64,000 bases of DNA from sequence record OP991903.1; one strand, given 5' to 3'. A model generated the notes under the pieces. That model ran no database searches. It saw nothing but the letters and a program-made list of their open reading frames with translations, and was not told where the DNA came from. Shown here one piece after another: positions 1 through 64,000 of the stretch; position 1 is the first letter of the stretch, and every line of letters starts with the position of its first letter. The position numbers and the translations under genes are program-made.

Positions 1-11
1 AGGATTTTGAA

Positions 12-50
12 GTATATATTCTCTCGGTGAATAAGGGTACTAAACCCCTA
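12..50 (+). promoter_or_regulatory. phiKZ-type early promoter (TATATT core) with downstream conserved hairpin-like leader
   Basis: GTATATATTCTCTCGGTGAATAAGGGTACTAAACCCCT; 34/38 identical to 50781-50818; resembles the phiKZ early TATATTAC motif. Confidence 0.7.
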
Positions 51-83
51 GATATCAATGTTACAACTACGGAGAATAACCTC

Positions 84-446
84 ATGCAACAGTATCATTT
101 TTGCATTCACACCCAGGGTAAATTGGATGTCGTGGATAATGAATGCGATGTGGAAGTGCGCATTAACCACAAGTTGATAGAGGCCATGCAGCACGCCTTT
201 AAAGAATACATTGCTGTTGGCGTGTGTGATTTTGAATTCACACTCAGTAAAGTGGCGGGGGACTACTTCTTCGACCCCACTACTCATTCCCTCATTCACT
301 TCACGGATGAGCAACGCCGCATTATCGTCACGGAAAAGTTGAAAGAAGAATGTGTGGCGGCAATGGCGCTCGACACCGAGCGGACCTACACCATCGTTGG
401 GAAGGCATCCCCTGCCCTCACCGAAGTCATGATGCAGATTCACTAA
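84..446 (+). CDS. hypothetical early protein
   Basis: ORF 27..446; start moved to ATG 84 after AACTACGGAG RBS (65-74). Confidence 0.7.
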   Translation: MQQYHFCIHTQGKLDVVDNECDVEVRINHKLIEAMQHAFKEYIAVGVCDFEFTLSKVAGDYFFDPTTHSLIHFTDEQRRIIVTEKLKEECVAAMALDTERTYTIVGKASPALTEVMMQIH

Positions 447-454
447 GTACCCCC

Positions 455-470
455 TGTTAAAACTACGGAG
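455..470 (+). promoter_or_regulatory. conserved leader/RBS motif TGTTAAAACTACGGAG
   Basis: Exact copies at 455, 3224, 3752; variants at 65, 5632, 50831; always 8-9 nt before an ATG. Confidence 0.75.
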
Positions 471-479
471 ATTAAGAAC

Positions 480-860
480 ATGTTGAATTTATTAATGAGT
501 TTGATTCTGGTTGATGAAACGAAAGCGTTGGCAAAAGAGCAAGCGGACTTTGAAAAGACCCGTGCGTTGAAGGGCGTCAAGGAACTTACCTTGAACCCGA
601 AAGAAGCCGCGAAGTTACTGGAGATTCTGGAAGAAGAGTTATCCGGTAAGATGTACGACCGTATCTACGTGATGCAATCACAGTTCGGTCGCTTTAACTC
701 GTGGTTCTGGAAACGGGACACCGAGTGGATGTTCACATGGGGTGATGCACTGCGTCTGCGTGCTTACCTGGCCTATAAACTGAACAAAGGGATTGACAAA
801 GAGTTCAAGGTTCACACCGACACCCTGAGCAAGATGCCAGTCTACCGTAAAGTTAACTAA
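480..860 (+). CDS. hypothetical protein
   Basis: 126-aa ORF preceded by leader motif with GGAG. Confidence 0.75.
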   Translation: MLNLLMSLILVDETKALAKEQADFEKTRALKGVKELTLNPKEAAKLLEILEEELSGKMYDRIYVMQSQFGRFNSWFWKRDTEWMFTWGDALRLRAYLAYKLNKGIDKEFKVHTDTLSKMPVYRKVN

Positions 861-902
861 TCCCCATTCTACAATCCTAACTATTCTTTCAGGAGTTTTA
901 TC

Positions 903-1226
903 ATGCAAATCATTCGTAACTACATCAACCGCATCGAACTGTCCAACGACGATAACCAGGTGTTCTCGTTGAACATGCACCCAACCGACCGTCAGAACCT
1001 GCGCGTCGGTCAGAAGTACCTGATGGTCACCACCATGGACCAGGAACTGAAGTTCTTCCAGGTGGACGGTCCGCTTCCGAACGATGTTCGTGAATTGACC
1101 GAGTTCTACGAGGACACCTACGGGCGTCAGATGGGCTTCACCGGTACGGTCGAATACATCGCCGTGACCGAATCTGACCGTGACTCTCACCGCGTTGTTG
1201 ACGGCGAAACTCGCCTCGTACACTAA
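903..1226 (+). CDS. hypothetical protein
   Basis: 107-aa ORF, AGGAG RBS. Confidence 0.75.
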   Translation: MQIIRNYINRIELSNDDNQVFSLNMHPTDRQNLRVGQKYLMVTTMDQELKFFQVDGPLPNDVRELTEFYEDTYGRQMGFTGTVEYIAVTESDRDSHRVVDGETRLVH

Positions 1227-1268
1227 TCACTAAAAAGTTCTCTTCGTTTGGTCGGGACATTACCGACA

Positions 1269-1293
1269 GGGGGCGTGCCGCCCCCACCTTTTT
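1269..1293 (+). terminator. intrinsic terminator
   Basis: GGGGGCG-TGC-CGCCCCC followed by a T run. Confidence 0.6.
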
Positions 1294-1314
1294 ATTCCAT
1301 AGAGGAACCTGACA

Positions 1315-1482
1315 ATGGCAAGAAATGAAACTGTTCCAGTACCACGTACACTCCCTGGTACCGGGGATTACGACAAAGCAGCGCCAGGCGAGTTCGATGA
1401 CGTACCCCTGGACCGTACCCGTTTCGAAGAAGACTTCAGTCGTATCTTCGGCGGTGACGACGTTTATCGCTTAGGCGAATAA
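1315..1482 (+). CDS. small acidic hypothetical protein (55 aa, not in ORF track)
   Basis: MARNETVPVPRTLPGTGDYDKAAPGEFDDVPLDRTRFEEDFSRIFGGDDVYRLGE; GAGG RBS; fills the gap between genes. Confidence 0.65.
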   Translation: MARNETVPVPRTLPGTGDYDKAAPGEFDDVPLDRTRFEEDFSRIFGGDDVYRLGE

Positions 1483-1492
1483 GGAATTCAAC

Positions 1493-1693
1493 ATGAAGGA
1501 CTTAGACGCTTTAATCCGTTCCGAGCACAAACGCCAGCAGGTCGATTCAACCGTCAAGTCCTTCGTTCACTACATGGCGGAGGCGATGGCTCAATCGCCG
1601 GTGCGACGCGCAGAACTCACAGAGCACACACTGGCAACAGCTCGGCTGGAGGCTGAGTTAATGCGGCAGTTATTGGAGAGCCGAATAAAATGA
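1493..1693 (+). CDS. hypothetical protein
   Basis: 66-aa ORF, AAGGA RBS, ATGA overlap with next gene. Confidence 0.7.
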   Translation: MKDLDALIRSEHKRQQVDSTVKSFVHYMAEAMAQSPVRRAELTEHTLATARLEAELMRQLLESRIK

Positions 1694-2316
1694 GCATACT
1701 GGTTTATACACGCGGGGAATTGGCCGTTGACTCTCGCGTTGTTGTAGCCCATGGCGGGAAGATGCACACTGAAGACAGTGGGCGTAAGTACCGTTACCCT
1801 CACGGCCCCTTTACCTTTCATGGTCATAAGGTCTTACTCTGGGCTTACGTCGGGAGTAACATCATGGCCCGTGCCTGGGATTATCGTTATCAACTGATGG
1901 CTGCAAAAGAGGAGACAGGATTCCTCAGCTACGCCGACACCTCTCGCTTTCTGATTCTGGAAGAAGGGATGAAGGGCGAACAGTTGATTATCACCGATGG
2001 TCCGATTTACGTCGCATCATTAGACGGGACGCTTATCGAGTACCCGCCGGAAAGCACCATCATTTTGGGTGATGCAAAAGAACGTGTTACCCACATTAGC
2101 CAATGCGTATTGGCAGCGTGGTTATACGTGGCCACGGCAATACGTCACGACGAACGTTGTGGTGGCGTGATTCACCGCTTTACCTTCAAAGAAGGGAGCG
2201 TACAAGAACAGAAACCTATCGGACGGATATTTCCGTTCACCGCACTGTACTACCAAGCGCTGGCCTGCGGCTCGCACTTTAAAGCCCACGTCCGCAAAAA
2301 ACTGACACTTAAATAA
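1690..2316 (+). CDS. Ntn-hydrolase (HslV/proteasome beta-like) family protein
   Basis: N-terminus MSILVYTRGELAVDSR in register with phage HslV-like MTTIAYxxGxLAADS; C-terminal D-x-x-C-G-G; paralog of 40049..40591. Confidence 0.55.
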   Translation: MSILVYTRGELAVDSRVVVAHGGKMHTEDSGRKYRYPHGPFTFHGHKVLLWAYVGSNIMARAWDYRYQLMAAKEETGFLSYADTSRFLILEEGMKGEQLIITDGPIYVASLDGTLIEYPPESTIILGDAKERVTHISQCVLAAWLYVATAIRHDERCGGVIHRFTFKEGSVQEQKPIGRIFPFTALYYQALACGSHFKAHVRKKLTLK

Positions 2317-2327
2317 GGGGTTGTCTC

Positions 2328-3194
2328 ATGAAAGTATCTGAATTTAAAATTAACACACTGATTATTGGTTCCCTCGTACTGGCAGAAAGCGCTAGCTACC
2401 TGCGTGATACCACCGACATCGGTAAAGCCGCATCCGGTCGTAAAGCTCAGGGTGACATGGAGCAGCGCGCTGAGGTACTGCGCAACCTGGTCCGCTTACA
2501 CCGTGACGAACCAGACTACGAACTCTCCCAGGAAGAGGAGGAGGTCATCCAGCAAGTCCGCACCTACTTCGCCGATACCATGGGGGAAATCGAAGCCGAC
2601 AAGGCGATACCAGAAGGGGAAGAGTTGTTGGTGTTACCGACCACTTACCCGGACGTGAACTTCAAAGGTTCATTCGCCGAGTTCATGACTGCCACTATCT
2701 ACTACGCCATCGCCACCCGTACCCGTAGCCAGGAAGATATCGGCACTTATCTCGATTACATCGAAAACCGTACCTGCGCACCAATGATTAAACCGATACT
2801 GAAGGCCATTGACCGTTGTGTAGATAAACACTTTATCAACGAAATGGACCTGAAGGCGACCATGGATTTTGGCCATTACCTGAATATTCATTCCTGGAAA
2901 GAAATGGGTAATGCTATCGAAAATCTGGTTAACCGTGTGAACGCCAAAGAGAGTGCACCGACTATCAGCGAACTGACGCTGTCTCTGGATGACTTCGACC
3001 GCATTGGTTCTGCGGTGGATGCGATGTACGGTACCAGTCGTGTAGCCGTCACCTTGGGTGGTCGTGAGCGTTCTGATATTCCTGGCGAACGCCCAGTGCC
3101 GCATTACACGCGTGCCAACAAGTCACGTAACCCGAATGTAGTGCTGGTGCTGAAAGGCGGTAAAATCGACGGTGTGTCTTTCACCGGTTTCTAA
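2328..3194 (+). CDS. hypothetical protein
   Basis: 288-aa ORF with RBS; no family recognised. Confidence 0.8.
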   Translation: MKVSEFKINTLIIGSLVLAESASYLRDTTDIGKAASGRKAQGDMEQRAEVLRNLVRLHRDEPDYELSQEEEEVIQQVRTYFADTMGEIEADKAIPEGEELLVLPTTYPDVNFKGSFAEFMTATIYYAIATRTRSQEDIGTYLDYIENRTCAPMIKPILKAIDRCVDKHFINEMDLKATMDFGHYLNIHSWKEMGNAIENLVNRVNAKESAPTISELTLSLDDFDRIGSAVDAMYGTSRVAVTLGGRERSDIPGERPVPHYTRANKSRNPNVVLVLKGGKIDGVSFTGF

Positions 3195-3198
3195 CCTT

Positions 3199-3224
3199 AA
3201 AAAAAAAGGGACTTCGGTCCCCTT
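3199..3224. terminator. UUCG hairpin preceded by A9 (T tract on minus strand)
   Basis: A9-GGGAC-TTCG-GTCCC. Confidence 0.5.
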
Positions 3225-3247
3225 GTTAAAACTACGGAGTGCTCGAT

Positions 3248-3745
3248 ATGTCAAGACAAACAGATTTTTTAAGAACACTTAACCTGAACAGCGGTCGCCC
3301 TAATCGCGCAATGGAATCACTCGAGATGACCATCAACCGCGGGCGCTACGGAGAACTTACCGTAAAAGAATTGACGAACTACCGCACGGATTTAGTCCGC
3401 CTTATCGAAGGTCAACGCCTTAAGACTGACCAGGGGCGCGCTTTCTACGATTACGTATTGGGTGCAGGGCGCAAGGTCGAAACCTTGCAAGAGATGGTTA
3501 GAATTGGGAAGGAGATGGTGGTTACCCTGTCGCTCACCGGTGGAACCAGAAACTTACCCATCACACCGTTAGAGTTGGTGACCAACCTCCAGTTCGCGCA
3601 CTGGGTCGTCACCAATGACATTAAGTCCCTGCGTGATTACTTTGCCACTGCCGCGGTATGCGAACAAGATAAACAATACCGGGAATGTCTACTCGCGCTC
3701 GAAGAAGACAAACTCATTAACCCACAACGCTACAGCCTTGTGTAA
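3248..3745 (+). CDS. hypothetical protein
   Basis: Start moved to ATG 3248 after leader motif 3224-3239. Confidence 0.75.
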   Translation: MSRQTDFLRTLNLNSGRPNRAMESLEMTINRGRYGELTVKELTNYRTDLVRLIEGQRLKTDQGRAFYDYVLGAGRKVETLQEMVRIGKEMVVTLSLTGGTRNLPITPLELVTNLQFAHWVVTNDIKSLRDYFATAAVCEQDKQYRECLLALEEDKLINPQRYSLV

Positions 3746-3776
3746 CTAACCTGTTAAAACTACGGAGTATTTTAAG

Positions 3777-4322
3777 ATGAACACCAACACTGACACGAAA
3801 GACATTCGCATCAACACCCTGATGACTGGCCGCATTGGCGCAGTACTGGAAGGGTTCTACTGTGGCTTCACTCCCGCTTCGGTCGCCCACTATATTCTCT
3901 ACATGGAGTTACGCCGTGGCCGTGACAGCCGGACCAAGGTGATGGAACTCCCGTATTTCCAAACGTGGTCGGCGTTGCGTAAACGGAAGATGGACGAGGA
4001 GGAAATTAACCTCATGGTCTACCCGAGTCTGGGCGAGCTGGAAACTCAGACACTCAGCGAAATCAATGGTGCGGTAATAGTGAACCGCATGGATGCAGCG
4101 AAAACAGAAACCCTGGCGGGAATGCGAGCATTGGTGGAGTGCGTGGAAACCAAACGCCTCGACGGCTGGGAATTCAACCTGTTCTTTGAAGCCGTTGTCC
4201 TTGAAGCCGAAAGACTCATGGACCACATCGGTATTACGGTCGCCCGCGGTAAAATGGGCGTACACGGTAAGTTCTACGTCTTAACTCACCCAAGCTTTGC
4301 AGTAGAAGGAGAAGCAAAATGA
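3777..4322 (+). CDS. hypothetical protein
   Basis: 181-aa ORF after leader motif 3752-3767. Confidence 0.75.
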   Translation: MNTNTDTKDIRINTLMTGRIGAVLEGFYCGFTPASVAHYILYMELRRGRDSRTKVMELPYFQTWSALRKRKMDEEEINLMVYPSLGELETQTLSEINGAVIVNRMDAAKTETLAGMRALVECVETKRLDGWEFNLFFEAVVLEAERLMDHIGITVARGKMGVHGKFYVLTHPSFAVEGEAK

Positions 4323-4792
4323 TTCGTGTATGGTTATTGGCAATCTGTGCGGTGTTCCTGGCACACCAAGTAAAAGCCCATGCGGAAGACATCCCTGTTA
4401 ACGTCCCACTCATTTTCCATTGTGAACTTGATGCGCAACACAGCGTCTCCATTATTGACGACGCTGACGGCCCACTGTACGCCTTCCATAAAGGTGACAC
4501 CACTGAACTTGCAATTTACGGGAACCGCACTAATGTGCGCTACGCGTACACGGCATTCTCCGGTGGCGGTGGGATGTATTACCGCTTCATCAAAGGTAAC
4601 ATCAGTTACGTAGTCTATTCCGCTACGCTCCCTGACGGCAGCTGGCGTGAAGGCGTGAAAGTGTACAAAGACGCCAAAGAAATCAGTGACAAGAAATGCA
4701 AGACCGAGGCAATCAGTAATGTCCCGGACTACGACCCGGTGTCAGAATTGCCGGAAGACGACCGTAACGACCAAATGACCTACGGCTTTTAA
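4319..4792 (+). CDS. putative secreted/periplasmic protein
   Basis: Sec-type signal peptide (MIRVWLLAICAVFLAHQVKAHA), two Cys in mature part, FSGGG..RF..G...YVVY beta-rich core. Confidence 0.65.
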   Translation: MIRVWLLAICAVFLAHQVKAHAEDIPVNVPLIFHCELDAQHSVSIIDDADGPLYAFHKGDTTELAIYGNRTNVRYAYTAFSGGGGMYYRFIKGNISYVVYSATLPDGSWREGVKVYKDAKEISDKKCKTEAISNVPDYDPVSELPEDDRNDQMTYGF

Positions 4793-4808
4793 TCCAGGAG
4801 ATAAAACT

Positions 4809-5081
4809 ATGGCGTATGAACACATCGGTGGCGACACCTTTAAAGTCACTGACCCGGAAGCTGTTTTACTGGCTTACCAGGAATGGCTGGCGAACGAAAT
4901 GGAAGGTAACGGTGCAGCCGACCATCCGGTTGAAGTCCCGCCTATTGACGGTTACCCAATGAACGTGACCTTCACCCGCGTCACCCGCAGCGGGGAAATC
5001 TTTGATGAATGGAAACGTGACTTGAGCGATGAGGAAATCCATCAGCTTTGGGTACAATCCGGTAACCAACAACGAGGTTAG
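4809..5081 (+). CDS. hypothetical protein, tandem paralog 1 of 3
   Basis: Shares YEH..G.(F/Y)..D...A...W(L/M)N and (Y/T)P motifs with next two ORFs. Confidence 0.75.
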   Translation: MAYEHIGGDTFKVTDPEAVLLAYQEWLANEMEGNGAADHPVEVPPIDGYPMNVTFTRVTRSGEIFDEWKRDLSDEEIHQLWVQSGNQQRG

Positions 5082-5082
5082 T

Positions 5083-5322
5083 ATGGCCGAAGAAATTGCA
5101 ACAGGTGTAGTAGAGATTGGGAACGGTCGTTTCCTGGTTAACGACGAGACTGCATACGACACCGCGTGCGTTATCTGGATGAACCGGGTCTACGGCGAGG
5201 GGGATGAAGGTCCTGATAGGGTGGTCGAAACTCGCCCTACTCGCTACCCGTGTGAAGTGCTGTGCCAACACGAAAACGAAGAAGACGGTACCGTTGCCAT
5301 CTTCACTGCCATTAACGTTTAA
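5083..5322 (+). CDS. hypothetical protein, tandem paralog 2 of 3
   Basis: Start at ATG 5083 with GAGG RBS. Confidence 0.7.
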   Translation: MAEEIATGVVEIGNGRFLVNDETAYDTACVIWMNRVYGEGDEGPDRVVETRPTRYPCEVLCQHENEEDGTVAIFTAINV

Positions 5323-5327
5323 CAAGT

Positions 5328-5355
5328 AAGGGGACACAGCGTCCCCTTCTTTTTT
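5328..5355 (+). terminator. intrinsic terminator
   Basis: AAGGGGAC-ACAGC-GTCCCCTT plus T run. Confidence 0.65.
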
Positions 5356-5368
5356 GTAAGGAATCACC

Positions 5369-5623
5369 ATGTCCACCAATAAAGGCTACGAGCACGTACA
5401 AGGGAACTTCTACATTATCCTCGACCCATTCGGTTTTGAAGAAGCGTACGCGCACTGGTTGAACGAAAACCATAAAGGGGTACTACCAGCGGTCAAACCC
5501 CTTCTGATGGAACCGTACGACACACCGTGCCACCTTGAAATCAAACGTGAGAAGATTGATGACGTGGTCACTGACACCATCGACTTCCCTGAAGACATCC
5601 CGGGTTCTGCCCTGTTCGTCTAA
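5369..5623 (+). CDS. hypothetical protein, tandem paralog 3 of 3
   Basis: 84-aa ORF, AAGGA RBS. Confidence 0.75.
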   Translation: MSTNKGYEHVQGNFYIILDPFGFEEAYAHWLNENHKGVLPAVKPLLMEPYDTPCHLEIKREKIDDVVTDTIDFPEDIPGSALFV

Positions 5624-5655
5624 CTTTAATTTGCTAAAACTACGGAGAATTGAAA

Positions 5656-6126
5656 ATGGCCTTAGACTTTGAAGTAAACCTGAATGTAACCAGCGACCGC
5701 CAGAAGTACGAACAGACTCTTATCATGGCGCTTGATGTTTACATGTCGCACATTGGTACCACACCGTACGCCAACGCAATGAAGACCCAGCAGAAAATGG
5801 CGGATGACCTGAACGAGATTCTTGGGCAGTCTCGTGAAGATGCGGTGCGGAGCTCTATGCGAAACTTGGGTAAAGTCATGCAGGAGCTGGCAATGTACAT
5901 GGGGATTGTAGGGGCGATGCGCTTCCTGTTGGCCGATGTCATTATCAAGCATGAACACCAGGCTATCGAGACGTGGTTACGCCTGGACTCCGAAGAACTA
6001 CGGGGCGTTGGATATGAATTGTCCTACCGGGTAGAAGAGAAATTGATTCACTATAAGCTTGCGTTCGCCCAGAGCAAACTTGAGATTGATACAGGAGCGG
6101 TTCCTAATCCGCTCTTTGGCCGATAA
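5656..6126 (+). CDS. hypothetical protein
   Basis: Start at ATG 5656 after TGCTAAAACTACGGAG (5632-5647). Confidence 0.75.
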   Translation: MALDFEVNLNVTSDRQKYEQTLIMALDVYMSHIGTTPYANAMKTQQKMADDLNEILGQSREDAVRSSMRNLGKVMQELAMYMGIVGAMRFLLADVIIKHEHQAIETWLRLDSEELRGVGYELSYRVEEKLIHYKLAFAQSKLEIDTGAVPNPLFGR

Positions 6127-6171
6127 CTTGCGGGGCCTGAGTGCCCCCACTTTTTCGTGCGGAGTGACACA

Positions 6172-6609
6172 ATGGGTCTGTTAAAGCAATGGGTTGTTAA
6201 GATTTTGAAGAAGAGGAAGAAAGCGCCCCCGAAAGGACCGGTCCGATTCCTGGCAACGGTGGTTGTTTTCGATAAGATGCGTTTCCCACCACTGTTAGTT
6301 CCGGTGAGTGGGGCTGCACATGCGTACTTCACGGCTGTGTCGTTGGTGGTCAGTGAGGTGTCGAAACAAGTGGGTGCGCAGTACGTTCCGGCGTCAGGGG
6401 AAGTGATGGGGTTTTACGCCGGTCAGACGGTGTCAGAACTCCTTCACCAGCGTCCGATGGCAGAAGGAACCGTACAGCACAACAGTAAGATGGTGATGGT
6501 TTCACATCGCCCTATCATGGTCCACGTGGAGAGTATCCTGGCTTGGTCAGACTCGACCGAGTACCAAGAATTCATGCGTAAACGACCTAACCATCCCGTG
6601 AGGAAATAA
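6172..6609 (+). CDS. hypothetical protein
   Basis: ATG 6172 with GGAG RBS. Confidence 0.65.
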   Translation: MGLLKQWVVKILKKRKKAPPKGPVRFLATVVVFDKMRFPPLLVPVSGAAHAYFTAVSLVVSEVSKQVGAQYVPASGEVMGFYAGQTVSELLHQRPMAEGTVQHNSKMVMVSHRPIMVHVESILAWSDSTEYQEFMRKRPNHPVRK

Positions 6610-6998
6610 TGGAAAGTCGATACACGATAAACAAGTACACGTTCAGCGATGGCTCGACGGTAGAACTTGAAGACCGCATCACCCCGTTGAACGAAATAGA
6701 AACGGACACGTCCTATCTCTCCTGTATGGTGGATGTGCGCCGTAACGACGATGGGTCATTCAGTGGCAACACCTGTTTCGTTCGTGTCGAGTTCTCTAAC
6801 CCGAAAGCCTGGGGATTGTACCGTGAATTGATGAACGACATGATGAGTGATGTCATGAGCGCGGAGACGTTGTGTGCGTTTGTGGAAGTGGTGCACGTCA
6901 TTCCAGAAAAGTCGTTTACCATCAAACACGTGACCGGTGAACTGGCACTTATCCCGATGATTTCCTGTGCCCAATCAGGAAATCTGACGGTCCATTAA
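6609..6998 (+). CDS. hypothetical protein
   Basis: 129-aa ORF coupled to previous (TAATG). Confidence 0.7.
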   Translation: MESRYTINKYTFSDGSTVELEDRITPLNEIETDTSYLSCMVDVRRNDDGSFSGNTCFVRVEFSNPKAWGLYRELMNDMMSDVMSAETLCAFVEVVHVIPEKSFTIKHVTGELALIPMISCAQSGNLTVH

Positions 6999-7000
6999 AC

Positions 7001-7028
7001 AGAGGGGCTTCGGCCCTTCTTTTTTTTT
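7001..7028 (+). terminator. intrinsic terminator
   Basis: AGAGGGGC-TTCG-GCCCTTCT plus T run. Confidence 0.8.
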
Positions 7029-7133
7029 GTTTTTTTATTACGTCATGGTGTCCTTACTATGACCGGGAGTTCTGGCGTGGGCCATTAAAGAACCGAAGGC
7101 AACTCGTATACTCGTATCTAAGGAAATAACACC

Positions 7134-7901
7134 ATGCGTAATATCGTAGACCTCGACAAAGTGTTCAACCAGCATTCTGTGGAATACACTGAACGCGAAT
7201 GGCAACTGATGAACCAGTCGTTTTTCCTCCACCTCTCCGATGTCCAATCCGGCGGAACGCTGCGGAGCATTGTCAGCAAAGAGGCGAAGGATAATGAGCG
7301 CTTAGACAACTACCTGTCTCGCAACAAGTGCGCTAATCATTCCCAGGAAATGTTTGATAAACACTTTAAAACGGCGGTCAAGGAAACGCATCGACTCTGG
7401 CTGCGTAAACGTGACATCACCTTGTTCGCCACCGGTGCGACGGAAATCGAAAAAGAACTCACGGAAATCTTGCGTGGGATTCACCACCACTTCCATACGC
7501 CCCCTACACAGTTCCTGAGCGTCTACAGCGAACCGTACCAGTTAAAAGAGCGTCTGCGGTCACACATCGACCTGAGCTTCTACAACAGTGAAGAAGTTAT
7601 GGACGTGCTAAGTAAGGTCGTTGAAGTGTTCAACACATCGGCGTACCCAACCCACACACTGAACTTTAACATCTTCGTAGTAGGGTGTACCAAACCGGCG
7701 TTGCGCGCCATGTTCGTGGTACTGGAAGACTTGCTGACGGTTGTGGCCAGGGAATTGAAAATGGTCCCGGGTTCCATTATCTGTCACGTCCAGAAGATTA
7801 CCAGTTCGAAGCTAGATGTGATTGAGGCGAGCGAAGCCCATCACGCTATCGAGCGCCATCTGGACTCAGCGCACCAGTTCAGTTGTCCGTCGACGGTGTA
7901 A
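7134..7901 (+). CDS. putative degenerate thymidylate-synthase-fold protein
   Basis: Colinear weak matches to the ThyA in this window (HFKTAVKE/HLRSIIHE; YPTH/LAPCH; LKMVPG/LNMIPG); catalytic Cys position is Thr. Confidence 0.45.
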   Translation: MRNIVDLDKVFNQHSVEYTEREWQLMNQSFFLHLSDVQSGGTLRSIVSKEAKDNERLDNYLSRNKCANHSQEMFDKHFKTAVKETHRLWLRKRDITLFATGATEIEKELTEILRGIHHHFHTPPTQFLSVYSEPYQLKERLRSHIDLSFYNSEEVMDVLSKVVEVFNTSAYPTHTLNFNIFVVGCTKPALRAMFVVLEDLLTVVARELKMVPGSIICHVQKITSSKLDVIEASEAHHAIERHLDSAHQFSCPSTV

Positions 7902-7911
7902 TTCGTTATTC

Positions 7912-7935
7912 AGAGAGGACCTCGGTCCTCTCTTT
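7912..7935 (+). terminator. intrinsic terminator
   Basis: AGAGAGGAC-CTCG-GTCCTCTCT-TT. Confidence 0.65.
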
Positions 7936-7998
7936 ATGTCGCTATGTAAGTACCGCAGAGTACCCGCTGTACCTGAAGTTCAATGTTGGGAGTTAGAA

Positions 7999-8499
7999 AT
8001 GGAAATGATGCTCGCTCGTTCGAAAGCCCCGTTAGATGACCAAGCCTACCAAGATTTTTTGACGTGGTTACAAGGTGGTAAGTTAGATGGCGTGACAATC
8101 CAGTCGGGCGCAATGAATACTTCGCTAGGCAATATCAGCCGTCCGCTGAAGATTGTTTGTAACCAGAATCCTAGTGGGACAATGTGGGGTTCGCCGTGGA
8201 ACACTAAGGTGACATACGACTCCAATCAGGGGCGCGTTATTCAACATTGCTTCCCTGACGTCGACACCATGAACGAAAACATTCTCAAACAACGGACGGT
8301 GTTGTTTAACTGGATATACCAAGGTAGCTATTCCTCATACGCCTCCGTTAACCGTAATGGGTACGCCTCGGTCGCCTACGGTACTTTTAATGGCGGCGGG
8401 TCGAACATCTTCATTTACTTCGACGCCAAGACGAAACGGATGATGCAATTGATGCCCTCGGTGGGCGGAACCCCGACTGTGTGGACCCCACCTAATTAA
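7999..8499 (+). CDS. hypothetical protein (possibly late/virion-associated)
   Basis: Start likely ATG 7999 (GGGAG RBS); TATG late-type motif at 7943. Confidence 0.6.
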   Translation: MEMMLARSKAPLDDQAYQDFLTWLQGGKLDGVTIQSGAMNTSLGNISRPLKIVCNQNPSGTMWGSPWNTKVTYDSNQGRVIQHCFPDVDTMNENILKQRTVLFNWIYQGSYSSYASVNRNGYASVAYGTFNGGGSNIFIYFDAKTKRMMQLMPSVGGTPTVWTPPN

Positions 8500-8515
8500 G
8501 AGAATAAAAGAGAAT

Positions 8516-8550
8516 AAAGAGAGGAGCATTGCGCTCCTCTCTTTTTTTTT
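8516..8550. terminator. bidirectional terminator between convergent genes
   Basis: AGAGAGGAGC-ATT-GCGCTCCTCTCT flanked by A-rich and T-rich tracts. Confidence 0.75.
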
Positions 8551-8554
8551 TGCT

Positions 8555-10738
8555 CTATCCGCGGTCACCCTTCGACAATGCCGAAAGAATCATCCCACGG
8601 TTCCCGTCAAATAACGCATTGACGCGCGAACTGACGGAGAACCACTTATCGAAGCTGCTCATGTTCGCATACCAGTTACGCTTGAGCTTGTCCATCTTGT
8701 ACACCTGCTCGGACAGGCCACATGAGGCCAGTACTGCGGTGTAGTCAGAGAAGGACGAGTCTTGCGGGAACAGGAGTTTGTTCCAGGAGGTAGGGTCGAT
8801 GACCTGCCACCCAGAGACTTCGTTCATCGGCATGTGCATGACAGAAGACAAGTCCATGATGGTCACACGAATGTCAACCCCACGGTACTTACCGTCCGAG
8901 CTCCACGGGGCGTTGGTGACGCCACGGGTAATCTGGATATCTTTAATCATCCCCAGACGACACTGACCACGACCACGGCAATACCACTCACACAGGAACG
9001 GTGCGTTGTAAGACTGCGTACCGGTTGAGCGCGGTAAGCCACCTGCCAACAACATGATGGCCGGGAGAATCTCACACTGGAAGCGAGAGAGGTCATTACC
9101 GTACGGTGCGCGCAACTGTAGGTCGAATGACATTTCCTGGAACGACGCTGACGACTCATCGTAGTGTTTCGGGATATCAACGAAGGCGTTACCGGCCAAT
9201 GCCCCCAAACCTGCAATCTGCATGGACTGCGCAAAGGACGAGGCTGCATCCTTCACAAAGTTCACCACGGTTTCCATCCCCGGGATATTGGCGATGTTAC
9301 CGTCCGCAAAAGCGTTACGCATGTTACGGTTAGATGCAGAGGTGGAGTTAATCGCAGACGCCAGCGTAGAATCACGCGCGCTGTTGGAGAACGATTCCGA
9401 TACCGATGGACGACCATCAATACGGAAGGTCACCCACATGGAACCGTCGCGCTGTGCCCCTTTGAACGTTGCGTAAGCAGAATCCACATCAGCAATCGAA
9501 CCGAAGTAGTCTGATACCGTTTCGTACGCAGAGACCAGCAAGTTCTGGTCACCCCCGCCCTGCGCCTGTAAGGCTGCCTGTTCGGTTGGAGACTTCGCGG
9601 TGTTCTCTGGGTTCGCTGTTGGTGCCGTGTTCGCCTGAGCAGGCGTAGCGGGCGCTGTAACGGTGGTCTGAACCCCTTCTTCCCCGGAACCGTCCGCTGA
9701 CTGCGTCATGTTCGCATTCAACTTCCCATCCACACCATTGTAGTACGCATTCAGGAAGTCTTCCGTCGTAGCGTAAGTAATGGTGGAGTTCTGGTTGATG
9801 TCACTTGACGCCCCGTTGTTCATCCACTTACGAATCCCCGAGATAACCCCGTTCGCAGTTCCCTGGTTTGCCTGAGCAATGCGGTTCACCCCTTCATTGA
9901 AGGCGTTCGCCAGACGCTGTGCACGGGTTGCCACCGAATAGATGTCAATCCCCGTTAGCACATTACCTTTGCCGTCCTTCGTCTTGTAGATGTCAGGAAG
10001 CATCTTGGCGTACATGTCGCGCTCATCCCCGGCAATGCGGAAGGCATCGTCGGCAGCAGACTTCACTTTCTCGTAATCCAGTTTCCCGGAGTTACCTGGC
10101 GTCATCCCCGCCTGCTCAGCAAACTTCATCCAGCTGGAAGAAGAACCGGCAGTTAGCTCCATGTTGGCGGCCACGGTGTTGGCGAAGTCGTTCACGTATT
10201 TCCAGTAGGTTCCCATCATTGGCTTCAGGTACATGAAGCGCGTTGACGTGGTGCCTGCAAAGAACTTCAGCGTAGACCCCACCAGAATGAACGGGAGCAT
10301 ACGCAGCGAGAACGCCCAACCCAACGCCTTACCGATAAAGGAACCGATGCTCCAGGAGCGACCTGTACGCACCAGACGAGAATCATCTGCGTTGTAGAAG
10401 TTACCAAAGAAGCTGGTCAAACTGTTGTACACCGGAATACCAAAGCGAATGTGCAACAGGTTAGCCGGGTCATCAATCTTCTCACTGTACCAACGGCCCA
10501 TCCCGGGAGCGTACGGCATGTCCTTCTCACGGGACAACAGGTCCATGAACCGAGGTGCCACCGGGTCGGCGTTATCACAGAACTGCGGAGGCGGGTTCAT
10601 GGCGAAGTTCCCGCCCAGCGTGGTATCGGTGAACTTGTAATACGCCGAGGTGTAGTTTCGGTAGTACGTGTCTTCCGGATTGAAGGCATTGCGTGGGAGT
10701 AGGTTACCCTGACGTACCCAACTGCTGTCAGTTATCAT
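8555..10738 (-). CDS. virion tail structural protein (phiKZ gp182-like by synteny)
   Basis: 727 aa, directly downstream of tape measure; conserved position in phiKZ-like genomes. Confidence 0.7.
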   Translation of the reverse strand: MITDSSWVRQGNLLPRNAFNPEDTYYRNYTSAYYKFTDTTLGGNFAMNPPPQFCDNADPVAPRFMDLLSREKDMPYAPGMGRWYSEKIDDPANLLHIRFGIPVYNSLTSFFGNFYNADDSRLVRTGRSWSIGSFIGKALGWAFSLRMLPFILVGSTLKFFAGTTSTRFMYLKPMMGTYWKYVNDFANTVAANMELTAGSSSSWMKFAEQAGMTPGNSGKLDYEKVKSAADDAFRIAGDERDMYAKMLPDIYKTKDGKGNVLTGIDIYSVATRAQRLANAFNEGVNRIAQANQGTANGVISGIRKWMNNGASSDINQNSTITYATTEDFLNAYYNGVDGKLNANMTQSADGSGEEGVQTTVTAPATPAQANTAPTANPENTAKSPTEQAALQAQGGGDQNLLVSAYETVSDYFGSIADVDSAYATFKGAQRDGSMWVTFRIDGRPSVSESFSNSARDSTLASAINSTSASNRNMRNAFADGNIANIPGMETVVNFVKDAASSFAQSMQIAGLGALAGNAFVDIPKHYDESSASFQEMSFDLQLRAPYGNDLSRFQCEILPAIMLLAGGLPRSTGTQSYNAPFLCEWYCRGRGQCRLGMIKDIQITRGVTNAPWSSDGKYRGVDIRVTIMDLSSVMHMPMNEVSGWQVIDPTSWNKLLFPQDSSFSDYTAVLASCGLSEQVYKMDKLKRNWYANMSSFDKWFSVSSRVNALFDGNRGMILSALSKGDRG

Positions 10739-10757
10739 TGCTTGTTACTCCGTTGCT

Positions 10758-10786
10758 AAAAAGGAAGGGGGGAGTTTCCTCCCCCT
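10758..10786 (-). terminator. intrinsic terminator (minus strand)
   Basis: GGGGGAG-TTTC-CTCCCCC with A5 on its left. Confidence 0.55.
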
Positions 10787-10790
10787 ATAG

Positions 10791-13700
10791 TTAACCGCCG
10801 CGTTTTGTACTGAACGGCAGGGCACCGCTACCATTCTGACCTAACCCCGACTTAATCGGGATATCGTTCATGGTGCGTTCTGCGGTGGACGGATTCTTCG
10901 ATTCCCCTTTCTTCTCGTTCGCGCCGCCAAAGAGGCCGCCTTCGGAGATGATTTTCACCAGCTGTTTCAGTTGGGTCAGGGAGTCGTTCTGCACGCCATA
11001 CGATTTCTCTAACCATTCCACAGCCGACCCTGTGGCTTTCGCCTGTTCGGTTACCGCCTGCTGCGTTTGACGTACTTGATTATTTTCAATCACACTACGC
11101 GCCACTTGCAGACGTTTGTGGTCAACGACCTCAGCCGATGGGTTGGCTTGCGGTTGCATCGTTGGGTTAGAGGCACTCATTCCTTTCAGGTTCTGTAGAC
11201 CGCGTCCGCTTCCCGTAGGAATTGGGTCGGTTGCAGCATTCGCGATAGACGGTACAGTTTCCTGTCCGCCAGCGGCTCCTCCTTTCGGAGAAGTGACTGA
11301 ATTGGCAATTGAGTCGTATGGGTTTGCTGCTTTAGCAGCTTGTGACAACGGTGGGGTCGTTTCCTGTCCACCGCCTGCCTGTACCTGTCCACCCGGGTTC
11401 TCGGAAGCTCCACGGTCAGACAGTGGGATGTCACCACCGCCATTCAGAATCTGTCGCCACTGGTTAGTCTTCAGAATACGGTCATCCATTCCGTTCGGCA
11501 TCCGGTCTTCGAACCAACCGTTCACCGCACGTGCTACGCTCAGAACATCGAACTTCGCACGCTTCTGTCGAATCATCGGAATGACTCGGTCTTGCCAGTA
11601 GGCCACTGCCAGTTTGTTGGCGTTCTCTGGAATCTCTGCCAGCTCAGGGTGATTCAACAAGTCGAGACCGGTCAGTTTCCCGTAGTGAGCGTAGTTGTTA
11701 CGCCCGGTCAACTGAATCCAACCACGACCTTTAAACCGCTCCCCGTCGCCAGGTTGAGTGTTCCCGAGGTTCTTGTTGTTCTCGTACTTCGCGCCCGACC
11801 CTTTCTCCAGTGTTGCAGAGAAGTTACCGGACTCGTGTGCGAGCGTTCCCATGAACAACGCCAACTCTTCTCCAGCAATCCCGTTCGCCTGTGCAAACTT
11901 CATTGCCGTGTCCGCGTGCTGTTTGGCTGAACCCGAGAGTTTCACCTTCGGCACATTACCGGACCCGTACATCCCGCCGGTCCCTGCGGACTCAAACGAG
12001 GTACCGTATGCACCCCCAGTCGGAATCCCTTGGTACCCTGATGTGTTTCCTGTGGCTTTCGCCATGTCCGCCATCAGGTTGTTCACCCGACTGGTTAGCT
12101 CAACACGACCTTTATCGGAGAGTGCATTGACTTTTACGCCCGTGTACTTCTCACGAATAGCTCGTGCTGCGGCTTCCGACTCTTGGTACTGTTCTTTCTC
12201 TTGCGCTTGCTTGAAGACTTCCAGGTTCTTTTGGATAACCGTTCCGTCCGTTCCTGCGGTTTCTCCAGGGAATGGAGACACCTTAACTGCCCACACGCTG
12301 ATGCGTTGGCCGTTAACCGTTGCACGGGCATCGGAAACGAAGTTGGCAATCTTCAGGAGGTCAGCCGCTTTGTACGACTGCCACGCGGTGAAGACGTCCT
12401 GGTTCGGGTTAATCTTCTTGGTCTGCGCCACAAAGTTCAGGAACGCTGGGAGGAAGCGGTTCTGGAACCACGTCGTCCACGTAATACGGGCATCGGTATC
12501 ACCAAAGCCCAGACTGAACTTCGCACAGTACTTGTTGTACACGTCGTCCGCATTGCCGTTGAAAGACGCCACGCCGTTATTGGCGACAGTGACGTTCTGA
12601 TACATGTCCCGTTCGAACTGCATCAGGGTATCAACGTAAATACGGTCGAGGCTGGTTAAGCCGTACACCTTGAGTCGGATAGAGGTCAGGTCATCAATGC
12701 GGTTGTTCTTCAACAACGCATCGTCCGTTGCCTGGTCACCAGTAATGCGTGCCATGGTCGAACGGTCACCCAACCCACCCATTTGGTCCAGGATACGGTT
12801 GTTTGGTCCGGCCTGGTAAGTGAGCTTCTGTCCTTTGATGACTTTCGCATCCGGGTCAACGGTCGTTGCAGCCAGATAGTTCCCGTTGGCATCGACTGCC
12901 ACTTTCCCTTTCTGCTGTTCCTGCACTTCCTGACGACCACGGTAGGTCTTCTCGTCCTTACCGTATTCTTCGACCACAGCCGCGATAGTTGCATCAACCA
13001 TGGCGGTACCCGTACGACTGGTCTGGTTCGGGAACGGCGACTGCTGCACGTAGTACGGCGATTGACTCGCCGGTGCCTCAATCTTCGTGGCCTTCGCCAG
13101 TTGTGGTTTCAAGCCGTTGTCGTAACTCCCAGACTTCGCGAGGTTTCCTTTCGGGCTCACTTTGTACAGTTCCGACACGTTCTTGATGAAGACCGGTTTA
13201 AAGCGACGGTCAAACCAGTTGGCCCAGTTGTGAACGGTGAATCGTGCAGACGGGTTAACCCCGAAGGCCTGCATCAATTCGCCGAACGGCATCGGTTGCA
13301 ATGTTACACCACCGTTACCGTCAGTCCGGGTATACTTGGAGAGTACCGTTTCCTCGAAGGCGAGGATTTTACCGCACTGCTCTTTGTTCCCCAGGTCTGC
13401 ACCGTACTGCGCCAGACGCATACGCTGCATCAGGTCGAGACGTTCAGAGTAGGCTTTCCACCCTTTGTAGATAAGGTAGGCAGCACCCCCCGCAACAGCC
13501 AGGCCCAGGACAACTGGTGCAGACAGCAGACCACCCGCCATGGAAGCGAGCGCCATCCCACCGCGCAGTAACATCCCGCCACCACCAACCGTCAAGCCTT
13601 TCGCAGCCCACCATGCCCCTTTACCTAACGCACGTGCACCACGACGTAACAAACCGCCACGACCACGACCGCCTGCACCAGAGGCCACATCCGCAATGTC

Positions 13701-16700
13701 ACCTGCCAGGTCAGCGCCCCGTTTTGCCATCAGGAGTTTTGGTAACCACCCAAAGAGTTTCCCGGCAAAGGTCCCGAAGCCCTGCTTGATTCCCATCAGC
13801 ACGCCACCGATGAGTCCGAAGCCATTCTTCAGTAACCCGAAGATACCTTCTTTCTTATCGCCCAGGGGTTTCCCTGCCTGGTAAGCGTGGTACTTATTCT
13901 TTCCTGCTTCGATTTGACGGTTGAGCCAGGAACCCGAACGCTCCTTCAACTGGTCACGGTACTCTGCGGCTTTCTGCGCAGCAACCGACCCTTTGGCCTC
14001 GTCGTACTTGCTCCGACCGAACTTCCACCATTTCCGTCCTTTGGCCACGGCTTCGTCTTTCAGTCGGGACGCCGCTTCACCCACCTTGTTCCCGGTTTCC
14101 TTCAACGCCTCACTCAGGCCTTCACCTAACGGCTTCCCTGAGAACTTGTTGTAGAGGAGGTGGAAGATGCGCTTCAGCCAGTAGGTCTGACCAATCTCCG
14201 GTTTTGTCCCACCCAACAGTTTACCCAGTCCGGTACCGATGCCCTTGATGCCGTTCTTCGCCCAATCCAGCAGACGCTTCGGTGCGTTCCACAACCCTTT
14301 GACTTTATCACGCGCCCAACCGGCTGCATTCTTGAACTTGGTCAAGAGCGAAGTCAGTTTGTTGCCACGTGAGTCGTACAGGCCCCGTTCGATTTCATCT
14401 TTGGAGATGACCACCTTGCGTTCGCCCGAGATGTTATCGAAAGTGATGATGTCGCCATCAATGTCCCCGAGGGTCTTCAACGGTTTCCCGGTGACGCCGG
14501 AATAGTAGAAGCCACGGTAGAACAAATCACCTTTACAACGAGGGGTGGTTTCACCCAACACGTAGATATCCGGAGGTGCCATCAGGAACTCTTTCGCCCC
14601 CTGCATCCCCTTCTTGATGTTCGCCCACATGCTGGTCACCGGGTTCGTTACCCAACCCATGACGCGACTACCCGCGTTCTTCACTCGACCGATGACACCG
14701 TCTTTGATTTTCTTGCCCAGCGAGTTCAGCAGTCCACCCTGGAACTCTTCTTCACTCAGGACCTGTTTCCCTAAGATGGTGTCGTACACCGCTCCGGTGA
14801 TGTCCTTGATGTTGAAAATCGGTTTCCCGGTCTTCATGTCACGGTAACGACCTTCTGCGAACCCGGCCATATCCAGCGCCCGACGGAACCCGTTGACGCC
14901 CATGACGTAAACATCGCTGCGCAGTGCATCTACCTTGGAACCGAAGTTCTTCAGCTTCTCACTGCCCCAGTTGAACATCTTCCGACCCGGTATCTTCTTC
15001 CTGGCCCAGTTCAGTGCCCGCATCGGGTAGCCGCTGATGTCCCAGATTTTCTTCCCAGCCCAGGTTCCGCCTTTACGTGCACGAGAGAGCGCCCGACGAA
15101 TCAGGGACTTCTTCCGTTCACCGGCACCCCCTGTTGAGGCACCCCCGGTTCCGTTCAAGGTGACACCCTGCTCGAGGATTTCCGCCACTTCATCAATGGC
15201 ATCAATCATGTGCTGGTACATCTCGTGGTCGGTGTGCCCTTTCGGTTCGAGGAAGGTCATCAGTTCATCGGTCTGGTCACGAATCGCTTTAATGATACCG
15301 CGGCCATTTCGGTTACTGATGTTCCCTTCTTTTTCCTCGTGTCCCTTAAAGCGGTCGAACATCCCACCGAACCCACCGGCAGCAGGCGGCGGTGGAGTAG
15401 GGCCACCACCCAGACCGGAGGAGAACCCATTCGCCCCCGCTGCGGGGTTATGGGGGTCGATACGTACACGTTGGCGTTTGTTCGCTAACAGGTCAGCAGA
15501 ACGCTCGTCGTAGTACTTGGTGTTCATGACCCAGTTGGAACCGTCCCAGATAACCAGACCTTCAGCAATCGCCGCTTCCATGTCACCCGAGTTAGTAATC
15601 CCGGTAATAGAAGGACGTAACGCTTTAACCCGGTCCTGGCCCCGCTTGAAGATTTGGGAATCCTGGTCACGCAGGTCGTTACGGGATTTCCACAGGTGGG
15701 CGGAGTACTTCCCGGTTGCCGCATCGTGCTGGAGACCGTAGCGGTCTTTCATCAGGATAGACAACAAACGGTTCCCACGTCCCGTTACACCATCGACACC
15801 TTTATTAGCAATTGCTTCCGGGTCCCAACGGTTAACGCCGTGCATCTCTTTCATCAGGTGACGTTCCAGTACATCGCGGTCTTTACCCCGCAACTTCCCG
15901 GTCGGGTCAATCTGGTCAACGAGCTGTTTGACGTACCCTTGCTGGTCTTCGATGTCGGTGTCATTCAGTGCAGATTTTCGCACCAGTTTCACCGCTTCAT
16001 CGAATTGGACGAAAGCGCCCTTCTGACCGCTGTACACCGTGCGCGGCAAGTTCTCATTGCCCGTTCGCATGATGTCAATGCTATGTAGGATGCGGGAGAG
16101 GTACCCAGGAATGATTTCTTCCAGGGCACGGACTTTACGCATCTCCATGTCATTGTTACCGGTCAAACCGGATAGACCACCGGTACGGACCACACCCCCG
16201 TCGTTATACGACTGGTCGAACGGTTTGAGCGCGCTGTGCAGGAAACCACCGTACTGTTGCTTACGGGCGAGATTCCGCATGTTCGCAGGCAAGTTCGTGG
16301 CAAACTCGTTCGCGTAACCAAAGAGGTTAGAGGCACCCTGACGGTAAGGTAAACGTTTACCAACCCAGGCCCCTGCTCTGGTTCCCACGCGTTGCATGAG
16401 AGACTGCCCGAACAGTTCCAGGGCCATCTCTTTGGGGTCCATCCCCATGTCACGCATTTGCTGCGCCTGCATCTCAATATCGTCAGCCATCTGACGACCG
16501 CTGTCGAAGAAGCCGCGGAACTGCTGCATCTTCTCCTTGGCCATGTCAGCGTAGCCTTTACCGACCTTGCTCATGTAGTTACGCATGAACTCGCCGATGT
16601 TCTCCTGAGCAGCACCAAAGAGACGCTGACGCGCTAAGCGGTGGAAGTGTTCCGACGCTTCTTCTTTGGCAAACTCTGGGAGACCGGTGTTCTTCACGAT

Positions 16701-17444
16701 ATCACGTAAGAGCTGGGAACTTTCCTCGGCGCTCTTGCGGGTAACGTCAAGGATACCGCGAGTGGCGACCAGTTGACGGATTCTGATTTCCAGTGACTTA
16801 CGTTGGTAAGCACGCTGGACCGACATCTGGTAACTGTTACTCTGCACCGTGGCGTTACGGATTGCACTGACCGCATCGAAGATTTTTGACCGGAAGTCTT
16901 CTTGCGACATGCGGTCGATGACTTTCTCCGCCCGCTCCTGATTACGGTCCTGTTGCTGCTGCTGAGCAAAGACTTCACCCAGCTGTGAATCGACAGCTGC
17001 TTGCTCCAGGTCCACTTTCCCTAAATCGGGCCCGGTGTCCTTGTTAGCCAGCAGCTTCTCAATCTTGTCCTGGAACGGGTTAGGAATCAGACGGTTAACT
17101 GTGCGGGTCATCTGCTTAAACGAGTTAAGCGTTGGGCGCAGTTCCGTACTGATGTCCTGCTGCATCTTGCGGAAATCGCCAGAGTAGCGGTCTAAGTTAT
17201 CGAGCGTGGTCGAGAACTCTTTCGGCAGTGCCACCTTAAGGGTGTCGCGCACAAATGCCGGAGTCAGTGCGGTTTCCCCCATTGACTTCAATACAGTTTT
17301 ACCGGAATTCAGTACGGGGTTACGGCTACCGTTACTACTACTTCCGGATGGGTTGAACGTTGTTTCACCGTCATCCCAATCATCATCAAAGTCGAAATCC
17401 ATACCGTAGTCGTCGATATCGACCTTTTGTTTTTTACCAGCCAT
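10791..17444 (-). CDS. tail tape-measure-like protein with C-terminal GH19 peptidoglycan hydrolase (phiKZ gp181-like)
   Basis: 2217 aa from ATG 17444; helical/basic repeats, TM-like Gly-rich segment; GH19 motifs LAHESG..E and DGERFKGRGWIQLTGRNNY. Confidence 0.85.
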   Translation of the reverse strand: MAGKKQKVDIDDYGMDFDFDDDWDDGETTFNPSGSSSNGSRNPVLNSGKTVLKSMGETALTPAFVRDTLKVALPKEFSTTLDNLDRYSGDFRKMQQDISTELRPTLNSFKQMTRTVNRLIPNPFQDKIEKLLANKDTGPDLGKVDLEQAAVDSQLGEVFAQQQQQDRNQERAEKVIDRMSQEDFRSKIFDAVSAIRNATVQSNSYQMSVQRAYQRKSLEIRIRQLVATRGILDVTRKSAEESSQLLRDIVKNTGLPEFAKEEASEHFHRLARQRLFGAAQENIGEFMRNYMSKVGKGYADMAKEKMQQFRGFFDSGRQMADDIEMQAQQMRDMGMDPKEMALELFGQSLMQRVGTRAGAWVGKRLPYRQGASNLFGYANEFATNLPANMRNLARKQQYGGFLHSALKPFDQSYNDGGVVRTGGLSGLTGNNDMEMRKVRALEEIIPGYLSRILHSIDIMRTGNENLPRTVYSGQKGAFVQFDEAVKLVRKSALNDTDIEDQQGYVKQLVDQIDPTGKLRGKDRDVLERHLMKEMHGVNRWDPEAIANKGVDGVTGRGNRLLSILMKDRYGLQHDAATGKYSAHLWKSRNDLRDQDSQIFKRGQDRVKALRPSITGITNSGDMEAAIAEGLVIWDGSNWVMNTKYYDERSADLLANKRQRVRIDPHNPAAGANGFSSGLGGGPTPPPPAAGGFGGMFDRFKGHEEKEGNISNRNGRGIIKAIRDQTDELMTFLEPKGHTDHEMYQHMIDAIDEVAEILEQGVTLNGTGGASTGGAGERKKSLIRRALSRARKGGTWAGKKIWDISGYPMRALNWARKKIPGRKMFNWGSEKLKNFGSKVDALRSDVYVMGVNGFRRALDMAGFAEGRYRDMKTGKPIFNIKDITGAVYDTILGKQVLSEEEFQGGLLNSLGKKIKDGVIGRVKNAGSRVMGWVTNPVTSMWANIKKGMQGAKEFLMAPPDIYVLGETTPRCKGDLFYRGFYYSGVTGKPLKTLGDIDGDIITFDNISGERKVVISKDEIERGLYDSRGNKLTSLLTKFKNAAGWARDKVKGLWNAPKRLLDWAKNGIKGIGTGLGKLLGGTKPEIGQTYWLKRIFHLLYNKFSGKPLGEGLSEALKETGNKVGEAASRLKDEAVAKGRKWWKFGRSKYDEAKGSVAAQKAAEYRDQLKERSGSWLNRQIEAGKNKYHAYQAGKPLGDKKEGIFGLLKNGFGLIGGVLMGIKQGFGTFAGKLFGWLPKLLMAKRGADLAGDIADVASGAGGRGRGGLLRRGARALGKGAWWAAKGLTVGGGGMLLRGGMALASMAGGLLSAPVVLGLAVAGGAAYLIYKGWKAYSERLDLMQRMRLAQYGADLGNKEQCGKILAFEETVLSKYTRTDGNGGVTLQPMPFGELMQAFGVNPSARFTVHNWANWFDRRFKPVFIKNVSELYKVSPKGNLAKSGSYDNGLKPQLAKATKIEAPASQSPYYVQQSPFPNQTSRTGTAMVDATIAAVVEEYGKDEKTYRGRQEVQEQQKGKVAVDANGNYLAATTVDPDAKVIKGQKLTYQAGPNNRILDQMGGLGDRSTMARITGDQATDDALLKNNRIDDLTSIRLKVYGLTSLDRIYVDTLMQFERDMYQNVTVANNGVASFNGNADDVYNKYCAKFSLGFGDTDARITWTTWFQNRFLPAFLNFVAQTKKINPNQDVFTAWQSYKAADLLKIANFVSDARATVNGQRISVWAVKVSPFPGETAGTDGTVIQKNLEVFKQAQEKEQYQESEAAARAIREKYTGVKVNALSDKGRVELTSRVNNLMADMAKATGNTSGYQGIPTGGAYGTSFESAGTGGMYGSGNVPKVKLSGSAKQHADTAMKFAQANGIAGEELALFMGTLAHESGNFSATLEKGSGAKYENNKNLGNTQPGDGERFKGRGWIQLTGRNNYAHYGKLTGLDLLNHPELAEIPENANKLAVAYWQDRVIPMIRQKRAKFDVLSVARAVNGWFEDRMPNGMDDRILKTNQWRQILNGGGDIPLSDRGASENPGGQVQAGGGQETTPPLSQAAKAANPYDSIANSVTSPKGGAAGGQETVPSIANAATDPIPTGSGRGLQNLKGMSASNPTMQPQANPSAEVVDHKRLQVARSVIENNQVRQTQQAVTEQAKATGSAVEWLEKSYGVQNDSLTQLKQLVKIISEGGLFGGANEKKGESKNPSTAERTMNDIPIKSGLGQNGSGALPFSTKRGG

Positions 17445-17485
17445 AAAACTTTCCCTCAACTGAACTCACATGGGGACTCCATAAG

Positions 17486-19114
17486 ATGCGTCTTAATACC
17501 GTACCCTTCAACGTCTGGCTGCTCCGCGTTACCCCAGAGCTGCTAAGGTCGATGCGACCGACGACGACCGGGGAAATCTTTGAGACCGGGACAAACAACC
17601 TTAATAAGGACGGGTTGTTCAGCGTGGAAACGTTTGGTCCCCTCGGCAGCAAGGAACGCGATAAACGTTTCAGTTACATCGAGCTGCACACCTCAATCTT
17701 CCACCCACTGATTCTCAAACGCCTGGGTACCCTGAAGCGTTTGTACCTGGACGTCATTTCCGGTAAACGTTACGCAGTGTGGAACGCAGAAGCGAAAGAC
17801 TTTGTGCCGTCTGACCCTATCGAGGGTGACACCGGGTTTGCTTTCTTCATGAAGTACTTCCCGGAACTGGTCTTTACCCCGGGTGACTCGTCTATACGTA
17901 ACATGCGTATCCAGCTGATTGACAAGAACCGTGAGAACGCCACGACGAAACACGTCCTGGTGATGCCTGCCGGTTTACGTGACATCCAGGTTGACCCGGG
18001 TACCGGGCGGACCAGTGAGGATGAAATCAACAGCTTCTATCGCAGCATGATTGCCACCTCCAACAGTATCAGCATTACCGAAACCAGTAAGAACGACCCG
18101 GTACTGAACGTGCCGCGTATGGCCTTACAGAACGCTTTTAGCCAACTCTACGATATGGTTATCAACTTTATCGACGGGAAAGGCGGGATGGCGCTCGGGA
18201 AGTGGGCATCACGTAAGGTTCGTAACGGGACGGCGAACGTTATCTCCCCGATGATTGTTACCACCAGTCGGTTAGGAGCAAAAGACGCCCCGGGGATTGA
18301 TGACATTCAGATGGGGTTGTTCCAGGGAGTGAAGTCTGTCCTGCCGCAAACCATCTACTACCTGCGTACGGGTTGGCTCGGGAAGAAGTTCGGCGGGGAG
18401 GCGGGGTCGGACGTGTTCCTGACTAACGCCAAGACCCTGAACGCGGAACGGGTCTCGGTCTCGGTGGAAGACTTCGAGAAATACTCAACTCGCGAAGGCC
18501 TGGAGTCGCTGGTCAATAAACTGGCGAAGAAGGAATACCGCCAACGTCCCATTCGTATCGACGGCTATTACCTCGGGCTGGTCTACGTAGGCCCACAAGG
18601 GTTCAAGGTGTTCTCCGACATCAACGAACTCCCTGACGGCTTCGACAAAGCGAAAGTCTATCCGTTAAATTTGACGACCCTCATCTATCTTAGTGGGTAC
18701 CGTCACTGGCATGAGTTCTCCGGAATTTCAACACGTTACCCAGTAGCAGGGGACGGCTCGACGCTGGTTGCCTACATGCGTTTGCTCACCACGACCACTT
18801 CGACCATGATTCCTGAATTGGGCGATGACTGGAAACGAATGGGCGATGACTTCGTAGCAACGGCGTTCCCGGACCAGTCTATTGATGCCACGTTCATTGA
18901 AACCCTGTCACCGCATCTGGCCAACCTGAAAGGGTTAACGGCCGACCACGATGGTGACCGTATGACCTGGACTGCCACTTACAGCCGTGAAGCGAACCAA
19001 GAGTTTGCCAAACTGCGCCGTCAGAAAGAGTGGTTCGTGCACGTCGATGGTCGCCTCAAGCGTACAGCGGTGGTAGACAACGTGGAACTCTTGCTGAGCA
19101 ACATTACAGGATAA
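17486..19114 (+). CDS. virion RNA polymerase beta' N-terminal subunit (phiKZ gp180-like)
   Basis: GLFSVETFG, VLVMPAGLRDI, K.GM..GKWASRKV, RYPV and catalytic-type ADHDGD motif. Confidence 0.9.
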   Translation: MRLNTVPFNVWLLRVTPELLRSMRPTTTGEIFETGTNNLNKDGLFSVETFGPLGSKERDKRFSYIELHTSIFHPLILKRLGTLKRLYLDVISGKRYAVWNAEAKDFVPSDPIEGDTGFAFFMKYFPELVFTPGDSSIRNMRIQLIDKNRENATTKHVLVMPAGLRDIQVDPGTGRTSEDEINSFYRSMIATSNSISITETSKNDPVLNVPRMALQNAFSQLYDMVINFIDGKGGMALGKWASRKVRNGTANVISPMIVTTSRLGAKDAPGIDDIQMGLFQGVKSVLPQTIYYLRTGWLGKKFGGEAGSDVFLTNAKTLNAERVSVSVEDFEKYSTREGLESLVNKLAKKEYRQRPIRIDGYYLGLVYVGPQGFKVFSDINELPDGFDKAKVYPLNLTTLIYLSGYRHWHEFSGISTRYPVAGDGSTLVAYMRLLTTTTSTMIPELGDDWKRMGDDFVATAFPDQSIDATFIETLSPHLANLKGLTADHDGDRMTWTATYSREANQEFAKLRRQKEWFVHVDGRLKRTAVVDNVELLLSNITG

Positions 19115-19121
19115 TCGGACA

Positions 19122-22100
19122 ATGACCGAACTCGAAATCACCGACTTCTATCGTCGGTTCGGGGTGAAGGCGGTGGGCAACCTTGGGATGCCCCGCCTGT
19201 TCGACCTTGAGAACTGGGCTGCGCCTAAAAACGCAGTCTACCATTATATCCCCCAGTCGATGGCTGACTTTGGTCCGGACATCAACTTCTTCCCTGTTCG
19301 CCTGTCGAACAAGAAACCGTATCTGCTCTCGGTGGATACGCTGGGTGAGTTGAACAGTCTGGAAGGGAATGTCCGTCGCATTGGTTCGGTGAACCTGACC
19401 AACCTGATTCGCACCTACCTGCGCAAGCACCCGGAATTCCGCCGGGTGGATAACTGGGAACGTGTGCTTCAGGACCGGAAGGTTCCGATTATGTTCAACT
19501 ACGGTCTGGCTCCGTTGCAGTATAAGTACGCACCGCTGCCGTTAACGCGCCTGTACCGTTTTAAGAACATGATGCGTTCGGTGTATGGGAACATTGCGAA
19601 GGTGGTCGGGGAATCAGACCGTAACCACTTTATCATTGTTCGTCTGCCGGAGAAGATTCCGCTGCGTATGCACCTGAATCGGGCCATCGAATCCATGTCA
19701 CTGGCGCAAATCTTTGCTCCACTGTCACACAGCCTTCAGGATACGCTCCAGGACCACCGTCAGAACCGTGAAGAGCAAGAGTTCGACACGTACGGTGAGT
19801 TCTTCCGTGCGGCGCACCCTGAGCTTTACGCGGACGATGACACGGGCCTGGAAAGCTTTGACGAAACGCCTCTCGATACCGACATGGAGCTCCACTTCAA
19901 CGTGGGTGACTCGATTGCAATGGAATCGGGGGTCTCGGTGGAAGAGATGTCGCGCATGACGCTAGGGTTGTTTGAGAATGACACCCAGCTGTTGATTGCG
20001 GACATGTGGAAATGGCTTTCGGATAACCGCGCTGATTCCCTGATGGGGTTAATCCCGGAAGAGCATCTGGATAAAGTGAACCTGGTGTTCACCGAATCCG
20101 GCAAGTTCTCCGTGTTGAACCTGGGGCGCATGAACGGGTTCCGTGAAGACAAAGAGCAAGGGAAACAAGGGCTGGGCTTCAGCGCACTGTCCAAGAACTT
20201 CTCGGTTTACCTCTCTTCCATGACCGCCCTGCGTTCCGTTGCTGACCCTGCGCGTGTACTGGAGAGCATTCCTGATAACACCGAGGACGAACCGGTGGCG
20301 TTAGCCGTGACGGGTGACAGCGGAGAGAACACGGTGCAAGCCGAGGTCTCCAGTGACCCCACGACCGGTATTGCGCCCACGGTGAACCCAGGGCAAACGT
20401 TGGGTGCTGCGGGCGCAGGGAAAAAGCTGACGGTGAAATCGGTATTGGGTAAAACCAACGAGCCGGTGAAACAACCACACTCGGTGAGTATTCCGGTAGA
20501 AGTAGAGGAAGACGTTCAGGTACCAGTAATGGTGAACAACACCGACCCACTGGTTGCCGGGATTGATGCCCAGACGCAAGAGCTGCTCTCTCAGGGCGTG
20601 TTGTCCGTGGCAGAACGTCGTCGCTTCCTGAAGATGGCTGAGCGTTACAAGGAGCTTCCCGCACCGTTCGATGACGGGACCAGCAAGACACTGGCCGAGT
20701 TTATGGACATTCCGCACGGTAAGCTGTGGGACTTCAAACCAAGGAAGATTCCGGACAACGAACACGTCCCGGATAAGTCGATGCTCGAGTCCACCCTGAT
20801 GGATTACGACCCGGTCTACATCAAAGAGGTGTTCCACAAAGACACCGCGCGGATGGTGATGCACTTCCAGAAGGCAGGCTTCGCGATTACGCAGTATGAT
20901 GTCGAACGTAACACCGACGCCCTGAACGACCTGAACAGCTACGTCCTGAAGTTCAACCCGGTCTCTGGTATCTCAACCCCTGTGAAGTTCCAGCTCCCTG
21001 TGATTCAGGAAAGCGGGAAATACATGGTGGGTGGCGTTAAGTACTACATGCGTAAGCTGCGTACTGACAAACCTATCCGTAAGATTGCGGATAACCAGGT
21101 GTCCTTGTCGACCTACTACCCGAACAAACTGATGGTCATGCGCAGTGGGAAGAAGGTGGATAACTACGGGACGTGGTTAACTGACGGGATGCGTGCCAAC
21201 ATCCTCTCTGAGTCGGCAACGATTGAGAAAGTGGTGTACGGTAAGAGCTATGCACCGCAACAACCGGTGCCGCGTACGTACTCGGCAGTGGCCATGGAGT
21301 TCGTGGAGTTCCAGACGAAGGGGTATCAGTTCTTCTTCGACTACCCGAACATCATGAACAACTTTGGTGCCACGCCAAAGAGTAACGATTACGTGCCTGT
21401 GGCGAAAGCATTGAAAGGGAACGGTCTGTTGTACATGGACCACAACGGTTATCTGTACAACGGCCTCGGTCCAGAGATGAAGACCATTGGGTCGTTCGCG
21501 GAATTCGTGGGGATGGACCCTGCGAAGGAACCGACCGAGATTGCTACGGTGACCGTGTTAGGCGAAGAAGTTCCATTGGCAGCGGTGCTGACGTATTTGG
21601 TTGGGATTAAAGGTCTGACCGAAATGATTGGCGGCCCTGACCGCCGTCGGGTGAAGGGAACCAAACGTGACACCACGGATAAAGAATTCGAGATTGCCTT
21701 CGAAGACGAAATCTGGGTGTTCCCGAAGAACGGTACAACCCGTTCTCTGGTGTGGGGGTCATTAAGCGCATGGCGTCGTGGACTTCGTTCCATGCCAATG
21801 AGCGACTTCGACTCTCGCGATTCGTTCTTCCCACTGTTCAACGAATACGGTTTGAATGCGCGTCATCTTCGTGAGATTGACCTGCTGGACAAACTGTTCA
21901 TCGACCCGATTAGTGCTGACGTGTTGCGTCAGATGAAGGAACCGGACAACTTCGTCCCGCTGCTGATTAAAGCCGCCCATTATCTCGTGACCGATGAGTA
22001 CCCGGATGACCAGTCTGCGGACTACGCCTTGTATAAAGGTTACGAACGCATGAACGGTGCCGTGTATCGCAGCATCTGTAAGTCGGTTCGTCAGTATGCG

Positions 22101-23636
22101 TCTCACCCGAACCGCGGTAAAGCCGCAGTCGACGTGAACCCGTTTGACGTGTTGATGAGCATTCAACAGGACCCGTCGGTTTCTCTGGTTGAGGAGTCGA
22201 ACCCGATTCACAACCTGAAAGAGAAAGAGAGTGTAACGTACTCCGGTGTCGGTGGGCGCTCTAAGCGTTCCATGGTTCGCCGTACACGTGCATTCCACCC
22301 AACCGATGTCGGGACTCGTTCGGAAGCCACAGTGGACTCCGGCGACGTAGGGATTAACTTCTCTCTGTCTGCGAACCCGAACCTCACCAGCCTGCGCGGA
22401 ACTACTGTTGGGTTAGATGCGGCCGAGACCGGTACCGCCAGGATGCTGAGTACGTCGGCGCTGGTGTCTCCGTTCGCCACCTACGATGACCCGAAACGTG
22501 TAAACTTTATCTCGATTCAGCAGGACCACGCCGTTGCCACGGTAGGGACTGAAATCTCCCCGATTCGTACCGGCTACGAGCGCGTCATGGCACACCGTGT
22601 GGATGACCTGTTCGCGAAGACAGCGAAGGCGGCGGGTAAGATTACCGAGAAGACGGACGAGTACGTGGTTATCACGTATGACGACCCGAAACTGGGTGAA
22701 GAACGTATCGAGATTGGTCGCCGCTTTGGTACTGTCACCGGTAAGTGCTTCCCGCACGACCTGGTCTGTGACCTGGAAGTGGGGACGAAGTTCAAAGAGG
22801 GTGCGGGGATTGCGTACAACACTGGGTTCTTTGCCCGTGACTGGCGTAACCCAATGGACCTCTGCTGGAAGAACGGTGCGCAAGCGTACGTTGGCCTGTG
22901 GGAAACTAACGACACCTACGAAGACTCCTCACGAATTTCTCGTCGCCTGTCGGGTAAACTGTTAGCCAACACCTCGCATATCCGTACCATCCTGCTCAAC
23001 TTCGACCAGAACGCACACCAGTTAGTAAAAGTGGGTGATGTCCTGGACGTTGATGACGTGCTCTGCTACATCGAAGAAGCGTTGGCGGGTCAATCCTCGC
23101 TGAACGATGAAACGGTGGAAAACCTGAAGCGTCTGAGTCGGTCAGCGCCGCGTGCCAAGTATAAAGGTACCGTGGACAAGATTGAGGTGATTTACTTCGG
23201 GGACAAGGAAGACATGTCAGCGTCACTTTCGAAGATTGCGACGAAAGCAGACGGTCAACGTGCGCGGTTAGCGAAGGCGTTAGGGAAAGGTGCAGCGACC
23301 ACGGGTCGTATCACTACCCCTGCTCGTGTTGATGGTCAGCAGGTTGACCTGAACATGGTGGCGATTCGTGTCTTTATCACGGGTCAAACGCTGATGGGAG
23401 ATGGTGACAAACTGGTGGTTGGTAACCAGTTGAAGTCGGTTATCACCGGGACCATCGAAGGAACCTTCCAGACGGACGGCGAAGTCATTAAGGGGGCGGG
23501 ACCGGTTGATGTGGACGTACAGTTCTCGTACCGCTCCATCAACGCCCGTATTGTAAACTCACCAATTCTTATGGGTATAGGCAACCTCTTACTGGAAGCC
23601 CTTGGCCGTGAGATGGCGGCGAAGTTTAACGCGTAA
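19122..23636 (+). CDS. virion RNA polymerase beta N-terminal subunit (phiKZ gp178-like)
   Basis: 1504 aa; VTYSGVGGR, FHPTDVG..SEAT.DSGDVG, SIQQDH, TYEDS..IS, GDKLVVGNQLKSV motifs. Confidence 0.9.
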   Translation: MTELEITDFYRRFGVKAVGNLGMPRLFDLENWAAPKNAVYHYIPQSMADFGPDINFFPVRLSNKKPYLLSVDTLGELNSLEGNVRRIGSVNLTNLIRTYLRKHPEFRRVDNWERVLQDRKVPIMFNYGLAPLQYKYAPLPLTRLYRFKNMMRSVYGNIAKVVGESDRNHFIIVRLPEKIPLRMHLNRAIESMSLAQIFAPLSHSLQDTLQDHRQNREEQEFDTYGEFFRAAHPELYADDDTGLESFDETPLDTDMELHFNVGDSIAMESGVSVEEMSRMTLGLFENDTQLLIADMWKWLSDNRADSLMGLIPEEHLDKVNLVFTESGKFSVLNLGRMNGFREDKEQGKQGLGFSALSKNFSVYLSSMTALRSVADPARVLESIPDNTEDEPVALAVTGDSGENTVQAEVSSDPTTGIAPTVNPGQTLGAAGAGKKLTVKSVLGKTNEPVKQPHSVSIPVEVEEDVQVPVMVNNTDPLVAGIDAQTQELLSQGVLSVAERRRFLKMAERYKELPAPFDDGTSKTLAEFMDIPHGKLWDFKPRKIPDNEHVPDKSMLESTLMDYDPVYIKEVFHKDTARMVMHFQKAGFAITQYDVERNTDALNDLNSYVLKFNPVSGISTPVKFQLPVIQESGKYMVGGVKYYMRKLRTDKPIRKIADNQVSLSTYYPNKLMVMRSGKKVDNYGTWLTDGMRANILSESATIEKVVYGKSYAPQQPVPRTYSAVAMEFVEFQTKGYQFFFDYPNIMNNFGATPKSNDYVPVAKALKGNGLLYMDHNGYLYNGLGPEMKTIGSFAEFVGMDPAKEPTEIATVTVLGEEVPLAAVLTYLVGIKGLTEMIGGPDRRRVKGTKRDTTDKEFEIAFEDEIWVFPKNGTTRSLVWGSLSAWRRGLRSMPMSDFDSRDSFFPLFNEYGLNARHLREIDLLDKLFIDPISADVLRQMKEPDNFVPLLIKAAHYLVTDEYPDDQSADYALYKGYERMNGAVYRSICKSVRQYASHPNRGKAAVDVNPFDVLMSIQQDPSVSLVEESNPIHNLKEKESVTYSGVGGRSKRSMVRRTRAFHPTDVGTRSEATVDSGDVGINFSLSANPNLTSLRGTTVGLDAAETGTARMLSTSALVSPFATYDDPKRVNFISIQQDHAVATVGTEISPIRTGYERVMAHRVDDLFAKTAKAAGKITEKTDEYVVITYDDPKLGEERIEIGRRFGTVTGKCFPHDLVCDLEVGTKFKEGAGIAYNTGFFARDWRNPMDLCWKNGAQAYVGLWETNDTYEDSSRISRRLSGKLLANTSHIRTILLNFDQNAHQLVKVGDVLDVDDVLCYIEEALAGQSSLNDETVENLKRLSRSAPRAKYKGTVDKIEVIYFGDKEDMSASLSKIATKADGQRARLAKALGKGAATTGRITTPARVDGQQVDLNMVAIRVFITGQTLMGDGDKLVVGNQLKSVITGTIEGTFQTDGEVIKGAGPVDVDVQFSYRSINARIVNSPILMGIGNLLLEALGREMAAKFNA

Positions 23637-23644
23637 AACAACCC

Positions 23645-23668
23645 ACGAGGGTAGGGCCCTACCCTCGT
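23645..23668. repeat. 24-bp perfect palindrome
   Basis: ACGAGGGTAGGGCCCTACCCTCGT is its own reverse complement. Confidence 0.95.
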
Positions 23669-23694
23669 TGCTCCTTATTAAGGATACCGGTACC

Positions 23695-23904
23695 ATGAAC
23701 GATAACGAACAGAAGACAGCACTGTTTGCGAACCTGATTGAAATTCAGAGTCGCGTGCTGCTGAAGAACAACTCCGAGGACTTCCAGATTCCGGAAGACG
23801 CGATTCCACCAGGGATGAATAAAGCCCAATGGGTTCGCGAACAAGTGGCCGCTGCTCTGGGCAACGCCGTTAATGCACAAGCCCTCATGAAGGAGGTGGC
23901 GTAA
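23695..23904 (+). CDS. small putative head protein
   Basis: Start ATG 23695 (AAGGA RBS); syntenic with small gene between vRNAP beta and head protein. Confidence 0.65.
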   Translation: MNDNEQKTALFANLIEIQSRVLLKNNSEDFQIPEDAIPPGMNKAQWVREQVAAALGNAVNAQALMKEVA

Positions 23905-23905
23905 A

Positions 23906-25396
23906 ATGTTAAGCCGTCCATCCCTTGAGTTGGCGCGCCTGTTGGCAGTCAACACCGAAAGCCTGAAAATCACCAACCCGAACCCAACGCTGTTTGATGA
24001 CGCCGTGCGTTATTCACTACCGATGGTGCGTAAGCAGGGCCAACAGGTATCGCTGGAAAGCTACGTCGAAGAAGTGGCGGTCACGGCCGATGTGACTTCC
24101 GATGACGGGTTCAGTCAACATGAAGCCGCTGTAGCCGATGCCAGTGAAGTATTGCTGGAAGGTCTGGTCACCCAGATGAGCTACGTGCGTAACACCGTGC
24201 TGCCAGTGATTTCACAAATCTCGAGCGACGTACTGGAGAAAGTGAAAGACAGCGAGCCGCGTGACCTGGAAGTGGTGCAGTACGAACCGTCACCGCTGGT
24301 GAAGTCTGCCCTGGTGCGTGAAATCGTTAGTAAGTTCAAAGTCAAACAGGAACTGAACAAACTGGTGCGTAATGCGCCGGAGCGTGAAGAGAACCGTCTG
24401 ATTGGTGGAATGCACACTGGCATCCCAGAACTCGACGATGCGCTGGCTGCGTCCATCGGTAAATATGGCACGGGTGTGGTAACCAAGTTGTACAACGCGG
24501 TGTTCCGTGGCGAGTACGACCGTTCCCCAACGAGCATGAACGACGAGATTTACCGTCTGCTCCAGAAAACCCCAAGCGGCACCTTTACCCTGATGCCGTT
24601 CACCCAGGAAAACGCCGACCTCGGTATTATCCTGTACTTCCTGGTTGACTCTCTGGTCACCGACCCGCTGGAAGGCACTGGTCTGGGTCTGGCTGAGTAC
24701 GAGAACGCCATGGGTGCGTTACGTAACCAGGTTGGCTTGGTTGCGCATATGGCCCTGCGCCAGTATGACGATGCTATCAACGCCGGTAAAATGGTTATCC
24801 GTCGTCCCCGTGCTGGTACCTTCCAGTTCCGTGACGGTGATGGCCAGGTGGTGGTGTTCGCTGAAGTGTACCGTAAGTTCCTCGACCAGGGCGGTTCTCC
24901 GGAAGCATTGATTGGTGGCGCGACCACTGACAAACCGGTGATGTTCCTGTCTGAGTACTTGCAGAACAAAGACCACTTCGCCAGCCTGTGGAAAAAGTTG
25001 ACCGACGAGCGTGAAGCGTTCAGTCGTAAGACTATCCTCACCCGTATTGGTGAAGGACTCATCCACTGTGCGGATGCGCGTATTCGTGCGCTGCCTGCTG
25101 ACCAATTCCCTGCCGGTGAAGACCGCGTGGCGAAGGTCGCAGAAATGCGTACTGCGATGCAAGACCTTCCTGCCTTCTTTAAAGGTTGGGACGTTCAGGA
25201 CACCCCGAACGTGTACGACCTGGTGAAAGATAAAGTCTGCGCCCACGTCTTCAACTTTGTTGACGCCCGCGGTATTATCGACACCATCAACGAAGAGCTG
25301 GAAGATGGCGAAGCGCACCCGGCACATGCGGCCTGGTATGCAGCCCTGCGCTACATGGCCAAATGGTCTGCGGCTAACTTCACCATCACGCAATAA
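23906..25396 (+). CDS. putative internal head (ejection) protein
   Basis: 496 aa, position in virion block, N-terminal SLE-S protease-type site. Confidence 0.65.
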   Translation: MLSRPSLELARLLAVNTESLKITNPNPTLFDDAVRYSLPMVRKQGQQVSLESYVEEVAVTADVTSDDGFSQHEAAVADASEVLLEGLVTQMSYVRNTVLPVISQISSDVLEKVKDSEPRDLEVVQYEPSPLVKSALVREIVSKFKVKQELNKLVRNAPEREENRLIGGMHTGIPELDDALAASIGKYGTGVVTKLYNAVFRGEYDRSPTSMNDEIYRLLQKTPSGTFTLMPFTQENADLGIILYFLVDSLVTDPLEGTGLGLAEYENAMGALRNQVGLVAHMALRQYDDAINAGKMVIRRPRAGTFQFRDGDGQVVVFAEVYRKFLDQGGSPEALIGGATTDKPVMFLSEYLQNKDHFASLWKKLTDEREAFSRKTILTRIGEGLIHCADARIRALPADQFPAGEDRVAKVAEMRTAMQDLPAFFKGWDVQDTPNVYDLVKDKVCAHVFNFVDARGIIDTINEELEDGEAHPAHAAWYAALRYMAKWSAANFTITQ

Positions 25397-25410
25397 GCTA
25401 AGGGACAACG

Positions 25411-26136
25411 ATGGACATTACCAAACTGAAACGTAATCCCGCCGTCGTTGTCGCTGCCTTGAAAGAACTCCCGGACGGGTCTCTTGCAGTCCTCAAACCC
25501 TGTAGGATTCACGTCCCGGAAACCTTCCGTTCGAAGCAGTTGCTGACAATGGGACGGGACACCCTGTCCATGGGGTTCTTCTCGGTAATCCTCGATAGCG
25601 GCGAGTACGGCGTTTACACTATCCCGGCCATGATTCGTTTGAATCCTGCTGAGACGGTGACCACGACCATTGACGAACGCGAGTACTACGAGTTCCGGTT
25701 CCAACCGGGACAAATCCTCGTGAAGTCCACTGACCTGGTGAAGGATAACATCCTCCTTTATTACCTGGTTGAAGAGATTGTGGCGCGTGGCCGTATTCCG
25801 TGGTATTACACCTACGAAGACCTGGGTGAGTTCTTCAACCTGATGTTGAAGTACGCCGGGTCCAGTCTGGTGTTAACGCCTGCGGTAGGGGAAATGGTTA
25901 TTGCGCAGATTGCGCGCATGATGGCTGACCGTCGTCGTCCTATCCGTGAAATCCTGAAGAAGGTAGCGGAAGACGTCTCTGACCGGGTAGCGTGGGTTCC
26001 GCTCCGTAACGTAGAGTTCGGGGCACAGGACACCACGGCGAAGGTAACCGGTAGTTACATGGCGGAAGGCCTTGATTCGGCAATCGTGAACCCTAGCGAC
26101 AAAGTCAGTAAAATGGAATCTATCCTTCGAACGTAA
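25411..26136 (+). CDS. virion RNA polymerase beta' middle subunit (phiKZ gp176-like)
   Basis: 241 aa, synteny between head protein and prohead protease; VEMVIAQIAR / AKVTGSYM.EGL.SAIV pattern. Confidence 0.7.
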   Translation: MDITKLKRNPAVVVAALKELPDGSLAVLKPCRIHVPETFRSKQLLTMGRDTLSMGFFSVILDSGEYGVYTIPAMIRLNPAETVTTTIDEREYYEFRFQPGQILVKSTDLVKDNILLYYLVEEIVARGRIPWYYTYEDLGEFFNLMLKYAGSSLVLTPAVGEMVIAQIARMMADRRRPIREILKKVAEDVSDRVAWVPLRNVEFGAQDTTAKVTGSYMAEGLDSAIVNPSDKVSKMESILRT

Positions 26137-26148
26137 GTGAGGCGCACA

Positions 26149-26877
26149 ATGGACCATGAAGTAGAAATGCTGCGTTACCTCCTGCGTCAACCTCCTCACG
26201 TGCTGCAAGGATTGGAACTTGACCCCAAGCCCGGGGTCACGTACCACGTTTCCCCCAACAAGACAATTGAGGTGTTCTCCCCGCGCAAGATTCAACGAAC
26301 GATGGAGTCGGAAGACGAACTTGTTCCGCGTGTCTGTACTGGGGTGACCATTCTTGATTGTATCCGCGGCTATGCCGTTATGGCCCGCGACTACCTGAAA
26401 GACCGAGCAACCTGTGCCGGGGATGATGACTGGTTGGGGGGTTACACCCTCTACGCCATCCCGTACCAGAGTTCGGTGTTCCCTAAACCGTCCATGGCTC
26501 CGATGGCGAAGTGGTGCCGTGAGCGGTGGTTGGTGGATTACCTGGAAGAAGAGCAGCAATACCCGGCGCAACAAGTCGGGAAGTTCTTTATTCAGGCCAT
26601 CAAGATTCAGAAAGATGACCACGCCATTAACGTGGAGGTTGACATCTATCTGGAAATCTTCGGGGACCAGGAAGTTCCGTGGGATAACACCCTCGGGCTA
26701 CTAAAAGGGTTCCATCACTTCTCGATTCCGTTCTTCGATTCTTACTACTCGAACCGCTATCAGCAGCAAGAGATTAGATATGAAGCGATTACGCGTGAAG
26801 CGTATGAAACCTGGAAAAAAAGAAAAGCTGCGTTGTTGAACTACGACGGCGCGCCGGATTGGACATCGCGCTGGTAA
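26149..26877 (+). CDS. hypothetical protein, possible ADP-ribosyltransferase-like fold
   Basis: YHVS....I..F.PR......ED...PRVC motif; start ATG 26149. Confidence 0.5.
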   Translation: MDHEVEMLRYLLRQPPHVLQGLELDPKPGVTYHVSPNKTIEVFSPRKIQRTMESEDELVPRVCTGVTILDCIRGYAVMARDYLKDRATCAGDDDWLGGYTLYAIPYQSSVFPKPSMAPMAKWCRERWLVDYLEEEQQYPAQQVGKFFIQAIKIQKDDHAINVEVDIYLEIFGDQEVPWDNTLGLLKGFHHFSIPFFDSYYSNRYQQQEIRYEAITREAYETWKKRKAALLNYDGAPDWTSRW

Positions 26878-26892
26878 AGAGGGGAATGAGGA

Positions 26893-27657
26893 ATGTCAAC
26901 GGCATTCGAGTGCACAGTGCTCAAAGGTGTGAACAACACCGGTAAAATCAAACGGTTGGACAACGGCTACGTAGAAGTCGTGCTCGGAGCACTGGAGCAC
27001 CCAAACAGCTACGGGGCGGTGTACGACGAAGGGCGTGCCCGCGAGTTCCTGCGTCAGGGGTCGGTGTTCATGCGCCGTATCTCGCAAGGGTTCTTACGTG
27101 GTGAGCTGGGGCATCCACCTCAGCGTGAATGTCGTGACTACAATGACTACGTAGAGCGCATCCACACCATCCTGGAAAAGAACGTGGCCATCCATATCCG
27201 TAAGGTGTGGATTGATTCTAACCATGTTCTGAACGACGGCCGTAAGTGTATCGCTATCATGGGTGAGATTTGCCCGGATGGTCCGCACGCACACGTGGTC
27301 GAGCGTCTGTTGAACAACCCGTCGGCGAACCTTGCCTTCAGTATTCGTTCAATGGCGACCGACAAATACGTCGCTGGGAAAAAACGCAAGTACCTGGATG
27401 CTATCATTACCTGGGACGTGGTGAACGAACCGGGCCTGGATGTGGCGACCAAGTACAATTCCCCGTCGTGCGAAAGTTTCCAGGACATCGAGCGCGTGGC
27501 AGCCAACCTGCCTGCAATCCGTGCCATGGCAGAACGTCGTACGTCCCAGGGTGTTGCAGTAGAGAGCAGCATCGCACAAACTCTGGATGCCGTGAAGCGT
27601 CTGGAGAAGAACCAGTTGTCGAATGCCCAACCGGCAGTGACCCGCTGGCTGAAATAA
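26893..27657 (+). CDS. prohead maturation protease (phiKZ gp175 / T4 gp21-like)
   Basis: GELGHP (His), FSIRS (Ser), TWDVVNEPG (Asp) catalytic motifs; C-terminal AVE-S self-cleavage-type site. Confidence 0.9.
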   Translation: MSTAFECTVLKGVNNTGKIKRLDNGYVEVVLGALEHPNSYGAVYDEGRAREFLRQGSVFMRRISQGFLRGELGHPPQRECRDYNDYVERIHTILEKNVAIHIRKVWIDSNHVLNDGRKCIAIMGEICPDGPHAHVVERLLNNPSANLAFSIRSMATDKYVAGKKRKYLDAIITWDVVNEPGLDVATKYNSPSCESFQDIERVAANLPAIRAMAERRTSQGVAVESSIAQTLDAVKRLEKNQLSNAQPAVTRWLK

Positions 27658-27661
27658 TACA

Positions 27662-27697
27662 ACGGGAGGGTTCGCCCTCCCGTGTATGCTGTTTTTT
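27662..27697 (+). terminator. terminator; 31-nt element identical to 50735-50765
   Basis: ACGGGAGGG-TTCG-CCCTCCCGT-GTATGCTGT then T run. Confidence 0.75.
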
Positions 27698-27746
27698 AAT
27701 ACGTCATCCAACCACTGTATGTTAACTACTTAAAAGGAATCTCGTG

Positions 27747-28439
27747 ATGGCCATTACTGTTGCTGACCTTCAGGACCGCTACGACGACGCTAACCTGGCT
27801 TGCATCGTACAGCCCGTGAAATGGTCGACCCCTTGGGCAACATTGCCGCAAGCCGCCCAGTTCCGTACCGCATCCACGCGCCGTAGCGTGCCGCAGATTG
27901 ACTGGGTGATTGAGATGTGGGAAGCGGATATCCGTACCGCCCTCACTGTCTGGATGAGGACCAGTCAGAACATTGACTTGGGTAACCGTCTCCAGAACCT
28001 CCCGGCGAGCTTTATCTCGTTCCTCTACCGTAACCTGTTTACGAACGTGCGGGATGAGAACAGCAGCGTATTCATGACGCGTTTAGACCATGAGCTGACC
28101 GGGGCAATTCATGCCGCACCGGCGTACTGGGTGGGATACTACCTGGCGGGTTATCTGATGGCGCAATACGCGACCGGGACCGACAACGAATCCCAGTACC
28201 GCTATAAGCAGTTGTCTGACCTGCAAGAGGTGATTGGTACAGCGATGGTGAACCTGCTGACACAGAGCCCAACCTTAACGCGTGACCAACACGTCATGGC
28301 GGCCAACACCCAAAGTGTCGGTGACCGTCAAACCATGTTCGTTGATGCCGACCGTTTGGTGACGTACCTGAACAGCGGCAAAACTATTGATGCACTGGCC
28401 ACCGGCTGGCTGCTGAATGAAATCAACCCGACCGTATAA
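27747..28439 (+). CDS. putative virion structural protein
   Basis: 230 aa, AAGGA RBS, downstream of protease; TAC-N15-TATG motif upstream. Confidence 0.7.
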   Translation: MAITVADLQDRYDDANLACIVQPVKWSTPWATLPQAAQFRTASTRRSVPQIDWVIEMWEADIRTALTVWMRTSQNIDLGNRLQNLPASFISFLYRNLFTNVRDENSSVFMTRLDHELTGAIHAAPAYWVGYYLAGYLMAQYATGTDNESQYRYKQLSDLQEVIGTAMVNLLTQSPTLTRDQHVMAANTQSVGDRQTMFVDADRLVTYLNSGKTIDALATGWLLNEINPTV

Positions 28440-28448
28440 GGACCGTAA

Positions 28449-29252
28449 ATGTCTCTTCCTTCCGTACTGACCACCAACCTGAAAGACGCCAACCGCGCTC
28501 AGCGTGTTTACATGCAGACCGTGGCGGCCCATGCGTTCTTCCGTAACTTCATTGCTGAGATTTATGGGTACACCATTGTCTCGGTAGGTCTCGGTGTAGC
28601 CAAGGGCGTGATTCCGGAGATGTTACTGGATGACGGTATCGTTACCACTACCCATCCGGGTGACGGTAAAGTCTACAGTCTGCTGCAACTGAACCGTCGT
28701 CTGCGTTCTCAGGGTGAGAGCGTATTGGGACCGAACCTGATGGCGTTCCCGGTGTCGCGTACTGACCCGCTGTTCCAGCATCAGCGTGAGCACATGGCAG
28801 AAGCCTGGGGTACGCCGATTGAATTCTGTAACACGTACGCTAACCTGGTTGCGCGTGGTATCGACAATCGTTACATGAGTAGCCGTGAAACCCGCGATGC
28901 GGTAATTGCCTCCTCTGCGTATTCAGCGTACCAGTATCTGTTTGTCATGCTTCCGGCGTTTGTGGACCAGTACACCACAGCAGAAGAGTTCGTGGACAGT
29001 TTCATCAGTCACGCGAATGACCCGGACAAAGACACGGCTTCCTGGTCGTGGCCGGTAACCTTTAACAATGCGCTGCTCCAGACGTTGTTCAAAGGTGCAG
29101 AGTTCGGTGACCCGATGGAACTCTATCGCATCTACTCGAACCTGGTGAATACCCAAAGTCAAAACGGCGAGAGAGGGGTCGATGTAGACACCATCAAAGA
29201 TGCGTTGATGTTTACCGCCCTGGGCCGCGTCACCATCGGTCCTGCTGTTTAA
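28449..29252 (+). CDS. putative virion structural protein
   Basis: 267 aa, co-transcribed with previous gene. Confidence 0.7.
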   Translation: MSLPSVLTTNLKDANRAQRVYMQTVAAHAFFRNFIAEIYGYTIVSVGLGVAKGVIPEMLLDDGIVTTTHPGDGKVYSLLQLNRRLRSQGESVLGPNLMAFPVSRTDPLFQHQREHMAEAWGTPIEFCNTYANLVARGIDNRYMSSRETRDAVIASSAYSAYQYLFVMLPAFVDQYTTAEEFVDSFISHANDPDKDTASWSWPVTFNNALLQTLFKGAEFGDPMELYRIYSNLVNTQSQNGERGVDVDTIKDALMFTALGRVTIGPAV

Positions 29253-29261
29253 AAGAAATTC

Positions 29262-29283
29262 AAGTATACATTACTTAGGTGAA
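29262..29283 (+). promoter_or_regulatory. early-type promoter
   Basis: AAGTATACATTACTTAGGTGAA fits TAYATTAC-N3-RRTGAM consensus. Confidence 0.6.
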
Positions 29284-29400
29284 CAGTAGTTCATGAAACC
29301 GAATGCGTAGTTTAAATTCTACGCATTCAACCCACTCTGTGGGGGTATACCTTCGAAGATATCCCCGCTAATAAAACCCAAGACACTCAAGGAACATTCC

Positions 29401-29859
29401 ATGTCTCAAGTAGAAAACAAAACCGCTGACGTTGCTCTCTCTAACGACCTGGTAGAACTGGCTAACAAAATTAGCCCAGATGTTGGCATCAACAGTGAAG
29501 GTAAACTGGAAGTAGCAGAAACCAACTTCCTGGCGTCTCGTCCGGCGGACAAGCTGAGCGAAGCTAACATCCTCGATACGCAGCAGTACACCAGTGAATA
29601 CGGCACCGCGCTGTTCCACGTTGCTGGTGAAAAGGCTGGTGACTTCCTGGCGGAAAACCCGGACATCAAACGCGTTGCTGGCGTAGTGAAAATCGGTCAC
29701 GATGAACTGGCGGTGAACTTCAACCGTCCGCAGGGTATGGATGCGCAAGGTAAGCCGAAGTCTGCTGCCATGAGCATGGTGCTGCGTCGCTTTGAGCACA
29801 AAGAGCATAACGACGTGCGCACTGCGCTGACCGAACGCTTCCGTAAGCTGGTCGACTAA
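29401..29859 (+). CDS. hypothetical protein (likely highly expressed)
   Basis: 152 aa, AAGGA RBS, codons typical of highly expressed enterobacterial genes, structured leader. Confidence 0.8.
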   Translation: MSQVENKTADVALSNDLVELANKISPDVGINSEGKLEVAETNFLASRPADKLSEANILDTQQYTSEYGTALFHVAGEKAGDFLAENPDIKRVAGVVKIGHDELAVNFNRPQGMDAQGKPKSAAMSMVLRRFEHKEHNDVRTALTERFRKLVD

Positions 29860-29925
29860 CAACTCAAGTCGGGGGTGAGCCATCACCCCCAATCTCTGGA
29901 AACACCGATAAAGGTAAAATTAAAC

Positions 29926-30468
29926 ATGACGTTGAACGCAGAGCAAGAAGCATTTGTCGACGAACAAATCAAAGAAAGCATCAATCTCGATGACGCCGTC
30001 AAAGCGGAAATCCAGAAAGGTGTCAAACTCGACTCCTTCGTGGAAGTTGACCTGCAATACCCTAACATGTTCGATGCGAACGGTGTTCGTCTCGATGCGA
30101 AACAAATGGCCAAGTTACACGACGATTATGCCGACCGTCAGAAACTGGCTATGCTGACCTACAGCCTGATGTCAGGCGGCGGTCTACAACCTCCGCGTGG
30201 CTATGCGCTGAACGAACAAGTGGCAGAAAACCTGCTGCGTTCGCAGAAGTACCGTGTCCGCCGCGTGAAAGGTCACTACGAAGTTGAACTGCATCTGGAC
30301 GGCCTGGATGCGACCATTAAAGATACCAACCGCTGGCTGGCCATCGTCCGTGCCCTGCACCTGATGGGTACGCGTATGGACCCGCTGCTGGAAGAATACA
30401 TCAAGCGTCGCCTGGCGCAAAAGACCGACCGTCTCGAAACCCGCCCGATTAAACTCGGTCAGGTATAA
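29926..30468 (+). CDS. hypothetical protein
   Basis: Start likely ATG 29926 (AAGGT RBS). Confidence 0.75.
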   Translation: MTLNAEQEAFVDEQIKESINLDDAVKAEIQKGVKLDSFVEVDLQYPNMFDANGVRLDAKQMAKLHDDYADRQKLAMLTYSLMSGGGLQPPRGYALNEQVAENLLRSQKYRVRRVKGHYEVELHLDGLDATIKDTNRWLAIVRALHLMGTRMDPLLEEYIKRRLAQKTDRLETRPIKLGQV

Positions 30469-30573
30469 CCTATTCTGTGAAAACGTCATTGTCCCTGAAG
30501 GTTAGGGGGCAACCTCCTGAAAGTCATCACGTCATTGATGGCTTTCTTTTTTTGTACAAATCTGGAAACTGAG

Positions 30574-31131
30574 ATGAGTGGTCGTATATTGAGCCTACCC
30601 GAAATGCGTGACATCGTTGTGGCGTTGCGCAAAGGGGAGTCACTGGAAGCTATGGCGGAAAGGTTCAAATTCTCGCGCTCTGGGATGGGCAACATAATCG
30701 AGAAACACTTCGGCGTAAACGTAAAGACCATACGTGCCGGGGTGAAGATTTCCTTAGTTCTGCGCAGAGCAATTGACCTACACCAACTGCTTCAGGTGTC
30801 TACTGACCAGTTACTGTACCACTACTTCAAGCGACATCGTGAAGGGTGGCTCAGATTGCTGTTCGATGACCTGACGTACGAGGGGGGTCAACTTCGTGAT
30901 TCTCACGGCCAGGATGTTCAGGTTGCAGTTTACCTTGAACGTTGCGGACCGATTGAAAATACGCATCGCCTCTTGGTGGTGCGCTTAGACACCTGGACTG
31001 CGGTTCGTTCTGGGTGTATGGGCTCGTTGGGTGATGCTTCCGAAGGGTTACGCAAAGTCATCACAAAACGGGTTGTTCACATCCCAAGCGAACAACACGC
31101 TGGGTTAACTTCGCTGTTAGGTTTAGTCTAA
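30574..31131 (+). CDS. putative HTH DNA-binding protein
   Basis: N-terminal LRKGESLEAMAERFKFSRSGMGNIIEK HTH-like pattern. Confidence 0.55.
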   Translation: MSGRILSLPEMRDIVVALRKGESLEAMAERFKFSRSGMGNIIEKHFGVNVKTIRAGVKISLVLRRAIDLHQLLQVSTDQLLYHYFKRHREGWLRLLFDDLTYEGGQLRDSHGQDVQVAVYLERCGPIENTHRLLVVRLDTWTAVRSGCMGSLGDASEGLRKVITKRVVHIPSEQHAGLTSLLGLV

Positions 31132-31143
31132 GGAACCGAAGAC

Positions 31144-31686
31144 ATGGCAAAGAACGATTTACAACGCCAGAACCAAGCCCGTATGATTCTGGTCGATTTG
31201 CGCAACGGACTACCGTCGAGTCACATCGAGGGTTGGTTGAAAGTGAAACGTCTCAGTGATTTCTTGCGTGCTAAGTACGGCGCGACTATCACTCAGTGGC
31301 GTGAACATGCGCACTCCATCATCACCTTCCAGCCGGTGTCCGATGACCTCGAGGAACTTCAGATTCAGCGGAGTTCTCTGGCGCGTCTTGAATCGGGTGA
31401 CTTCGCTCGGGCGAAACCGACCAGCGCAGGTAGCGTTGAACGCAAGTTCTCTCACCGGGACACGTTCACAGCACTGACCCGTAACCCGACAGCCGGTGGT
31501 GCAGCGGTGTACGATAAAGTCCACAAACTCGTGCACTATATCGTCTTCCCGAAATTATCTGGGCAACCGGTAGTGCAGTCGTTCCCTTACGATGAGGTGA
31601 AAGCCGAGTTGGAAGAGTACGGTATCCGTTTGCAGCATGTGCGGACTAACGTTGCATTTGCACGTCATCTGTTGAAAGTTTATTGA
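31144..31686 (+). CDS. hypothetical protein
   Basis: 180 aa, AAGGA RBS; N-terminus weakly similar to previous gene. Confidence 0.7.
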   Translation: MAKNDLQRQNQARMILVDLRNGLPSSHIEGWLKVKRLSDFLRAKYGATITQWREHAHSIITFQPVSDDLEELQIQRSSLARLESGDFARAKPTSAGSVERKFSHRDTFTALTRNPTAGGAAVYDKVHKLVHYIVFPKLSGQPVVQSFPYDEVKAELEEYGIRLQHVRTNVAFARHLLKVY

Positions 31687-31690
31687 TACC

Positions 31691-31725
31691 TGGGGGAGCC
31701 TTCGGGTTCCCCTAGTTATTTTTTA
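31691..31725 (+). terminator. intrinsic terminator
   Basis: GGGGAGCC-TTCG-GGTTCCCC plus T-rich tail. Confidence 0.7.
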
Positions 31726-31771
31726 TTCTGCACCGTAACTGTATGTATTAGAGGGACTGAATTAATAGAAG

Positions 31772-32170
31772 GTGCGTATGGTCTGGTCGTATAGAGAGAA
31801 AGCGTTTGAATGCTTTACGATTCAAATCGCAAAACACCGCTTACTGCACCGCACGGACGTCGAGTTTCTGGACACGACAGTCAAGAGTGGGGACAAAGTC
31901 TTCGCGCCGTCTACAGAGCTTCTGTGGGCGTATAAGTGTGGTCATCTGACAGAGGCGGAGTACGTTGAACGTTTCTACCGCTTATGTCGTCAACGCTTTC
32001 GCCGTGACCCGGAACCTTGGTTACGTTTAATCCGTAAAGGACGGGTAGCGTTAGCGTGTTACTGTCGTGACGGTGAATTTTGCCATCGTCACTTACTGGT
32101 CGACATTCTGGAAAAGATTTGTCGAAGCGAAGGTATCGCGTTTTATTACGGCGGGGAAATCACCTGCTAA
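31772..32170 (+). CDS. DUF488-family protein
   Basis: FAPS..LL...K, Y..R(F/Y), VALACYC....CHR..L motifs. Confidence 0.75.
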   Translation: MRMVWSYREKAFECFTIQIAKHRLLHRTDVEFLDTTVKSGDKVFAPSTELLWAYKCGHLTEAEYVERFYRLCRQRFRRDPEPWLRLIRKGRVALACYCRDGEFCHRHLLVDILEKICRSEGIAFYYGGEITC

Positions 32171-32179
32171 CGAGCAACC

Positions 32180-32374
32180 TCGGTGGGTGGTTATAATTCA
32201 CGCACCGAAGTAGTAATGTGAAACACTAACCAATCCATCCACAACACGTGTAAAGTTGGCTCTGGCGTTCCGAAGACATTCGAAAAATAGACAGGATAAT
32301 AAACGGGATTTCCTACGAGGAATTACCCGGTATCATGACGAACCTCTTGGGGACTTCGGTCCCCTTCTTTTTTT
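32180..32374 (+). ncRNA. candidate structured small RNA / long leader
   Basis: About 200 nt without a credible ORF; starts with hairpin TCGGTG-G-GTG..CAC-G-CACCGA, ends in GGGGAC-TTCG-GTCCCC-T run terminator. Confidence 0.3.
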
Positions 32375-32451
32375 GTTTCATCGGTTTCTATGAGGCGACG
32401 ACACTGACGTCATCGCAATGTTTAATCTGGATTAACAACGGAAGCCACGTT

Positions 32452-32832
32452 ATGAAAAAGATACATTACCTCGAGATGACTGCACAACGCGGTAAAAGCC
32501 GTACTGCCATTCTTAATCAAAGTGACCCGGAGAACGTTGCATTAGCAGCCGCGACGTTACTGGTTAAGAACTTTGCCGTGGAACTCGAAGTTCGCGGGAC
32601 CAAATACTTGTTCAACGACATCGCCTGGTATCCCGACATCCGTAAGCTGTCCTTGCGCATGTGTGACCATAAAGGTGATGTGTGGTGGACTGCATTAGAA
32701 GAACACACTGATGGTAAACTCATCTCCCAGGCCATCCTGGATAAACTCGATGAATTCAATGTGAGCGTCTGGAAAGCTAGAGAAGAAGACGCCAGTGAAC
32801 GCGGGTTCCAGAATACCTGGGCGAAGGTCTAG
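32452..32832 (+). CDS. hypothetical protein
   Basis: Start moved to ATG 32452 (upstream extension crosses a terminator). Confidence 0.7.
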   Translation: MKKIHYLEMTAQRGKSRTAILNQSDPENVALAAATLLVKNFAVELEVRGTKYLFNDIAWYPDIRKLSLRMCDHKGDVWWTALEEHTDGKLISQAILDKLDEFNVSVWKAREEDASERGFQNTWAKV

Positions 32833-32835
32833 GGT

Positions 32836-33033
32836 ATGGCAAGCCGGGCGAGTTTACAGAAGGCACAACGGCACGGTCGAAAGGTGCGGAACCTCCGCAC
32901 TTGTCGTAAAGAAGGTTTCAACTCAGGGTTCCACGACCAGGAACACCTGAACACCTGTCGTCGTCACGGGGATATTGCTGAGCTTTCTAATCGGGGCTCA
33001 GAAATATATTACTTAGATGAATCTGCTAGTTAG
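32836..33033 (+). CDS. small basic hypothetical protein
   Basis: 65 aa; early promoter motif overlaps its 3' end. Confidence 0.5.
   Translation: MASRASLQKAQRHGRKVRNLRTCRKEGFNSGFHDQEHLNTCRRHGDIAELSNRGSEIYYLDESAS
33002..33021 (+). promoter_or_regulatory. early-type promoter
   Basis: Exact TATATTAC at 33005-33012 followed by TTAGATGAA. Confidence 0.7.
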
Positions 33034-33066
33034 CAAAACCAATTCTTTCATTGGAGGGTAAAAGAA

Positions 33067-33261
33067 ATGTCATGTGGCAAATGCAAAACCTGTGCGTGTA
33101 CAGGGAAAAAAGAACCGGCGGCGTTTATCGCCGATGAGTCTGGTTTCATTGATAAAGACGGCAAGTCCGTTTATATCTTGACACCACTGGGTCGTGACAA
33201 CGCTGTGCGCCCTGACCTTTCTATTCTGGACGGATTAGCGGAAGGTCCAAGAGCAGAATGA
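33067..33261 (+). CDS. small Cys-rich hypothetical protein
   Basis: MSCGKCKTCACTG; GGAGG RBS. Confidence 0.7.
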   Translation: MSCGKCKTCACTGKKEPAAFIADESGFIDKDGKSVYILTPLGRDNAVRPDLSILDGLAEGPRAE

Positions 33262-33497
33262 AGAAGTTCCTGAAAGAGTTGTTCGTGTTCTTAGCTGCCA
33301 GCGCTTGCGCTGGCGTGCTGTCTATTTTCGTGGTCTGGGCTTTCCTGGTACACTTCCCGTTCGACTTGTTGTCGGATGAACCACCGTACCAGGAACATAT
33401 TCCGCACCGCATTCAAACGTTAACATCGTCGACGCTTTCTGAAGCCGAGACTACTGCACAGTTCGTCGACTCCGGTCGTACGGACTTTTCTAAATAA
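33258..33497 (+). CDS. small membrane protein
   Basis: One hydrophobic segment; ATGA overlap. Confidence 0.65.
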   Translation: MKKFLKELFVFLAASACAGVLSIFVVWAFLVHFPFDLLSDEPPYQEHIPHRIQTLTSSTLSEAETTAQFVDSGRTDFSK

Positions 33498-33506
33498 GGG
33501 GTTGTC

Positions 33507-33956
33507 ATGTCGTTACCAGCTAATATCACATTGTCCGAGCAGATTCTTCGCCAGAACGTATCCGCCGTCCTGCAAGGATGGTACTGGGGACATTCGGGTG
33601 AGCAGACCGCGTGGTATTTGTATTACAACCATTTCCGTCAGACCTGGCGTACGCACATCTTAGAAAATAAGCTGGCGCAACGTTGGGAACTGGGGCGTCG
33701 TGCATTGATTGCCAAGAACGAAGAGTGGAACACGTTCATCCCGTCCCTCAGTGACCTGGAAGACGGTCGCCTGCGTGTGGTTATGGCTGAACTGGAACTT
33801 CGTCGCTTTTGTACCTTGTCGTACCCACTGGAACCGCGTGACGCAGCCACTAAGATGTACCTGGCTGCCACTGACCGTCGTAAAGACGGCAACAACATCC
33901 ATGAGTTCTCTACGGAAGTAGAGCTCCACCTGAACCGTTTAATCAAATCAAAATAA
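33507..33956 (+). CDS. hypothetical protein
   Basis: 149 aa, AAGGGG RBS. Confidence 0.7.
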   Translation: MSLPANITLSEQILRQNVSAVLQGWYWGHSGEQTAWYLYYNHFRQTWRTHILENKLAQRWELGRRALIAKNEEWNTFIPSLSDLEDGRLRVVMAELELRRFCTLSYPLEPRDAATKMYLAATDRRKDGNNIHEFSTEVELHLNRLIKSK

Positions 33957-33969
33957 GAAGGTCGCTACA

Positions 33970-34434
33970 ATGGGTAAAGAATATAATCGTCATGTCGTTG
34001 TCACCATCACCGGTACAGCGCACGCGGGTAAAAGTGCAGTGGGTCGTCTGTTGCAGCAGACCCTGGAAAAACACGGGTTGACAGCGGAGTACGTGGAAAC
34101 CATTCCCGGTGACAGCAACCCGGATTGCGCACACGTCAGTGAAGCGATTGCGTCGATGGCGAACCGTCCTGACCAACCGGACATCGTAATTGTGGATGCC
34201 AGCGGTACGCGCAGTCCGTTGGCCGAGTTCAAGATTCTGCTGAACACCATGGAACCGAAGCTGCAACTGAAGTTCGGGGATGCGTACGGGATGGGTAGCG
34301 AAAAAGAAAAGATTGCCATGCGCTGCGAACACCTGCGTGATGCGTGTCGACGCTTCAATATCCCTTTCACGGTGGCAGCATTGCTAGCTCCCCAATACGT
34401 CGGTAAACGCGGCCTCTGGCACGCAGTGGAGTAA
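33970..34434 (+). CDS. small P-loop NTPase/kinase-like protein
   Basis: VVVTITGTAHAGKS Walker A and IVIVDA Walker B-like. Confidence 0.6.
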   Translation: MGKEYNRHVVVTITGTAHAGKSAVGRLLQQTLEKHGLTAEYVETIPGDSNPDCAHVSEAIASMANRPDQPDIVIVDASGTRSPLAEFKILLNTMEPKLQLKFGDAYGMGSEKEKIAMRCEHLRDACRRFNIPFTVAALLAPQYVGKRGLWHAVE

Positions 34435-34436
34435 CT

Positions 34437-34772
34437 ATGGCACGCACGGTATTGAGTCTCTTCGGAGAAGCATATCGGGTGGTTATAGACGAGAAGGGCG
34501 AGGGGTTAGACCCCTCGCTCCTTTCCCCGTTTATTTTCGACCTGAATCAAACCATTGAGAATGGGTACAACTCACTTTCAATGCACACTGGCGCACTACA
34601 ACACGGGGAGGTGCACTTAGAAGTCATTGACATTACCTGGCACAATCCAGATAAAGAAATGTTACTGGGCGGGAAAACGTTTGATGACCACATCGAAGCG
34701 TTCCTGGAAAAGCTCGAATTTTACTTCGAGGACCCTACTATTGAGGAGCAGGATTCTCTTGCTCTCCCGTAA
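34437..34772 (+). CDS. hypothetical protein
   Basis: 111 aa, GGAG RBS. Confidence 0.65.
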   Translation: MARTVLSLFGEAYRVVIDEKGEGLDPSLLSPFIFDLNQTIENGYNSLSMHTGALQHGEVHLEVIDITWHNPDKEMLLGGKTFDDHIEAFLEKLEFYFEDPTIEEQDSLALP

Positions 34773-34781
34773 GGAGTCTTT

Positions 34782-35234
34782 ATGTCTGAGAACAAGATAG
34801 ATGCTTCCGCTATCCGTGCGGGAATGCACAAAGCCGTGGACAGTTTAATCGACGTGATTGAATCGTGCCCACCTGATGTCATGACGGGTGAAGCCGACGG
34901 AGAGGAAGTCTCCTTTATTGCGTCTGACGTGGATTTCCGCGACCAGCCCTGGTTTCAGGAAACGGCCAGTGAGTACGACCAGAACACACTCCATAAGCGG
35001 ATAGTGTCGCGGGTTGAACTTAATGAACATTGGTCACGTATTAACGAGGAAACGAAAGAGTCCACGTTAGCTGCGCAAAAGGAATGGGACGAGAAACACG
35101 CCGCTGACCCTTCCTGGAACTTACCGCGTCCTCGTGCCCTGACCATCATCGACCCTGTGTCTTTGCCGGGTTATCATTTACTTGATGAGAACAGTGATTC
35201 TCTCCAGGAGCTGTTCCGTGAAAACCTCTACTGA
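34782..35234 (+). CDS. hypothetical protein
   Basis: 150 aa, AAGGAG RBS. Confidence 0.75.
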   Translation: MSENKIDASAIRAGMHKAVDSLIDVIESCPPDVMTGEADGEEVSFIASDVDFRDQPWFQETASEYDQNTLHKRIVSRVELNEHWSRINEETKESTLAAQKEWDEKHAADPSWNLPRPRALTIIDPVSLPGYHLLDENSDSLQELFRENLY

Positions 35235-35271
35235 AATACGTGACCAAATCTTTAGCACCTTGGATTCGTCG

Positions 35272-35484
35272 ATGCGCCTGACGGGCGCTATCGTTTTCCA
35301 GGAGGCGGCGTTAGAACACCTCGGTGACCAACTCCAGCTCACGTTAAAACGTGAAGGGATGCGTCGCCTCGTAGACTCCGGTATTACTGCCGAGCAGCTC
35401 TGCTACTATACCGATGTTCCGCATGACACGTGCCAGGCGACCATCGACCGTTATAAAGCCGACCCAGAATTAGGAAAAGTGTAA
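35272..35484 (+). CDS. hypothetical protein
   Basis: Start uncertain (ATG 35272); coupled to dut gene. Confidence 0.5.
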   Translation: MRLTGAIVFQEAALEHLGDQLQLTLKREGMRRLVDSGITAEQLCYYTDVPHDTCQATIDRYKADPELGKV

Positions 35485-37133
35485 TGTCTCAGAAAACTCC
35501 AGATACCCTGACCGCAGAAATCATGGCGTGCTGCCCGGTAACAAACCCCGACACTCGCCCGATGTATTTCACGGCGGAAGAGAAGAAAAAATTCACTACC
35601 TTCGTGCAAGAGCATTTCTCCGGTACCTCAATCACACCCGGTGTGACGTTCGAGGATGAGGGTAACAATCTCATCAAAGTGGTTACCGTTCTGCTCACCG
35701 AAGACCGCACTGACCCAATCGGTGCTAATTTCAGCCCGGTGGTTATTCATCACTGGTTGGCGGCGCAGGAAAAGAACGGTGAAGATGAAAACGAACAGAC
35801 GCGCAAACTTGCGGGGGCATTCCTCAGCGATTTCTCCAGAGCCCACGAAACGTATCCGGTCGCGGATGTTCCGTATGCGCTGACGCAGGACGAGATGGAG
35901 CGCTTCTACAATCACATGGTGACGTTCTTTGAAGCCGGTGGTCGCCGCGCAGAAGTTGATTTCCAAACTGGTCCCGATGGTCTGGAGAGCGCAACTGTAC
36001 TCAAAGTCATCGTCAATGTCTTCGACAGTCAGAAACAGCCACTCCCATTGGTGCTGTCAGCCGCATACGTGCGGGCGTGGTTAAACGAACAGTTGGTGGG
36101 TGACGCAGTTAACTCCCAGTCGGCTCGTAACGTGGAACGCAACTGTATCTCGGTGGAAGTTAAGGTATTGGACCAAGAACTGTATTGGGGCAAAGAGTTC
36201 GCTCCACGTGGTTCTGAAGACGCCGCCGGTATCGACCTGATGGCAGCGGTTACCGAAGAGGTTCTCCTCGAACCTGGCGAAACAAAACTGATTCCAACCG
36301 GTCTGGCATTCTTCCTGAAGAATCCGAACTACGTGGGATTGATTCACCCTCGCTCCGGTCTGGGTCACAAACACGGTATCGTACTGGGTAACCTGACGGG
36401 CGTCATTGATGCAGACTACAACGGGCAGCTGATGGTTTCACTGTGGAACCGTAACACTCAGGGACCTGCGTTTAAAATCTCTCGTGGCGACCGTATTGCG
36501 CAGTACCTGATTCAACCGGTGGTGATGGGTCTGTTCAAACAGGTGAATGAGTTCAGTACGGAAACTGAACGCGGCGCAGGTGGTTTTGGTTCCAGTGGCG
36601 CAGGTCAGGAAGTAATGCGCGGTACCATGGTTACCGATGGTAAATCCGTTCACGTCCACAGTGAGAAACCACTGGTCACCTCACTGGCCCAAATTAAAGC
36701 CGATACCGACATCGCCCCTTTACCATTAGCGCAAACCCCTACATTTGGTGAGCGCATGAACGAAGCCCGCCCGCGTGTCTTCAAGAAGGAAGGCGTCTTC
36801 ACCAAAGAAGAGATGGCGGCCAACATGGATACCATCATGGCCAACCTTCAGGTGGCCATTGACTTACACAACGGTATGAATTTCGTTGCGGAAGAACTGC
36901 GCGAAGACCAACTGGAGTCGGTCATCAAGTGGGCACTGGAATTCATCGACGGTTCTGGTGGGGATTCTTCCCTACTGAAGATTGTGGTTGAGCGCACGCA
37001 AGACTGGAACCATGAAGCGGGTCAGTTGTTCAATCGTCGTGCGAACATGAACCTGTTCTATACCGACACCAAATTCGTCCGCATCACTCACCCTGCTTGC
37101 ACGTTCATCCTCAAAACTTACGTTAGCCAATAA
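35484..37133 (+). CDS. dut: multi-domain protein with central trimeric dUTPase domain
   Basis: AAGIDL, IPTG, PRSGLG, GVIDADYNG, GDRIAQ, RGAGGFGSSG (motifs I-V); ~215-aa N- and ~175-aa C-terminal extensions. Confidence 0.9.
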   Translation: MSQKTPDTLTAEIMACCPVTNPDTRPMYFTAEEKKKFTTFVQEHFSGTSITPGVTFEDEGNNLIKVVTVLLTEDRTDPIGANFSPVVIHHWLAAQEKNGEDENEQTRKLAGAFLSDFSRAHETYPVADVPYALTQDEMERFYNHMVTFFEAGGRRAEVDFQTGPDGLESATVLKVIVNVFDSQKQPLPLVLSAAYVRAWLNEQLVGDAVNSQSARNVERNCISVEVKVLDQELYWGKEFAPRGSEDAAGIDLMAAVTEEVLLEPGETKLIPTGLAFFLKNPNYVGLIHPRSGLGHKHGIVLGNLTGVIDADYNGQLMVSLWNRNTQGPAFKISRGDRIAQYLIQPVVMGLFKQVNEFSTETERGAGGFGSSGAGQEVMRGTMVTDGKSVHVHSEKPLVTSLAQIKADTDIAPLPLAQTPTFGERMNEARPRVFKKEGVFTKEEMAANMDTIMANLQVAIDLHNGMNFVAEELREDQLESVIKWALEFIDGSGGDSSLLKIVVERTQDWNHEAGQLFNRRANMNLFYTDTKFVRITHPACTFILKTYVSQ

Positions 37134-37203
37134 CGTATGTAGTAAGCCGATGTGCGCCGGTCAAAGCGTACCCTCAAACTAATCCTTTTAAGGAAACCAA
37201 AGT

Positions 37204-37998
37204 ATGAACAACAACGAAGACTTTATGAACCTCCCGCTGGTAAACGTCGTGGCTAAAACCGAAGGTGCCCGCGTCCTTGAGTCCATTGACGTCCCTGGGC
37301 GTAAAATGATGGCTGTGGTCGTGGGTGTACCGGATGGACTTCATGTCGTTTACCATTGCTTCGGGGTGAGAAAGTCTGACGGGGTTATCACAACCCGTTT
37401 CGATACGCCTAAGCGCATTATTGCGACCCGCACCTCCTTTGCTCCAGCAGAGGGTCTGTCGGAAGACCGCATTAAGCACCTGGAACGTGTCACGCTCAAG
37501 AATGCTGCGCTGGCTCGTCTTAGCCGTAACTTCTACCGCCGGGTGGTGAAAACCCCTGAGCTGTTGGAAGGTGGGTTAGAGTACTACGGTACTTTGACTG
37601 AGACGCAGTTCGTGTGGGCATTGTGCGAGCAGGTCGCCATCTTGAACAAGTCCAAACTCCCCTCGCGGAAACCAGGTTTCCCGGAGTGGCGTGGCACCTT
37701 CCGTTTCGAGTTGGACGGCAAACAACACCAGGCCGTTCGTCGCCTGACCTATAATGCGGATACGAAGTTGGTTGCAGCCCACTACACTTTCTTTGGTGGT
37801 GTAGCGGCGAACCACAATGCGGTCGTTGGCTCGATTGACCCGGCAAAACTCCCTCTGGGAAAAGTAGCTGCCTCAATCAACATCGCTGCGTCGTATGCGA
37901 ACGGTCAGTGGGATAAAACTGAAGTGTTTGTACTCAAGAACGAAGGATTCCTGCGAGAGTTCTTCCTTGCATTTACCCCGGCTTCCATCGAGGGGTAA
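37204..37998 (+). CDS. hypothetical protein
   Basis: 264 aa, AAGGA RBS; TAC-N14-TATG motif upstream. Confidence 0.75.
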   Translation: MNNNEDFMNLPLVNVVAKTEGARVLESIDVPGRKMMAVVVGVPDGLHVVYHCFGVRKSDGVITTRFDTPKRIIATRTSFAPAEGLSEDRIKHLERVTLKNAALARLSRNFYRRVVKTPELLEGGLEYYGTLTETQFVWALCEQVAILNKSKLPSRKPGFPEWRGTFRFELDGKQHQAVRRLTYNADTKLVAAHYTFFGGVAANHNAVVGSIDPAKLPLGKVAASINIAASYANGQWDKTEVFVLKNEGFLREFFLAFTPASIEG

Positions 37999-38050
37999 TG
38001 TAAACATTCCGCCTTTCCTATGTAGGTCGACTACACCTCTGGGGAACGGA

Positions 38051-38212
38051 ATGAATACAAACATGCACAAAGCGGTAAGAGAACGGAAGGAGAAGCAATT
38101 CCCTGTCGATATCGAAGCCGCTGCGTACACACGAGTGGTGACGGAGGCAAAACCAATTGTCCAGGAGTTTCTCTTGGGCCTCGGTGTAGCCCCGGCAGCA
38201 GAAGCAGCATAA
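38051..38212 (+). CDS. small hypothetical protein (53 aa)
   Basis: ATG 38051 with GGGGA RBS; ends before terminator. Confidence 0.6.
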   Translation: MNTNMHKAVRERKEKQFPVDIEAAAYTRVVTEAKPIVQEFLLGLGVAPAAEAA

Positions 38213-38245
38213 AAGGAGGGACTTCGGTCCCTCCTTTTTTTATGC
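38207..38245. terminator. bidirectional terminator with GCATAAAA/TTTTATGC flanks
   Basis: GCATAAAAGGAGGGAC-TTCG-GTCCCTCCTTTTTTTATGC. Confidence 0.8.
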
Positions 38246-38312
38246 CACCTACCACTGTAAAAAGTGACGTGGGGGTGAACTTAGTATAGATAACCTGTTA
38301 ATGAGGTGTCCG

Positions 38313-38831
38313 ATGGTAAACGCTGAGTACCTCCCCTTTGATGCTGCTTCCCATTCACACATTGCCGAAATGATTGAGGAGAACGGTTTCGCACCGGCTT
38401 ATATTGGTAAGAGTTGTGAGATACCTGGATTCGAAGATGTCCCGTGTGGCTACCTCAGCACAATCGGACTCAACGAGCGCGGGTGGCCTGAACTAGTGGT
38501 TACTGGAATTGTCCCCATGGAAGACCTGGCGATGATTCTCAACGCAACCGTTTCCTACTGGGAAACCTATGGCGTAACCACCGGGATTATCGACATGCTC
38601 CCAACCTGCGTTAACGTAGACGACGGCTTTGCCATGTACGGACGGGTTAATATCGTCCCTATCATTGGCGAACATCCAGACGTGGTGCACGGAAACGAAC
38701 GGTACTACGGACTACAGCGCATGGTTCAGTATTACCAGGTTATCTGGTCTGACGAGGAGTTGGTACTCCCTAACGAAGAAGGGTACGACGAGACCCTTCA
38801 CCAACCTATTTTAACAGGACGCACACACTGA
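38313..38831 (+). CDS. DUF4262-like protein
   Basis: YLSTIGL...GWPELVVTG, Y......QV.W.D....P motifs. Confidence 0.65.
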   Translation: MVNAEYLPFDAASHSHIAEMIEENGFAPAYIGKSCEIPGFEDVPCGYLSTIGLNERGWPELVVTGIVPMEDLAMILNATVSYWETYGVTTGIIDMLPTCVNVDDGFAMYGRVNIVPIIGEHPDVVHGNERYYGLQRMVQYYQVIWSDEELVLPNEEGYDETLHQPILTGRTH

Positions 38832-39253
38832 TGCAATCGACCAATCTATCTGTCTACATGTTCAACACCCTGTACTCATTCTTCCAGGATAACGGTCAAA
38901 CGCCCCACATCTGGGTTCGTACCGAGAACCTCGACAACCCGGTCATTCGTGACCGGGGTCACGAAGGCGTTGTTGTGTTGAACATCGGTCCTAACTCTTG
39001 CGCCTTGACCGTGCGTGACTGGGGACTGGACTTCTCTGGTGCCTTCGACCGTAAGAAACAAGGCACCATGATTAAGTGGGAAGACATCATGCTCTTCGGC
39101 GGACGCCCGCGCGAGTGTAAGATGCCACCTCTCTGGTTTGGTGCAGCGGAGTTCCCGGACTTCAAGGATTACTCCGACGAGGCCCCGGCTGAAACACCTC
39201 CGGTGGCACCGACCCGACCGAAGTTTGGACTTATCCAGGGCGGAAAGGAATGA
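38831..39253 (+). CDS. sspB: SspB-like ClpXP adaptor (stringent starvation protein B)
   Basis: YMFNTLYSFFQDNGQTPHIWV and EGVVVLNIGP match E. coli SspB YLLRAFYEWLLDNQLTPHLVV / DGQIVLNIAP; tail RPKFGLIQGGKE resembles the ClpX-binding RPALRVVK. Confidence 0.8.
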   Translation: MQSTNLSVYMFNTLYSFFQDNGQTPHIWVRTENLDNPVIRDRGHEGVVVLNIGPNSCALTVRDWGLDFSGAFDRKKQGTMIKWEDIMLFGGRPRECKMPPLWFGAAEFPDFKDYSDEAPAETPPVAPTRPKFGLIQGGKE

Positions 39254-39453
39254 GTCTCCCTGGATTAACCGGTCTCTTCTTTCTTATCACCCTGACGGCC
39301 ATGTGTTCTTTCTCACTGGCCTGTTGGTTGGTAATTAAGAATGCGAAGCCCAGACGGCGGTGGTGGTTGGTTGGGGCGTACGTGGCATTCATGTCATTGT
39401 TCCTTTCGTACGTCCCGTTCGGCTACGCCTTGTTCATCTACAACTGGAGGTAG
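39250..39453 (+). CDS. small membrane protein (2 TM)
   Basis: Hydrophobic segments; ATGA overlap. Confidence 0.65.
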   Translation: MSLPGLTGLFFLITLTAMCSFSLACWLVIKNAKPRRRWWLVGAYVAFMSLFLSYVPFGYALFIYNWR

Positions 39454-39454
39454 G

Positions 39455-39664
39455 ATGTCAAGTTCAGATTGGGGACTCGCCCACTTCGCCTTCATGTTCG
39501 CGGTTACCGTCTTTGGTTTTGCGTGTCTGGTTATCTACGTAATAGGTCGCTTCAAAATCAATAAGTTAGCGGTATTCGTTTTTCTTTCAAGTGCAATCAC
39601 CATCATGTGCGTAATCTATTGGGCGTTAACCATAGCGTACGACCATGGCTGGCTACAAACTTAA
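39455..39664 (+). CDS. small membrane protein (2 TM)
   Basis: ATG 39455 with GGAGG RBS. Confidence 0.65.
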   Translation: MSSSDWGLAHFAFMFAVTVFGFACLVIYVIGRFKINKLAVFVFLSSAITIMCVIYWALTIAYDHGWLQT

Positions 39665-39680
39665 TCAAGAGGAAATACTG

Positions 39681-39989
39681 ATGTCTAAAACAACTCTGGC
39701 ACAACTGGCTCCACTGGCAGCATTCCTGTTCACCGATGACAACGGTAAGTACGCGCAGGCTCTGGACGTACACAACGACACCATCGACTTCCAGCTGGAT
39801 TCCGGTGTGACCTTTACCGTTAACACTGACCAGGTTCCGTTCAAAGTGAAACCGGGTTACAACGTGTACTTCAATGGTGAGTTTGAAGCTATTGCGTACG
39901 ACGTACCGAAACAACCGGCGGTGGAAACCGCTCCGGCAAAGAAAACCCAAGGCAGTGGCTCTACTCAGGCTAAACAGCAGCGCTGCTAG
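39681..39989 (+). CDS. hypothetical protein
   Basis: ATG 39681 with GAGG RBS. Confidence 0.7.
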   Translation: MSKTTLAQLAPLAAFLFTDDNGKYAQALDVHNDTIDFQLDSGVTFTVNTDQVPFKVKPGYNVYFNGEFEAIAYDVPKQPAVETAPAKKTQGSGSTQAKQQRC

Positions 39990-39996
39990 TAATCCT

Positions 39997-40027
39997 AAAA
40001 TGGGGACAAGCGTCCCCATTTTTTATT
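39997..40027 (+). terminator. intrinsic terminator
   Basis: AAAATGGGGAC-AAGC-GTCCCCATTTT. Confidence 0.75.
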
Positions 40028-40048
40028 TTGCATTCAAGGGGTTATCGC

Positions 40049-40591
40049 ATGTCGATAGTACTTTACCATCGCGGCATCATTGCCGCTGACAGCCGGGCTA
40101 TCATCGACCGAGGGTATAACAGTGAAGACCTGGGGGCGATGTTAAAGCTCTGGGATAATGAAGCAGGGGATATGGTCCTTGGGATGTGTGGTGAAAACAC
40201 CGACTTCACCACACGGGTGTCCTGGCAACTCTCGATTGAGCCGTTAGTCCGTGCGCTGGATGTGACCGACGACGTAAGTATCGAGTTACCGGAATACATG
40301 CACAAGACCTTTGGTCCTCAGGCCGACCGCAGCATGTTGGTTTTGACCAAACGTTACCTGTACGCCTTTGACGACACAACGCTCTATAAGGCCGATACAT
40401 CGCATAAAACCTACGGACATGGCAATGGGTTACGTATTGCGAAGATGGGCGCATACAACGGCCTGGACGCTGTAGCGGCTGTTAAACTGGCCATCGCTGT
40501 CAACCCGGACTGTGGCGGTACCGTGGTATCGTTTAAACAACGGGATTTGAAGTTAATCCCTAAACCAAAAAGGAAGAAGAAGGATGCGTAA
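40049..40591 (+). CDS. Ntn-hydrolase (HslV/proteasome beta-like) family protein
   Basis: MSIVLYHRGIIAADSR N-terminus; GNG..IA..G...G.DAV.AVKLA....PDCGG C-terminus. Confidence 0.65.
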   Translation: MSIVLYHRGIIAADSRAIIDRGYNSEDLGAMLKLWDNEAGDMVLGMCGENTDFTTRVSWQLSIEPLVRALDVTDDVSIELPEYMHKTFGPQADRSMLVLTKRYLYAFDDTTLYKADTSHKTYGHGNGLRIAKMGAYNGLDAVAAVKLAIAVNPDCGGTVVSFKQRDLKLIPKPKRKKKDA

Positions 40592-41126
40592 CTTCTACTT
40601 GATTCGCGATGAAGACATTACTTTTGCGGTCAAGGTACAGCAACCTAACGAGTTGAACCTGAACCCACCGCTGGAAAGTTTCTTCACTCCATGGGGTTTT
40701 GTTATCCCCTTGACGGTGGATGGGTTTGCGTTGCACGACTACCTTGAAACGGGGGAGTGGCCGTGGGTAACGTTAGCGGACGGACCGTTGGGTGCTATAC
40801 TGACCCATGACGGGAAACTGTATGATTTCTTCGTTACGGAGAAAGGGTTTTTCCGGCGGCGTGTGTTGTACGGGAAAGGGGGTACCCACGTTCGAGCATA
40901 CCGTTACGCGGTGGAGGAAGCAGTGCAGGCATCGCTCGTTATGGGCGGAACTACTGACGAGGTTGTGCGGCGTGTGGAACAAACCCAGGTAATGATTGCC
41001 GGGACATACGTGACCCTCTCAACGACCCACCTCTGTAAGATGCTAAACGAAAAGTATCCGAATCCCATTCCGCTTTCTAACAAGGCGTGCCCACGTCCGG
41101 GGAAAGAAGAGGAAAAGAAAGAATAG
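40584..41126 (+). CDS. possible degenerate Ntn-hydrolase paralog
   Basis: C-terminal AV.ASL..GGT..EVV pattern similar to previous gene; N-terminal nucleophile absent. Confidence 0.4.
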   Translation: MRNFYLIRDEDITFAVKVQQPNELNLNPPLESFFTPWGFVIPLTVDGFALHDYLETGEWPWVTLADGPLGAILTHDGKLYDFFVTEKGFFRRRVLYGKGGTHVRAYRYAVEEAVQASLVMGGTTDEVVRRVEQTQVMIAGTYVTLSTTHLCKMLNEKYPNPIPLSNKACPRPGKEEEKKE

Positions 41127-41158
41127 AAGAAGGGGCATTACGCCCCTTCTTTTTTTTT
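41127..41158. terminator. terminator between convergent genes
   Basis: AGAAGGGGC-ATTAC-GCCCCTTCT plus T run. Confidence 0.75.
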
Positions 41159-41162
41159 GCTC

Positions 41163-43067
41163 TTACTGCGGTGACGCCTTCAGTTGGATGTACTGAATCT
41201 TGTTGCCGACCTTGACCGCAAGATGTCCGTTCTCCACTTTAGACTTCACTAACAGGTATCCCTCCTGCGTGGCACCGATACCCGCGAGCTGACCAATCGA
41301 CCACTGCTCGACCACAGGCTTAACGTCGGCAATTGCCGCCATCTCCTCATCGGTCAGGGCTTTACGGTCTGGACGCCAGTATACACTCACCCCGGCTTCG
41401 AAGTGCGTTAACCCGGTCGCCGTGATGATAGGAATCACGTTACGGGTGTACGGCTTCAGCTGCACGTAAAGCGTGATGTTCCCTGCGCTGGTTGAGGTGT
41501 ACGCTACCGCCTTGATTGGACTTGAGCCCATCGGCATTAACGACAACCCTGCCGCCCCTTTCTTCGCCTGGTAGCGAATCAGGGTGTTACCTCCGCCCTG
41601 TCGGGTGTCGTCGATATCTGCCATGGTGGTAGAGATGGACAGGAAGTTCCCCGTCCCCACCATGTTGATGTCGATTTGGTCCCCTTCAGAAGGCGTGAAG
41701 AACCGTCCCAGACAGAACCATTTCGCTTTGTCAGAAGAGTTACTGAGTTTGTTGCGCGACCCCACAATCGCAGCGTCAATCGTCCCGTCAATGTAGATAC
41801 CGTGGTTGTCAATGTCGACATGCCCACGCTCCCACTGACTCAGCCATTCTACGTCCCCGTCCTGTACGTCGTAAGAGACGCTCGAACCGGATTGCAGACC
41901 CAGCTGGAAATTGATGATGCGTGCAAAGGTCAGTTTCAGCGGAGACATTTTACAGTCTTCGATGTTCAGTCCGTTGATAATCCACTGGCCGTTCGACAGG
42001 TCGCCTGGGTTGTCACTGTGCTCAATCCAACCGTTCCAGATGAAGGATTGCGTGCAACGCGGCAAGTTCAGTACCTTTCCGCCCCGACAGTTCTGGACGT
42101 TAAAGTTACTCAGCTCCACCGCCGTCATGTGGTCCCATACGCCCGCGGCACGCCCCGACCAATACCCTTTGATGACATCGCCGGTACAACCACTGGCGTA
42201 CCACTGGTCAATCTTCGAGTCAAGGGTATCCAGCATATCCACGCAAGTCCCGCCCACCTTGGACCAACGCATCATGCTGATACGGGTGTACTGTCCCCCG
42301 GCAATGATGTTTTTGTAGAACCCCTTCTTGTTCCCGTCAATGTCCGTGCGACCTTCAAAGACAAATCCGGAAATCTCGACCCAACGTGCGTTCAGACTGA
42401 ACAGGACGTTCTCGTTCGAGTCCGACGTCAGGGTAGTTGCATTGAAGTAACCGAAGTGATTGGTTGCTGTGCCGTTCAGACGGAAGCGGGCAATCTCAGT
42501 CAGGTATTCAAACTGCGACAGGAAGAACTTCCCTGCCGGGAATTGAATCGCCTGGAACCCACCACTCGCCTGTGACCACTTAAACATCGCCAGTACCGCC
42601 GGGAGGCTGTCTGTCACGCCGTCAGCTACCGCACCGAAGTGCGTCACGTCCAGCGTGTTGATGTCCCCGATAGCACGCTCCCAATACCAGTCGGTGCCAG
42701 ACGTGGCAATCACACCGCCATCGTCTTTCTTCATGCTCGCTTTCGCCACACCGATACGCCCAATGAACTGACCGCCGCCGAGGTCGGAACCGTTGTTCCA
42801 ACCACGCAGGTTAACCCGGACATTGTTTGCTGTCGGCTTGAGTTTACGTAAATCAGCAAAGGACTGCACACTCCCAAACATGGCAGTGCTGTCGACCGCT
42901 GACAACTTCTCCAGTGTCACCGCATCCCCCATTACCTGGGTCAAAAGGCTCAGGGGGAATTCAACTGGTGAACCATTTTGCAGCATTATCAATTTGTTCC
43001 CGGAGTCTACTAATTCCTGGAGCTGTTGAAGTGGGGTTTGCTGCGCAGTGGCTTGTAAGGTACTCAT
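41163..43067 (-). CDS. AmsF-like right-handed beta-helix protein (EPS-interacting / tailspike-like)
   Basis: DVTHFGAVADGVTD...IQFPAG pectate-lyase-3-type N-motif, DDGG..YWER, beta-helix body; overall pattern recalls Erwinia amylovoran protein AmsF. Confidence 0.65.
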   Translation of the reverse strand: MSTLQATAQQTPLQQLQELVDSGNKLIMLQNGSPVEFPLSLLTQVMGDAVTLEKLSAVDSTAMFGSVQSFADLRKLKPTANNVRVNLRGWNNGSDLGGGQFIGRIGVAKASMKKDDGGVIATSGTDWYWERAIGDINTLDVTHFGAVADGVTDSLPAVLAMFKWSQASGGFQAIQFPAGKFFLSQFEYLTEIARFRLNGTATNHFGYFNATTLTSDSNENVLFSLNARWVEISGFVFEGRTDIDGNKKGFYKNIIAGGQYTRISMMRWSKVGGTCVDMLDTLDSKIDQWYASGCTGDVIKGYWSGRAAGVWDHMTAVELSNFNVQNCRGGKVLNLPRCTQSFIWNGWIEHSDNPGDLSNGQWIINGLNIEDCKMSPLKLTFARIINFQLGLQSGSSVSYDVQDGDVEWLSQWERGHVDIDNHGIYIDGTIDAAIVGSRNKLSNSSDKAKWFCLGRFFTPSEGDQIDINMVGTGNFLSISTTMADIDDTRQGGGNTLIRYQAKKGAAGLSLMPMGSSPIKAVAYTSTSAGNITLYVQLKPYTRNVIPIITATGLTHFEAGVSVYWRPDRKALTDEEMAAIADVKPVVEQWSIGQLAGIGATQEGYLLVKSKVENGHLAVKVGNKIQYIQLKASPQ

Positions 43068-43274
43068 GGGCGAAACTCCTAATCGACGGTTTTTAGGACA
43101 ATAAACCCAGGTGGGTTTCAGGTCCAGTGGTCGCTAGAGTCGCAAAAACACCACCTGCATACAGTGTTTATCATTCTAATCAGTGGGTAAGGAATTAGTG
43201 AAATACGTTCTTTTTTGACGACACCAGGTTGCCTTATGAGAAATTTCTTTTACACACAGACGGGACACTTGCAC

Positions 43275-44381
43275 ATGCAACAGTATTTAGATTTGATGGC
43301 GAAAACAGTAAAGGAAGGACGTTATCGTGAAGGCCGTAACGGCGGAACGTATGGCATCTTTGGTCACCAAATGCGCTTTAACCTCGCGGACGGGTTTCCG
43401 CTAGTCACCACCAAGAAAGTTCACTTGCGCAGCATCATTCACGAGATGCTCTGGTTCATGCAGGGTTCCACGGACAACCGAGAGTTGGCCAAAGAAGGGG
43501 TTACCATCTGGAACGAGTGGGCAGCCACCAAAGAAATGGTTGAAGTCGGTGAGAACGTCAACTGGGTGGCAGCGCAACAGAACGCACCCATCACTTGTCC
43601 ACCGGGCTTTGATGACATGGCGTGGACAGATATTCTGGATTGGTTCACTAAGGCGGGTCTGGATGTAAACGATTACATGTATATCCAGGAAGGTGAAATC
43701 GGCCCGATGTACGGTAAGCAGATGCGCGCATGGCCAACAGCCTTCGGTTCCATTGACCAGATTAAGACTATCCTCGCCACGCTCAAGAAAGACCCCATGA
43801 GCCGCCGTATGTGCGTCTCTACCTGGAACCCTGAGTCATTACCGTGGGAAGACCACAGCGTCGAGGAAAACGTCATGGAAGGCCGTATGGCGTTGGCACC
43901 GTGCCATGCCTTCTTCCAGTTCTACGCTGACGAGCTGACCACCTGGGAACGTTTAACGTACGTTGACCGTCATTACCTGTCACAGCACGTTCTGCGTCAC
44001 GAAGCGCAGTTCATCAAAGAGCTGGACGAAGCGAAAGTACCGAAGTACCGCCTCAGTTGCCAGATGTATCAACGCAGTGCAGATATCCCGTTAGGTGTAC
44101 CGTTTAACATCGCGGGTTATGCGTTACTGATTCACATGTTCTCGCACATCCTGAACATGATTCCAGGTGACTTCGTGCACTCGCTGGGTGATGCGCACAT
44201 CTACGCTAACCAGATGGAGCTGACCAAGACTCAGCTGAACCGCACGCCGATGAAGTTACCGAAGCTGCGTATCGACACCAAAGGTCGTGAAGTCACCGAC
44301 CCGGCATTCTTCCAGTTTGACGATTTCATTCTGGAAGGTTACGAATCGCACGCCCACATCCCTTACCCAGTATCCAAATAA
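43275..44381 (+). CDS. thyA: thymidylate synthase
   Basis: FPLVTTKK, IHEMLWF, GPMYGKQMR, MALAPCH, YQRSAD.PLGVPFNIA.Y, GDAHIY. Confidence 0.95.
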   Translation: MQQYLDLMAKTVKEGRYREGRNGGTYGIFGHQMRFNLADGFPLVTTKKVHLRSIIHEMLWFMQGSTDNRELAKEGVTIWNEWAATKEMVEVGENVNWVAAQQNAPITCPPGFDDMAWTDILDWFTKAGLDVNDYMYIQEGEIGPMYGKQMRAWPTAFGSIDQIKTILATLKKDPMSRRMCVSTWNPESLPWEDHSVEENVMEGRMALAPCHAFFQFYADELTTWERLTYVDRHYLSQHVLRHEAQFIKELDEAKVPKYRLSCQMYQRSADIPLGVPFNIAGYALLIHMFSHILNMIPGDFVHSLGDAHIYANQMELTKTQLNRTPMKLPKLRIDTKGREVTDPAFFQFDDFILEGYESHAHIPYPVSK

Positions 44382-44399
44382 CTAACAAGGAAAAGAAAC

Positions 44400-44837
44400 A
44401 TGTCTCGTTACGGCGAAGAAAACTTTATTGTGGCGTTTGTGAAGAAGAACGCTAAGCGTACTGCCATTGGCGTTGTGGCTTTCATCGTCCTTTCCATGGC
44501 TGGTTGCCCTTACTACAATGTCTGGGAACAAGGGATGGCAGGTAAAGCTGCACTGATGAAAGCAACACAGGACCGTCAGATTTCCGTACAGGAAGCTGAG
44601 GCGAAGAAAGATTCTGCGGCGGCCTTAGCGCAGGCAGAAATCATCCGAGCCGGTGGGGTGGCTGAAGCCAACAAGATTATCGGTAACAGTCTGAAGAACA
44701 ACGAAGCCTATCTACGTTACTTGTGGGTTGACGGTCTACAGCAGACTAAGAACCAGGTCATCTACGTTCCGACTGAAGGTAACCTCCCCATCATGGAATC
44801 GACCCGAAATATCCAGACTTTGGGTAGTGGGAAATAA
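44400..44837 (+). CDS. membrane protein related to SPFH/band-7 C-terminal region
   Basis: TM helix, EAEAK..A...A.AE..RA.G.AEAN coiled coil, YLRYLW, VIYVPTE.NLPI. Confidence 0.65.
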   Translation: MSRYGEENFIVAFVKKNAKRTAIGVVAFIVLSMAGCPYYNVWEQGMAGKAALMKATQDRQISVQEAEAKKDSAAALAQAEIIRAGGVAEANKIIGNSLKNNEAYLRYLWVDGLQQTKNQVIYVPTEGNLPIMESTRNIQTLGSGK

Positions 44838-44856
44838 CTAACGCCGAGTAACCAAA

Positions 44857-45168
44857 ATGGGTAGAGAACTTAGCCGCGAGGAACAGGATGCATTAATCCG
44901 TGAAATCATGGAAGAGCAAAAGAACCCAGGTCAGAAGAAGGAGAAACGTGTGGACCCGATTGAAGAAAGGATGCGTGGACTCAAAGTCGGCCGCCGTTAT
45001 CGTAAGGACACCGGCGGAACTTACGTCCTTCATCTCCTGACCAACTTACGTGCCACGAAACCGGGCTGGGACGTACAGGTCGTTTACCACCCGGAAGGCA
45101 AACCGTTGGAGATTTGGTCGAAGCCGATTGAATACTTCATCGAACGATTCACTTTACTGGAGGCATGA
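44857..45168 (+). CDS. DUF1653-like (SH3-type) protein
   Basis: GRRYR...GGTY........QVVY......WSKP...F..RF. Confidence 0.55.
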   Translation: MGRELSREEQDALIREIMEEQKNPGQKKEKRVDPIEERMRGLKVGRRYRKDTGGTYVLHLLTNLRATKPGWDVQVVYHPEGKPLEIWSKPIEYFIERFTLLEA

Positions 45169-45623
45169 TGAACCAACGTGAACATTCTCTCGATGCGTAC
45201 GAAGCTGGCTACGCAATTTACCAACTGGCTACCGTACTAGAGGGTATCCGTAACAAGGGCGTCTCTCCGGCTGGTTGGGGAAACTTCTACTCGATGTGCG
45301 TCGAACCGATGAAGAACGTCGAAGAGAAGTACATGTGGAACTTCATGTCACCGATGCATCCTGTCGGTGTAGGCGTTTCACTTTACGATGACCGTGGTGT
45401 GCGGGTTGATGAAATCCGTGTCCCTGAAGTCGTCGACGTGATTAAAGGTGAATCGACGTTCCTGGAATGCATGGAACGCTGGGCGGTCATGCGTGACCGT
45501 GTGATGGGGACAGACGTGACTCATCCTCGACTGGTGGCGCTCCGTGACCACTTCATGGTTCCTATCGCGTCACTGGAGTATCACCTTCAGTACTGGGCAC
45601 CAGGCACCATCAACTCCGACTAA
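45165..45623 (+). CDS. hypothetical protein
   Basis: 152 aa, GGAGG RBS. Confidence 0.75.
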   Translation: MMNQREHSLDAYEAGYAIYQLATVLEGIRNKGVSPAGWGNFYSMCVEPMKNVEEKYMWNFMSPMHPVGVGVSLYDDRGVRVDEIRVPEVVDVIKGESTFLECMERWAVMRDRVMGTDVTHPRLVALRDHFMVPIASLEYHLQYWAPGTINSD

Positions 45624-45660
45624 AGTCTATATTACCCGGGTGAAGCAATAACCTTCACCC
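45623..45660 (+). promoter_or_regulatory. early-type promoter followed by hairpin
   Basis: TATATTAC at 45628-45635; hairpin GGGTGAAG-CAATAAC-CTTCACCC. Confidence 0.7.
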
Positions 45661-45680
45661 ACCTTTAACAAGGATTTACA

Positions 45681-46556
45681 ATGAAAGACAATAAAGACTT
45701 TATCTTGGGGGCGGTGAATACACTGCCGTTAGAATCCACCGTGGGTGGTTTCAAGGTGCTCTTACTGGACTGGGCACCGAACGACATTGACAAGGACGGT
45801 AAGAAGTATTGTGAAAACAATCTCTTACTGGCACTGCGTAAACACGCTAACCGTCGTGGGCCGTTCTACGTGGAGATGCCGCCGTTCACTACCCCGGACA
45901 TCAAGGAACCTAATCGTTTCGAAGGGCAGTTCATCGGGGCTACCGTCCGCCTGCACGAAATCGAACGCACGCCAGAAGGACGCATTCGTGTTCACGGTCG
46001 CCTGCACATCACAGGGCCAATGGCTGATGTTCTGCGCAGCATGAAATCAGGGTCGTTCATTCTGACGCCGTGGTTAATCGGTAGTGCCCAGGTGTTTAAA
46101 GATTTCCTCCTGTTCCAACCTACTGAAGTGGTGACCTTCCGTTTCCATTTCCACGGTGAGTGTGAACAGGCTACCAAAATCTACAGTGATAAAGGTCGGG
46201 CGTATTGGGAACTGCCGCCGGAATGCTGGAAGGTGTGGGAAGAGAATGGGGTGGTGGTGCAGCGTACCATCGTTGCAGCAGCGTTCCGTGCGACGATGAA
46301 GGATGGCACCAAGTTAACCGTCCCTTGCGCCCGTCACGGTACGCCGGATGCACACGCGTTGTTCAATGCGCTGCGCAAAGGTGAATTGCTGGAGAACGAC
46401 CACGCCATCGGTGAGGACCAGGGGTTCATCGACCAATTCGGGGACTACCACAATCGCGAACAGGCTTACCTGATTGCAAAGATTGCGGGTCAGCTTGAAG
46501 GGCGTGAGAAGACCGGTTCCCGTGAAGCGTCTTTGTACTCAGAAGACCTGTACTAA
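45681..46556 (+). CDS. two-domain hypothetical protein (degenerate prohead-protease-like N-domain plus common phage C-domain)
   Basis: C-domain IVAAA...ARH...QGFIDQ.G.Y.NRE.AY.IA...GQ...LYSEDLY is a widespread phage module. Confidence 0.6.
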   Translation: MKDNKDFILGAVNTLPLESTVGGFKVLLLDWAPNDIDKDGKKYCENNLLLALRKHANRRGPFYVEMPPFTTPDIKEPNRFEGQFIGATVRLHEIERTPEGRIRVHGRLHITGPMADVLRSMKSGSFILTPWLIGSAQVFKDFLLFQPTEVVTFRFHFHGECEQATKIYSDKGRAYWELPPECWKVWEENGVVVQRTIVAAAFRATMKDGTKLTVPCARHGTPDAHALFNALRKGELLENDHAIGEDQGFIDQFGDYHNREQAYLIAKIAGQLEGREKTGSREASLYSEDLY

Positions 46557-46569
46557 AGGAGATTGGGCG

Positions 46570-46845
46570 ATGTCGTACAGCACAGATGAATTCTGGCGCG
46601 AGTTTCGTCCAATCCGCCAGACCCTGTTTGGTCTGGTTTGTACTTGGGTACTCTCGCAACAGCTGCTCGACTGGCTTCACCCTACGTCAGAGTGCATGTA
46701 CATTCTGGCGGGGTTGTCAGCGGGCTTGATTGGGTTTGGTTTTATTTGCATGTTGGATTCACCTAAGCGGTCATTGGCGAGAGCCGATGCCTGTTGGTGG
46801 TGCTGGCACTGGGGCGTCATCCTTACTGTAATCGTCCTCTTCTAA
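46570..46845 (+). CDS. membrane protein
   Basis: ATG 46570 with AAGGAG RBS; three hydrophobic segments. Confidence 0.7.
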   Translation: MSYSTDEFWREFRPIRQTLFGLVCTWVLSQQLLDWLHPTSECMYILAGLSAGLIGFGFICMLDSPKRSLARADACWWCWHWGVILTVIVLF

Positions 46846-46886
46846 CTACACTTAGTGTGAGCAATAAGTACCGAAGGAGGTTAGAG

Positions 46887-47093
46887 GTGGGCTACTTAAC
46901 GTTGATTGCTTGGTTTACATTTGGAGGCCTCCTGTGGGATTTTCGAAAATACCGCAAGAACCCGATGCCAAGCAGTCTCATGAACTTGGCCATCATATTT
47001 GCTCTGTCAATCGCTTTGACGTTGTTGACCGTTTACGTCTGGTACGATACGGGGAGACTCTTCTCCGTGAGGTCGTTCCAGGACTTGAAGTAA
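46887..47093 (+). CDS. small membrane protein
   Basis: GTG 46887 with AAGGAGG RBS; two TM segments. Confidence 0.6.
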   Translation: MGYLTLIAWFTFGGLLWDFRKYRKNPMPSSLMNLAIIFALSIALTLLTVYVWYDTGRLFSVRSFQDLK

Positions 47094-47281
47094 GGTCACC
47101 TTCAGGATTGCCATTTAAAGTGCTCGCAGTAGGGAAACATGCGCAGGACTGTTCGCTACCCATGGTTATCTTTACCAACACCACGCCGACACACGACCGT
47201 CCGGCTGGTGAAATCTGGGTATTAGAAGAATCGTTGTTCTTAAAGAACTTCCACTTAGCTGAGGATGGCATTGATGTATAA
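46910..47281 (+). CDS. DUF1653-like protein overlapping previous gene (start uncertain)
   Basis: PG..VRSPSG..FKV....KHAQDCS..MVIF......IWV.....F..NF; only TTG 46910 seen as a start. Confidence 0.45.
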   Translation: MVYIWRPPVGFSKIPQEPDAKQSHELGHHICSVNRFDVVDRLRLVRYGETLLREVVPGLEVRSPSGLPFKVLAVGKHAQDCSLPMVIFTNTTPTHDRPAGEIWVLEESLFLKNFHLAEDGIDV

Positions 47282-47558
47282 TTTTATCCGGCGGTATCCT
47301 GTCGCCGTGTTCCTGGCATTCCTACTTGGGTTGTGTACGGAATTCATCTACGGGTCGATTCACGACCTTGTCCGACCACCCCTTTCAGAACGACGCTTTA
47401 TCGTCAAGGAAACTTCTGATGACCGTTTCACGTTGGTGATGGATATGGTAACTGGATGCCAATACCTTTCCTCATCACAGGGCGGTCTCATTCCACTGCA
47501 AACCCTCGGGGATTGTAATAAGGACCTGGCGCAACCACACAGCGTTAAGGTCCCATAA
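47274..47558 (+). CDS. DUF6440-like membrane-anchored protein
   Basis: N-terminal TM; D..TGCQYL....GG..P motif. Confidence 0.55.
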   Translation: MYNFIRRYPVAVFLAFLLGLCTEFIYGSIHDLVRPPLSERRFIVKETSDDRFTLVMDMVTGCQYLSSSQGGLIPLQTLGDCNKDLAQPHSVKVP

Positions 47559-47592
47559 CCTCTTCCCCGGTTCTCATGAAAAGGTGTAACCC

Positions 47593-48378
47593 ATGAGTAG
47601 AGCTAGACAGGCTGAACGCGGTTCTCGTAAGTCCAAACGCGGAAAGGGAGCACGAGCTAACTCAGGCTACGGTGATGATACCGTAGTTCAATTTCCCGGT
47701 ACTGAAGTGTCAGACGACCTGACACCCAAAGTGAAACGGGACAATACACCCATCGAAGCGCGCAATGAAAACCAGGTACTTTACCTCGAGCAGCTGAACA
47801 CGAAGCAATTAATCTTTGCAACGGGTGAAGCCGGTTGTGGTAAAACATTCCTGTCAACTGCGCACGCGGCCAAAGCATTGCTGGATAAAGAGGTGGAGCG
47901 CATCATCGTGACGCGTCCTGTCTTAGAGTCCGGTGAGAACCTGGGCTTCTTGCCTGGGGACATCAGCGAGAAATTCGCCCCGTATTTCCGCCCGGTTCAA
48001 GACATCCTGGAGAAACGCCTTGGTGGTACGTTCCTTCAGTACTGCTTGCGCCCGGATGTGAAGAAGGTGGAAATTGCTCCCTTCGCGTATATGCGCGGCC
48101 GCACGTTTGAGAACGCGGTAGTTATCCTGGACGAAGCCCAGAACGTAACCAAGGCACAGATGAAAATGTTCCTGACACGTCTGGGTGAGAACGTGACCGT
48201 GATTGTTAACGGAGACGTGGCTCAGTGTGATTTACCGAGAGGGGTCCAAAGTGGACTTTCCGACGCGCTACAGCGTTTCAGTACCACGTCCCGCATTGGG
48301 GTTGTAGAGTTCACGAAGGATGACTGCGTGCGCTCTGAGCTCTGTCAGGAAGTGTTGAACGCCTACAAGCACGACTAA
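47593..48378 (+). CDS. phoH: PhoH family ATPase
   Basis: GEAGCGKT, ITRP, LGFLPG, PLAYMRGR-like PFAYMRGRTF, LDEAQN, RLGE, GD..QCDL. Confidence 0.95.
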   Translation: MSRARQAERGSRKSKRGKGARANSGYGDDTVVQFPGTEVSDDLTPKVKRDNTPIEARNENQVLYLEQLNTKQLIFATGEAGCGKTFLSTAHAAKALLDKEVERIIVTRPVLESGENLGFLPGDISEKFAPYFRPVQDILEKRLGGTFLQYCLRPDVKKVEIAPFAYMRGRTFENAVVILDEAQNVTKAQMKMFLTRLGENVTVIVNGDVAQCDLPRGVQSGLSDALQRFSTTSRIGVVEFTKDDCVRSELCQEVLNAYKHD

Positions 48379-48381
48379 ACC

Positions 48382-48420
48382 AGGAAGGGACTTCGGTCCC
48401 TTCCTTTATTCTTTTATTTT
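48382..48420 (+). terminator. intrinsic terminator
   Basis: AGGAAGGGAC-TTCG-GTCCCTTCCT plus T-rich tail. Confidence 0.75.
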
Positions 48421-48432
48421 CAAGGAGTTATA

Positions 48433-48924
48433 ATGGAAAAGCAGTTGGACTTAACGATTCAGGAATACTCACGGGAAGATTTCTTCGCCCCACTGATAGA
48501 CGTTGACGAATACATCTGGGAACGGAATGTCATGCCTCATCTGAAAGAGGGTGAGCAATTCGACCTTGAAGGACTGAAAGCCTGGAACCCGGCCCGTTAC
48601 TTCAAGGTGACCAGTGCACTTATCCCGTCGTTCTTTGTGGTTATCTCTCCGTGGAACGCTAACCCAGAAAACCCGTTTACCGATACCCATCAGTGGACCA
48701 TCCTGGAAATCAGCAGTTCCGATATCGAGACGGAAGAAGCAAGTGAGCTGTCCCTAGCGGCGCACGGGCACTGGGTAAACATGCGCACCTTTAAGGTAGA
48801 CTTCTGCTCTATCTACGAACACGACGACTGGCCAATTTGGCTGGGTGTTTACATGAACTCTCTCTGGAACATTCAGAGGCAGTTAGGTTGTAACGTAATG
48901 GACGACCCGACTACTGCGGGTTAA
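48433..48924 (+). CDS. hypothetical protein
   Basis: 163 aa, AAGGAG RBS. Confidence 0.75.
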   Translation: MEKQLDLTIQEYSREDFFAPLIDVDEYIWERNVMPHLKEGEQFDLEGLKAWNPARYFKVTSALIPSFFVVISPWNANPENPFTDTHQWTILEISSSDIETEEASELSLAAHGHWVNMRTFKVDFCSIYEHDDWPIWLGVYMNSLWNIQRQLGCNVMDDPTTAG

Positions 48925-49014
48925 TTCTTACGACCCCGGAAGGTCTATGTAGTAACTCCCATCTGCCGATTATTTCCGTTTTCGGTTTTAATAATCTAAA
49001 TGAGGTTTTGTGAA

Positions 49015-49740
49015 ATGACTAAGGCTTTAAACTTTGGTGCTCCGTTCCCGGACTTAGGTGAGCGTAGCAAGAACGACCCGATGTACCTGATTAGCAGCAA
49101 TGACGTCTTACGTATCATCATTGCAAGAGAAGGCGTTAGTAATGCGCTGAACAAAACGCAGGCTGAAAGTATCCAGACGTTGCGTAAAACTGACATTACC
49201 GAAGAGATGTTACAGGGCATTGTCGATGAAGCGCGCGGACAGGGTTGGGCTGCCGCCGTTACTGCGGGCAAACAGGTTCTGTTGAGTGCTGAGACCATCA
49301 CCCCTGGCGCAGAGAAAGTTAACCCTCATCAGGTATCCCCATCTTTGACCAACCTCGGGCGTAAAACAGTCTTCGTGACCTTCGGTGACGCATTCAACGT
49401 ACTGGGGATTCTATTAGGTGGTGAGTCGGGCGACTACTTGATAGAAAGTCCGCGGTTGGAGGGCGTCTTACGTCACGATGAGACGCTACACCCGAAACTG
49501 GGGCAACGTTACTTGTCCACGAGCGATAGCCCGTACAATGGCTTCCTGCGGCCAGCGGAAGGGAACCATCGTAACCTGCTCCTTCACTACTACGACCGTG
49601 AACTGAAATACTCCATCCGTGGGGAATTGAATCAGGAAACGGGGAACATTGCCCTAAACCTGGAGGACACCTCCTTCTCCGGTGATTACGTTGGGGCGTT
49701 AATTTCATTTGAGTTGCGCGGAGTATCCAATGCTCAGTAA
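49015..49740 (+). CDS. hypothetical protein
   Basis: Start likely ATG 49015 (GAGG RBS); TAC-N14-TATG motif upstream. Confidence 0.7.
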   Translation: MTKALNFGAPFPDLGERSKNDPMYLISSNDVLRIIIAREGVSNALNKTQAESIQTLRKTDITEEMLQGIVDEARGQGWAAAVTAGKQVLLSAETITPGAEKVNPHQVSPSLTNLGRKTVFVTFGDAFNVLGILLGGESGDYLIESPRLEGVLRHDETLHPKLGQRYLSTSDSPYNGFLRPAEGNHRNLLLHYYDRELKYSIRGELNQETGNIALNLEDTSFSGDYVGALISFELRGVSNAQ

Positions 49741-50041
49741 AGGTGGAAAGATTCGCTACCGGTGTTGTGGTTGCCGCTCGGCGAATATCAAAAAAGTCCA
49801 CTGGGGGATGGTAGACCAAATCTCTTACGAGTGCAGCAACTGCAACTCCATTCGTCCCTGGTCAACCCGGTTAAAGATTCCTATCGAAAAGGATAACGTA
49901 TGTCAGCAAGTGCACGCGCAACTCAGTTCCTCCAATCTGTACAATCTATTATCTCGTCTGGACTGGAGTCCGATTACGAAAAGGCTCAAAGAATTGCCCG
50001 CCTTGCTAGCGAAAATTACAGTGCCGAAATTGAACCGTTAA
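49730..50041 (+). CDS. putative Zn-ribbon protein
   Basis: CCGC-x19-CSNC; GGAG RBS; 3' part overlaps next gene. Confidence 0.5.
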   Translation: MLSKGGKIRYRCCGCRSANIKKVHWGMVDQISYECSNCNSIRPWSTRLKIPIEKDNVCQQVHAQLSSSNLYNLLSRLDWSPITKRLKELPALLAKITVPKLNR

Positions 50042-50418
50042 AGCAGGTCGCGGTTGAAGGTAACCACTGCGTGAATCTAGCGCCTGACCGCATCTACCGG
50101 TTATCGCATTACGTAGACGATGGGTATGTGGTCACCCATGCAAAGTTGGTTGGGGTATTGTTTAACAACGGGCAGCACTGGGTTCCGCCCCACGATATGG
50201 CGGTTCTCTTAGATGACAATTTCCTGAAGAAACAGGAAGTCGAAGTCGAAGTACCTGGGGTCCATGGGATGATTCGCGTGAACGGAAGTCAGCGGGGTAA
50301 CGCCGCAGTGAACCTGCGATATACGCCACATGACCCGAACATGCGAGTAGGGGTAGACCAATATCAACTCCGTCTCTTCTATGTTAAGTCACCCACCATC
50401 TCCGTGAGCAACCTGTAA
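49900..50418 (+). CDS. hypothetical protein
   Basis: 172 aa, AAGGA RBS. Confidence 0.7.
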   Translation: MSASARATQFLQSVQSIISSGLESDYEKAQRIARLASENYSAEIEPLKQVAVEGNHCVNLAPDRIYRLSHYVDDGYVVTHAKLVGVLFNNGQHWVPPHDMAVLLDDNFLKKQEVEVEVPGVHGMIRVNGSQRGNAAVNLRYTPHDPNMRVGVDQYQLRLFYVKSPTISVSNL

Positions 50419-50729
50419 TGGAAAAGAAGATGAACATCCCTCTCGACGGTACCCCAGTAAACGTAGAACACGTCTTTGCTGCTTACCCTGACCTGATTCA
50501 CTTCGATGTGGACACGTTGATTAAGCAAGCAGCGTTCTTCCGTTGGCCAGGCACCACATTAATCAGTTGTACGTTGACGCTGGACAACGGTCATTCCGAA
50601 ACTGACGATGCCCGCCCGCGTAATGACTCGATGTACACTGATGCTGACGGTATCCGTGGCGCGTTCATGAAGGCACGCAACAAGTGTTGGGGCATCAAAG
50701 CCTATCTGGACCGTAGCAAGAAAGCATAA
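50418..50729 (+). CDS. N4 Gp49 / Sf6 gp66 family protein
   Basis: TLISCTLTLDNG......RP......G...A...A..K.W...AY pattern. Confidence 0.55.
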   Translation: MEKKMNIPLDGTPVNVEHVFAAYPDLIHFDVDTLIKQAAFFRWPGTTLISCTLTLDNGHSETDDARPRNDSMYTDADGIRGAFMKARNKCWGIKAYLDRSKKA

Positions 50730-50734
50730 AAGTC

Positions 50735-50765
50735 ACGGGAGGGTTCGCCCTCCCGTGTATGCTGT
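50735..50765. terminator. 31-nt hairpin element identical to 27662-27692
   Basis: ACGGGAGGGTTCGCCCTCCCGTGTATGCTGT. Confidence 0.75.
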
Positions 50766-50780
50766 CTAACTGGGTTTCAG

Positions 50781-50842
50781 GTATATATTCTCTTGGTGAC
50801 ATAGGGTACTAAACCCCTTAACTTATTGATTAAACTACGGAG
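50781..50842 (+). promoter_or_regulatory. early promoter plus conserved leader and AACTACGGAG RBS
   Basis: 34/38 identity to 12-49; TAAACTACGGAG at 50831-50842. Confidence 0.7.
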
Positions 50843-50850
50843 ATTGAATC

Positions 50851-51060
50851 ATGTTAGGATTCGCAAAAAGCATTGTTGACAATTTAGATGAAGTTAAAAT
50901 CCGCGAAGACTTCGAGCGAATGAAGACCCAGAAGGCACAGCGTTATGCTGAGCAAGAAAACCGGGACGCGGGGGTTGAAGAGATGGTCGGGGAAGAGGAC
51001 TGTGACCCGGTCGGTCGTAGTAGCCGAGCAAAGGATGCTTTTCGGAGGGCGCAATCATGA
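50851..51060 (+). CDS. small early hypothetical protein
   Basis: 69 aa after early promoter. Confidence 0.7.
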   Translation: MLGFAKSIVDNLDEVKIREDFERMKTQKAQRYAEQENRDAGVEEMVGEEDCDPVGRSSRAKDAFRRAQS

Positions 51061-51287
51061 GTGGGACCGAGTTGTATTACGATGGGGTGAACTACGCGAA
51101 GTTAACCGTGCGGGAACTCCAGGATGCCTCTATCGGGGTATCGAAAGCATTCGAACGCAATGTCCTCGATACGGTAGACGGTAAGCAAACTACCGAAGCG
51201 TTCATAGCCAACATGTCCCGCATTGACGGGATGAACCGTACCATCAGCGATGCCTTCGAGTACGCCCTTGACCGGGTGCTCGAATAG
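51057..51287 (+). CDS. small hypothetical protein
   Basis: 76 aa, ATGA overlap, GGAGG RBS. Confidence 0.7.
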   Translation: MSGTELYYDGVNYAKLTVRELQDASIGVSKAFERNVLDTVDGKQTTEAFIANMSRIDGMNRTISDAFEYALDRVLE

Positions 51288-51290
51288 GCA

Positions 51291-51325
51291 GCATAAAAGA
51301 GGGAGCTGACGCCCCCTCTTTTTTT
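51291..51325. terminator. bidirectional terminator
   Basis: GCATAAAAGAGGG..CCCTCTTTTTTT between convergent genes. Confidence 0.7.
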
Positions 51326-51327
51326 GG

Positions 51328-51702
51328 TCAAACGGCCGCCATTCTTCCGGTCTCGACTTGGCGACGCTGATAGTGGGAGTGGCCGCCGATGCGAACCGAC
51401 CAGTACATCACCTGGTACTTCCACCATTTGAAGCCTAAGCGCTTCATGTTCTTTTTGAGCAGTTTGTCCGCTTGCTTGCGCGGCATTGCGCCACCGTAGC
51501 AATAGTCATGCACAATACACGCAGGCAGGTCACGGCCAAAGCGTGGGAAGACGACCCGTGCAAACCAAGGAGCGCTGTTACCATCTGACTCGAAGTCGGC
51601 TGGTACAATCATTTCCGGTGTGGCGTAGGTGTCGTTGAGGCGCACCATTTCCTTATCGTAAAGGAAGGTGATAGATGGATTTGGCAATGAGTACTGGGGC
51701 AT
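51328..51702 (-). CDS. DUF1353 family protein
   Basis: VPADFESDG.SAP, A.IVHDY.Y, RKQAD, MYWSVRIGG. Confidence 0.8.
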   Translation of the reverse strand: MPQYSLPNPSITFLYDKEMVRLNDTYATPEMIVPADFESDGNSAPWFARVVFPRFGRDLPACIVHDYCYGGAMPRKQADKLLKKNMKRLGFKWWKYQVMYWSVRIGGHSHYQRRQVETGRMAAV

Positions 51703-51834
51703 CTCTAGCTTCCTTTAGTTGCGGTTACTCACAACTAGGTGGCGAAATCGCCACAAACTCGACCAACTAACGCTTCGTTAAAAGGTACGGTTAAGCTGTT
51801 CCATATGTACTCATTCACTACGCTGGAGTTTGCC

Positions 51835-52347
51835 ATGTCAAACCACATTCTGTACGGGGAAATGCACACTCGAGATGACCGCGACCGTATTGAACGGTTG
51901 ATACGGGAAGCTCACCGCGAAGCTCCGTTTAAGTACCTTCTGACCGAAGAGGCGGGTCCGTATCGCTACCTGAGCAAGTTAGCCTTACAGCAAGCCATCA
52001 AAGGGCAGATGTACAGTATCAGTGACCGTTCGTTTAAGTTGGGCATCGAGTTGGGGATTCCGGTTATTGGGATTGACAACTGGGATGACAAGACCTACGA
52101 GCGGGATAAGAAGTGGCCAGACGGTCGCTACCTGGATTGTCGATACAGTTTCAACATCCGTGAGCACCAGATGGTAAGAACATTGAACGAGTACGCCCCG
52201 AAAGGCCGCGTCGCGCTCATTGTCGGGGACAGTCACCTGCGCAGCCAGCGAAATCTGGTGATGGGAACGGCATCCCCGCTATACACGCAGTTCGTTGATA
52301 AATCAGGGTTTGAGATTATCCGCTCACCGAAAGGTGAGGCACGTTGA
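51835..52347 (+). CDS. EreA/ChaN/Tiki-superfamily-like putative metalloenzyme
   Basis: ILYGEMH, LLTEE, IGID, ALIVGDSHLR motifs; ATG 51835 with GGAG RBS. Confidence 0.5.
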   Translation: MSNHILYGEMHTRDDRDRIERLIREAHREAPFKYLLTEEAGPYRYLSKLALQQAIKGQMYSISDRSFKLGIELGIPVIGIDNWDDKTYERDKKWPDGRYLDCRYSFNIREHQMVRTLNEYAPKGRVALIVGDSHLRSQRNLVMGTASPLYTQFVDKSGFEIIRSPKGEAR

Positions 52348-52413
52348 TTAAATTTCATTCCTTTTTTACGCCGACCTGTTATTAGATGAATAACCACAGA
52401 AGAGAAAAGGCTT

Positions 52414-52584
52414 ATGTCTACACCTGCCAAAAAAGATGACGATTTGTTTGACGGTGAGTTTAACCTCCCGGACGAGGTCCTGGAGCAAGCGGCTGCCCAT
52501 GCAGATGCAGTAGCTGACCGTCCGCCGGAAGTTGAGTACAAACCTGGCGACGATGAATGCGAGGGTGGTGCCTGCAAAATCTAA
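52414..52584 (+). CDS. 56-aa acidic protein ending in NrdA-like redox tail (not in ORF track)
   Basis: MSTPAKKDDDLFDGEFNLPDEVLEQAAAHADAVADRPPEVEYKPGDDECEGGACKI; AAAGG RBS. Confidence 0.75.
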   Translation: MSTPAKKDDDLFDGEFNLPDEVLEQAAAHADAVADRPPEVEYKPGDDECEGGACKI

Positions 52585-52635
52585 GCATGTAACACTACGG
52601 TGGTTCGGGGGCACGGAGGCTCCCGTAACAATTTT

Positions 52636-52658
52636 AAGAACTATATTACCGTAGTGAC
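52636..52658 (+). promoter_or_regulatory. early-type promoter
   Basis: TATATTAC at 52642-52649 followed by CGTAGTGAC. Confidence 0.7.
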
Positions 52659-52685
52659 TGCTAAGTTAATAGGAGCAGGTACAAC

Positions 52686-53261
52686 ATGTTAATTCGACGT
52701 AAAGTAGCGCCTAGTCAATTCACCTTAACGCCGTGCCCGGACTGCAATTCGACCAACTTGCAAATCCTGGGTTCGTACAAACAAGGTGAGTTCCGGATAC
52801 GTTGCAGGCATTGCGGTCATCGTGGTCGCAACTCGCACACGTTGTTGTCCGGAATCCTGAACTGGGTAAGCCCGTGGCGAGATGACCTTCGCCATGCGCT
52901 CATCTCCCCGTTCACTGCTCGCGACATTCTGAAGAAGAACCTAAGTGAGTTTCAGGGGAAGGTAGATATACGTCCAGACTACCTGACATCATTAAACGCG
53001 ACAATTGTTCGTGTGTTTACGCCGGGCGCGGTGTATATCGCCGTCTATTACGTTACGCCAGATGGTGGAGATGGTTTTGCCGTCTTTGTTCCCGGTGATT
53101 ACGGAACACTCGGCACTCTCGTTGGTACGTTCACCGACGGGGGATACCAAACAATCGTTGAAAACCCACTGCTCGACCAAGAGGTGTTTTTAGAATTCCT
53201 CAAGGTGGTTCGTCGGGTTATCAGGGAAATCATGATAAGTCAACTGACCGAAGGAAAATAG
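52686..53261 (+). CDS. Lar-like Zn-finger protein with C-terminal extension
   Basis: LTPCPDC-x18-CRHCG.RG matches the Lar restriction-alleviation family pattern. Confidence 0.5.
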   Translation: MLIRRKVAPSQFTLTPCPDCNSTNLQILGSYKQGEFRIRCRHCGHRGRNSHTLLSGILNWVSPWRDDLRHALISPFTARDILKKNLSEFQGKVDIRPDYLTSLNATIVRVFTPGAVYIAVYYVTPDGGDGFAVFVPGDYGTLGTLVGTFTDGGYQTIVENPLLDQEVFLEFLKVVRRVIREIMISQLTEGK

Positions 53262-53262
53262 G

Positions 53263-53433
53263 ATGAGTAACGCAGACCCGAAGCTTCTGAAGAAGCCGTT
53301 CTTGACGGGGACGATTTTAAACAAACCCTGGGCATGTTTCCCGACCGACCAGGGACCGGTAATGGTTAGACTACCCGAACAACCTTCGGTGTACCACATT
53401 ACCCTCTCAGACGAAAAGCCGAGGGCTGCATGA
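53263..53433 (+). CDS. small hypothetical protein (56 aa, not in ORF track)
   Basis: MSNADPKLLKK...EKPRAA; AAGGA RBS; ATGA overlap with next gene. Confidence 0.6.
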   Translation: MSNADPKLLKKPFLTGTILNKPWACFPTDQGPVMVRLPEQPSVYHITLSDEKPRAA

Positions 53434-53852
53434 TTCTTAAACCTCAGTCGAGTGATGACCAACTTGACGACTTCCTGATGCCGTTGTCAGTATTACTTCC
53501 AGAGCCGTTGGCTCTGGTTACTGAACGGGTCGGTGGGGTTATCTCCCCTGACCTCGTCATTGCCGCGCGAGTCTTGAAACCGCTCCTCGGCAATCCCATT
53601 CTGTCTATTGATAATACTAACTGGATTACCACTGCGGTAACCTGGTGTCAGTGTTATCGCGGACAGTATAAGTTGCAAGAAGGGTGTAGCATTCTGGGCT
53701 ACAAACTGCACGAGCGCTACCAGATAGCGTTCCACGCAAAGACCCTTTGTGCACTGTTCGGGTATCTCGGTCCCATCTTGGAGGCGCACTACCCGGACGA
53801 TAAGCGTCAGTTGTTTACTGACGTGACAATTGGCGGTATAGCCCTGTCGTAG
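53430..53852 (+). CDS. hypothetical protein
   Basis: 140 aa. Confidence 0.65.
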   Translation: MILKPQSSDDQLDDFLMPLSVLLPEPLALVTERVGGVISPDLVIAARVLKPLLGNPILSIDNTNWITTAVTWCQCYRGQYKLQEGCSILGYKLHERYQIAFHAKTLCALFGYLGPILEAHYPDDKRQLFTDVTIGGIALS

Positions 53853-53931
53853 TAAAACGTTTTAAACGGACGCCCGGACACACGGGCGACGTTACTAATT
53901 CAATTCGTTACGAACAAAAGGAAAGACCACC

Positions 53932-54015
53932 ATGATTAACACGGGATGTTTGACACTGTCACCACCGTTGTTATTTATCACCATATCCGTGGGAAACGTA
54001 CACTGCACTCCTTAA
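53932..54015 (+). CDS. possible 27-aa peptide
   Basis: MINTGCLTLSPPLLFITISVGNVHCTP with AAGGA RBS in a long intergenic gap. Confidence 0.3.
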   Translation: MINTGCLTLSPPLLFITISVGNVHCTP

Positions 54016-54128
54016 AGTCATTTTTTACGGAGTCGATTGGACTTATGTAGTTAAGTGGAAGCTAAAACTCTATTCACCTGCACCCAATACGGATATGAAC
54101 TCAATCACTGTATTAAGGAGTCTCGACA

Positions 54129-54563
54129 ATGTCAATGAACAGCATTACTGAGCGCGTCCTAACTGCACATGAACGTGGGTTCACCGATGACATGATTTCG
54201 GCCTACGAAGGTGTACCAGTTGATGACGTCAAAGCGGTTATCGAAACTTTCAACGAACCATCTGTCCCCGGCAACGTAAGGGATATTCAAATCCATCGCC
54301 AGGCTCAACGTTTTCTGGACCGTCACGACCTTGAAGAAATCACCTCAAGAATTGACGACCACCGGACGAACGCGTTAGCGGATAACACTAACCCAGAGCT
54401 GGAAGCCGTTACCGGTTTAGTCGACCAATATCGACTGGACCCTGAAGTGGCAACGGAAGTCTTTGCCGATGTCTCTCGTCGCCGTCGCGTCGTGGACCTG
54501 GAGCAAGAAGACCGTGTCATGCGCAACCGTGGTCGTGTTGAGCGTACCTGGGCCGCGCGCTAA
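54129..54563 (+). CDS. hypothetical protein, HTH-like N-terminus
   Basis: 144 aa, AAGGAG RBS, TAC-N15-TATG upstream. Confidence 0.7.
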   Translation: MSMNSITERVLTAHERGFTDDMISAYEGVPVDDVKAVIETFNEPSVPGNVRDIQIHRQAQRFLDRHDLEEITSRIDDHRTNALADNTNPELEAVTGLVDQYRLDPEVATEVFADVSRRRRVVDLEQEDRVMRNRGRVERTWAAR

Positions 54564-54577
54564 GTGAAGAATGGTCG

Positions 54578-54626
54578 TAGGTAGGGTGGCCTTCGGGCTA
54601 CTCTGCCTCGGCTGTCTTTTTTATTT
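54578..54626 (+). terminator. intrinsic terminator
   Basis: GGTAGGGTGGCC-TTCG-GGCTACTCTGCC plus T run. Confidence 0.6.
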
Positions 54627-54637
54627 TCATTGGAGGA

Positions 54638-54994
54638 ATGATGGACGAAGAAGAGAATTGGCTCGACCCGTTAAAAGATGCGATTAAAAACGGGGAGAAA
54701 GGCCCATTCGTTATTGACCCTAAGGAACGGAAGGTGGTCGTTCTTGGGGCTGGGATGGGGAGTATTGGTGGGGCGTTGCTCAGGGAAATGCGTCACAGTC
54801 AAGGGCTCTTCCCCAATACTGAGGAGTATGCCCGGGGTTTACGCAGCAAGGTCGAGAACTTAGACTGTATTGCTGAACTAGGTTCGCCGGTAGAAGGTAA
54901 GCGTTTACGTAGTGATGGCCGTCGCGAACTGATGATGAACAACGCCGGGACTATGGCCTGGCCTGCACCCAAACAACGCAGAGGAAGAAGATAA
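54638..54994 (+). CDS. hypothetical protein with shared C-terminal NxxGT motif (1 of 4)
   Basis: Ends RRELMMNNAGTMAWPAPKQRRGRR. Confidence 0.75.
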   Translation: MMDEEENWLDPLKDAIKNGEKGPFVIDPKERKVVVLGAGMGSIGGALLREMRHSQGLFPNTEEYARGLRSKVENLDCIAELGSPVEGKRLRSDGRRELMMNNAGTMAWPAPKQRRGRR

Positions 54995-55869
54995 TGGAAA
55001 AGAAAGATAAAGGCGTATCGTTGAATATTGGTTCACTCAACGTTCCTAATCGCAATGGGGTAAGCTACTCGCCCGACGCAATAGAAGCGGCGCTAGAGCG
55101 GGCTCTCGATGGCAGTAAGGTCTCCGCCAACGCAGCACTGTTCCCCAACGGTCAGATTCCTAACTTCGCCCAATTCCTGAAAATGATTGCGCCGCATCTT
55201 AGTGAAGAGAAGATTCGCATGATGGCTGAGATGGCCGAACGGATGCCAGACTACCCTGACATCGCCGCTAAACATCACCATGGTCAGGAACTCTTTGACC
55301 GCATTAAAGCACGGATGGCCAATGAACCGGCGGGCTTCAAGGTTCTTACGATGCGGGCACCGACCCCGACAGACTGGAATAAAGAATTTGACGAGTTAGG
55401 CTTGGGTCGTAAAGAAGCCGACGTCGAAATCAGTATCTCGCCGCGTATGATTGACGGACAGGTTGTCTCGTACGGCGTTGTGAAAAGTCGTCAGGGTCAC
55501 CCCGATGCACTGAACGTTGAGATTGACTCTTTACCTAACTGGTTGCGTGACGTCGACCTGCCACTGGACCCCATTGACCGGGACGTTCAATGTCAGTACC
55601 TGAACGAGATTAGACCCAACGAACCAAGTGCGCGTCTAAAGCGCTCGCTTGATAAACTTGACGGTGGGGTGAAGGCGGTAACGTTGGATATCCCTGACCC
55701 CTTCGGTTCCAGTCCTGGTTGCCGTAGTCTACTTAACACCTTCGGTTCAGCGCGTCAACGGGTCAATGGTGACATCACGGTGAACGGCAAACAACGCAAG
55801 GAGTTGGTTACCAATGCCAAAGGGACGATGGTCTTCCCACGAGCAAAACAAAAGTTCGGTCGTCGATAA
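54994..55869 (+). CDS. hypothetical protein with protease-like N-motif and shared C-terminal motif (2 of 4)
   Basis: Ends RKELVTNAKGTMVFPRAKQKFGRR; N-terminal IGSLNVPNRNGVSY. Confidence 0.8.
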   Translation: MEKKDKGVSLNIGSLNVPNRNGVSYSPDAIEAALERALDGSKVSANAALFPNGQIPNFAQFLKMIAPHLSEEKIRMMAEMAERMPDYPDIAAKHHHGQELFDRIKARMANEPAGFKVLTMRAPTPTDWNKEFDELGLGRKEADVEISISPRMIDGQVVSYGVVKSRQGHPDALNVEIDSLPNWLRDVDLPLDPIDRDVQCQYLNEIRPNEPSARLKRSLDKLDGGVKAVTLDIPDPFGSSPGCRSLLNTFGSARQRVNGDITVNGKQRKELVTNAKGTMVFPRAKQKFGRR

Positions 55870-56098
55870 GAAACTGATACTCGACGCCATCGAATATATG
55901 TCGATGTCGGAGGTTATTGAACTTATCTCGGCTATTGAAGAAAAGCAATCGAAGGAGGAAAAGATGAGCTTTGTATGGTTAGGTAAAAAAGACAAGATGC
56001 CGCAGAACTCCCGGCGTCATTATCAAACGAATCCGGATGGGACATTCGCCTACCCGGTACCAGACCGCAAGAAGGGGCACCGTAAACATGGAAAATAA
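55814..56098 (+). CDS. bL12 (L7/L12) N-terminal-domain-containing protein with shared C-terminal motif (3 of 4)
   Basis: DKKLILDAIEYMSMSEVIELISAIEEK vs E. coli bL12 [27 protein letters not shown] (14/27 identical); AAGGAG RBS at 55798; internal in-frame start at 55964. Confidence 0.7.
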   Translation: MPKGRWSSHEQNKSSVVDKKLILDAIEYMSMSEVIELISAIEEKQSKEEKMSFVWLGKKDKMPQNSRRHYQTNPDGTFAYPVPDRKKGHRKHGK

Positions 56099-56333
56099 AG
56101 AAGAGCATTTACCACTTACCACCCTCACCACTGAGAAGGGTCCAGACCCGGTGAGCGACAAGGTAAAGCAGGTGGCGAACCAGTTAGTGCAGCGTTATGT
56201 GCGCCAGCAAAAACTGGAGGAACAGGCTAAAAAGGACCCCATGTTCAACCTACGGGTGGCGCTACTGCGCGGAAACCCTAACCGTTCGAACGGTACCAGC
56301 TGGAATCTTCCGGGTAAGAAACGGCGGTGGTAA
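56088..56333 (+). CDS. hypothetical protein with related basic C-terminal motif (4 of 4)
   Basis: ATG 56088; ends NRSNGTSWNLPGKKRRW. Confidence 0.65.
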   Translation: MENKEEHLPLTTLTTEKGPDPVSDKVKQVANQLVQRYVRQQKLEEQAKKDPMFNLRVALLRGNPNRSNGTSWNLPGKKRRW

Positions 56334-56398
56334 CCGCCTTTATCCGTCCCATCGGGAACTCAATTCCCTAACCCAATCATTTTTTAAGTGCGGTACTC

Positions 56399-56677
56399 AT
56401 GTCTGTGAATAACTTTGACTATCAGGAAGTGGAAGAGATAATTGATTTCCTCTCAACCATCACCCTCTGTTATCATTTTAATAATGGTAATGCTCGGAAA
56501 ATAAAGAAGTGCGCGCGCTCCATGAAAGCACGATTCACTCGCCGTACTCCGAGACGTTACTGCGATAAAATAATAGAGGAGCCTGAGGATGCGTTCTTCA
56601 TCATTAACACAATTAGCAGCGGTCACTTTAACGTTCTGGCCCTGCGCGATTCTTCAAAGCAATTCCTATCCGTTTAA
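56399..56677 (+). CDS. hypothetical protein
   Basis: 92 aa. Confidence 0.6.
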   Translation: MSVNNFDYQEVEEIIDFLSTITLCYHFNNGNARKIKKCARSMKARFTRRTPRRYCDKIIEEPEDAFFIINTISSGHFNVLALRDSSKQFLSV

Positions 56678-56710
56678 GTATAATCCCGTACCCATCTCAG
56701 GGGGTCCACC

Positions 56711-57676
56711 GTGAATAACTTTTTTGTATTTTATCACGCACTGTGCATCGACGGATTTTCCGCCGCTGCAACTTTGTGGCGTGCGTTACCGAGCGCAACT
56801 TACCGACCAGTCCACTATAACTCCCCGCTGCCGTTAGAAGGAGTTGGCCAGGGCGATACGCTGTACTTCGTTGATTTTGCACCACCGCCTGAGGAAATCA
56901 GTAACCTCGCGAAGTTAGAGCCTGCTCGCGTTGTTATCCTCGACCATCATGCGTCAATGGTTGACGCGTATGCAAAAGCGGACTGCCCAGAGTTTCAAGC
57001 CGTGCTCCGTGCTGCTAATGTTGAGCTGACATTAGACGGAACACGTTCTGGTGCAGGGTTGACCTGGGCGCATCTGTACCCGGACACACCGCTCCCCTAT
57101 GTACTCGCTTGTGTACAAGACCGTGACCTCTGGCAGTTCAAACTTCCAGACTCGCGGGACTTCTACGAGTTCTTCATCCTTTTCCTCAACAAACCGTTCT
57201 CTGAGTTCAACCGTTTAATCGACGATGTTGGCGTGGTTAACGACGGTGTCTTCTCCTCGACCATGGGTGCCACGGCATACCTCGGCGTGAAAGAAGCCTC
57301 AGAAGCGTTGAAGGAAAAACGAGATGTCGAGATTCAATTCCACCTCGATAACTGTCTGACCGAATGGCCGTTTGGCGATTCAGGTAAGATGGCTGTCGTG
57401 AACTGTCACCGCCCTATTACCTCGGAACTTTGCGACCGCATCAAAGATTCATATGACGTGGTTGCTTGTTATTTCCATCGTAAAATGGGGTCGATGGTTT
57501 CACTGCGTTCAAAAGACTATAACGTCCGCTTTCTGGCTGAGAAGCTGGGCGGGGGTGGTCATGCGAACGCGGCAGGTGTGGAGCTGTTTTTCGCCATTAC
57601 GCCGGAAACACTTGCTGCCATGCTCTTCGATGCTAACAAAGAACTTCATGCTGCAAGTGAGGCTGAGAATGGATGA
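56711..57676 (+). CDS. DHH/DHHA1 family phosphoesterase
   Basis: YH..CIDG..AA, VDF, LDHH, SLRS, GGGHANAAG. Confidence 0.9.
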   Translation: MNNFFVFYHALCIDGFSAAATLWRALPSATYRPVHYNSPLPLEGVGQGDTLYFVDFAPPPEEISNLAKLEPARVVILDHHASMVDAYAKADCPEFQAVLRAANVELTLDGTRSGAGLTWAHLYPDTPLPYVLACVQDRDLWQFKLPDSRDFYEFFILFLNKPFSEFNRLIDDVGVVNDGVFSSTMGATAYLGVKEASEALKEKRDVEIQFHLDNCLTEWPFGDSGKMAVVNCHRPITSELCDRIKDSYDVVACYFHRKMGSMVSLRSKDYNVRFLAEKLGGGGHANAAGVELFFAITPETLAAMLFDANKELHAASEAENG

Positions 57677-58172
57677 AATCTCTGGGGCACCATCACTGTT
57701 AAAGATGTGTGGCATCAGTATGGAATCACGCTACCTGGAAAAGGTGGTGGATTTCAACTATAGCGTCAATGACGATTTGGGAGGTACGGCGTCGATTGAT
57801 TTGCGCGACGTGTCCTGCATCTCTGTCAATAAGCAACGTAAAGGGAACTTGTGGGTGCTGAACTTCGGTCCACGGAGCAAGGCGAACAATTCCATTTGCA
57901 TGTACTATAAAAGCGAAATGGCGACAGAGCTGGTACGTTCGACCATGTCTGCTGAGAAGAAGCGTCAAATTGAACACGACGAGGCAGCCTATGCAAACCT
58001 TAGTATCCCGGTTGAACCAGTGCAAGCAATCCCTGCAACACTGGCTGAAGAAAATCACGACCCGCGTTTCGATGGAGAAAGTCATCCGCGTGGAAACGGC
58101 TACTGGCGTGTACTTCTTCGACGCTTGTTCGGTCGTGTCCGTGAGCGAACCCACAATGAGCGGGTTGACTAA
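57669..58172 (+). CDS. hypothetical protein
   Basis: Start ATG 57669 coupled to DHH gene. Confidence 0.6.
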   Translation: MDEISGAPSLLKMCGISMESRYLEKVVDFNYSVNDDLGGTASIDLRDVSCISVNKQRKGNLWVLNFGPRSKANNSICMYYKSEMATELVRSTMSAEKKRQIEHDEAAYANLSIPVEPVQAIPATLAEENHDPRFDGESHPRGNGYWRVLLRRLFGRVRERTHNERVD

Positions 58173-58335
58173 TTACCGTCAAGCAGTGATGGTCGTGAAG
58201 TCAACAACACAAGGCACTGTTCCAGTTACAACGGTAACGTTGGAAGAGCTGGAAGTTACGTACAGAAATCTCGTTGAGGGTATCTCGGCTATTCGGGCCC
58301 CGGTACAGACCATCCTTCAACGTACTTCTATGTAG
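58072..58335 (+). CDS. hypothetical protein
   Basis: Start ATG 58072 uncertain; overlaps previous gene. Confidence 0.45.
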   Translation: MEKVIRVETATGVYFFDACSVVSVSEPTMSGLTNYRQAVMVVKSTTQGTVPVTTVTLEELEVTYRNLVEGISAIRAPVQTILQRTSM

Positions 58336-58365
58336 CAAGTGCATTGCCGCATTATCATACCTTTT

Positions 58366-58394
58366 GAAGGAGCTTCGGCTCCTTCTTTTTTTTT
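58366..58394 (+). terminator. intrinsic terminator
   Basis: GAAGGAGC-TTCG-GCTCCTTC plus T run. Confidence 0.8.
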
Positions 58395-58405
58395 GTTTCA
58401 AACGG

Positions 58406-58439
58406 GCATAAAGGAGGGCGAAAGCCCTCCTTTTTTTTT
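58406..58439. terminator. bidirectional terminator
   Basis: GCATAAAGGAGGGC-GAAA-GCCCTCCTTTTTTTT. Confidence 0.8.
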
Positions 58440-58446
58440 GCTGTCT

Positions 58447-59361
58447 CTACAGTTGGAGTTCCAGTACGGGACGCCAGTTGTAGTAGTTACTGGACCAGGC
58501 CACGGTACTTGGCACATCTGATGCAAGCGTGGCGAACATTTGAACGATGGTTCCGTTAGCCGTCATGTGCTGCGTCAAGGCACCGGTGAAGAGGGTGTTA
58601 TTGGTGCTGTATACCGGTTTGTTACCCAGGCGTGAGCGCGTACTAAAGTTGTACGTACCACAACCCAACCGTCCCATCGTGCGGTTCCACTCACCCTCAC
58701 CCCAGCGCACGTCGCCATTCGTCAGGTCGGTCACCAGCTCCGACGTTGGCGCAGCAGTGGCCTTCATGAGGCGGACCAGGTAGGTACGGTTGTTCTTAGT
58801 CACTGTTTTCTTTTGGTTGTAGTTACCACCAGAAAACGACGCCGGGCGGTCCCCGTAACCGTCTACCCCGTACACCAAGCCAGCGCGGTAGATGTATAAC
58901 CAACCATCTGCTGCCATACATAAATCCGGGATAAACAGGATTTTCCCATCCAGGATAAACTTGTGCCAGACATTGGACGCCGTGGTGTTGACCGCACCGT
59001 TGGGGACGTAACCTAACGCGGTACACAGTTCTTGCGCGGCAAACAATTCAGCTTGCGTACAGGTTCCGAAGTACCCTTCGTTCCAGTTCCCACGCAACAG
59101 TTTAGACGGTCCAGGACCGGTGTCCGGGAAGTAACCGTATTGTTGGTTCTGCGTGAAGATGACGTCGTCACCCTTGTAGCTACCGATAACGTAATAGTAC
59201 ACGGTGTTACGCGCAGCAGTAACATCAGAGAACGATGTGGCTGTTCCCGCTAAGGTGGCGATTGGGTCAGGAAGGGCTGACAACTCAATTTTACTGGTTG
59301 CGCGGTAAACCTTAATGGTGTCAGCATTATTAGGATTAGTAAAGGCGATACGAATAGACAT
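58447..59361 (-). CDS. virion fibre-like paralog (FN3/Ig-like N-domain plus family core)
   Basis: GPGP..L.RG.W..GYFG, WHKF..DGK.L..P, YG.D, EWN, WRPVLEL. Confidence 0.75.
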   Translation of the reverse strand: MSIRIAFTNPNNADTIKVYRATSKIELSALPDPIATLAGTATSFSDVTAARNTVYYYVIGSYKGDDVIFTQNQQYGYFPDTGPGPSKLLRGNWNEGYFGTCTQAELFAAQELCTALGYVPNGAVNTTASNVWHKFILDGKILFIPDLCMAADGWLYIYRAGLVYGVDGYGDRPASFSGGNYNQKKTVTKNNRTYLVRLMKATAAPTSELVTDLTNGDVRWGEGEWNRTMGRLGCGTYNFSTRSRLGNKPVYSTNNTLFTGALTQHMTANGTIVQMFATLASDVPSTVAWSSNYYNWRPVLELQL

Positions 59362-59365
59362 GACA

Positions 59366-60328
59366 TTAACCCTCAACCAATTCTAACACGGGGTACCAGT
59401 AATACGAAGCACTCGCTGAGCTGGTTGTTACGGTAGTGCGGGAGGCGATGTACGCGCTGGTGTCGGCGGCGGTGTCGTCATTGCTGACGGCTTGTCCGCG
59501 GACGCTGGCTGACGAAATCGTGGCGAGTTCCTGGACCAGGCTGAACCCGCTCGTATTACCCGCACCACAGATAGCAGAGGTCGACTTCCCGTTGAGATAA
59601 ATGTTTTCCAGGCGCTGGTCAGCGGGCACCGCATGACCCAGTGGATAAACCAGGTCGTTCCACTCGTTAGGGGTCAGTACGGTGGCGGGGTAATCCGTAT
59701 AGGCCTGGTCCGTCATCCCTTTAAGCAAGCGGACACGAAAAACATCCTTACCGATGGTGATTTTCGCAGACTGTTTTACTGGGGCGGCAGGTGGCATCGG
59801 ACCGTTGTCATCCGTACCGTAAACCATCCCTGCCTGGTACAACTGTAACCAACTTGCCGTGCTGGCAATGGGTCCCTCTGGAATAATCAACACCTTGTTG
59901 TTACGAACGAACTTGTGCCAAATCGGGAACGGGTTCAAGACCGCTACCCCTGACGCAAAGTTTTTCACGCCGGTTAAATCAACGAACTCGGAACCGTTAA
60001 CGAACTCACCGGACTGAATGGTCCCAAAGTACCCGAGACTGTTGTCACCCTGTTTCAGTTTCTGTGGACCGGGGCCACGACGGGTAACGGCGTTGATTTT
60101 GTAGTTCTGGGACACAATACGGTCAGTGGCCGTGGTGTTCACGAACACGTAGTAGTAATCTTTCCCCAGAAGAATGTTAGACTCGTCGCGGTACGACGTC
60201 TCACCGTTAGTAAGCGTGGCAACTGGAGTACTCGGGAGGTTTAGGCGGTCAAGTGGTGCATCTCCACGAAAAATCTCCAGCTTGGTTGCTACGCTGTTCA
60301 GGTCTGTCCAGCTCAAGTCAATGAACAT
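59366..60328 (-). CDS. virion fibre-like paralog (FN3/Ig-like N-domain plus family core)
   Basis: Same motif set; LSW...TLTNGET N-domain. Confidence 0.75.
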   Translation of the reverse strand: MFIDLSWTDLNSVATKLEIFRGDAPLDRLNLPSTPVATLTNGETSYRDESNILLGKDYYYVFVNTTATDRIVSQNYKINAVTRRGPGPQKLKQGDNSLGYFGTIQSGEFVNGSEFVDLTGVKNFASGVAVLNPFPIWHKFVRNNKVLIIPEGPIASTASWLQLYQAGMVYGTDDNGPMPPAAPVKQSAKITIGKDVFRVRLLKGMTDQAYTDYPATVLTPNEWNDLVYPLGHAVPADQRLENIYLNGKSTSAICGAGNTSGFSLVQELATISSASVRGQAVSNDDTAADTSAYIASRTTVTTSSASASYYWYPVLELVEG

Positions 60329-60343
60329 AGTGGCCTCGTTCTA

Positions 60344-61597
60344 TTACGTCCCATCGGCTTCGATGGTAAAGGTTGGTGTTGGTGCGTTTTGTTTCGCGCT
60401 GTTGGAGAAGTCAACGGAACCTTCGTATCCTTTTACCGTATAATCCAGGATAGGCTGCTGTGCGGTCCTTATCGCCACCACACGCTGCGGAGAGATTAAC
60501 CCGGCATCTACAGTCTCTACGGCTGCGGTGAGCGTCACGGTGGCTTGAGGGACGTTAACGAACACTTCCTCGCGACCTGTCTGCACATTCACCGCTTGCG
60601 GCGTCATAGCACTGTTACGGAGCGTCATGTTGCGCAGAGGGACGAGTTCACTGGTGTCGGTGAAGTCAGCGGTCAGGACTTGTTTCCCAGTAGACGGTTC
60701 CAACCAGACTTGTTCGGTCTTTGTGTCGAAACCGAACATGACACCTAACTGATGGGAATTGTATCCTCTGACGTTACCGACGCCTTTGAGTGGCGCTACG
60801 CCGTCATCACCAAAGACCGGGAAGAAGTTCTTCTGTCCACCACTTACTGCGAAGTAAGGAAGGTATGGACTGAGCGCCATGTTCGGGTCATTAATGAGTT
60901 CCAACACTGGTCGCCAACTTATCGACGATGACGTGGTGTTCATCGCGATGTAGTTCTTCAGTGCGATAGTGTTGTTCCCGCCACGGGTACCGTAGTTCGT
61001 CCCGTCGCCATTTCGTTCCTTGATGGTAGCAAGACGGTTGGTGTACCCCTGGTTCATTTCCTGCCAGCCGTAGGTTTCCCACTTCTGCGCAAAGAACGGT
61101 GTCCAGAGACGGTCCCATTCCGAGCGGTCACTCGCCCAGTCATTGGTGGAGTTGATGAGGCTATTGGCCCCGGACATCAATTGAAGCTTCAACGGCCAGA
61201 TTTTATTGACTCCGACAATCTTTTCAATCTTTGTCACCATCCTGAACTGGTCAACCGCACCGCCCGCCGGTACCGGTGCATCCCCATTCCCTTTAACCCC
61301 GTATACGGCTCCGGCGGCGTACAGGTCCTCCCACTTAGTCCCCATGGTAATCGGGTACTTCGGCGTGTACAACACTCTCCCATCCAGAATGAACTTCAAC
61401 CAAACATTCAGGGCAGCATTGTTCTTGGTTCCGGTTACAGGCTTAACCATCCCCCAGACTTCATCGTTACCAAACAATTCCGCCTGTGTAACTTCCCCAA
61501 AGTACCCGAGGTCGCGGGTACCGAACTTCAACTTCTTGTTCCCGGGCCCGGACCAAGGGTAGACTCTTCCGGACCCACCCATCATCATTTCGAGCAT
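60344..61597 (-). CDS. virion fibre-like paralog (family core plus C-terminal extension)
   Basis: Start MLEMMM at 61597; core ends WRPVLEL, then ~150-aa tail. Confidence 0.75.
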   Translation of the reverse strand: MLEMMMGGSGRVYPWSGPGNKKLKFGTRDLGYFGEVTQAELFGNDEVWGMVKPVTGTKNNAALNVWLKFILDGRVLYTPKYPITMGTKWEDLYAAGAVYGVKGNGDAPVPAGGAVDQFRMVTKIEKIVGVNKIWPLKLQLMSGANSLINSTNDWASDRSEWDRLWTPFFAQKWETYGWQEMNQGYTNRLATIKERNGDGTNYGTRGGNNTIALKNYIAMNTTSSSISWRPVLELINDPNMALSPYLPYFAVSGGQKNFFPVFGDDGVAPLKGVGNVRGYNSHQLGVMFGFDTKTEQVWLEPSTGKQVLTADFTDTSELVPLRNMTLRNSAMTPQAVNVQTGREEVFVNVPQATVTLTAAVETVDAGLISPQRVVAIRTAQQPILDYTVKGYEGSVDFSNSAKQNAPTPTFTIEADGT

Positions 61598-61607
61598 GGT
61601 GCTACCC

Positions 61608-62486
61608 TCAGAGGAATTCAAGCTCCAGCACCGGTACCCAGTTGTTGAATGCCGTGGTTGGTACGTTGCTGGTTAGTCCTGATGGCGGTGCCATTATTGC
61701 GACCACGTTATTCGCAAACCAGTTGTTGGTATAAATTCCTGCGACAACCGGTAGGTCGAGGAACCTCCCCTTACCGTAAGTACCAGGGTTGTTGAGATAC
61801 ATTCGGTCAAATATCTCCAGTACTTCGGTATTCGCCCAGAGGGCGACCTGGGAGTTAATTGCGGCAGCAACCCCTTTTGGCGCTCTGAAGATAAAACTCC
61901 ACCCACCTTTTGTCATCCTTGCCATCTGATTTTTAGGTGTGGGGTTAGGGTTAGCGGCTGGAGGTACGTTTCCGTTGTCGTCGGTACCGTAGATTAGTCC
62001 AGCGGCATAGACGGCAAACCAGGATACCGTACCGATAGAAATTCCCGGGGTGAAGATTATTTTCCCGTTATAGATGAACTTGTACCAGGTGCTGATGGTA
62101 TTCAGAGTCATCCCGGCGGTAGTCGGGATTTGGGTTTTGATGTCGCCGGTGGTAAAGAGGTCAGCACTGGTCACCTCACCGAAGTACCCACAGAACCAAT
62201 CACCTCGGGCTAAGGTAGTGGGGCCTGGTCCGGTGTCGTTGTAGTTCCCCGCTGTGAACGGTACACCACCAGTAACCTTACCGTCCTTTACCCCGGCAAT
62301 GAGGTAGCTGTACGATGTGTTCTTCACAGCGGTGGTGTCGGTATACGTAACGGTATTCGCCGCCAGGTTCGCCACCAGTGGAGCAGGTAACGCCTGACTC
62401 ATGTCGAACTTACCGGCATTACGGTAAATGTTTACCCCGGTATAACCTTTAAGCGAGAGGTCTTTCCAATCGAGTTTGATGGCCAT
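61608..62486 (-). CDS. virion fibre-like paralog (FN3/Ig-like N-domain plus family core)
   Basis: Same motif set; ends WVPVLEL. Confidence 0.75.
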   Translation of the reverse strand: MAIKLDWKDLSLKGYTGVNIYRNAGKFDMSQALPAPLVANLAANTVTYTDTTAVKNTSYSYLIAGVKDGKVTGGVPFTAGNYNDTGPGPTTLARGDWFCGYFGEVTSADLFTTGDIKTQIPTTAGMTLNTISTWYKFIYNGKIIFTPGISIGTVSWFAVYAAGLIYGTDDNGNVPPAANPNPTPKNQMARMTKGGWSFIFRAPKGVAAAINSQVALWANTEVLEIFDRMYLNNPGTYGKGRFLDLPVVAGIYTNNWFANNVVAIMAPPSGLTSNVPTTAFNNWVPVLELEFL

Positions 62487-62489
62487 TCA

Positions 62490-63455
62490 TTAATCCTCTA
62501 TCAGCTCTAAAACAGGGTACCAAAGCAAGGTGGATGCGGCACGGGCAGTGGGAATCGCTTGCATATACGTCATGATGTCCCTTCCCGTCAACCCGTTCGA
62601 GTTACCGCGCGATAACATCGCCCCTTTCGAAACGCTCACTTCCTGGCACAGCACTGCACGAGTACTGGATACCACGAAGTTGGCAGCGGTAATGCTATCC
62701 ACATTGAACAGGCGCTGTTTCAACGGCGTGTTTTGGACCACTGGATAGAAGAGGTCGTTGAACTCGCACTCAGGGGTGTTCGCCACGTTATCGTGATTCA
62801 GACCGGTGGTATTACTTAGGTCGTACTGGTTGGCGTTATCGGCGTCAGCGTACCCGCGCGGTAGACGGAGGAAGTACCGGTCACTGCGATAGCTGACTAC
62901 CCGGCGCTGGTTTTGTGCCGTACTCAACTGTCCGTCGGTTGGGCCGTTATCGTCTGTACCGAACACCCAACCAGCCTGATAAAGTTGCGTCATGGTGACC
63001 GCGGAACTCAGGTACGTATTGGGTACGTACAATATTTTCCCGCGACGGACGAACTTGTGCCATGTCGCAGTTCCACTGACCGACAACCCGGACCCGGCTT
63101 GCGAAGCCTGAAGGGTGGCAGCGGGGATAAAATCGGTGGCGGCGATGGAGCCGAAGTACCCCAGACGTTCATCACCTTGTTGCAGGAGGTTCGGCCCCAG
63201 ACCACGCCCGAGTCCCGTTTGCATTACAATGTTTCGCGTGGGCGCTTTCTGAGAGCCGTCTTTCGTGACCATCTGAATCACGTAGTTGTACGTGGCCCCG
63301 TAGACAACACCCGTGTCTTCCCATGCCGTTTCCCCATTGGTCAGGGTGATGAGTGGGTTAGACAAGTTTGCGGTATCCAGCGGGGTCAGTGAACGGTAAA
63401 TCTCCACGTTCGTTGCCAGGGCGTTGTTATTTACCCAAGAGAGTTTGTTACCCAT
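62490..63455 (-). CDS. virion fibre-like paralog (FN3/Ig-like N-domain plus family core)
   Basis: Same motif set; ends WYPVLEL. Confidence 0.75.
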   Translation of the reverse strand: MGNKLSWVNNNALATNVEIYRSLTPLDTANLSNPLITLTNGETAWEDTGVVYGATYNYVIQMVTKDGSQKAPTRNIVMQTGLGRGLGPNLLQQGDERLGYFGSIAATDFIPAATLQASQAGSGLSVSGTATWHKFVRRGKILYVPNTYLSSAVTMTQLYQAGWVFGTDDNGPTDGQLSTAQNQRRVVSYRSDRYFLRLPRGYADADNANQYDLSNTTGLNHDNVANTPECEFNDLFYPVVQNTPLKQRLFNVDSITAANFVVSSTRAVLCQEVSVSKGAMLSRGNSNGLTGRDIMTYMQAIPTARAASTLLWYPVLELIED

Positions 63456-63460
63456 TGTTA

Positions 63461-64000
63461 TTACTCCGTTACGTAGGTGGCGGTACCGCGTGCAGCTGAC
63501 CAGTTATTGCTCTGGGAAACTACGGTACTGGCCGAAACTAAGGTTGCGTAGAACCCACTACCAACACCGGTATCCGGGTAACTGTTAACCGGTGGTTGTG
63601 TCGGAACAATCTGCGTGGCAGCGGATATCACGTCAAGGTCGCCCAGGTATCCACTTTTCGCTTGCTCGCCTAACACCGTGTTTCGCATCGCCACGTTCAT
63701 GGCGGCGACCAGACTTTCACCCGTACTGGTCAGTTCCAACACCGGTCGCCAATTGTACGCTGCCGTTTTGTTAGTTTGCGCCGAAGCCGTATTGAATCGT
63801 ACCCAGTTGTTGTTAGTGTTCGCCGAATACGTTGTTTGTGTCTCTTCGTAGACGTTGAGGTCCAACTGCGCTATCGTCATCGTCCCGAACTTACCGGTCG
63901 TCAACGACATCAGGAGTCGGTTGTATTCGGAAGCATCGGCGTTACTCAAAGTGGAGAGTGGGTCAGTTAACCCTCCTTTCACGGTACGCACCTTAAACCC
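63461..64000 (-). CDS. virion fibre-like paralog, 5'-truncated by window edge
   Basis: Reading frame open to the window end; SEYNRL..., WRPVLEL then C-terminal extension. Confidence 0.7.
   Translation of the reverse strand, partial: GFKVRTVKGGLTDPLSTLSNADASEYNRLLMSLTTGKFGTMTIAQLDLNVYEETQTTYSANTNNNWVRFNTASAQTNKTAAYNWRPVLELTSTGESLVAAMNVAMRNTVLGEQAKSGYLGDLDVISAATQIVPTQPPVNSYPDTGVGSGFYATLVSASTVVSQSNNWSAARGTATYVTE

Follow-up and report, generated by a model that had tools for sequence, protein, structure and literature searches.

A phage protein that very likely joins a bL12-type N-terminal hairpin to a hyperconserved basic tail

We find that gp3, a 94-aa protein of the Erwinia jumbo phage vB_Ea277G, is very likely built of two modules: a copy of the two-helix N-terminal domain (NTD) of enterobacterial-type bL12 and a basic tail that belongs to a previously undescribed, near-invariant family. 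The gene lies in a 64,000-nucleotide stretch of sequence record OP991903.1 (the window). The phage is a phiKZ-like Iapetusvirus with a 218-kb genome, infects the fire-blight bacterium, encodes a tubulin-like protein, and is related to the nucleus-forming Serratia phage PCH45. Two candidate genes for chimallin gave no match when tried against the PDB, and it is from its relatives only that we infer vB_Ea277G may be nucleus-forming.

Results

gp3 lies in a block of overlapping genes

The gp1–gp4 block adjoins virion structural genes of the opposite strand, and its members are closely packed (Table 1): the gp1 stop and the gp2 start overlap by 1 base, the last 56 nt of gp2 overlap gp3, and gp3 overlaps gp4 by 11 nt. 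Among six orthologs of gp1 the tail is near-invariant and the N-part is 43–66% identical, with indels; among nine orthologs of gp2 the body is 39–64% identical and 23 of the final 33 columns are invariant. A gp1 profile found nothing in the PDB beyond weak matches to Rossmann N-termini, gp2 had no match in Pfam or the PDB (profile search included), and the AlphaFold2 model of gp2 was poor (pLDDT 39).

Table 1. Features of the gp1–gp4 block (positions of the window; all on the given strand)
Feature	Position	Strand	Basis or remark
gp1, 117 aa: variable N-part and first tail copy (~54884–54991)	54641..54994	+	annotated CDS
gp2, 291 aa: variable body and second tail copy (~55768–55866)	54994..55869	+	annotated CDS
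AAGGAG ribosome-binding site of the long isoform, 10 nt 5' of ATG 55814	55798..55803	+	sequence; within gp2 tail codons
gp3 long isoform, 94 aa (WBF04754.1): N-extension, bL12-NTD-like hairpin, basic tail	55814..56098	+	annotated hypothetical protein
gp3 residues 1–16, N-terminal extension: gp2 tail codons in another frame	55814..55861	+	pN/pS, AlphaFold2
gp3 residues 17–45, bL12-NTD-like helix-turn-helix	55862..55948	+	profile matches, AlphaFold2, neutral null model
Internal AAGGAGG ribosome-binding site, 5 nt 5' of ATG 55964	55952..55958	+	duplex −11.7 kcal/mol
Predicted tail-only isoform, 44 aa, pI 10.5	55964..56098	+	start homologous by position to the 44-aa gene start in L012 and L011
Hyperconserved tail core, residues 55–94	55976..56095	+	38/40 columns invariant
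gp4, 81 aa: following gene of the tightly coupled block; own conserved basic C-end	56088..56333	+	annotated CDS

The only in-frame start codon past the stop at 55781–55783 is the ATG at 55814. Its AAGGAG site (anti-SD duplex approximately −8 kcal/mol) is present in all long-form orthologs, and relatives at 91, 71, and 60% identity carry a 93–94-aa ORF with the identical 56-nt overlap. A single indel distinguishes the long-form orthologs, and it is in frame. We dropped the idea of a gp2–gp3 frameshift fusion, since the conserved ATG and ribosome-binding site account for the long form. The RefSeq gene call for the ortholog in phage PhiEaH1 is shorter, and our analysis corrects its start. A search of metagenome contigs with the gp3 alignment returned zero relatives. 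Over residues 1–16, pN/pS is 1.5–3.3 in the gp3 frame, so this frame is unconstrained there, and AlphaFold2 gives a pLDDT below 50; these residues are an unconstrained by-product of the overlap with gp2.

gp3 resembles the N-terminal domain of bL12

Residues 17–45 of gp3 align without gaps to bL12 residues 3–31 at 48% identity. With the single sequence as the query, the top Pfam match was Ribosomal_L12_N (PF16320; E 0.0055, 16.8 bits), and phmmer against the PDB (E 0.023) placed residues 18–44 on residues 3–29 of the E. coli bL12 chain. Recounting that alignment, we obtained 14 of 27 identical residues, as an earlier note made from this DNA alone had reported, and its positions (residue 18 starting at nt 55865, residue 44 ending at nt 55945) are likewise right. 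The same note had looked to a Ribosomal_L12_N HMM for support; the family is indeed the top match, but gp3 and every ortholog score below its curated gathering cut-off of 25 bits. Three of four orthologs matched it (best E 2.8e-4), and NCBIfam L12 was matched by P0002 only (E 0.036).

Adding the orthologs to the gp3 query improved the E-value roughly a thousandfold. The four-ortholog profile reached E 3.4e-5 against the PDB, where its best ten matches were all bL12, aligned in the same register from the N-terminus, with enterobacterial bL12 ranking before the Mycoplasma and Thermotoga proteins. Alignment by hhalign to enterobacterial bL12 gave a probability of 94.5% (P 7.4e-8) over 29 columns, pairing residues 17–45 with 3–31, and the ungapped bL12 score of the segment was reached by 0 of 50,000 shuffles; reciprocal tblastn gave E 2 only. 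We conclude from these sequence comparisons that the bL12 likeness of gp3 exceeds chance.

The hairpin segment is acidic (pI 4.5), with about the same hydrophobic pattern as bL12. AlphaFold2 predicts helices at residues 19–27 and 31–50 (pLDDT ~90 over residues 21–40) and a disordered tail. Foldseek found no match to this model in the PDB, which we attribute to the small size of the hairpin and the disorder of the remainder. True bL12 proteins all have both domains; the hinge and C-terminal domain (Ribosomal_L12, PF00542) had no match in gp3 or any ortholog, and past residue 45 gp3 is basic tail. Its earlier description as an NTD-only protein with a basic tail in place of the hinge and C-terminal domain thus stands.

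Selection on the hairpin is moderate and indicates translation

Orthologs differ at 31–41 of the 87 bases of the hairpin segment, and their BLOSUM62 scores against bL12 are 60–79. Under a null model of neutral substitution the observed bL12 score was reached in 0 of 5000 runs for each of six comparisons, with 48–70% of neutral runs gaining a stop; helix 1 tested alone gave p ≤ 0.02 in all six. Because bL12 likeness was never kept in the neutral simulations, we infer that the segment is translated from ATG 55814. The finding that both helices are bL12-like under selection contradicts the notion, raised in the earlier note as one that would count against it, that only the start at 55964 is used. 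Selection on the hairpin is moderate only (pN/pS 0.5–0.67). Over 29 positions, phage orthologs match bL12 about as closely (9–15 identities) as they match each other across clades (7–16). The segment is found in all relatives except two sisters, L011 and L012, so that a lack of conservation, the other outcome that the note had named, is mostly refuted, those two being the exception.

A hyperconserved tail family ends gp1, gp2, and gp3

Judged by substitution patterns, the core of gp3 is the tail and not the bL12 piece (pN/pS 0.01–0.09 versus 0.5–0.67). The invariant columns of the tail core were counted over four orthologs with an overall identity of 60–91%, pS in the tail is as high as 0.78, and the tails of gp1 and gp2 behave likewise. 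Synonymous sites vary freely, which rules out a cause at the RNA level. Paralogous tail copies terminate gp1 and gp2, both upstream of gp3. A local tail HMM scored 73–78 bits for the three proteins (78 bits for gp1), with no fourth match in the 218-kb genome and none in gp4. Nine aligned tails share an invariant R13, N19, G22, T23, P27, and G34 (numbered on the first row).

We count as a family member any protein with this 33–40-residue stretch at its very C-terminal end, as gp1, gp2, and gp3 have. Approximately 15 true matches were found among 1.84 billion representatives, with the tail C-terminal in every one; the contigs that carry the distant tail-bearing proteins are short and revealed nothing about their gene context. 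Against Pfam and the PDB, the tail profile gave chance-level matches only, such as a loop of copper nitrite reductase (E 0.5). Whatever the mechanism, these proteins define a new hyperconserved tail family.

The gene is expected to encode two nested products

Both the AAGGAGG and the in-frame ATG at 55964 that had been pointed out earlier are present. A sequence resembling this internal ribosome-binding site occurs in seven of seven relatives, including two that have that start as their only one; at the corresponding position the codon of the long-form relatives is ATG, ATG, ATG, ATG or GTG. In L012 (1694–1828) and L011 the 44-aa tail peptide makes up a whole gene, which is served by a ribosome-binding site and has no bL12-like segment, the hairpin having been deleted in this lineage and the other genes of the block kept. 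The tail-only isoform suggested in the earlier note is thus strongly supported: L011 and L012 encode exactly that peptide, and the long-form relatives retain the site and a start-capable codon. From the sequence we therefore expect gp3 to yield two products, with ATG 55814 as the start of the 94-aa fusion and ATG 55964 as that of the 44-aa peptide, a clear example of two nested products in one small gene. The distribution among relatives indicates that the bL12 piece, an ancestral addition, is not essential to gp3 and was lost in one sublineage, and the deletion implies that any stalk function is dispensable.

Discussion

A possible docking on the ribosomal stalk

Through its NTD, bL12 dimerizes and is attached to helix alpha-8 of uL10, and bL12 copies exchange on the stalk. 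We propose tentatively, as a reading with less than an even chance of being right, that gp3 docks on the host stalk and lowers or biases factor recruitment. The hairpin would homodimerize, or pair with host bL12, and then occupy uL10 stalk sites, which would position the basic tail beside the GTPase-associated center. A slot occupied by a protein without the C-terminal domain would lower or bias recruitment of IF2, EF-Tu, EF-G, and RF3, and the tail would gain avidity for its own highly conserved target, probably rRNA. The tail may act without the anchor too, and because it could act alone, loss of the anchor in one lineage would be explicable.

Several published findings are consistent with such docking. 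The C-terminal helix of uL10 holds bL12 dimers via their NTDs, and loss of this contact abolishes factor binding (PMC6146381); one bL12 dimer fewer per ribosome slows IF2 and EF-G steps (PMC3299993). Virus-encoded ribosomal proteins tend to be easily exchangeable ones, and mass spectrometry found a phage bL12-domain protein in E. coli ribosome preparations (PMC6375957). A phiKZ-type phage protein binds 50S subunits (PMC10914614). Against docking, the 16-residue N-terminal extension could hinder it, a purely self-dimerizing hairpin would predict the same sequence evidence, and the tail has no link to ribosomes in Pfam or the PDB. The Pfam scores below the cut-off, the moderate selection on the hairpin, its deletion in L011 and L012, and the empty Foldseek search also count against docking. 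In its fullest form we regard the proposal as doubtful. There, gp3 would be a viral stalk-anchor mimic that replaces or pairs with host bL12 on uL10, leaving ribosomes of infected cells with a phage peptide at the GTPase-associated center in place of a factor-recruiting C-terminal domain; the tail, shared with gp1 and gp2, would form a new family of ribosome- or rRNA-binding peptides by which several phage proteins reach that site. Overall, the earlier observation is confirmed and the earlier interpretation is partly supported: the gp3 architecture and the tail-only isoform stand, and occupation of stalk slots, reduced GTPase recruitment, and tethering of factors are conjectural.

Alternatives to stalk docking

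The hairpin could instead be a self-dimerization module only, doubling the valency of a tail whose target is non-ribosomal (nucleic acid of the phage or the host, or some other conserved factor), in which case its bL12 likeness would reflect origin only. We consider this somewhat unlikely, although much agrees with it: the bL12 NTD is established as primarily a dimerization domain, and its Pfam family is named so; loss of the hairpin is tolerated; and the tail is found both alone and behind unrelated N-parts (gp1, gp2, and P0020–P0032), so that its function is independent of bL12. The central position of bL12 in the cloud of phage orthologs is also what independent divergence of a captured bL12 copy is expected to give. 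A self-pairing module would be free to drift, yet every lineage retains nearly the hydrophobic pattern of host bL12 and 9–15 of 29 identities to it, which speaks weakly against this reading. It seems to us improbable that the tail is an address label by which three cargo proteins are packaged into the capsid interior, or are imported to or docked at the phage replication compartment; gp3 would then be one cargo, or its short form would be an unattached competitor or regulator. One C-terminal tail on three different N-parts would suit a label, as would the virion structural genes encoded nearby on the opposite strand and the phiKZ-like character of the phage, with its kinship to PCH45 and its tubulin-like protein, given that such phages import proteins selectively (PMC12908238). 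Against it stand an invariance across 33–40 residues that is rare for such labels, the fact that chimallin was not identified in vB_Ea277G from two candidates, and a free-standing 44-aa label without cargo, which is hard to account for. To our knowledge, moreover, the import signals described for such phages are not linear tails.

It is distinctly improbable, in our judgment, that the 44-aa peptide alone matters and that the bL12-like part is a functionless translated leftover from an old capture of the rplL 5'-end. The tail-only gene suffices in L011 and L012, duplex energies favor the internal ribosome-binding site over the upstream one (−11.7 versus −8.0 kcal/mol), and constraint across residues 18–54 is weak; but a functionless part would decay, as in the neutral simulations, which never retain the likeness and usually add stops, and no long-form relative has lost the start codon or its ribosome-binding site, the single relative to lose the ATG being tail-only. 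We hold it highly improbable that the tails are cis-acting arrest-type nascent peptides that tune the overlapping downstream genes from within the exit tunnel, with the N-parts as sensors. The conserved stretch of 33–40 residues at the extreme C-terminus is as long as the chain that the ribosomal exit tunnel contains; the conservation is of amino acids rather than nucleotides, each tail-coding end runs into or directly adjoins the following start, and the partner of such a peptide would be extremely conserved. The final residues nevertheless vary more among paralogs than the core 10–20 residues upstream, freely varying synonymous sites give no sign of an RNA switch, three arrest peptides in tandem would be without known precedent, and the idea is purely speculative. 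That the bL12 likeness is a chance amphipathic helix, or the segment non-coding, is extremely improbable and largely refuted here. The single-sequence E-values are marginal (0.0055 for Pfam, 0.023 for the PDB), the reciprocal tblastn is weak at E 2, and the RefSeq gene in PhiEaH1 is shorter; the gain in E-value with orthologs, the hhalign result, the ten best PDB matches all being bL12, the observed scores that no shuffle or neutral run reached, and the lone in-frame indel of the long form all argue the other way.

The combination of an anchor-only copy, maintained by selection, with a near-invariant basic peptide suggests a different strategy, in which the phage would occupy the stalk rather than supply it. 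If stalk docking is correct, gp3 would be a natural tool for changing stalk composition in vivo, would open a way to study how initiation and elongation are tuned by the number of bL12 C-terminal domains present, and would be a second, mechanistically distinct way in which phiKZ-type phages target the ribosome.

Comparison with known systems

The hairpin is like the bL12 NTD (PF16320) in its ungapped match, hydrophobic pattern, predicted helix-turn-helix, and acidity. gp3 differs from bL12 in that it lacks the hinge and the C-terminal factor-binding domain, has a 16-residue N-extension and a basic C-terminal end, is phage-encoded and outside any rplJL operon, and falls under the Pfam threshold; as a full bL12 (NCBIfam TIGR00855) it fails for want of the hinge and PF00542.

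Pieces of ribosomal proteins are already known from phages, and what our data suggest is new is the presence of the anchor end of bL12, not the factor-binding end. Mizuno et al. (2019) described phage bL12 domains that often lie inside non-ribosomal polypeptides, are under purifying selection, and are specifically missing from the homologs of related phages (PMC6375957). In agreement with the earlier note, which knew of no such NTD-only fusion among phage bL12 homologs, these pieces are the C-terminal factor-binding domain (Ribosomal_L12), and they come from genomes of <80 kb (PMC6375957). gp3 is similar in being a phage-borne bL12 piece that is absent from some relatives; it differs in carrying the opposite, anchor end, in a 218-kb phiKZ-like phage, and in lacking the C-terminal domain with its uL11, EF-G, and EF-Tu contacts by which those domains are recognized. 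Among 50,697 phage records searched reciprocally, we found no further bL12 NTD-only case; other apparent N-terminal matches in the collection were bacterial rplJ–rplL contigs or had no ORF and were rejected.

The closest parallel in design is a mycobacteriophage bL9 homolog, which keeps the N-terminal ribosome-binding end and has its C-terminal domain swapped for unrelated sequence (PMC6375957). It is a different protein, its site is rRNA and not uL10, and neither a tail family nor a dual start has been described for it. PhiKZ014, an early phiKZ protein with a fold of its own, clamps the 5S rRNA at the central protuberance, its binding having been determined experimentally (PMC10914614). PhiKZ014 is not a ribosomal-protein mimic, and stalk binding by gp3 is a proposal; the two share no PHROG or Pfam family, and Foldseek with the gp3 model gave no link. 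Both nevertheless come from phiKZ-type jumbo phages, and PhiKZ014 targets the host 50S subunit.

gp3 carries a module derived from the bL12 N-terminal domain

In the Erwinia jumbo phage vB_Ea277G (OP991903.1, 218.5 kb, genus Iapetusvirus; window coordinates are record coordinates), residues 17-45 of the small protein gp3 resemble the N-terminal helical hairpin of ribosomal protein bL12. Positions 54000-58000 of the window match this record at 100% identity. An earlier note, made by eye, had put the identity of residues 18-44 to E. coli bL12 at 14/27, and a phmmer search of the PDB recovered this value, with residues 3-29 of bL12 aligned. Ribosomal_L12_N, the family it proposed to search, was the top Pfam match of gp3 but fell below threshold (E 0.0055, 16.8 bits versus 25); it was matched by three of four orthologs, with a best E of 2.8e-4. 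A four-ortholog profile against the PDB gave E 3.4e-5, the ten best matches all being bL12, and alignment of the orthologs with 16 enterobacterial bL12 sequences (hhalign) placed columns 17-45 on 3-31 with 94.5% probability (P 7.4e-8). Enterobacterial bL12 topped the profile scores, with Mycoplasma and Thermotoga bL12 lower. The likeness thus grows when relatives are added, unlike chance matches, which do not strengthen.

AlphaFold2 predicts helices at residues 19-27 and 31-50 (pLDDT about 90) and disorder in the remainder of gp3. The hairpin is acidic, with a pI of 4.5. The hinge and the factor-binding C-terminal domain, which the note had described as missing, were matched neither in gp3 nor in its orthologs in sequence-family searches. 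Because both are absent and the Pfam threshold was not reached, we consider gp3 to be a module derived from the bL12 N-terminal domain in a new setting and not a bL12. The orthologs have a hydrophobic pattern nearly identical to that of bL12 and resemble host bL12 as closely as they do each other; this fits constraint to match host partners and also a history in which the orthologs diverged independently after a bL12 copy had been captured.

Substitution patterns argue for translation of both hairpin helices

Relatives were found at 91, 71, and 60% protein identity (P0001, P0002 (= L004), and P0004 (= L003), respectively), together with L013 and an identical IMG/VR contig. In RefSeq, the ortholog from phage PhiEaH1, which is 99.3% identical to the window across 54000-58000, starts at Met29 (CF95_gp091, YP_009010144.1, L002:4899-5099), a 66-aa call that cuts off helix 1. 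The internal ribosome-binding site of gp3 is stronger than the upstream one.

Because the pN/pS of the bL12-like part was not decisive (table), we applied a neutral null model, in which one ortholog received as many random substitutions as were observed (31-41 of 87 nt) and each run was checked for an open frame and for reaching the BLOSUM62 score that the other ortholog has, without gaps, against Salmonella bL12 (L010:595-960). Observed scores were 60-79, while simulated means were 0-18, with a maximum of 54, and stops arose in 48-70% of runs. In each of six comparisons, the observed score was reached in 0/5000 runs. When the test was restricted to helix 1, whose residues (17-28) precede Met29, p was ≤ 0.02 in 6/6 comparisons. 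From these tests we conclude that the segment is translated and kept bL12-like, and that the start must precede residue 17. The sole in-frame start codon there is ATG 55814, with AAGGAG 10 nt before it, and no long-form relative has lost either. In L011, a relative without the hairpin, the codon pair forming this ATG is altered and the ATG gone, which fits its retention elsewhere for the long form. With both helices selected and ATG 55814 the only start available, the comparisons indicate that the 66-aa RefSeq call is too short and the 94-aa call of OP991903.1 right. Exclusive use of the 55964 start, which the note had named as grounds for abandoning its reading, runs counter to the retention of both helices under selection.

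A near-invariant tail follows the hairpin and probably has its own start

The last 40 columns of gp3 are invariant at 38 positions among orthologs otherwise 60-91% identical, and the DNA of the same stretch carries many synonymous changes. Orthologs of the upstream neighbors gp1 and gp2 also have near-invariant tails, on bodies only 39-66% identical, and a local tail HMM matched only gp1, gp2, and gp3 in the whole 218-kb genome. Across nine tails, R13, N19, G22, T23, P27, and G34 (numbering of the first row) are invariant; the pI is 10.5 in gp3 and 11.6-12.0 in gp2 and gp1. The tail had no match in Pfam or the PDB. A search of 1.84 billion representatives with the tail profile gave about fifteen true members; each is a small protein with an unrecognizable N-part that ends in the tail. 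A degenerate tail (16.8 bits) ends the 337-aa gp039 of Kosakonia jumbo phage Kc263 (L018:2071-3084; 254 kb, Branisovskavirus). Judged by sequence conservation, the tail rather than the bL12 piece is the core of gp3.

The AAGGAGG and in-frame ATG from which the note had derived a tail-only isoform are present (table), and the isoform itself gains from relatives in which the same peptide is a separate gene. L011 and L012, sister relatives reached via a gp2 search, have no bL12-like segment; the DNA that separates the internal ribosome-binding site from the gp2 stop is ~80 nt shorter in them. In these two, gp3 is a 44-aa gene (L012:1694-1828) with its own ribosome-binding site, and its Met corresponds in position to Met51 (55964) of the window gp3. 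All long-form relatives have ATG or GTG at this position, together with a sequence that resembles a ribosome-binding site and has a duplex of -6 to -12 kcal/mol; given this retention, a nested 44-aa product is very likely made in vB_Ea277G too.

At its two ends, the stretch that L011 and L012 lack (window 55870-55951, compared with L011:5773-5782 and L012:1677-1693) has a 3-nt microhomology in common, the pattern that a simple deletion would be expected to show. Identities of gp1, gp2, gp4, the DHH phosphoesterase, and the following gene place L004/L013 as outgroup and L011/L012 as sisters, so the hairpin is ancestral in the group and was lost once. The note had also asked whether relatives conserve the segment: it is selected in the long-form relatives and absent from L011/L012. 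By these comparisons, the hairpin is selected where present but dispensable.

Genomic setting of gp3

The nucleus-forming Serratia phage PCH45 has PhiEaH1 among its named closest relatives (10.1101/782524). vB_Ea277G encodes a tail sheath protein like phiKZ gp29PR, a family B DNA polymerase of the divergent kind found in phiKZ-like phages, and an annotated tubulin-like protein. Two candidate chimallin genes were checked, both negative; because chimallin was not identified, "nucleus-forming" is context for vB_Ea277G and not a result. Genes gp1-gp4 are tightly coupled, with overlaps of 1, 56, and 11 nt.

The N-part of gp1 has a conserved Gly-rich strand-loop-helix, whose PDB matches (profile, six orthologs) are weak (E 0.18-2) and all lie at the extreme N-terminus of Rossmann-type dehydrogenases or TrkA; gp1 may be a second case of an N-terminal piece of a cellular protein joined to the tail. 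The gp2 body evolves fast (39-64% identity) beside its near-invariant 33-residue tail. Its residues 16-44 weakly match a PHROG "head maturation protease" (E 0.059), the L003 ortholog is without the corresponding N-terminal piece, and the AlphaFold2 model of gp2 was unusable. The downstream neighbor gp4 has a conserved basic C-terminal stretch of its own, tail-like yet without a tail HMM match. Far better conserved than gp1-gp4 is the DHH/DHHA1 phosphoesterase, at 67-92% identity among relatives. The two terminator-like hairpins lie just before the convergent virion structural genes.

Features of the gp3 locus
Feature	Coordinates	Strand	Remarks
gp1	54641-54994	+	ends in paralogous tail
gp2	54994-55869	+	291 aa; ends in paralogous tail
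gp3	55814-56098	+	94 residues
gp3, first part	residues 1-17		pN/pS 1.5-3.3; codons are those of the gp2 tail in another frame
gp3, bL12-like part	residues 18-54		pN/pS 0.5-0.67, not decisive
gp3, tail	residues 55-94		pN/pS 0.01-0.09; pS up to 0.78
Internal AAGGAGG	55952-55958		
Internal ATG	55964		in frame
gp4	56088-56333	+	81 aa; 11-nt overlap with gp3
DUF7740 protein	56399-56677		same block; E 9e-10
DHH/DHHA1 phosphoesterase	56711-57676		same block; DHHA1 E 3.7e-7
Intrinsic-terminator-like hairpins	58366-58385, 58410-58433		strong, with T-runs; end the + strand block

Possible roles of the hairpin and tail

We propose that the hairpin would act as in bL12, dimerizing and sitting on uL10. Stalk docking is plausible because bL12 dimers are anchored via their N-terminal domains on the uL10 C-terminal helix (PMC6146381), because easily exchangeable ribosomal proteins are the kind that viruses tend to encode (PMC6375957), and because one bL12 dimer fewer slows IF2 and EF-G steps (PMC3299993). 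Ribosome preparations from E. coli have been found to contain a phage bL12-domain protein (PMC6375957). We favor docking only tentatively. Its main rival, which we consider slightly less probable, makes the hairpin a mere dimerizer for a tail aimed elsewhere, for which the bL12-like ortholog pattern would also be expected through independent divergence of a captured copy.

The remaining explanations are all unlikely. It is improbable that the tail is an address label, and more so that the bL12-like part is a functionless leftover, given that the segment is selected and the neutral model never kept its likeness. A cis-acting role of the tail as nascent peptide seems still more doubtful. Least credible by far is a chance likeness to bL12, against which stand the strengthening of the match with added orthologs, the hhalign probability, and the unreached null-model scores. 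Architecture, homology, translation of both helices, extreme tail constraint, the nested start, and four-gene coupling are what our analysis establishes; at the level of sequence, the architecture and nested isoform appear real, and stalk hijacking is only a proposal.

Comparison with known systems

When 50,697 phage records were searched in the reciprocal direction, with the bL12 N-terminus as query (tblastn), the gp3 locus was recovered; other matches were rejected as bacterial rplJ-rplL contigs under phage names or as lying outside any ORF. Complete bacterial rplL occurs in phage-filed records L017 (OR844998.1, a complete rplJ-rplL pair), H16/H17 (Acinetobacter phage MD-2021a), and H15 (Salmonella phage S.Kent 1-2-1); rather than cases of phage-encoded bL12, these are probably contigs of bacteria filed in the phage collection. 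The note had known of no earlier phage fusion with the bL12 N-terminal domain only, and we too found no other among these records, nor Ribosomal_L12_N paired with phage in a literature search.

The phage bL12 domains described by Mizuno et al. are of the C-terminal, factor-binding type, sometimes as the entire protein and more often inside larger proteins, in genomes under 80 kb, and homologs without the domain exist (PMC6375957); gp3, in contrast, has the N-terminal domain, in a 218.5-kb genome. Its closest design parallel is the mycobacteriophage bL9, in which the N-terminal domain is kept and the C-terminal domain replaced (PMC6375957). PhiKZ014, a phiKZ-type phage protein, targets 50S subunits at the 5S rRNA (PMC10914614); its fold is unrelated to gp3, for which the proposed site would instead be the uL10 stalk.
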